The notes beneath the pieces are model-generated. The model did not search any database and was not told the origin of the DNA. It was given only the letters and a program-made list of their open reading frames with translations. The position numbers were made by a program, and so were the translations under genes. From an uncultured virus (IMG/VR IMGVR_UViG_3300033069_001715) (lineage: Duplodnaviria > Heunggongvirae > Uroviricota > Caudoviricetes), in the IMG/VR virus record IMGVR_UViG_3300033069_001715: a DNA stretch of 20,000 nucleotides, one strand, 5' to 3'. Numbering within the stretch: the first letter of the stretch is position 1; every line of letters begins with the position of its first letter. Shown here one piece after another: positions 1-20,000 of the stretch.

Positions 1-290
1 TTCAAATGAGCTTGAGGCGCTGCGTCTGGGTCAGACATATCGTCAAACCAGCCATTCACAGCAAACGGAGGCTCATAATCATTAAGGGGGTCGTCCGGAA
101 ACAACTGATAAGCGAGCATCGCAGCAAACACCACCTGGTTGCCCAGATGCAAACAGGCTTTTGCTTCTTGCTTCAAAGCCTCTGGATTAACCAACTCTTC
201 AGCAGAACAGGTGGTCTCAAACGTATATTTCCTCCACGTTCCGTCAGCATACGCAATACCGACAGTAGTCTTTCCCTTACGATTACTCAT
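1..290 (-). CDS. hypothetical protein, 3' end runs off the window
   Basis: Not in the ORF track. Translated by hand from ATG at 290 (MSNRKGKTTVGIAYADGTWRKYTFETT...), open to position 1. Preceded by GGGAGG RBS, with an ATGA overlap with the stop of 287..721. Confidence 0.8.
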   Translation of the reverse strand, partial: MSNRKGKTTVGIAYADGTWRKYTFETTCSAEELVNPEALKQEAKACLHLGNQVVFAAMLAYQLFPDDPLNDYEPPFAVNGWFDDMSDPDAAPQAHL

Positions 291-721
291 GTCACCTCCC
301 AGGGTCTAATAAGTTCAACACCCTCCTGCGTCGCATCGGATCGCTCCAGCAGTAAACGATAGCCGACGTGATATCTCTGCGGAGAGTGAGAGAAAATCGT
401 CGCATCTGGCTCCAAGTTGTTGGGGTCAGAAGCTAGATAAGCCACAACCCGGTCCCGGAACTGCTTTTGAGTTCGCCAACCTGACATCTCATTCTCCAGC
501 TCCGCCTGCTGCTGCCTGGCTATCGATTCAACGCTACCACTGTAACGGCGGTCCTGAACCTCTTCGATCGTTGGTGGATCACCACAATCGTACAGCGTTT
601 CTTCGAGTCGCTCTTTGAGAACAGCACGGCAAACCTTATCCATCTTCGCTGACGTCGATACGTTGTAGTACACCGGATCACTGTCCGTCTTAAGCATCAG
701 CACAGCAATCTGCTTACTCAT
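287..721 (-). CDS. hypothetical phage protein (144 aa)
   Basis: ORF in the coupled minus-strand array, overlapping neighbours at both ends. Confidence 0.8.
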   Translation of the reverse strand: MSKQIAVLMLKTDSDPVYYNVSTSAKMDKVCRAVLKERLEETLYDCGDPPTIEEVQDRRYSGSVESIARQQQAELENEMSGWRTQKQFRDRVVAYLASDPNNLEPDATIFSHSPQRYHVGYRLLLERSDATQEGVELIRPWEVT

Positions 722-1103
722 CTAGCGAGTCCCTAATTGGATGGCCAAACTGCATCCCAGCCAGTTGCACACTGCAAACAGCATCGTGGAAAAACAGCGG
801 AAACTCCTTCGCGATGTAACCGGCATCAACGAACTCAAAGAACAGCTGTTTCATCGCAGCTTCATCAGCGTCCTTAGGCTCTTGCTCCCGCCACTGCTGA
901 AGATTACGTCCTAGTGGAATACAGGCACAGTCATAATTGACCAGCATCTCGTAAACCATGTCCTCAAGTCGAAGCCGCTCCTTCGCCATCGGCGTGTCCC
1001 ATTTGACACAGGCAATGAGCAGCTCATACGCCTTCTCACTTGGACGAATAGTCGGCAACACCCGCTCCGCGTTCTCGTCCGTATCGTAGTAATGTCTACT
1101 CAT
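714..1103 (-). CDS. hypothetical phage protein (129 aa)
   Basis: GGAG RBS; ATGA overlap with the upstream ORF. Confidence 0.8.
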   Translation of the reverse strand: MSRHYYDTDENAERVLPTIRPSEKAYELLIACVKWDTPMAKERLRLEDMVYEMLVNYDCACIPLGRNLQQWREQEPKDADEAAMKQLFFEFVDAGYIAKEFPLFFHDAVCSVQLAGMQFGHPIRDSLDE

Positions 1104-1405
1104 CTCGTCTGCTCCGCGTTTGTTTGATTCTCCTGAGCTTCAGCCGCCTGGATAATCTCCTTGGCCAACTGCCCTCGGACTTCCATCTCTCGCTTACGTC
1201 TGACGCACTCGGTCTTGAACCTGGCAATCTGATTATCGATCGTCTTGCACTTCAAGCACACACGATGATGAACAAGCCGTTTAAGTCCATACGACTGGAC
1301 CAAAAGTGGCAGCTCAAAACTCCATAGAATGCGATTCTTGTCTTCGCTCGCAACGTAGTGCCAGTCGTGGTCGTCAATCAAACCAAACAATTTGGTACAG
1401 CCCAT
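1100..1405 (-). CDS. hypothetical protein with CxxC motif (101 aa)
   Basis: Starts directly after the stop of 1406..1834; GAGGGGG upstream; HRVCLKCK motif. Confidence 0.75.
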   Translation of the reverse strand: MGCTKLFGLIDDHDWHYVASEDKNRILWSFELPLLVQSYGLKRLVHHRVCLKCKTIDNQIARFKTECVRRKREMEVRGQLAKEIIQAAEAQENQTNAEQTR

Positions 1406-1834
1406 CTACCACCCCCTCAGCCACATGCCCAGAATCGCCATCGCCAAAATGACAACAGCAATCAGGATCTCGGCGGTGCTAGGTCTAGCTGCGACGTCTA
1501 AAGTTTCTACCGGCGGCTCGACCTTCTCCGCATGCGCAGCATCCCACTGGTCAAGCCTTTCAGCAATCCAGTCGTCAGCCTCTCGCTTGGAGAGAAATCC
1601 CATCTGTAGCCACCCGTTCTCGCTCTGCATGCTGTAAGACCAGGGCCGAGGATTGCCGTTGTCGCGGTAGAACGGTCCGCGAACATAACCATTGGGAAAT
1701 GGCACGAAGTTCCGGTTGCTGTCCACGTAGCCCTCGTAATGACCCCCTTGCTTGAACACGTAGCCCTGGGCAACCATCATCTGGTCAAGTTTGGCGTTGT
1801 GCTCTCTGATCCGCTCTTGAATTGTTTTGGTCAT
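1406..1834 (-). CDS. hypothetical protein with C-terminal transmembrane anchor (142 aa)
   Basis: C-terminal hydrophobic run ILIAVVILAMAILGMWL; abuts both neighbours. Confidence 0.8.
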   Translation of the reverse strand: MTKTIQERIREHNAKLDQMMVAQGYVFKQGGHYEGYVDSNRNFVPFPNGYVRGPFYRDNGNPRPWSYSMQSENGWLQMGFLSKREADDWIAERLDQWDAAHAEKVEPPVETLDVAARPSTAEILIAVVILAMAILGMWLRGW

Positions 1835-2026
1835 CTATCCAACCCAATCTTGGTCGATGATCAGATCACCATCGTCACACATCAAAGAGACCCCCTGAGG
1901 ATTTCCTGGCTCTTCTCCATCGTTCTCCGCGGACACTGCCGCCTGCCATTTTCTAACGGCTTCAGCGTAGTTCTCTGCAACAACGAATCCTGGGCGATCT
2001 GAATCCTGCACGTGAAATAGTGGCAT
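1835..2026 (-). CDS. small acidic hypothetical protein (63 aa)
   Basis: Strong AGGAGG RBS upstream of the ATG at 2026. Confidence 0.8.
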   Translation of the reverse strand: MPLFHVQDSDRPGFVVAENYAEAVRKWQAAVSAENDGEEPGNPQGVSLMCDDGDLIIDQDWVG

Positions 2027-2059
2027 CTTAGCCTCCTATTAGGAATGTGATTGAGTTGC

Positions 2060-2275
2060 TCAATCCTGAACAACCACGTAGTAACGACCGTCTGAGTCTG
2101 TTCCCAGACTCTCTCCGTCTTTGAGCTCCGGCGGACCAATAGAGATCTCCTGGGCGGCTATCTTCTCACCAATCAATTCACCTAGCTCCTCTTCGGAACA
2201 GGTTTCCAGATCTCGGTAATAGTCAATAGCCGCCCCGAAGCTCACAAAATTCGGCGTGCCGAATCTAGTCGCCAC
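2060..2275 (-). CDS. small hypothetical phage protein (71 aa)
   Basis: GTG start overlapping the end of 2265..2972; fills the coding space in the array. Confidence 0.75.
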   Translation of the reverse strand: MATRFGTPNFVSFGAAIDYYRDLETCSEEELGELIGEKIAAQEISIGPPELKDGESLGTDSDGRYYVVVQD

Positions 2276-2972
2276 TGGTTTGATCTTCCGACTCTTCTAC
2301 GACAGTGCCGTCGACGGTGACGCCAATGGGTGACGTTCCCAAGTACAAATGCCCGCCAGCTACGTCTTGCACTGCAGCCAGAACGTTGGCGTAATGCTCT
2401 GGGTTAGCAGCCAGCGTTTTGGCAGTAAACGCCGCCAGCAGTTTCGAAGCCATCTCGTCGCGATCGGCGATCATCGCCTCTCGCTCAGCAATGTAGCGGT
2501 ACGCTGCGTTGTCCTGCTTGATCAGCGAGTTATAAGCTGCCCGTTTAGCTTCTGGCACTGTATACGTGGCCTGTAGCTGAAGACCTTCGGCTGCCGCCTC
2601 GAAACAATCAGACAGCTCAACACCGTTAATGTCGACGCAGTTACCGTCATCGTCTGTTTCGATCGCAACAAAAATCTTTACGTTACCATGCGGCTCAGAC
2701 AGAGACAGCGAGTAAAACCCGATACTCCAATCGGCGAACTCGTCATGGAACTCACACAGTGCCTCCATGACTGACACAAACTTCGCCGAATATCGTTTGG
2801 TAATATCAGCCTTGATCTCGAGGTTCAACTCCTCTCGCAAGGTCTCTATCTGCGATCGCAACTGCTCTCGCTCTCTCGACTTAGCTTCGATCTCCAGCTC
2901 CAGCTCGGCAACTCGCTGCACTACGAGCAGGTTTACGACCTCGCTGTTCCCAATTTGAATATTTAGACTCAT
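2265..2972 (-). CDS. acidic hypothetical protein with N-terminal coiled coil (235 aa)
   Basis: Long ORF; heptad-like segment VAELELEIEAKSREREQLRSQIETLREELN. Confidence 0.85.
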   Translation of the reverse strand: MSLNIQIGNSEVVNLLVVQRVAELELEIEAKSREREQLRSQIETLREELNLEIKADITKRYSAKFVSVMEALCEFHDEFADWSIGFYSLSLSEPHGNVKIFVAIETDDDGNCVDINGVELSDCFEAAAEGLQLQATYTVPEAKRAAYNSLIKQDNAAYRYIAEREAMIADRDEMASKLLAAFTAKTLAANPEHYANVLAAVQDVAGGHLYLGTSPIGVTVDGTVVEESEDQTSGD

Positions 2973-3007
2973 ACTTCCGTTCCAGTTCTTGTTAATTGTG
3001 ATAGTTC

Positions 3008-3021
3008 AGACAGCGCCGTCT
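3008..3021. promoter_or_regulatory. degenerate copy of the dispersed palindrome (AGACAGCGCCGTCT)
   Basis: GACAGCGCCGTC at 3009..3020 has one mismatch to GACAGCGCTGTC and sits right after the TAA of 3021..4241. The minus strand reads TAAGACGGCGCTGTCTGAACTA, versus TAAGACAGCGCTGTCGCTGAACTA at 5794 on the plus strand. Confidence 0.65.
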
Positions 3022-4241
3022 TAGATGTGGCAATCGACAATGGTGAGATAGTGATCGTTTGGAATGCTGTCGAAGATCTGCTTGAAAACCTTCGGCCAAT
3101 CCTCAACCTCGTTGGTTGAAGTTCCAAACCAACCCATCTCACCGTTTTGCATCCACTTTCCGTCTTTGACAACCGCCCAAACCGTTAGCGGCTCGGCCTG
3201 CCGCACCCACTGCTCAATCGTCTGGCCCTTCAGCTCAGGCAATTGCCAAGTGGATTCCCAAACGTCTGCTGCGTACTTGGCGTCTTCAGGAAGCCACTCC
3301 AAGAACATGGATCGATAAGCACCGCCCTTAGGTCTTTGATCCTCTGGCAAGGCCTTCCAGATCTCATGATGCTCCTCACACAGATGAATCGCCCGCTCCA
3401 TCTCTGGTCGCGTGACAACTCGCTGTTTCTTCTTGAGCACCTGGTCAATGCAGTCATCGAGCCACTTGTAGCCGTTGGACATCTGGAGGGCGTGCATGGC
3501 GTTGATATCCAAATCTCCCTTGCGGGAACTATCACAACGGCCCGGTATCCGTCCGTTGATGAAACCTGGATAGATCATGTCGATGATGTTGACAATAGCC
3601 TGCTCAAGTGAGGACGACGCTCCGCAGGGAGCGTTGCTGATGAACTTGCCGGTGTAACGCCCGCCAACACTCCACCAATCCCACTGGGCGTTAGGATTGG
3701 TTCGCTTGATGACTCGTTGAACATCGCCGTTTTCGTCCAAACGGATGTAGCCGTACTTATGCTCCCCATCCAATTCTGGAGACTCAGCAGTCGCAATCGA
3801 CTCATATCCTGTGTTACTGATCACGAACTCCAAAAACGTCATCGCCTCGTTTAACTTCTTGTCAAGCTCAATAGCACCTTCTGGCAAGAAGTGAACTCTC
3901 GCGGCGTAGCCTCGGCCGTCACCCCAATCACGACTGGTCCAAAACAAACCATCGCCTTGCCCAGTTCCGGCGATCGGTCCGATCTTCTTGGACTCCTCTT
4001 CTGTCGGCACGCGAAAAAACTGATCATCCCATTTGACGTGCTCAGTGCCGTCAGCCAGCCGAATCATCGGCTGCGTCTCCCTCTCGTATTCATCCTGAAG
4101 CGATTGGGTTCGGTCTACGTCTACAACATATTCATTTCGCACACCAGTGCACTCGAACTCGTGATACGGTCCAAGCACCTTATCGAGAACCTTACCTGTT
4201 GGCGGCTCACTGGTGACGACTAGAACTGAAAAGTGGCTCAT
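3021..4241 (-). CDS. conserved phage hypothetical protein (406 aa)
   Basis: Motifs MSHFSVLV, NPNAQWDWWSVGGRY, GEMGWFG and terminal IVDCHI match my recollection of a widespread uncharacterised phage family. Confidence 0.88.
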   Translation of the reverse strand: MSHFSVLVVTSEPPTGKVLDKVLGPYHEFECTGVRNEYVVDVDRTQSLQDEYERETQPMIRLADGTEHVKWDDQFFRVPTEEESKKIGPIAGTGQGDGLFWTSRDWGDGRGYAARVHFLPEGAIELDKKLNEAMTFLEFVISNTGYESIATAESPELDGEHKYGYIRLDENGDVQRVIKRTNPNAQWDWWSVGGRYTGKFISNAPCGASSSLEQAIVNIIDMIYPGFINGRIPGRCDSSRKGDLDINAMHALQMSNGYKWLDDCIDQVLKKKQRVVTRPEMERAIHLCEEHHEIWKALPEDQRPKGGAYRSMFLEWLPEDAKYAADVWESTWQLPELKGQTIEQWVRQAEPLTVWAVVKDGKWMQNGEMGWFGTSTNEVEDWPKVFKQIFDSIPNDHYLTIVDCHI

Positions 4242-4660
4242 TGTTTAGAGTCCTCTGCTAAATCTTCTTTGATCGAGGCAACCGTTCTTTCAAGACGGGC
4301 CAGGCTCTCCCGTCGCTCCTTCAAAATTCGCTCCGCCTGATCAATGGATGACCGGGCCAACTGAAGCTGCACGTCGTAGAAGGCGATTCTGGCCTTCCGC
4401 TGGTCTGGATAGTACTCACCGTCAAACCAGTCAGTAATGCTGCGATCATGGTGGTCTACGTCTAGGTAGTCAACAAAGCGAATGTGATCGCCTCGATGAC
4501 AAACCAGAAGCTCGATCCGACCTTGGGCGCCAACACCGTGATCAGCCCTCAGCTCATACATCACGTGGTCCTCATACTGGCGGACCCCGATAACGGAGAA
4601 CTCCAGTATGTCCATACAGCAAGGTCGCCAAAGCCTGTCCTTGCATTTAAGCATTTCCAT
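4238..4660 (-). CDS. hypothetical protein with C-terminal coiled coil
   Basis: Track ORF 4238..4705. Start moved to ATG 4660 (MEMLKCK), which has GGAG upstream and a smaller overlap. Confidence 0.75.
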   Translation of the reverse strand: MEMLKCKDRLWRPCCMDILEFSVIGVRQYEDHVMYELRADHGVGAQGRIELLVCHRGDHIRFVDYLDVDHHDRSITDWFDGEYYPDQRKARIAFYDVQLQLARSSIDQAERILKERRESLARLERTVASIKEDLAEDSKQ

Positions 4661-5435
4661 CAAGAAGCTCCGTTTGTGGGCCTTTGAGTCGACTGGCCTG
4701 CTCAAGTCCCATCGTGTGCAGCATCAAATCAATCTGCGCTGCAACCTCAGTCCGGACCTGCTGAACCGTCTCCTCCATCTGCTCCTCCAACAACGTCTGC
4801 ACAAAGGCGAAGTTCTTGGGGATATTTCCCAAACGACAGTCCAGCTCATGAAGAAGGGCTGTAACCTCTTTGAGCGTCGGTCGCTTGCCCTCTCTTTGCC
4901 AATTGGCAACGGTATTCCGGATGTTGAACAGCGATTCGATAGCATCGCGACCTGCCGCTTTGATCCGCTCGGACGCGTCGTTAACGTCATCAACAAGATT
5001 CTCCGGCCCTTCAATCATCTCACCGCAGAAACGCCCAAGTGTCGCCGGAACACCCTCGCCACCAAAGGACGTGATAAGGGTAGCGAACTGAGAGGCTGTC
5101 ATGTACACCGTGATTATCGTGCCACTCTCGTAGAGCCTGCGATTGCTACCGTCGCGGATGATCTCCTGAGCAGTATGAATGCTCAGCGATACATAGTGCT
5201 GATGATTGACCCTTGACTGCCAAAGCACCGCACCGCTGCTGTGCGTACGATTGAGCCTAACTACCGCCTGGTAAGGGGCCTCGATTCGAGTCTGCCCCTT
5301 ATCATCCACCGTCGTGCTGTGCGGCCTTACCGCTGCTCGGTACGACCGGAGCTCTTCAAACACCGCCTGAGCCTGGGCGGCGGTCAGCTTGTTAGCCGCC
5401 ACCGCCTCCAGTGGAACAAGCTTAGGCTGGGACAT
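4647..5435 (-). CDS. conserved phage hypothetical protein (~262 aa)
   Basis: Long ORF. The motif VYMTASQFATLITSFGGEGVPATL resembles a recurrent uncharacterised phage family (from memory); helical C-terminus. Confidence 0.85.
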   Translation of the reverse strand: MSQPKLVPLEAVAANKLTAAQAQAVFEELRSYRAAVRPHSTTVDDKGQTRIEAPYQAVVRLNRTHSSGAVLWQSRVNHQHYVSLSIHTAQEIIRDGSNRRLYESGTIITVYMTASQFATLITSFGGEGVPATLGRFCGEMIEGPENLVDDVNDASERIKAAGRDAIESLFNIRNTVANWQREGKRPTLKEVTALLHELDCRLGNIPKNFAFVQTLLEEQMEETVQQVRTEVAAQIDLMLHTMGLEQASRLKGPQTELLDGNA

Positions 5436-5778
5436 CAATATTCGCCCCAGGTAGTGCCTTCTCAGCCAATCGAGCTGCGCGACGAAACTGCCTCATCTTC
5501 CGATTGAACTTCCATCGCTCCCACCAGGTCGAACCAGTGCGGCCCTCCCGGATTCCTCTCACCAAGTCCCGCAGTCGATTAGCCCAGTAATGAGCACGAT
5601 TGGCCTGCATCTTAAACTCGAACATGGCCGCAGCCAGCGAGTTCTTGAGGACAGCGTTTTCCTTTTCAAGCTCCTGGCAGCGGCGGTTAAGTCTTTGATT
5701 GGTTTCCACCATCTGCTGCCGAGAAGCCATACACAGCTTCCAACCTTCTTGAGGCTTTGCCCCTTGATTCTTACCCAT
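5422..5778 (-). CDS. basic coiled-coil hypothetical protein (118 aa)
   Basis: AAGGAGAG RBS lying just downstream of the palindromic motif. Confidence 0.8.
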   Translation of the reverse strand: MGKNQGAKPQEGWKLCMASRQQMVETNQRLNRRCQELEKENAVLKNSLAAAMFEFKMQANRAHYWANRLRDLVRGIREGRTGSTWWERWKFNRKMRQFRRAARLAEKALPGANIDVPA

Positions 5779-5789
5779 TACTCTCTCCT

Positions 5790-5811
5790 TGTTTAAGACA
5801 GCGCTGTCGCT
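5790..5811. promoter_or_regulatory. dispersed palindromic motif, putative operator or protein-binding site
   Basis: TGTTTAAGACAGCGCTGTCGCT, identical over 22 bp to 16709..16730. Palindrome at 5797..5808; intergenic and adjacent to the RBS. Confidence 0.8.
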
Positions 5812-5814
5812 GAA

Positions 5815-6078
5815 CTACGTCTTGGCCCACTTGAGCAAGTCAGCAATCTTCTGTTTGCCGACAGCCTCTCCATCGAAGCGGCCTATATGATAAACCGCCC
5901 GAACCAGTTGTTCCACCTGGCGATGCAACTCAAGGTTGTAGGCTATCTCTTTGGTGGTCCTAATCGACGGCATGCTGTTGCCGTTGACCGAGATATTCAT
6001 GACGAAAACGTCTGGCGGATCTTCGTCACTACCCTCGCCAGGCCATATGGAAACCCTAGGGTTCTCGTTTTTGCTCAC
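5815..6078 (-). CDS. hypothetical protein (87 aa)
   Basis: GTGA overlap with 6075..6311; GAGGG RBS. Confidence 0.75.
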   Translation of the reverse strand: MSKNENPRVSIWPGEGSDEDPPDVFVMNISVNGNSMPSIRTTKEIAYNLELHRQVEQLVRAVYHIGRFDGEAVGKQKIADLLKWAKT

Positions 6079-6311
6079 ACGAACCCCTCGATGTAATCCC
6101 GCATTTGCTTCTCGGTATTGAGCAACCCATTAACCAACAGTGGGAATCCCAAGTCCTGAATTATGGCCTTGAGATCGCGAGTTCCCTCATGCTTCATCAC
6201 GTCACTGGAAAAGGAATCAAACGCCTGTCGATAATCACCAGCCTCAACATACTGCATCGCCCTGTCCTTGCACCACTGAAGGTGCTCGGCCCTTGTCATT
6301 GGCTCTTTCAA
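6075..6311 (-). CDS. conserved small phage hypothetical protein (~78 aa)
   Basis: The motif RAEHLQWCKDRAMQY...SDVMKHEGT resembles a recurrent phage family (from memory); coupled to neighbours. Confidence 0.8.
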   Translation of the reverse strand: MKEPMTRAEHLQWCKDRAMQYVEAGDYRQAFDSFSSDVMKHEGTRDLKAIIQDLGFPLLVNGLLNTEKQMRDYIEGFV

Positions 6312-6769
6312 CTTAGCTTCCTCACCAGCTTGTCAAGCTTCTTGGCGATCTCTTTGGCTCCGACAATGAGCGTCTTCAGCTCTGTAGCTGCAGCCTTCTT
6401 TGCCATAGGCTCACGAGTTGGCACTGGTCGTTTCCACGCCGCACGTTTGCCCTTCTTTTTCTTCTTGGGCGGAAGTTTCTTTTTAACCTTCACCTCCTTG
6501 GGCAAGTACATCGCGTGATCAGGCAAGATCGTGATATTCGCCTCTGGATTTCCCGGTGTTTGGTGATCAGACAGATCCACCGCATAAGCGAAGTGGCCGA
6601 CTTTGGCATAAGGTGCCAGATTTCCCTCAAGATCGTAAAAGGGCCCACAACAGCCGTCCGTCCTGGGCAAAATAGTATTCAACTTCTCCAGTCGATACCG
6701 CCCCAGGTCATACGTCTCGCCCTGGTTAGTTCCCTTTGGAAAGGTGTACACGCGAATTAAATCGTTCAT
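6308..6769 (-). CDS. hypothetical protein with Lys-rich C-terminal tail; paralog of 19591..19989
   Basis: AAAGGAGAG RBS. N-terminal RVYTFPKGTNQGETYDLG aligns with RVTTFRDGQNQGEVIDLG. Tail contains KKKLPPKKKKKGKR. Confidence 0.85.
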   Translation of the reverse strand: MNDLIRVYTFPKGTNQGETYDLGRYRLEKLNTILPRTDGCCGPFYDLEGNLAPYAKVGHFAYAVDLSDHQTPGNPEANITILPDHAMYLPKEVKVKKKLPPKKKKKGKRAAWKRPVPTREPMAKKAAATELKTLIVGAKEIAKKLDKLVRKLS

Positions 6770-7371
6770 TTCTCTCCTTTGTTTTTGATTCCTAGTTCTT
6801 CATTATCCAGCTGAATGGCGCGGGCGAGCCAGAGTAGTGCCTGCCTGACACGCCCGTGACGTCCGCCGCCGATCCCTGTCCTGCAGCGAATGCTGGGTAG
6901 TGGATAGGGCTTGCTACCTTCGTTCTGCACGTTCTCCCACTCCTGGGCGCTCAAGTGACAGTCACCGTCAGTAGCAACATATACCGAGAAATAGGTAGCC
7001 TCGTTGGAGCCCTTGTCGTCGCAGTAGAACGTGTAGGCGTGGTTCATCTGCAGCCCCTCAGGCCACTGCGGACTGAGCACAAGGTTGTCTGGGGGAAGGC
7101 GATCACAGTTTACGTCTAAATACGCCAAGTGATCGTAACCCGCGAAGTCTGGAGGCTCGTCAGCATTGACAGCTAGATATATTCTTGGCTTATCGTCTTC
7201 GTCTTCATCGTCTTCATCCTCATCGTCTTCGTCGTTGTCCTCATCAAAGACAATCCCGCTGACTGGGATCATCTCAAAGGACTTCATCATCGTCAAACCG
7301 ACAGCAACCTCTTCAACAAGCTGCTCGTCGGTCATCTTCTGCGCAGCCCTCAGCACATCAATCCACCGCAT
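6766..7371 (-). CDS. hypothetical protein with internal poly-Asp/Glu tract (201 aa)
   Basis: AGGAG RBS; DEDNDEDDEDEDDEDEDD linker between two apparent domains. Confidence 0.85.
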   Translation of the reverse strand: MRWIDVLRAAQKMTDEQLVEEVAVGLTMMKSFEMIPVSGIVFDEDNDEDDEDEDDEDEDDKPRIYLAVNADEPPDFAGYDHLAYLDVNCDRLPPDNLVLSPQWPEGLQMNHAYTFYCDDKGSNEATYFSVYVATDGDCHLSAQEWENVQNEGSKPYPLPSIRCRTGIGGGRHGRVRQALLWLARAIQLDNEELGIKNKGEK

Positions 7372-7666
7372 CAGGTAGTTCTCCTACAGGTAATTGCCCA
7401 ATCGCACAAACAGTTCCTGAAGCCAAACCGTTGATCGTAAACGGCGTCTCCATCAGTGTTCTACACGTGTTGTTGGGCCCATAAGCCAGAACATACATCC
7501 GTCCAAACTGCGAAGAACCCATCAACTGGTTCTCCAGCAGCATCCAGCCCTCAGGACTAAAGTTAGACTTCTGAGCCTGAAGAACCATCAAGAGCGACTG
7601 TGGATCACTATCCTGTCGCTCGCAGTACTGCTGAGCCAACTCCTTGAAAGTCAGGTTTGGAATCAC
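7358..7666 (-). CDS. hypothetical protein (102 aa)
   Basis: GTGA overlap with 7663..8322. Confidence 0.75.
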   Translation of the reverse strand: MIPNLTFKELAQQYCERQDSDPQSLLMVLQAQKSNFSPEGWMLLENQLMGSSQFGRMYVLAYGPNNTCRTLMETPFTINGLASGTVCAIGQLPVGELPDAVD

Positions 7667-8322
7667 CGCGGCATCTTCTTAGTTGGAACTTTCTTACCAG
7701 GCCTAGCAGAAACGACCTTGGTACCAGGCTTGACCTTAGGCGGCGGGAACGCGGCGACGAGTTTCTGCATCGCTGGACCAGCCTTATCCATCTTTTGCCT
7801 AACCTCGGTGAACATTACAGACAGCGCTGTCGCAAACTCAGCCAACTCCTTCTCCAGCTTTTCAGAGTACGGGTGCTCGTCCAGATAGCTGAGATCTTTG
7901 GAGCCCTCGCACCAGCCAGGAATCAAGCTATCAAGATGGGTGTAACGAGCAATACCTCTGACGTCGGATGTCAGTACCCGCTTCTCATACACGCCAGCAA
8001 CAAACCCGATGCAAAGTCGCGGAGCAAAGCTTATATCGTTGTCGTGATAGTGCTTACCACCGATCGTAGCGTTGAGATTGCCGCTGACCTGACACAAAAT
8101 GACCTTCTCCGTCTTGGTAGTACTGGTAAGGTACCTACTGACCGCATCCTGGTACCTTCGAAGGACCTCCTCCTTAGTCGTGCCAAGGACGCTTTTCTGG
8201 TCCAGCATGTCTACGACCGGCGATGGGAGTTCAGCGCTAAAGCGACCCGCGGCGTCGCACTTGATCACCCGCTTATACGTCTGACCGGCTACCTGGACAT
8301 TCTCCGTGCTAATTATTGGCAC
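7663..8322 (-). CDS. hypothetical protein with Pro/Lys-rich tail (219 aa)
   Basis: AGGAGG RBS before the GTG start; contains one exact copy of the palindromic motif. Confidence 0.85.
   Translation of the reverse strand: MPIISTENVQVAGQTYKRVIKCDAAGRFSAELPSPVVDMLDQKSVLGTTKEEVLRRYQDAVSRYLTSTTKTEKVILCQVSGNLNATIGGKHYHDNDISFAPRLCIGFVAGVYEKRVLTSDVRGIARYTHLDSLIPGWCEGSKDLSYLDEHPYSEKLEKELAEFATALSVMFTEVRQKMDKAGPAMQKLVAAFPPPKVKPGTKVVSARPGKKVPTKKMPR
7819..7833. promoter_or_regulatory. intragenic exact copy of AGACAGCGCTGTCGC
   Basis: Exact 15-mer with the palindrome at 7820..7831; read in frame as A-T-A-L-S within 7663..8322. Confidence 0.65.
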
Positions 8323-8849
8323 CCGTTACCTCCTATGAGTGAATCGATCGATCTGTCAAATCTGTTCTTGACCAGGCTCTTGCCCACACTTCTAGAAGTC
8401 ATGAGCTGCACCTTGCCCACTGTTGGAAACTCCGGACTAGGAGTCCAATTAGCTAGGCAAGCGACACCGGTCTTGCACCAATGCAAAAACGCCTCCAACT
8501 GACCGTCATGAAGCTGCTTGAGGCCTCTAAACCTATTTCTCACGTAGGCCTTCGCTGATTCTTCTGAACTGCACTGCGCCACGCCGCACTCAAAGGGTTC
8601 GATCCACTTGTTAGCCCAGTCGAACATCGCAAACCGGCACGCCCACCCGTCAACTCGTCGCTCCAGATCGTAAAGCCCGTATTCGAAATCTGGAGGACGA
8701 ACAATCTTCTTAGCCCGATGAGCCTCTTGGACAACAAGTAGCTCTTTGGGGCCTAACTTAGCTCCATGCTGCTGACAGCAAAGAACATAGTTGTACTCAA
8801 AGCACCCAACAGCTGCGTACTCAAAACCCGGTTCCCACTCAAACGCCAT
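8313..8849 (-). CDS. hypothetical protein, Cys/Trp-rich (178 aa)
   Basis: TAATG overlap with 8849..9343; AGGGG RBS. Confidence 0.8.
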   Translation of the reverse strand: MAFEWEPGFEYAAVGCFEYNYVLCCQQHGAKLGPKELLVVQEAHRAKKIVRPPDFEYGLYDLERRVDGWACRFAMFDWANKWIEPFECGVAQCSSEESAKAYVRNRFRGLKQLHDGQLEAFLHWCKTGVACLANWTPSPEFPTVGKVQLMTSRSVGKSLVKNRFDRSIDSLIGGNGCQ

Positions 8850-9343
8850 TACAGAGTCCCCTGCTTACAAACTTCGGCCAGAAGCTCCTTACGCGTCGTT
8901 TGCATCGATTTGAGGTTCCGCCGAAGCTTAGCCTCCTCCTTCCAAACGTCATGTAGCTGACAAGCCATCACCTTAATCTCTTCATTTGGCCAGCCATGTC
9001 CAGTGACGCATAAGTGCGGGTTAGTCCACTCGACGCAGCGGTCGTCGGCCACAAAACCAATGGTCTTTGACAGAGCGACCGGCAGTCCGTCTTGTTTGGG
9101 CATCTCAACCAAGAGCGACTCAAAGACCAGTACCTGCAGCATCGGATGTGCATGCTCTTCAGCTAAGTACCGCTTACTCCACTCTCGCAGATTCTCCGAC
9201 CACATGTTGCACAGATAAGGCCCGTCAACAAGCGAACAGTAGTTTCCATAGTCCATCGGATAAGGACCGTCACTAACACCAACGCACGACTCCATTCCGA
9301 CAATCGGCTCGAAGTACTTAAGTTCCGCTTTGAACGTCTGCAT
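8849..9343 (-). CDS. hypothetical protein (164 aa)
   Basis: AAGGTG upstream; overlaps neighbours. Confidence 0.8.
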   Translation of the reverse strand: MQTFKAELKYFEPIVGMESCVGVSDGPYPMDYGNYCSLVDGPYLCNMWSENLREWSKRYLAEEHAHPMLQVLVFESLLVEMPKQDGLPVALSKTIGFVADDRCVEWTNPHLCVTGHGWPNEEIKVMACQLHDVWKEEAKLRRNLKSMQTTRKELLAEVCKQGTL

Positions 9344-9608
9344 AGCCAGGCACCTTTGTTAAGTCATGGGAAATGTCGTAAATCACTCGCGTGGTTAAGG
9401 ACTTCACCACCGCCGGTCTGCCGCTAGGGCTCATCAAAAACATCTGGGCCATTGCCAATGCGTGGCCGTACACCTCAAACTGCGTGGCTTCATTGATATT
9501 GCCGGTAACACCAACAGTATTTGAAGCGTCTATACGCAAGTACTCATCCAACCCCTTTTCTCTTGGCGGGTTGGGATAACAGACTATTGCTCGGACGACG
9601 ACTGACAT
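9318..9608 (-). CDS. hypothetical protein (96 aa)
   Basis: AGGAG RBS before the ATG at 9608. Confidence 0.78.
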   Translation of the reverse strand: MSVVVRAIVCYPNPPREKGLDEYLRIDASNTVGVTGNINEATQFEVYGHALAMAQMFLMSPSGRPAVVKSLTTRVIYDISHDLTKVPGYADVQSGT

Positions 9609-10219
9609 TTGATTACTCCTGTATCAGCAACAGCGTAGCATGGCCCAGTGTCGACAAACCTTGGGTCCCAAAGAACGCAACTTGTGTCCAACAGCACAAG
9701 CTTCTGCAGGGCATTGAAGTTTCGCCATACGTTAACTGCAAATGCACTCATATCGATCTCCGATACCGTGCACTTGCATCTAACCTGAATGTCCGTCGTC
9801 TGTGTAAGCAGCCACTGAGTTCGAGTGTCCGCGTCATAACAAGCAAAAATCGGCTTGTTCTCCAGCTCCACCATGTACACCGTGGTTGTTCGTCTAACTG
9901 GAGCCTCCGCCTTGTTACCCTCGTGCCACCGATGAACCTCCTCAAACATCCGACTATCTGAGAGCTTGCTGTGGCACAGCAGGCCGCCCAAAGAATCTCG
10001 GCAAATGAATTCCGGCTTATCAGTATCCCACTCCCACAAATGATCGTTCATAGTCCCGCGACGATAGGCGATGACAAACCTAGGGTTAACGGCAAGAATC
10101 ACCAAAACCGGCGCATCAAAACAAGCTGTCCAGAAATCACCAGGCTGCGGATTCTCGATATGGTAATCTCGCTTGGCGGTCTCCCAGTCCTTAGCTGCAT
10201 ATGTCTTGTTCACACTCAC
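9584..10219 (-). CDS. hypothetical protein (211 aa)
   Basis: GTG start (10219, or 10213 with GAGG as RBS); long ORF. Confidence 0.82.
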   Translation of the reverse strand: MSVNKTYAAKDWETAKRDYHIENPQPGDFWTACFDAPVLVILAVNPRFVIAYRRGTMNDHLWEWDTDKPEFICRDSLGGLLCHSKLSDSRMFEEVHRWHEGNKAEAPVRRTTTVYMVELENKPIFACYDADTRTQWLLTQTTDIQVRCKCTVSEIDMSAFAVNVWRNFNALQKLVLLDTSCVLWDPRFVDTGPCYAVADTGVIKCQSSSEQ

Positions 10220-10554
10220 CTCAACTTAAAAACTGCCGAATATGTCTTGTTCTACGTGCTCTAAACCGTGAACGCGTGATCAAAATGATCAGGCCTGTAC
10301 CTTGCAAAACAAACCTGACATTCCCAAAACGAAGGTCTTGGAGGCCAGACTGTCTTACCCACACTGGACGGGTAGATAGCGTGTATATCTGTTGACCCAC
10401 AATTGCACGCAAGCGCCGTAGAACAATGCAACGGACATGAAGCCCCAACAACGTCACTTGGCACTTCCTTGGAACCGCCCGTAATCTCTTCAGTCATAAT
10501 CTCTCCAATCGTCGCTATCGTTTATGTTCACCTCGACTTAAAAAGAGCTGAATA
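10216..10554. repeat. 27-bp imperfect direct repeat (10216..10242 and 10528..10554) flanking a small ORF
   Basis: TCACCTCAACTTAAAAACTGCCGAATA versus TCACCTCGACTTAAAAAGAGCTGAATA (23/27 identical). On the minus strand they encode YSAVFKLR* and YSALFKSR*. Confidence 0.75.
10261..10497 (-). CDS. small putative zinc-ribbon protein (78 aa)
   Basis: GGAGAG RBS; CNCGS...WECQVC motif pair. Confidence 0.75.
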   Translation of the reverse strand: MTEEITGGSKEVPSDVVGASCPLHCSTALACNCGSTDIHAIYPSSVGKTVWPPRPSFWECQVCFARYRPDHFDHAFTV

Positions 10555-10959
10555 GTACCAACGTCCAGATGCCTCACTTCGCTTAGACCAGAACGCCATC
10601 AGCGGCCACTCTTTGTGTGGCGGCAAGATCTTGTCAGCAGTGGGCTCGTCATAGTGAAATCCGTACGCGTGGTAATAGCCTGTTGGAGGCAAGTTACCAG
10701 ACAAACGAACCGACTTCTCGCCAGCCTCTACCAACGATTTATCTCTATCAACCATGGCCGTAACCTCTCTGGCGCAAAACGACTCTGAATCTGCGATCGA
10801 TAGTTCGGGTAACCGCTCTACCGATAGCTGTATCGGCGGCTTGGCCTTGGAGTACTCCGCCTGAAGAAATATCCCAGCCAGCATCAAGCAGACTAACACG
10901 CAAATGAACAGCACAAAGACCACTAAATCGTAACCTGTAAACTTGCTGGCCATGCTCAC
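10528..10959 (-). CDS. membrane-anchored hypothetical protein, tandem paralog A
   Basis: N-terminal TM segment (LVVFVLFICVLVCLMLAGIFL); PPTGYYHAYGF and RWYYSALFKSR motifs shared with 10956..11396. Confidence 0.85.
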   Translation of the reverse strand: MSMASKFTGYDLVVFVLFICVLVCLMLAGIFLQAEYSKAKPPIQLSVERLPELSIADSESFCAREVTAMVDRDKSLVEAGEKSVRLSGNLPPTGYYHAYGFHYDEPTADKILPPHKEWPLMAFWSKRSEASGRWYYSALFKSR

Positions 10960-11396
10960 CTTCTCCTGTAAAGAACTGAGTAGTAAGTCCTTGGGGACTC
11001 CATATTGCGGTCAATGAAATAACTCACCAGCTGATAGTTCTCACCTGACGACTCCATCTTCGAAATGCTCACGTGCTGCAAGCTGTACCCGAACTTATGG
11101 TAGTAGCCCGCTGGTGGAAACGTTCTAGCAAGCAGCTTTGGCTCTTCGCCGTCCTGGGTCGCCTTGCGTTCATCGACAAGCATCTGAAGAACTTGGGCCC
11201 TGACGAACTGGTTTACATCAAAGCTCTTATCAACCTCGTCATCGCTCTGTGAAACCTCAACTACCACGTGAGCGTCGGGACGTTTAGGTCTGACCCGTAG
11301 CATCGCCAGCACGACGACAATCGCCACTACAACAACAAACGCTGCAACCTCACCAATAAGCGAAAGTGCAGCGTCAGAAAATTGGAACTTGGACAT
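10956..11396 (-). CDS. membrane-anchored hypothetical protein, tandem paralog B
   Basis: GAGGAG RBS; N-terminal TM segment (VAAFVVVVAIVVVLAML); PPAGYYHKFGY and RTYYSVLYRRR motifs. Confidence 0.85.
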   Translation of the reverse strand: MSKFQFSDAALSLIGEVAAFVVVVAIVVVLAMLRVRPKRPDAHVVVEVSQSDDEVDKSFDVNQFVRAQVLQMLVDERKATQDGEEPKLLARTFPPAGYYHKFGYSLQHVSISKMESSGENYQLVSYFIDRNMESPRTYYSVLYRRR

Positions 11397-11407
11397 AGCC
11401 TCTCCTC

Positions 11408-11422
11408 GCGACAGCGCTGTCT
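11408..11422. promoter_or_regulatory. dispersed palindromic motif, opposite orientation
   Basis: GCGACAGCGCTGTCT is the reverse complement of AGACAGCGCTGTCGC. It fills the gap between the TAA of 11423..11671 and the GAGGAG RBS of 10956..11396. Confidence 0.8.
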
Positions 11423-11671
11423 TTAATTTCGACCGTCTTTTCGTATCTCGTCCAGCAGCTCACGTCGCTCCCGATCAAGCCTCGCCTGATCAACCTCAAA
11501 GAACTCATCTAAGAGCTTTGATAATTCAAGCGGAGCTGGCTTTTCAGGACTAACGCCATCGTAATCAAGACGAATTCCGTACTCGCTTTCAATCCAGAAG
11601 AGAAACTCCATTACGGCGATGTACTTACCATGGACACTCCGCCAGTGCTCGAGCTGATTTCTGTCAGCCAT
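11423..11671 (-). CDS. hypothetical phage protein (82 aa)
   Basis: GAGG RBS; C-terminal LLDEFFEVDQARLDRERRELL helix. Confidence 0.8.
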   Translation of the reverse strand: MADRNQLEHWRSVHGKYIAVMEFLFWIESEYGIRLDYDGVSPEKPAPLELSKLLDEFFEVDQARLDRERRELLDEIRKDGRN

Positions 11672-11673
11672 GG

Positions 11674-11916
11674 CTAATCATCCTCGTCATCGTCATCCCA
11701 GTCATCGTCGTCATCATCTTCATCGTCGTCCCAGTCATCATCGATGTCGTCTTCGTCTTCTTCCAGCTCACTTTCGACTAACTCGACGTAGTCGCCTGCG
11801 TGATCTCGAAGATCTCGCATGCTCTCTCGCGTCTTGGCCTTACTGACACTGGTGTCGCTGAAGACTCGGGTGATGGCCGCTTTGGCCTGCTCGACTAAGG
11901 TCTCATGTGTCGACAT
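11674..11916 (-). CDS. small helical protein with very acidic C-terminal tail (80 aa)
   Basis: GAGGAG RBS; tail EEDEDDIDDDWDDDEDDDDDDWDDDDEDD. Confidence 0.85.
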   Translation of the reverse strand: MSTHETLVEQAKAAITRVFSDTSVSKAKTRESMRDLRDHAGDYVELVESELEEDEDDIDDDWDDDEDDDDDDWDDDDEDD

Positions 11917-11953
11917 TGGTTTCTCCTCTAAATTTGTGTGGTTTCCATCTTGC

Positions 11954-12280
11954 CTACGCCTGAACCTCGACGCACCAGTTCGCTTCTGGTGTGTCGTCCA
12001 TAAACACCGTCAAATTGCCCTTGGACAGCGAAGGCGGAAAGGCCCACGGGAACAGTTCCCGAAGTCGCCCCACTGCTCGAACATCCCACTGTCGCAGAAC
12101 CTCCGCCGCCTTATCTGCATAGACCCGGCGTATCTCGTCAGCTCGAAGGCCCTTAGCTGCCTCGAACTCACTCAGTGCCAGGTCCATCAAGATGTCAGTA
12201 GCGACTGTACCGATGTCCGCCCTCACTATGTGAAAGTGAACCTGATCAATCACCTTCTGCTTTACCGTCTCCCACTTCAT
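11954..12280 (-). CDS. hypothetical protein (108 aa)
   Basis: Track ORF 11954..12460. Start moved to ATG 12280 (MKWETVK), which has an AGGAG RBS and avoids a long overlap. Confidence 0.78.
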   Translation of the reverse strand: MKWETVKQKVIDQVHFHIVRADIGTVATDILMDLALSEFEAAKGLRADEIRRVYADKAAEVLRQWDVRAVGRLRELFPWAFPPSLSKGNLTVFMDDTPEANWCVEVQA

Positions 12281-12524
12281 CGGGATTCTCCTGAACAAGA
12301 GTTGGTAACTCAATCCATCCAAGTGGCTTTGATAGGTCAAAAGCGAACAGGTGGCCGATGATACTAATATTGGACCTGAACTGCGCTGAATGCCATCGTC
12401 GACCCAGCGATTCCTTTTCAAGGAGAACCAGCACAGGCGTTCCGTCTGTAGGTACCTCACTCATCGGTCTAAGCCGAGTCTTAACGCCAAAGAACGTCAC
12501 CAGCGGTAGCTTCTCAGTCGCCAT
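12246..12524 (-). CDS. small phage protein, DUF551-like pattern
   Basis: RPMSEVPTDGTPVLV...PLGWIELP resembles the common phage 'P..TAP.DGT.VL...W..LP' pattern; GGAG RBS. Confidence 0.7.
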   Translation of the reverse strand: MATEKLPLVTFFGVKTRLRPMSEVPTDGTPVLVLLEKESLGRRWHSAQFRSNISIIGHLFAFDLSKPLGWIELPTLVQENPDEVGDGKAEGD

Positions 12525-12741
12525 CGGGATCAGCTCCGAATACTAACTTCTTAGTCGCAACTGGCCCTTGAGCTATCAGGTAGCCAATCAAGAAAATAGT
12601 CAGCGGCAACCAAAAGACAGCCACCAGTAGCGCTCGCACGGGACTCTGGTCCACAATTACGTAATACACTCCCAAGCTGCACAACACCGGTACGATCCCT
12701 GCGACATACATGACGCAGAGATAAGCTAAAAACTCTGACAC
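12514..12741 (-). CDS. small integral membrane protein (75 aa, two TM segments)
   Basis: GGAGG RBS with GTG start; two hydrophobic stretches. Confidence 0.8.
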   Translation of the reverse strand: MSEFLAYLCVMYVAGIVPVLCSLGVYYVIVDQSPVRALLVAVFWLPLTIFLIGYLIAQGPVATKKLVFGADPDGD

Positions 12742-12765
12742 TGTAACCTCCGTTGTGTTGGATCA

Positions 12766-12996
12766 TTAGGTCTTAGGTCTTGCAAGTTCCACCACCGCCT
12801 TGAGCATTGCCATTCGCTGCTGCGGGTGACTGAGAGACCAGAGTATTCCAGAAAGGAATGCCTGCCTGACCTCTTGAAACTGAGTACCGCTGGTAACCTG
12901 GTCGCCATAGCAAGCTTGGCGATACTCCTCAAAGGCGTCTAGGATCAGCTGCTTGTGATCCACCGGCTCGGGATTTCTGTTGACAGGTTGGATCAC
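12766..12996 (-). CDS. conserved small phage hypothetical protein (76 aa)
   Basis: GTGA overlap; QFQEVRQAFLSG resembles a recurrent phage 'Q..E.R.AF..G' family (from memory). Confidence 0.75.
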   Translation of the reverse strand: MIQPVNRNPEPVDHKQLILDAFEEYRQACYGDQVTSGTQFQEVRQAFLSGILWSLSHPQQRMAMLKAVVELARPKT

Positions 12997-13490
12997 GAGA
13001 AGAACCTTTCCATAAACTCCTCAATTGCCTCTTCAGCTTCTTCGGCGTCACGAGTTGGAAGCCTGTCGAGCATCTGTTTCATCTGCTCAATCGTGACATC
13101 TTTGCATTCCTGCTTAGTCAGTGGCTTTGCCCACTTGTTAAGCTTAGCGGCTATCTCCGAGTATCGGTTAACCAAGTCCACAACCGCGTTAACGAAATCA
13201 ATCTTGTCCTTGTGACTAATCACGTTGGGGTTGCGAAACACCCCGCTACACGTTGAGTACTCAGCCATAGTAGCCAGCTCATCTGCACCCTCCTGCGCGT
13301 CAGCCAACGTGCGATACAAGTAGGGCCTGCCTCCTTCTCCGTCAATCACGTCACCCTCAGGATTGAGCACATGGTAGAAGCCGTTGTAGGGCTCCTGCAT
13401 GGTGTTCAAATTCGCGAGATACATCCCGTTGAGGGTAACGCTATCTCGCGGAACAGCTTTGAAGCCATTGCCTAGATCTATGAGAATCAC
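12993..13490 (-). CDS. hypothetical protein (165 aa)
   Basis: GGGAG RBS; GTGA overlap. Confidence 0.8.
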   Translation of the reverse strand: MILIDLGNGFKAVPRDSVTLNGMYLANLNTMQEPYNGFYHVLNPEGDVIDGEGGRPYLYRTLADAQEGADELATMAEYSTCSGVFRNPNVISHKDKIDFVNAVVDLVNRYSEIAAKLNKWAKPLTKQECKDVTIEQMKQMLDRLPTRDAEEAEEAIEEFMERFFS

Positions 13491-13732
13491 TGCTTCTCCC
13501 TAAACCAAATGGTGTCCGGCGTTGGCTTTGTTGCACAAGCCGGACATAAATCGATCCACACCTTGGGCGATATCTTTCGCCTCTTCCACGACGCCTCTTT
13601 GGCCTCACGTCTTAGATCGGCCGTGCCGTTGCCTTTAGTGACGCCACCATGATTGGCCACCAACTCCATCGACCATTCCAGGCGACGTCTACAAACATCG
13701 CACTGAAGCTCAAACTGCTTAACTACGGACAC
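13487..13732 (-). CDS. small zinc-binding protein (81 aa)
   Basis: CDVC...DLCPAC motifs. Confidence 0.8.
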   Translation of the reverse strand: MSVVKQFELQCDVCRRRLEWSMELVANHGGVTKGNGTADLRREAKEASWKRRKISPKVWIDLCPACATKPTPDTIWFREKQ

Positions 13733-13938
13733 TGCAATGGGTCGCAGGCGGCATTGATCTGCGCAGCGATCGCGTCAAGTTCCAATCGAGCATTGTCATC
13801 AGGAACTGGAACCTCTATGACTCCGAACGTCGTTTTCACGAGTACTTTCGAAAGACTTGGGTTGAACGGCTCACGTGTAAGCGACAAGACTGTTGTAGGG
13901 TCGATCCAAACGCCGTTTGGAAGCTTCATGAGTTTCAT
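13723..13938 (-). CDS. small hypothetical protein (71 aa)
   Basis: GGAG RBS before the ATG at 13938. Confidence 0.8.
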   Translation of the reverse strand: MKLMKLPNGVWIDPTTVLSLTREPFNPSLSKVLVKTTFGVIEVPVPDDNARLELDAIAAQINAACDPLQCP

Positions 13939-13972
13939 TGGTAATCTCCGTGTTTAGTTTCTGAACTTAGAA

Positions 13973-15673
13973 TTAACGTTTGCTTTTGGCCGCCTCACGA
14001 GCAACCGACTTCAGCTTGCCGTGTTTCTTCGCAAAGCCTGGGCTCAAGAGCTTAGCATAGCCTGCACTGATAGCATCCCCATGACAGGCCAGCACCAACT
14101 CATGGAACGAGTTATAGAACTCAGGGGTATGCAGGTGCGTGTCTTCGGTTGAGCTGTCATGTGTCAACTCATGAATCAGCACCGACGCGACATTGCCGAT
14201 TCCCCGAAGCGTCATAGTTTGACTCTTTAGGAATGCCCTATCGAAGGTGATGGTTGTTTGTCCGTCAGTCCAAGCCTTCGCAGTTCCCTCGCTATCTCCA
14301 ACAAACAAGTTTCTATAGCGCCAGCGGTTTCCATCGGTCAGCTTCGTAAAGTAAGCTGACTTTCGAACAGCGGCTTGCATGATCGAAATCAAATCTATCC
14401 ACCGCTTCTCATGAGCATTCCACTGCTTTCGATCAACCACCTTCTTGGTCATATTCAGGGTCTTGCGGTAGTACTCCAACGACTGAGGTTTGAGTGCCGA
14501 GACAAAACTATGTGAATATAGCGCCGAGTGGATCTTTCCGATCGCCGAAATGATCTGATTAGTTCCTGAAGCAATACAGTTCCATCCATCTTGTCGCTTT
14601 GCCACCAGCACCTGTGGTAGTCGCTGCATCACTGCGTCACCAAAAGCGGCATCGGCAGCACTGTCACCGATCTGTACCACGGTCTGGAACTTCATCTCAA
14701 TATCTTTGAGCGAGAACTTCTTTCCATTAACAGCTGTAACTGTTGATGAAAGCCAAAGAAGCGCAAGATCCTCCCGAGTGATGTCACCCCTAAAAAATCG
14801 ATATGCGTAGCCCCTGAGAACGTCACACTTGGTCAGCTCCGGAGGCTTATCACCCTTTGGTTTGCGCGGCACCTCCTTCTTGATTCTCTGCCACACCTCG
14901 CACTCGGACAGTGGCTGGTTTCTGGCTACGTTCAATCGCATCGCCGTCTTGGATATAGCAATGACTTTGCCAACCATGTCAGGAAGTCGCTGCGTTCCAA
15001 CAAAGAGTCCATAGTTATAGAGCTCGATCCCGCTGTACCCGTTGGGGTCGAACTTGTAGTACGCCGTATCGGTAACCTGATCCCATGTACGCTTATCCAG
15101 GTCGCCACCTACAACCTCGTCGTTGATCTTCACCGCAATGGGCAAATACTTTAGGTCGCGACGAAGCTCGTCAACCAGGTCAAATAGATCCAGCGACTTG
15201 AGCGGCTCATAGAGCTCGATCTCCACCACCGTCCCGTTAACCTTGACCTTAGAGTGCTCGAGCAAAAACGCAGGTTGATCCTCATCAGAATCGCGAATGT
15301 CGACAATGATTACGTTGTCCCTGGTTCTCCATGTATTCACTCCAAAGGCGAACATCTGTCCCCGCCCAACGCAGAATTCACCGTAGGTCTTCGTCTGGTC
15401 CTCTTCCGGAGGTTGTCCCAGCGTGGCGAAACGGTTTCGAATCGTCTGCTCATCCATTCCCGCGCCGTTGTCGACAATCCGAACCTGGCTTGGCGTTATC
15501 TCAACTTCAAGCTCGGTACACCCAGCGTCGATACTGTTCATGATGCCCTCACAAATGGCATCTGATAGTTCGCCCGCCTGTCGCTCTATGGTTAGGCGAA
15601 TCATCCGTCGGTGCAGCTTCAGCTCAATCTTCTCGCTCTTAAGTCGCTTTGTTTTTGTAGTCATGACTTCCAT
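13973..15673 (-). CDS. GHKL (Hsp90/MutL/MORC-like) ATPase fused to a C-terminal HExxH zincin-like metallopeptidase domain
   Basis: GHKL motifs EGIMNSIDAG (N box), VDNGAGM (G1), GEFCVGRG (G2-like) and NGTVV. C-terminal LIHELTH...HLHTPEFY. Alternative start at 15664. Confidence 0.88.
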   Translation of the reverse strand: MEVMTTKTKRLKSEKIELKLHRRMIRLTIERQAGELSDAICEGIMNSIDAGCTELEVEITPSQVRIVDNGAGMDEQTIRNRFATLGQPPEEDQTKTYGEFCVGRGQMFAFGVNTWRTRDNVIIVDIRDSDEDQPAFLLEHSKVKVNGTVVEIELYEPLKSLDLFDLVDELRRDLKYLPIAVKINDEVVGGDLDKRTWDQVTDTAYYKFDPNGYSGIELYNYGLFVGTQRLPDMVGKVIAISKTAMRLNVARNQPLSECEVWQRIKKEVPRKPKGDKPPELTKCDVLRGYAYRFFRGDITREDLALLWLSSTVTAVNGKKFSLKDIEMKFQTVVQIGDSAADAAFGDAVMQRLPQVLVAKRQDGWNCIASGTNQIISAIGKIHSALYSHSFVSALKPQSLEYYRKTLNMTKKVVDRKQWNAHEKRWIDLISIMQAAVRKSAYFTKLTDGNRWRYRNLFVGDSEGTAKAWTDGQTTITFDRAFLKSQTMTLRGIGNVASVLIHELTHDSSTEDTHLHTPEFYNSFHELVLACHGDAISAGYAKLLSPGFAKKHGKLKSVAREAAKSKR

Positions 15674-15691
15674 TTGCTTTGTGGACTAACG

Positions 15692-15717
15692 AAAAGGGGC
15701 GAGTGTTACCTCGCCCC
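15692..15717 (-). terminator. intrinsic (rho-independent) terminator-like hairpin
   Basis: Minus strand reads GGGGCGAG-GTAACA-CTCGCCCC-TTTTCGTT: an 8-bp GC-rich stem followed by a U tract. Confidence 0.75.
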
Positions 15718-15747
15718 CATGCCTCTATTTACTAACACCTACAGCAA

Positions 15748-15915
15748 CTAGCCGTAGGTTGACGCCTTCTGTCTAGGGCGCATCCTCGACAAGCTCTCCC
15801 ACCAAATATCTTTGAGAGTCCGAATCAGCTTCAGGACGTGCTCAACAGCAGTGTATCCGCCATAGCCATAACTTCCTTCACACCAGTAGTACAGAAAGGC
15901 CCAAACGACGAACAT
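15748..15915 (-). CDS. small aromatic-rich protein (55 aa), below the ORF-track cutoff
   Basis: Hand-translated MFVVWAFLYYWCEGSYGYGGYTAVEHVLKLIRTLKDIWWESLSRMRPRQKASTYG*; TAAGGAG RBS. Confidence 0.72.
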   Translation of the reverse strand: MFVVWAFLYYWCEGSYGYGGYTAVEHVLKLIRTLKDIWWESLSRMRPRQKASTYG

Positions 15916-15924
15916 GCTGGCTCC

Positions 15925-16107
15925 TTACTTCTGACCTGGCTCGCACTGCTTATCAGCTGGAATCAGCTTCCGACATTCAACGCACGCGTGCTGGACTGTT
16001 CCACCAGTCTTGATGAAGCACCAGCCCTTGGGAAGCCCACCAGCAACGTGTTCAACCTTCTTGCAAGTATCGCACATGAACGTGCTCTTTCTACCCAGAT
16101 AGGTCAT
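15925..16107 (-). CDS. small zinc-binding protein (60 aa)
   Basis: GAGGAG RBS; CDTC...LPKGW...HACVEC. Confidence 0.8.
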   Translation of the reverse strand: MTYLGRKSTFMCDTCKKVEHVAGGLPKGWCFIKTGGTVQHACVECRKLIPADKQCEPGQK

Positions 16108-16395
16108 CTACCAACTCTCCTCGTTGTAGTAATCTTCCTGTGCCTGTAGGTCAGCTTCCGCCTGTTGGTCGATTTTCTCCTGCTCATCGATCTGCTGATA
16201 CCGATAAGCGTGTTCGCAATTGACCGAGTCGCACATCTTCCCGAATTCTCCAGTGCATGTTGCAGGCTCGCCGCAGTAGATGCATTTTTCGACCGGGTCG
16301 TTGTGGCAATAAATGCACCGTCCGTCCGCAAGCGGCGTGTCGTTGTAAAAGCGATGGCCGCATCCTGGACAACTGGGGACGCTATTGGATGCCAC
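16108..16395 (-). CDS. Cys-rich (multi-CxxC) protein with acidic tail (~95 aa)
   Basis: Track ORF 16108..16515. Start moved to GTG 16395 with AAGG upstream. Motifs CPGC, CIYC twice, C...CDSVNC. Confidence 0.72.
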   Translation of the reverse strand: MASNSVPSCPGCGHRFYNDTPLADGRCIYCHNDPVEKCIYCGEPATCTGEFGKMCDSVNCEHAYRYQQIDEQEKIDQQAEADLQAQEDYYNEESW

Positions 16396-16696
16396 AAACA
16401 GCCTTGGCGTTGGCCAGAAGCTCTGGATCAACAATGTCCGTCCGGCCGTAGCCCAGTTCCACCACCGCCTCCGCAGCATCTCGCACTGCCTGTGTGAAGA
16501 TGGTGCTGCAGGCAATGTCGCTGGCCGTCTTGTCGGTAGCTGCGTTATCCATAGCCCAGCTGGTCAGAATGTTCTGAACAGCTCGAACTCGATATCGCTC
16601 GTCGCCGCGGCGATACTCATCAGTATCCAGAACCGGCTTGATCTCCGGTGCGCATCGTTCCAAAAGTGTGTTGGCGTATTGTTCAAGAAGTTTCAT
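16382..16696 (-). CDS. hypothetical protein (104 aa)
   Basis: AAAGGA RBS just downstream of the palindromic motif. Confidence 0.8.
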   Translation of the reverse strand: MKLLEQYANTLLERCAPEIKPVLDTDEYRRGDERYRVRAVQNILTSWAMDNAATDKTASDIACSTIFTQAVRDAAEAVVELGYGRTDIVDPELLANAKAVCGIQ

Positions 16697-16708
16697 GCTT
16701 TCCTTTCG

Positions 16709-16730
16709 TGTTTAAGACAGCGCTGTCGCT
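16709..16730. promoter_or_regulatory. dispersed palindromic motif, putative operator or protein-binding site
   Basis: TGTTTAAGACAGCGCTGTCGCT, identical to 5790..5811; palindrome at 16716..16727; intergenic. Confidence 0.8.
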
Positions 16731-16742
16731 ACAGTTTCAGGC

Positions 16743-16762
16743 CTCAGCGTATACCCGCTGAG
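16743..16762. other. intergenic hairpin without a U tract
   Basis: CTCAGCG-TATACC-CGCTGAG (7-bp perfect stem) between the Clp-N stop and the palindromic motif. Confidence 0.5.
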
Positions 16763-16769
16763 TTGGGCT

Positions 16770-17543
16770 TTAGCTCGTCAACTTTACCATCTTGGCGATT
16801 CGCATCCAATCTCGCGCTTCGCCTCCCTTCTCACCTCGCTCACCTGGCACTACATACCGTGGATGGCCGGTATCGCCCATGTAAACAGCCACCGTCGTCT
16901 TAGGAGGATTGGGAGTTCCAACATTGAAGGGACTCCCAGGAGCTGCCAGGGCGTACCGAAAGTAAGCCTCATAGATCCCAGGTGACACCAGCTCTGGGTC
17001 TATCGGATAGACGTGAGTCTCTGTAGCTGGAGGCTGTCCTGGTGACTCCGGCTGTTCCGATTCGACTTGCTCGCTATGAACAAGAACAGCACTGTAAACG
17101 TCTCTGGGCGTACCGTTGACCTTTACAACCGACAGCACCGCTTTGTTAATATCGCAGCCTACTACCGACAGCACCGCCCCAGATACGCTATCGGCGCCAG
17201 CTGAGATCAGCCCTAAAAACAGGTGCTCAGTGCCAACGTAATTGTTGTTCAAGTCCCTGGCATACGCCATCGCTACCTCCATGACCTTCTTAAATCGCGG
17301 AGTTTGCGGTAAGCGTCCAACAACTATTGACGCAGGGCCAGGTTGCAACATCGCTCGCGTGCGTTTGACTATGTCAGCACCGTCGAGCTGAAGATCTTCG
17401 AGTATGAGCCTAACTGTCCCTTCACCTTCGATAAGACCGATCAGCAAGTGCTCGGTCCCCAGGTACTCATGATTAAGACCTAGTGCAACGTTATTGGCGT
17501 TCTGAACGGCCTTGCGAGCTCGATCGGTAAATCGTTCATACAT
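16770..17543 (-). CDS. stand-alone Clp N-terminal (double Clp-repeat) domain protein with an unrelated C-terminal region and no AAA+ module
   Basis: Start moved to ATG 17543 (GAGGA RBS). MYERFTDRARK...NHEYLGTEHLLIGL...LPQTPRFKKV...NYVGTEHLFLGL is the ClpC N-domain. No Walker A/B motifs follow. Confidence 0.92.
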   Translation of the reverse strand: MYERFTDRARKAVQNANNVALGLNHEYLGTEHLLIGLIEGEGTVRLILEDLQLDGADIVKRTRAMLQPGPASIVVGRLPQTPRFKKVMEVAMAYARDLNNNYVGTEHLFLGLISAGADSVSGAVLSVVGCDINKAVLSVVKVNGTPRDVYSAVLVHSEQVESEQPESPGQPPATETHVYPIDPELVSPGIYEAYFRYALAAPGSPFNVGTPNPPKTTVAVYMGDTGHPRYVVPGERGEKGGEARDWMRIAKMVKLTS

Positions 17544-17961
17544 CTTTGCGTTCCTCAGCTCTAAAGTCTTCGTACCACATGTGACACAGCCATCGACAAC
17601 GATTGTCAATCAAGTAGTCCCGATAAGGATACTCCAAAAGCTGCAGGTACTTATCCCAACCTTCATCTGTGCCCATCACCGCCCAGATCTCGCCTCGTAT
17701 CGCCAGCCAATTGGATAACGTGAAGTTGTCCACATGATTAACCAGTGCCTGCTGCTTGACCTTTGGTACCCGGCGGCAGTTCTCGATCTCGGGAGCCGCC
17801 TGCTCGAACGCCTTGTTGAGCAGGTCAGCTATGTTCCCAGCGATCGGCGAAAGCGGCAGACCTTCAACGCTGTCACGACTAAACCGATCATGCTTGATGT
17901 TGCGAGCTCTTTGAGCATTGTGCTCAATGAGTGACATCAGATGGTCATTCCAGGTTACCAA
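17536..17961 (-). CDS. hypothetical protein
   Basis: Track ORF 17536..17985; TTG 17961 after GGAGG is the more plausible start. Confidence 0.75.
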   Translation of the reverse strand: MVTWNDHLMSLIEHNAQRARNIKHDRFSRDSVEGLPLSPIAGNIADLLNKAFEQAAPEIENCRRVPKVKQQALVNHVDNFTLSNWLAIRGEIWAVMGTDEGWDKYLQLLEYPYRDYLIDNRCRWLCHMWYEDFRAEERKDV

Positions 17962-18329
17962 TCGAAAGCCTCCAGAAATGGGCAAATCTCACCGTCACGA
18001 TCAATCACCAAATACTTGCAATTGTACGAAATGGCAACCATGAGCATCTTGGCCAGATACTGACAGTCGTTGTTCTCGCACAACATCAGTAGATCGACCC
18101 TGTAATCCTTCTCAGTGGGAATCCAAATCCGGTAGCCCTCATCAAACACCTGGTCGACGTACATTCGCATATCGTCGCAACCACCAACTCCTCGCTCATA
18201 GCTAGCCTGAAGCCAACGACTGCACTCAACAGTGATGTGCGATATAGAGAGCACAAGCTCTCGGTTGATCTCCGGCTGCCAATCGAGATCGGCCATCAGT
18301 CTGTTTCGATCGACACCCTCAGAATTCAA
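17955..18329 (-). CDS. DUF5983-like protein
   Basis: LVLSISHIT...GYRIWIP...YNCKYLVIDRDG...LEAFDW matches my recollection of the DUF5983 pattern. TTG 18329 after AGGAG chosen as start. Confidence 0.7.
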   Translation of the reverse strand: MNSEGVDRNRLMADLDWQPEINRELVLSISHITVECSRWLQASYERGVGGCDDMRMYVDQVFDEGYRIWIPTEKDYRVDLLMLCENNDCQYLAKMLMVAISYNCKYLVIDRDGEICPFLEAFDW

Positions 18330-19419
18330 AGGTACTTCTCCTATGGGTTGCTGCAGGGCCAAAACCGTTGATTAGGCGGTATTGGCAAAACTTGTCTTCC
18401 AGCCACGCCGGAAGTTCGTAAACGTCCTGATGGTTGATCGCCAGTATCGAAGGATGCGCCAGCAGCATCGCAGTTTCCAGGAGATGCGACGCCCAGTGGA
18501 AAGTGCGAAACTCACCCTGAGGCCCAGTGTTGCCGTTAGATGGCTCTTCCCACTGAGGATTCATTGTCGAACAACCGGTATCACCGTCACCGTGCCTAGT
18601 CAGGTAGGTACGCATGGCTCCTACGATTTCATACTCCTTGCCTTCTCCCACCAGCTCTATCGCATCGCGAGCAGTGACGGTGCTCCAGGTGTTGACGCCC
18701 TTCTCGCCATAAAGCTCGTCCAGAAGAACGCCCTGGCCGGCTTCAAAAATGCACGGCTGGTCAAGCTCATCAATCCAGCCTGTGCTATCAATGGCAAACC
18801 GCATCGTTTTCCACATGTCCCGGTAGAGCTTACGAGGCGATACTTCAAACTCCAGCAGTTCCGGACCAAGGCTACTGTGCATGCTTGGACCATGAACTCC
18901 GATGATGTTGTGGACCTTAGCCACGCACCAATCACGAATCATGTCCAGCTTGCGAATTGCGACAGAAGCATCAGCAAAGTCTGCAACCCGAAGATCCAGC
19001 CCACAAAGGGATGTTTCTCGGGTGTAGCCTACGCCTACGCCGCACGTGTTGTTCCGTCGCTTCCACTTCTGTTCAATCCGATTGAGTGCTCGGTGATAAA
19101 TGGTTGTCACCAAACACTCCCCGTCGACTTTGTTGATCGGAGAGAACCCCAGGTCTCTAAGAGCTTTGCGCTCCGCCGCCATGGCGAAAGGTTCAATAAT
19201 GAACTTACGACCAACAAGCGTCTTTGAGCCAGCAAGTGTTCCAGAACCAAACTGGGAGAACACGTGGCTCTTACAGTCGCTTGTCACAACGCGGTGACCG
19301 CATTGATGTCCGCCGCAGTACTTCACAACGTCAGGTAGGCCAAGCTTTCTCGCTAGAAAATCGACCGTCGCCCCCTTGCCTTCATCTCCAAACCCAAGTC
19401 CTACCACCACGTAATGCAA
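18319..19419 (-). CDS. purA: divergent adenylosuccinate synthetase (PurA)-family protein
   Basis: Motifs GLGFGDEGKG (P-loop), GGHQCGH, TCGVGVG, FEAGQGVLLD, RTYLTRHGDG and GFGP. TTG 19419 follows AGGAG (track start 19446). Family is confident; exact activity is not. Confidence 0.85.
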   Translation of the reverse strand: MHYVVVGLGFGDEGKGATVDFLARKLGLPDVVKYCGGHQCGHRVVTSDCKSHVFSQFGSGTLAGSKTLVGRKFIIEPFAMAAERKALRDLGFSPINKVDGECLVTTIYHRALNRIEQKWKRRNNTCGVGVGYTRETSLCGLDLRVADFADASVAIRKLDMIRDWCVAKVHNIIGVHGPSMHSSLGPELLEFEVSPRKLYRDMWKTMRFAIDSTGWIDELDQPCIFEAGQGVLLDELYGEKGVNTWSTVTARDAIELVGEGKEYEIVGAMRTYLTRHGDGDTGCSTMNPQWEEPSNGNTGPQGEFRTFHWASHLLETAMLLAHPSILAINHQDVYELPAWLEDKFCQYRLINGFGPAATHRRSTFEF

Positions 19420-19438
19420 GTTAACTCTCCTATTGAAC

Positions 19439-19594
19439 CTAGACAATCCATCCGAACATCCGTCCGATTACATAGAGCAGGGCCGCTACTCCAAGCAGAA
19501 CCGCCATCATTCCCAAACCTGCAAGAAGGCAGCAGCAACCGAAATCACTATCGGAAATCTTGCTCGCCTCCTCTTTAACCTTCTGAGTACTCAT
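19439..19594 (-). CDS. small single-TM membrane protein (51 aa), below the ORF-track cutoff
   Basis: Hand-translated MSTQKVKEEASKISDSDFGCCCLLAGLGMMAVLLGVAALLYVIGRMFGWIV*; ATGA overlap with 19591..19989; fills the gap. Confidence 0.75.
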   Translation of the reverse strand: MSTQKVKEEASKISDSDFGCCCLLAGLGMMAVLLGVAALLYVIGRMFGWIV

Positions 19595-19989
19595 AGCCAC
19601 TTAAACTCCGTCCCATGGTACGCAGTGCTGTGAACCTTACACCGTTTACCATGGTACGTACCCGTGTAGTAGCCGTCTTTGTCAGGCGGACCGGGGTCTA
19701 GTTCAATTCGCATGCTGCCTTGATCGTAATGGCGATTGAGATAGACCTTGTCAGCAGGATCTATCGAGATCGTTCCATCCTGTCTGAGCAAATACGCCTT
19801 GTCGCCCACAACTGCCCACTCACATGTCTTTCCAATGCTGGCAAGCAGTATGTTTGCACTGATGCACAAGTTAGCGGTGGGAGGTATCTGAATCTCCCTG
19901 ATCTCCAACTCGTGAACACCTAGGTCGATCACTTCGCCCTGATTCTGTCCGTCTCTGAACGTTGTTACTCTCAATCGTTTAGTTACCAC
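19591..19989 (-). CDS. hypothetical protein; paralog of 6308..6769
   Basis: Shares the RVxTFxxGxNQGExxDLG...AxVGxxAY...IxIxPxxxxYL domain. The start is near the window edge and uncertain. Confidence 0.8.
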   Translation of the reverse strand: MVTKRLRVTTFRDGQNQGEVIDLGVHELEIREIQIPPTANLCISANILLASIGKTCEWAVVGDKAYLLRQDGTISIDPADKVYLNRHYDQGSMRIELDPGPPDKDGYYTGTYHGKRCKVHSTAYHGTEFKWL

Positions 19990-20000
19990 GGGGATTTGTC

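What the first reader, a model, noticed from the sequence alone, without database searches (positions are those of the whole stretch)
16770..17543. Phage-encoded stand-alone ClpC N-domain: possible protease decoy or adaptor
Seen: a complete double Clp-repeat followed by a Pro/Glu-rich linker (ESEQPESPGQPPATE) and a short unrelated domain, with no ATPase. By eye the FTDR, GTEH, QTPR and second GTEH motifs are all intact. Known: the equivalent residues form the phospho-arginine and adaptor-binding pockets of B. subtilis ClpC, and actinobacterial ClpC2/ClpC3 are N-domain-only proteins that compete with ClpC1. Inference: the phage captured a host ClpC N-domain to sequester adaptors or marked substrates, or to recruit them through the C-terminal domain, and so rewires host proteolysis.
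Basis: partly seen in the sequence, partly recalled or inferred. Interest (0 to 1): 0.72.

Follow-up and report, generated by a model that had tools for sequence, protein, structure and literature searches.

The report
Phage-borne copy of ClpC's substrate-docking domain
A mobile element, probably a phage of planctomycete-like bacteria, carries a free-standing copy of the docking domain of the host's ClpC protein-degradation motor joined to a small domain with no known relatives, and it most likely interferes with which proteins the host destroys.

Summary
Window 16770-17543 (- strand) is an intact 257-aa gene. Residues 1-145 are a ClpC-type N-domain (Pfam Clp_N 3e-17; ClpC1 N-domain structures 3.5e-27). 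There is no ATPase. Residues ~146-257 form an orphan beta-rich region found in only one other protein lineage among 1.84 billion representatives.

The N-domain nests among Planctomycetota ClpC N-domains on a long branch. It keeps both phospho-arginine pocket motifs and K85, while 61 of 115 otherwise invariant positions have changed. A natural variant differs by 14 synonymous and 2 non-synonymous changes, so the gene is not decaying.

A McsB-type arginine kinase domain is found in 98 of 101 Planctomycetota genomes; MecA in 0 of 101.

The gene is not a one-off. Twenty-three IMG/VR viral contigs and mycobacteriophages Myrna/Phabba encode "ClpC N-domain + unrelated tail, no ATPase" proteins; 27 tails fall into 21 families.

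Best reading (0.45): a trans-acting N-domain mimic that competes with host ClpC for pArg-marked proteins or the kinase.

The phage origin of this window is likely but not shown, because it holds no hallmark gene. No binding was tested. Verdict: a new variant of a known kind, interest 0.6.

The parts
16770..17543 (-). Whole coding sequence, 257 codons plus TAA stop (16770-16772)
   Evidence: Open frame. Identical or near-identical proteins occur on other contigs, and there is a 256-aa ortholog, P0123. Changes in a natural variant fall mostly on third positions of this frame.
17109..17543 (-). ClpC-type N-terminal domain (residues 1-145), a double Clp_N repeat with FTDR/GTEH and QTPR/GTEH motifs and K85
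   Evidence: Pfam Clp_N 3e-17. ClpC1 and ClpC N-domain structures at 1e-24 to 3.5e-27. Foldseek top hits are almost all ClpC N-domains, but the model is poor.
17019..17108 (-). Residues 146-175: a predicted beta strand (148-157) followed by the Pro/Glu-rich segment ESEQPESPGQPPATE (161-175)
   Evidence: AF2 secondary structure, at low confidence. Nine of the 15 segment residues are identical in P0123.
16773..17018 (-). Orphan C-terminal region (residues 176-257): predicted small beta-rich domain ending in the fully conserved DWMRIAKMVKLT
   Evidence: No Pfam hit at E<=1. A HMMER scan of 1.84e9 representatives finds only itself and P0008, a fragment of P0123. AF2 pLDDT is 56.5, with strands at 70-80. 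No significant fold match: best Z 4.2, best BFVD E 0.045.
17552..17556 (-). Shine-Dalgarno-like GAGGA, 8 nt before the ATG. The upstream ORF's stop (17538-17536) overlaps the start.
   Evidence: Read from the sequence.
16743..16762 (-). 7-bp hairpin (CTCAGCG-6 nt-CGCTGAG) just after the stop, with no T run
   Evidence: Read from the sequence. Not called by the terminator scan.
16716..16727 (.). Palindrome GACAGCGCTGTC in the spacer between this gene and the next. It is one of 5 copies in the window, four of them 15-40 nt before a start codon and one (7820) inside an annotated ORF, and probably marks the start of the next transcription unit.
   Evidence: 5 matches against 0.10 expected, in 0 of 200 shuffles.

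Best explanation
A phage, or a phage-like mobile element, of a Planctomycetota-type host encodes a free-standing copy of the host ClpC N-terminal domain fused to a lineage-specific small C-terminal domain.

The copy kept the two phospho-arginine (pArg) pockets and K85 but remodelled most of the remaining surface.

Most likely it works in trans as a competitor of ClpC's own N-domains. It would bind pArg-marked proteins, and perhaps the McsB arginine kinase, which docks on the ClpC N-domain in Bacillus. That would withhold them from ClpCP and protect phage proteins or blunt the host's stress proteolysis. The C-terminal domain would supply oligomerisation (avidity) or a second binding specificity.

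Shown here: domain identity, descent, absence of an ATPase, purifying selection, pocket conservation, presence of the kinase in the presumed host phylum, and recurrence of the architecture in viral contigs.

Inferred: pArg binding, competition with ClpC, the effect on proteolysis, the role of the C-domain, the host, and that the element is a phage.
For: (1) ClpC-type N-domain without an ATPase.

(2) Descent. In a tree of 133 Clp_N domains, the P0001/P0121/P0123 clade (SH-aLRT 100) lies inside a 95-row clade (SH-aLRT 95). That clade holds Schlesneria, Planctomycetaceae, Gemmataceae, Pirellulales and Gimesia N-domains. It excludes Verrucomicrobiota, Lentisphaerota, Chloroflexota, Bacillota and the mycobacteriophage copy. 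The result repeats with viral rows added (98).

(3) Selective retention. Of 115 columns at least 95% invariant in 89 ATPase-bearing planctomycete-type ClpC N-domains, 54 are kept in both P0001 and P0123. They cluster at residues 2-11, 25-32, 69-70, 76-89 and 98-112. The other 61 changed, many identically in both proteins. The kept residues include the equivalents of T7, R9, E32, K85 and E106, which PMC12583610 (passages read) names as pArg1/pArg2 pocket residues and regulatory contacts.

(4) The same residues are the best conserved across 23 phage-borne N-domain-plus-tail proteins: K85 23/23, E106 22/23, R8 21/23, E31 20/23.

(5) Purifying selection. A variant contig in run X9 differs at 27 listed places inside the gene. 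Outside one indel-rich loop, 14 changes are synonymous and 2 are not (P = 2e-7 against 24.7% expected). The orthologs are 257 and 256 aa long and 57-66% identical in both halves.

(6) The ligand system exists in the presumed host phylum. An ATP:guanido phosphotransferase domain is found in 98 of 101 Planctomycetota genomes. The Gimesia copy passes NCBIfam 'protein arginine kinase' at 467 bits against a cut-off of 385. MecA is found in 0 of 101.

(7) Precedent. ClpC2 is an N-domain-like protein that binds pArg and sponges N-domain ligands (PMC10030653, PMC13345244). Phage SPO1 Gp53 targets ClpC (PMC6873191, abstract read).

(8) The stretch recurs at half or more of its words in 11 runs from 4 studies of riverine and wastewater metagenomes.
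Against: The window has no phage hallmark gene, is not in IMG/VR or the phage collection, and its 406-aa neighbour has no match in 401 Planctomycetota genomes. Both 'phage' and 'planctomycete host' therefore rest on indirect evidence. The neighbours' phage homologs come from phages of Proteobacteria and Actinobacteria.

A pure decoy needs only the N-domain. The conserved orphan C-domain, and the 21 unrelated tail families in the class, suggest that the tail does something specific, which fits an adaptor reading at least as well.

The pocket residues also hold the fold's helix caps together, so their conservation is not proof of pArg binding. T6 and T105 lie inside the peptide patterns used to find the viral set.

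The selection test rests on one variant contig, and 39 of its 79 differences were not displayed.

The structure models are of low confidence (pLDDT 59 and 56).
Confidence: 0.45

Rival explanations
1. Hijacking adaptor. The constant N-domain is a plug into the host McsB/ClpC system, by binding McsB, pArg or the ClpC M-domain. The variable C-terminal domain binds a chosen target. The target would then be brought to the kinase or protease and destroyed, or else shielded. This would be a bacterial analogue of viral substrate-receptor mimics.
For: Architecture across the class: one conserved N-domain and 21 unrelated tail families among 27 tails. Only one tail has a Pfam domain (HD_4). The C-domain of P0001 is conserved at 57-59% in its ortholog, including an invariant DWMRIAKMVKLT end. 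R8 and K85, which contact the M-domain and AAA1 in the ClpC resting state (PMC12583610, passages read), are kept.
Against: A free N-domain has no known way to hand cargo to the ClpC pore. No target or partner was identified. Many tails are short (55-95 aa) and look helical by eye, which would also suit simple oligomerisation. No binding test was possible.
Confidence: 0.2
2. pArg-responsive sensor or regulator in the manner of actinobacterial ClpC2. Ligand binding to the N-domain-like module would change oligomerisation through a C-terminal helix and thereby switch a second activity, such as DNA binding or phage gene control.
For: PMC13345244 (abstract and two sections read) shows ClpC2 oligomerises through a C-terminal helix that pArg disrupts. 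P0001 ends in a conserved predicted helix, 244-255. One viral relative (L049) has a weak HTH_IclR-like tail, 0.0045 and below cut-off. A palindromic operator-like motif recurs in the window.
Against: No DNA-binding domain is detected in P0001. The domain order is the reverse of ClpC2. P0001 keeps both pocket motifs, whereas ClpC2 keeps one (PMC13345244). ClpC2 is a much weaker match than ClpC1 (4e-11 against 3.5e-27).
Confidence: 0.1
3. Not viral. It would be one more of the many cellular stand-alone or fused Clp_N proteins of Planctomycetota, sitting on a plasmid, island or unbinned chromosome piece, with a housekeeping role in proteostasis.
For: Planctomycete MAGs hold many ATPase-less Clp_N proteins: tandem arrays, and fusions to a four-helix bundle, CoaX or ThiE. 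The window has no hallmark phage gene.
Against: The C-domain peptide pattern was not found in one genome for each of 185,579 species. The gene array lies on one strand, is tightly packed and is mostly ORFans. Six of 30 neighbours hit PHROGs. The 406-aa and PurA-like neighbours have homologs in 44 and 236 phage records. There are no tRNA, Rfam or defence hits. The closest N-domains in the second tree include IMG/VR viral ones. The branch is long, like the other viral copies.
Confidence: 0.12
4. A decaying clpC fragment evolving neutrally.
For: Only about 50% identity to N-domains that are about 90% alike among themselves by my reading of the sequences.
Against: 14 synonymous against 2 non-synonymous changes (P = 2e-7). 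Intact 256/257-aa orthologs. Motif-specific retention. A coupled start with an SD sequence.
Confidence: 0.02

Closest known systems
N-terminal domain of ClpC / ClpC1 (B. subtilis ClpC, S. aureus ClpC, mycobacterial ClpC1; e.g. PDB 3wdb, 2y1q, 5hbn)
   Same: The same double Clp_N repeat fold family, aligned end to end over residues 1-141 at about 40% identity. The pArg-pocket motif residues and K85 are kept.
   Different: It is not attached to any AAA+ module or M-domain. 61 of 115 positions that are invariant in planctomycete-type ClpC have changed. It carries an unrelated C-terminal domain.
Actinobacterial ClpC2
   Same: ATPase-less proteins built around a ClpC-N-domain-like module. They bind N-domain ligands (pArg, cyclomarin) and can act as sponges (PMC10030653, PMC13345244).
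   Different: ClpC2 is chromosomal. Its Clp_N-like module is C-terminal, behind a DNA-binding and oligomerisation part, and it keeps only one pArg site. It is a distant match (4e-11). P0001 has the module at the N-terminus, keeps both motif sets, and sits on a mobile element.
Mycobacteriophage Myrna gp251 / Phabba gp260 and PHROG 35667 (function unknown)
   Same: Phage genes encoding a ClpC-type N-domain plus a short tail and no ATPase. PHROG 35667 matches P0001 residues 1-165 at 2.1e-24.
   Different: Their N-domain is of the actinobacterial type and the tail is unrelated. Some records annotate them as 'Clp family protein, ATPase domain' although no ATPase is present. I found no paper on them.
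IMG/VR viral contigs with MYERFTD-type Clp_N + tail proteins (L030-L054)
   Same: The same architecture and the same planctomycete-type N-domain. 23 of 25 loci lack a Walker A. Seven of 20 loci have terminase, portal or head-protease genes within 6 kb.
   Different: Their N-domains are less diverged, the tails are all unrelated to P0001's, and no neighbour genes are shared with the window.
Phage SPO1 Gp53
   Same: A phage protein that acts on host ClpCP by engaging ClpC (PMC6873191, abstract read; N-domain binding as cited in PMC10030653).
   Different: Gp53 is an adaptor-like ligand of ClpC, not a copy of its N-domain. No sequence relation was tested or expected.

Membership tests
Pfam Clp_N (PF02861) double repeat | Two Clp_N repeats scoring above the curated cut-off | tested here: met
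   62.9 bits against a cut-off of 20.7, in two stretches.
ClpC-type N-domain (as opposed to ClpA/ClpB/ClpX types) | Best sequence matches are ClpC/ClpC1 N-domains over the whole domain | tested here: met
   ClpC1 and ClpC N-domains at 3.5e-27 to 1e-22. ClpB 2e-4. No ClpA structure listed at E<=0.01. Nested in a ClpC clade.
ClpC-type N-domain | Residues of the two pArg pockets (T7, E32, E106 in S. aureus/B. subtilis numbering) and K85 | tested here: met
   T6, E31, E106 and K85 are present in P0001 and P0123. Residue roles come from PMC12583610 (passages read).
ClpC-type N-domain | Actual binding of phospho-arginine or adaptors | not testable with these tools
ClpC / Hsp100 AAA+ unfoldase | AAA+ modules (Walker A/B), M-domain, ClpP-docking loop | tested here: not met
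   The frame ends at residue 257. Clp_N is the only Pfam family at E<=1. No longer form containing the C-domain was found.
Actinobacterial ClpC2 | N-terminal DNA-binding/oligomerisation part followed by a C-terminal Clp_N-like domain with one pArg site | tested here: not met
   The domain order is reversed and both motif sets are kept. The match to ClpC2 is weaker than to ClpC1. Features are taken from PMC13345244.
PHROG 35667 (phage Clp_N proteins, unknown function) | Significant match to the family profile | tested here: met
   2.1e-24, residues 1-165 on profile positions 11-170 of 235. The C-domain is not covered.
Tailed-phage genome region | Hallmark genes (terminase, portal, capsid, tail) on the same DNA | tested here: inconclusive
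   None among the 31 ORFs of the window. Six of 30 neighbours hit PHROGs of other kinds. The rest of the contig could not be fetched.
MecA-type ClpC adaptor pathway in the presumed host | MecA (PF05389) encoded in host-phylum genomes | tested here: not met
   Found in 0 of 101 Planctomycetota genomes searched. The control rang in B. subtilis and L. lactis.
McsB/pArg pathway in the presumed host | Protein arginine kinase encoded in host-phylum genomes | tested here: met
   PF00217 found in 98 of 101 genomes. The Gimesia copy scores above the NF002194 cut-off.

The most novel reading that the evidence does not exclude
Phages of Planctomycetota, and independently of Actinobacteria, carry a toolkit of 'ClpC N-domain plug + hypervariable tail' proteins. 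These would work as substrate receptors in reverse. The plug engages the host's arginine-kinase/ClpC degradation system, and each tail picks a different host or phage protein to be marked, degraded or shielded. This would be a prokaryotic counterpart of viral F-box or Vif-type hijacking of ubiquitin ligases. It would also imply that pArg-dependent proteolysis is a front line in phage-host conflict.
Probability: 0.15. Interest if true: 0.85.

Novelty: new variant of a known kind. Interest (0 to 1): 0.6.

Why it matters
ATPase-less ClpC N-domain proteins are known from Actinobacteria (ClpC2), and one phage protein (SPO1 Gp53) is known to manipulate ClpC. I found no description of phage-encoded copies of the N-domain itself in the searched literature.

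This gene, with at least 20 distinct viral relatives and the Myrna/Phabba proteins, points to a recurrent viral strategy aimed at the pArg/ClpC pathway. The lineages involved are Planctomycetota, where that pathway has, as far as I recall, not been studied, and Actinobacteria.

The idea is directly testable with a small soluble protein. If true, it would supply natural inhibitors or re-targeters of ClpC-dependent proteolysis. It would also give the first functional hint that arginine phosphorylation matters during phage infection.

Tried and rejected
- Whole genome of the window: none held.
- Earlier findings of the scan: none by place or by sequence.
- Near-identical DNA: only a 43-nt match in the phage collection, in an acidic-repeat region, and none in plasmids.
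- IMG/VR scan with P0001 alone: no relative.
- Metagenome scan with the P0001/P0008 alignment: six distant N-domain hits only, about 28% identity.
- Genome scan: 19 loci, N-domain matches only, nothing for the C-domain pattern WMRIAKM.
- C-domain HMMER scan: P0124 and P0125 rejected as translations of tandem DNA repeats, with 10 and 7 short repeated stretches.
- ESM Atlas for residues 146-257: no usable hit.
- AF2 of the full protein and of the C-region: pLDDT 59.4 and 56.5.
- Fold searches of the C-region: best VIA Z 4.2 (YopQ, a phage baseplate protein, RimP; small beta barrels) and best BFVD E 0.045. Neither is above noise, so no fold is assigned.
- C-tails of P0043 and Phabba gp260 against P0001's: no similarity, E 35 and 40.
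- Complex prediction (homo-dimer of P0001): tool not available, nothing folded.
- RNA evidence: no RNA holder listed.
- The 406-aa neighbour in 401 Planctomycetota genomes: nothing rang, with no positive control.
- PADLOC on 13 window proteins: no hits.
- Rfam and tRNA scans of the window: no hits.
- Sigma-70-type promoter scan of 15500-20000: none.
- Window neighbours against all fetched loci by tblastn: no shared genes.
- Trentini et al. 2016: not held by DOI or by PMC id, so the pocket residues are taken from PMC12583610 instead.
- Proximity of viral Clp_N genes to terminase or portal genes (7 of 20 loci): considered as a clue to a morphogenesis role and dropped, because it is not clearly above what 12-kb windows in 55-100-kb genomes would give.
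Full report
**What is there.** The window is a one-strand array of about 31 tightly packed ORFs on the minus strand, at 49-55% G+C. The finding corresponds to the ORF 16770-17543 (-), 257 aa. A longer frame from a TTG at 17609 exists. The ATG at 17543 is the likely start for three reasons. It is preceded by GAGGA with an 8-nt spacer. It overlaps the upstream ORF's stop. The ortholog P0123 and cellular ClpCs begin with the same MYERFTDRARK.

**Domain identity.** Residues 1-145 are a double Clp_N repeat (Pfam 3e-17, 62.9 bits against a cut-off of 20.7). They align end to end with solved ClpC1/ClpC N-domains (3.5e-27 to about 1e-22). ClpC2 (4e-11) and ClpB (2e-4) match much more weakly. No ATPase is present: the frame ends at residue 257 and Clp_N is the only Pfam family at E<=1.

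**The C-terminal part.** Residues ~146-257 have no Pfam match. A full HMMER scan of 1.84 billion representatives with residues 150-257 returned four proteins: the protein itself, P0008 (a fragment of the 256-aa ortholog P0123), and two translations of tandem DNA repeats that I reject.
- A pattern scan over one genome for each of 185,579 species found N-domain relatives only.
- The ESM Atlas gave nothing.
- AlphaFold models are weak, with pLDDT 59.4 for the whole protein and 56.5 for residues 146-257. They agree on four or five beta strands and a C-terminal helix or strand.
- Fold searches gave no match above noise: best Z 4.2 and best BFVD E 0.045.

The 'Pro/Glu linker' (161-175) follows a predicted strand (148-157). 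It is as conserved as the rest of the region in the ortholog, with 9 of 15 residues identical against 59% overall. It may therefore be part of the domain or a functional motif. With only two lineages, this is weak evidence.

**Descent.** Among 1900 hits of similar length and 4436 longer ones, the best are Planctomycetota proteins. Full-length ClpC of Planctomycetaceae, Schlesneria and Planctomycetales reach about 50% identity over the N-domain only. There are also many ATPase-less Clp_N proteins, including tandem arrays and fusions. No N-domain is closer than 50.7% to P0001. The planctomycete ClpC N-domains read are nearly identical to each other.

In a tree of 133 Clp_N domains (LG+G4, quick search, SH-aLRT only), P0001, P0121 and P0123 form a clade with support 100 on a stem of 0.75 changes per site. 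That clade lies inside a 95-row clade (support 95) with the Planctomycetota sequences. Verrucomicrobiota, Lentisphaerota, Chloroflexota, Bacillota and the mycobacteriophage copy lie outside it. A second tree with viral sequences gives the same placement (support 98). There are few columns for many rows, and deep forks are unresolved.

**Is it alive?** Yes.
- Near-identical proteins occur on other contigs, and a 57-66% identical ortholog keeps the same length and both halves.
- The stretch 16600-18000 is held at half or more of its words by 11 runs from 4 studies of riverine and wastewater metagenomes.
- One contig, in run X9, is a diverged variant. 27 of its listed differences lie in the gene. 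Outside an indel-rich loop (codons 71-79), 14 are synonymous and 2 are not (R45K, M65V). This matches protein P0121.
- With 24.7% of single-base changes synonymous in those codons, P = 2e-7.
- Caveats: this is one variant contig, and 39 of its 79 differences were not displayed.

**What was kept and what was changed.** Of 115 alignment columns at least 95% invariant in 89 ATPase-bearing planctomycete-type ClpC N-domains, 54 are kept in both P0001 and P0123 and 61 are changed.
- The kept ones cluster at residues 2-11, 25-32, 69-70, 76-89 and 98-112. These are the two FT(D)R/GTEH and QTPR/GTEH units plus K85.
- PMC12583610 (passages read) assigns T7, E32 and E106 to the two pArg pockets, R9 to an M-domain salt bridge and K85 to an AAA1 contact. 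It states that MecA covers both pockets.
- The equivalents here are T6, E31, E106, R8 and K85, all present.
- Many of the 61 changes are the same in both orthologs, for example V12A, E19V, K57D, E61R, A84F, E94Y and L109F. This points to a remodelled but fixed surface.

**Is the ligand system there?** An ATP:guanido phosphotransferase domain was found in 3 of 3 genomes behind the best loci and in 98 of 101 Planctomycetota genomes sampled. The control rang only in B. subtilis. The Gimesia protein passes the NCBIfam 'protein arginine kinase' cut-off, 467 against 385 bits. MecA was found in 0 of 101, with controls ringing in B. subtilis and L. lactis. So pArg and McsB are the known N-domain ligands available in the presumed host phylum.

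**A class, not a singleton.**
- PHROG 35667 (unknown function) matches residues 1-165 at 2.1e-24.
- tblastn against 50,697 phage records finds 23 records, none covering 80% of the query. They include mycobacteriophages Myrna and Phabba. Phabba gp260 is a 221-aa protein with an N-domain and a tail, and it lies 1.3 kb from the terminase.
- An IMG/VR scan with the alignment patterns MYERFTD and N[HN]NYVGT gave 25 loci on contigs of 10.9-343 kb. Of these, 23 encode an N-domain plus a 55-360-aa tail without a Walker A motif (20 distinct proteins). One is a full-length ClpC on a 10.9-kb contig. One stops after 24 codons.
- All 22 proteins scanned pass the Clp_N cut-off. The only tail domain above cut-off is HD_4, in L046.
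- The 27 tails (23 viral plus P0001, P0123, P0043 and Phabba) fall into 21 BLASTP families.
- Of 20 loci examined through 97 hand-picked flanking ORFs, 7 have a terminase, portal or head-maturation protease within 6 kb. Others have a DNA polymerase, helicase, methyltransferase or RNA ligase.
- In the second tree, 23 of 25 viral rows sit in the planctomycete-type clade. Phabba and L054 sit with an actinobacterial-type group. Viral branches are long (0.1-2.1, apart from the full-length ClpC on contig L034 at 0.03) against 0.007-0.08 for cellular ClpC.
- Across 23 distinct phage-borne proteins, K85 is 23/23, E106 22/23, R8 21/23 and E31 20/23. T6 (23/23) and T105 lie inside the search patterns and are biased.

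**Is the window a phage?** Likely, but not shown.
- For: the gene organisation. Six of 30 neighbours hit PHROGs. The 406-aa protein (3021-4241) has homologs in 44 phage records and the PurA-like protein in 236. There are no cellular housekeeping genes, tRNAs, Rfam families or defence-system hits. The C-domain was not found in the reference genomes.
- Against: no hallmark gene in 20 kb. No match in IMG/VR, phages or plasmids. No shared neighbours with the viral loci. No match of the 406-aa protein in 401 Planctomycetota genomes.
- The host assignment rests on the N-domain's phylogeny alone.

**Mechanism.** I commit to a trans-acting N-domain mimic that competes with ClpC's own N-domains for pArg-marked proteins, and possibly for McsB. 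The C-domain would provide avidity or a second specificity. My confidence is 0.45. The literature supports the principle. ClpC2 binds pArg and sponges N-domain ligands (PMC10030653 passages; PMC13345244 abstract and sections 3 and 5). SPO1 Gp53 shows that phages target ClpC (PMC6873191, abstract).

The main rival (0.2) is an adaptor or hijacker in which the variable tail selects a target. The extreme diversity of tails favours this reading, but no route from a free N-domain to the ClpC pore is known. A ClpC2-like sensor (0.1), a non-viral cellular paralog (0.12) and a decaying fragment (0.02) follow.

**Novelty.** Stand-alone Clp_N proteins and phage interference with ClpC are both known. Phage Clp_N genes are visible in databases but unannotated or misannotated. 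Three literature searches found no paper on them. The searched library lacks most subscription journals. I rate this a new variant of a known kind, with an orphan C-domain, and of moderate to high interest because the hypothesis is sharp and cheap to test.

Noticed in passing
window 3009-3020, 5797-5808, 7820-7831, 11410-11421, 16716-16727: The 12-bp perfect palindrome GACAGCGCTGTC occurs 5 times (4 exact, 1 with one mismatch) against 0.10 expected. Four copies lie 15-40 nt upstream of minus-strand start codons, with a similar TTAAACA...GGAG context at two of them. It looks like an operator or promoter element of the mobile element. In two runs, short pieces of other contigs also match 16694-16731.
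   Followed up: partly
window 18319-19446 (-): A PurA-like adenylosuccinate synthetase (Pfam 1.2e-32; PHROG 1211 '2-aminooxy adenylosuccinate synthetase' 6.6e-44). It scores far below the NCBIfam cut-offs of both PurA (95 against 402 bits) and PurZ (19.9 against 300). It has homologs in 236 phage records, mostly mycobacteriophages. Its activity is unknown, and it is not evidence for a Z-genome.
   Followed up: partly
window 16729-17997 versus a contig of run X9: All displayed differences of the variant contig lie at or above 17292 (81 differences and 10 paired 1-base indels over the piece). The 3' part of the gene appears identical. This suggests a recombination (mosaic) boundary inside the Clp_N gene near codon 84. 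39 differences were not displayed, so this is not certain.
   Followed up: partly
window 13973-15673 (-): A 566-aa protein with an N-terminal GHKL ATPase fold (HATPase_c_3, 2e-09). It has weak similarity to a BbrUII/HgiDII restriction enzyme and to MutL N-termini. A terminator-like hairpin on the minus strand lies just upstream, at 15718-15695.
   Followed up: no
window 17955-18362 (-): A protein with a DUF5983 C-terminal domain (9.9e-09), one ORF upstream of the ORF that abuts the Clp_N gene.
   Followed up: no
window 19591-19998 / 6308-6769 and 10528-10959 / 10956-11396 (-): Two pairs of paralogous ORFs within the window (32% identity over 91 aa, and 28% over 87 aa). The second pair is tandem and starts with hydrophobic segments.
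   Followed up: no
window 6766-7371 (-), around 7182-7224: An acidic Asp/Glu repeat gives the only nucleotide match to a known phage: Erwinia phage pEa_SNUABM_21, 43 nt. Probably low-complexity chance similarity.
   Followed up: no
L046:6001-6978 (IMG/VR contig): A viral protein that fuses a ClpC-type N-domain to an HD_4 (RelA/SpoT-type HD hydrolase) domain, 9.4e-13. It lies next to PRPP synthetase and kinase genes.
   Followed up: no
L030:8920-9543 and L033:8219-8842 (IMG/VR contigs): A ClpP-like head-maturation protease gene lies about 2 kb downstream of the viral Clp_N-plus-tail gene in two related contigs.
   Followed up: no
proteins P0127-P0162 and L008: Planctomycetota encode many ATPase-less Clp_N proteins: arrays of 2-4 N-domains, and fusions to a four-helix-bundle (PF05635), pantothenate kinase type III, thiamine-phosphate synthase, UVR motifs or membrane segments. 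As far as I know, this expansion is unexplained.
   Followed up: partly
Planctomycetota genomes G001-G106: A McsB-type protein arginine kinase domain is nearly universal (98 of 101 genomes), while MecA was not found (0 of 101). In the one Gimesia locus examined, the kinase gene is not next to clpC.
   Followed up: partly
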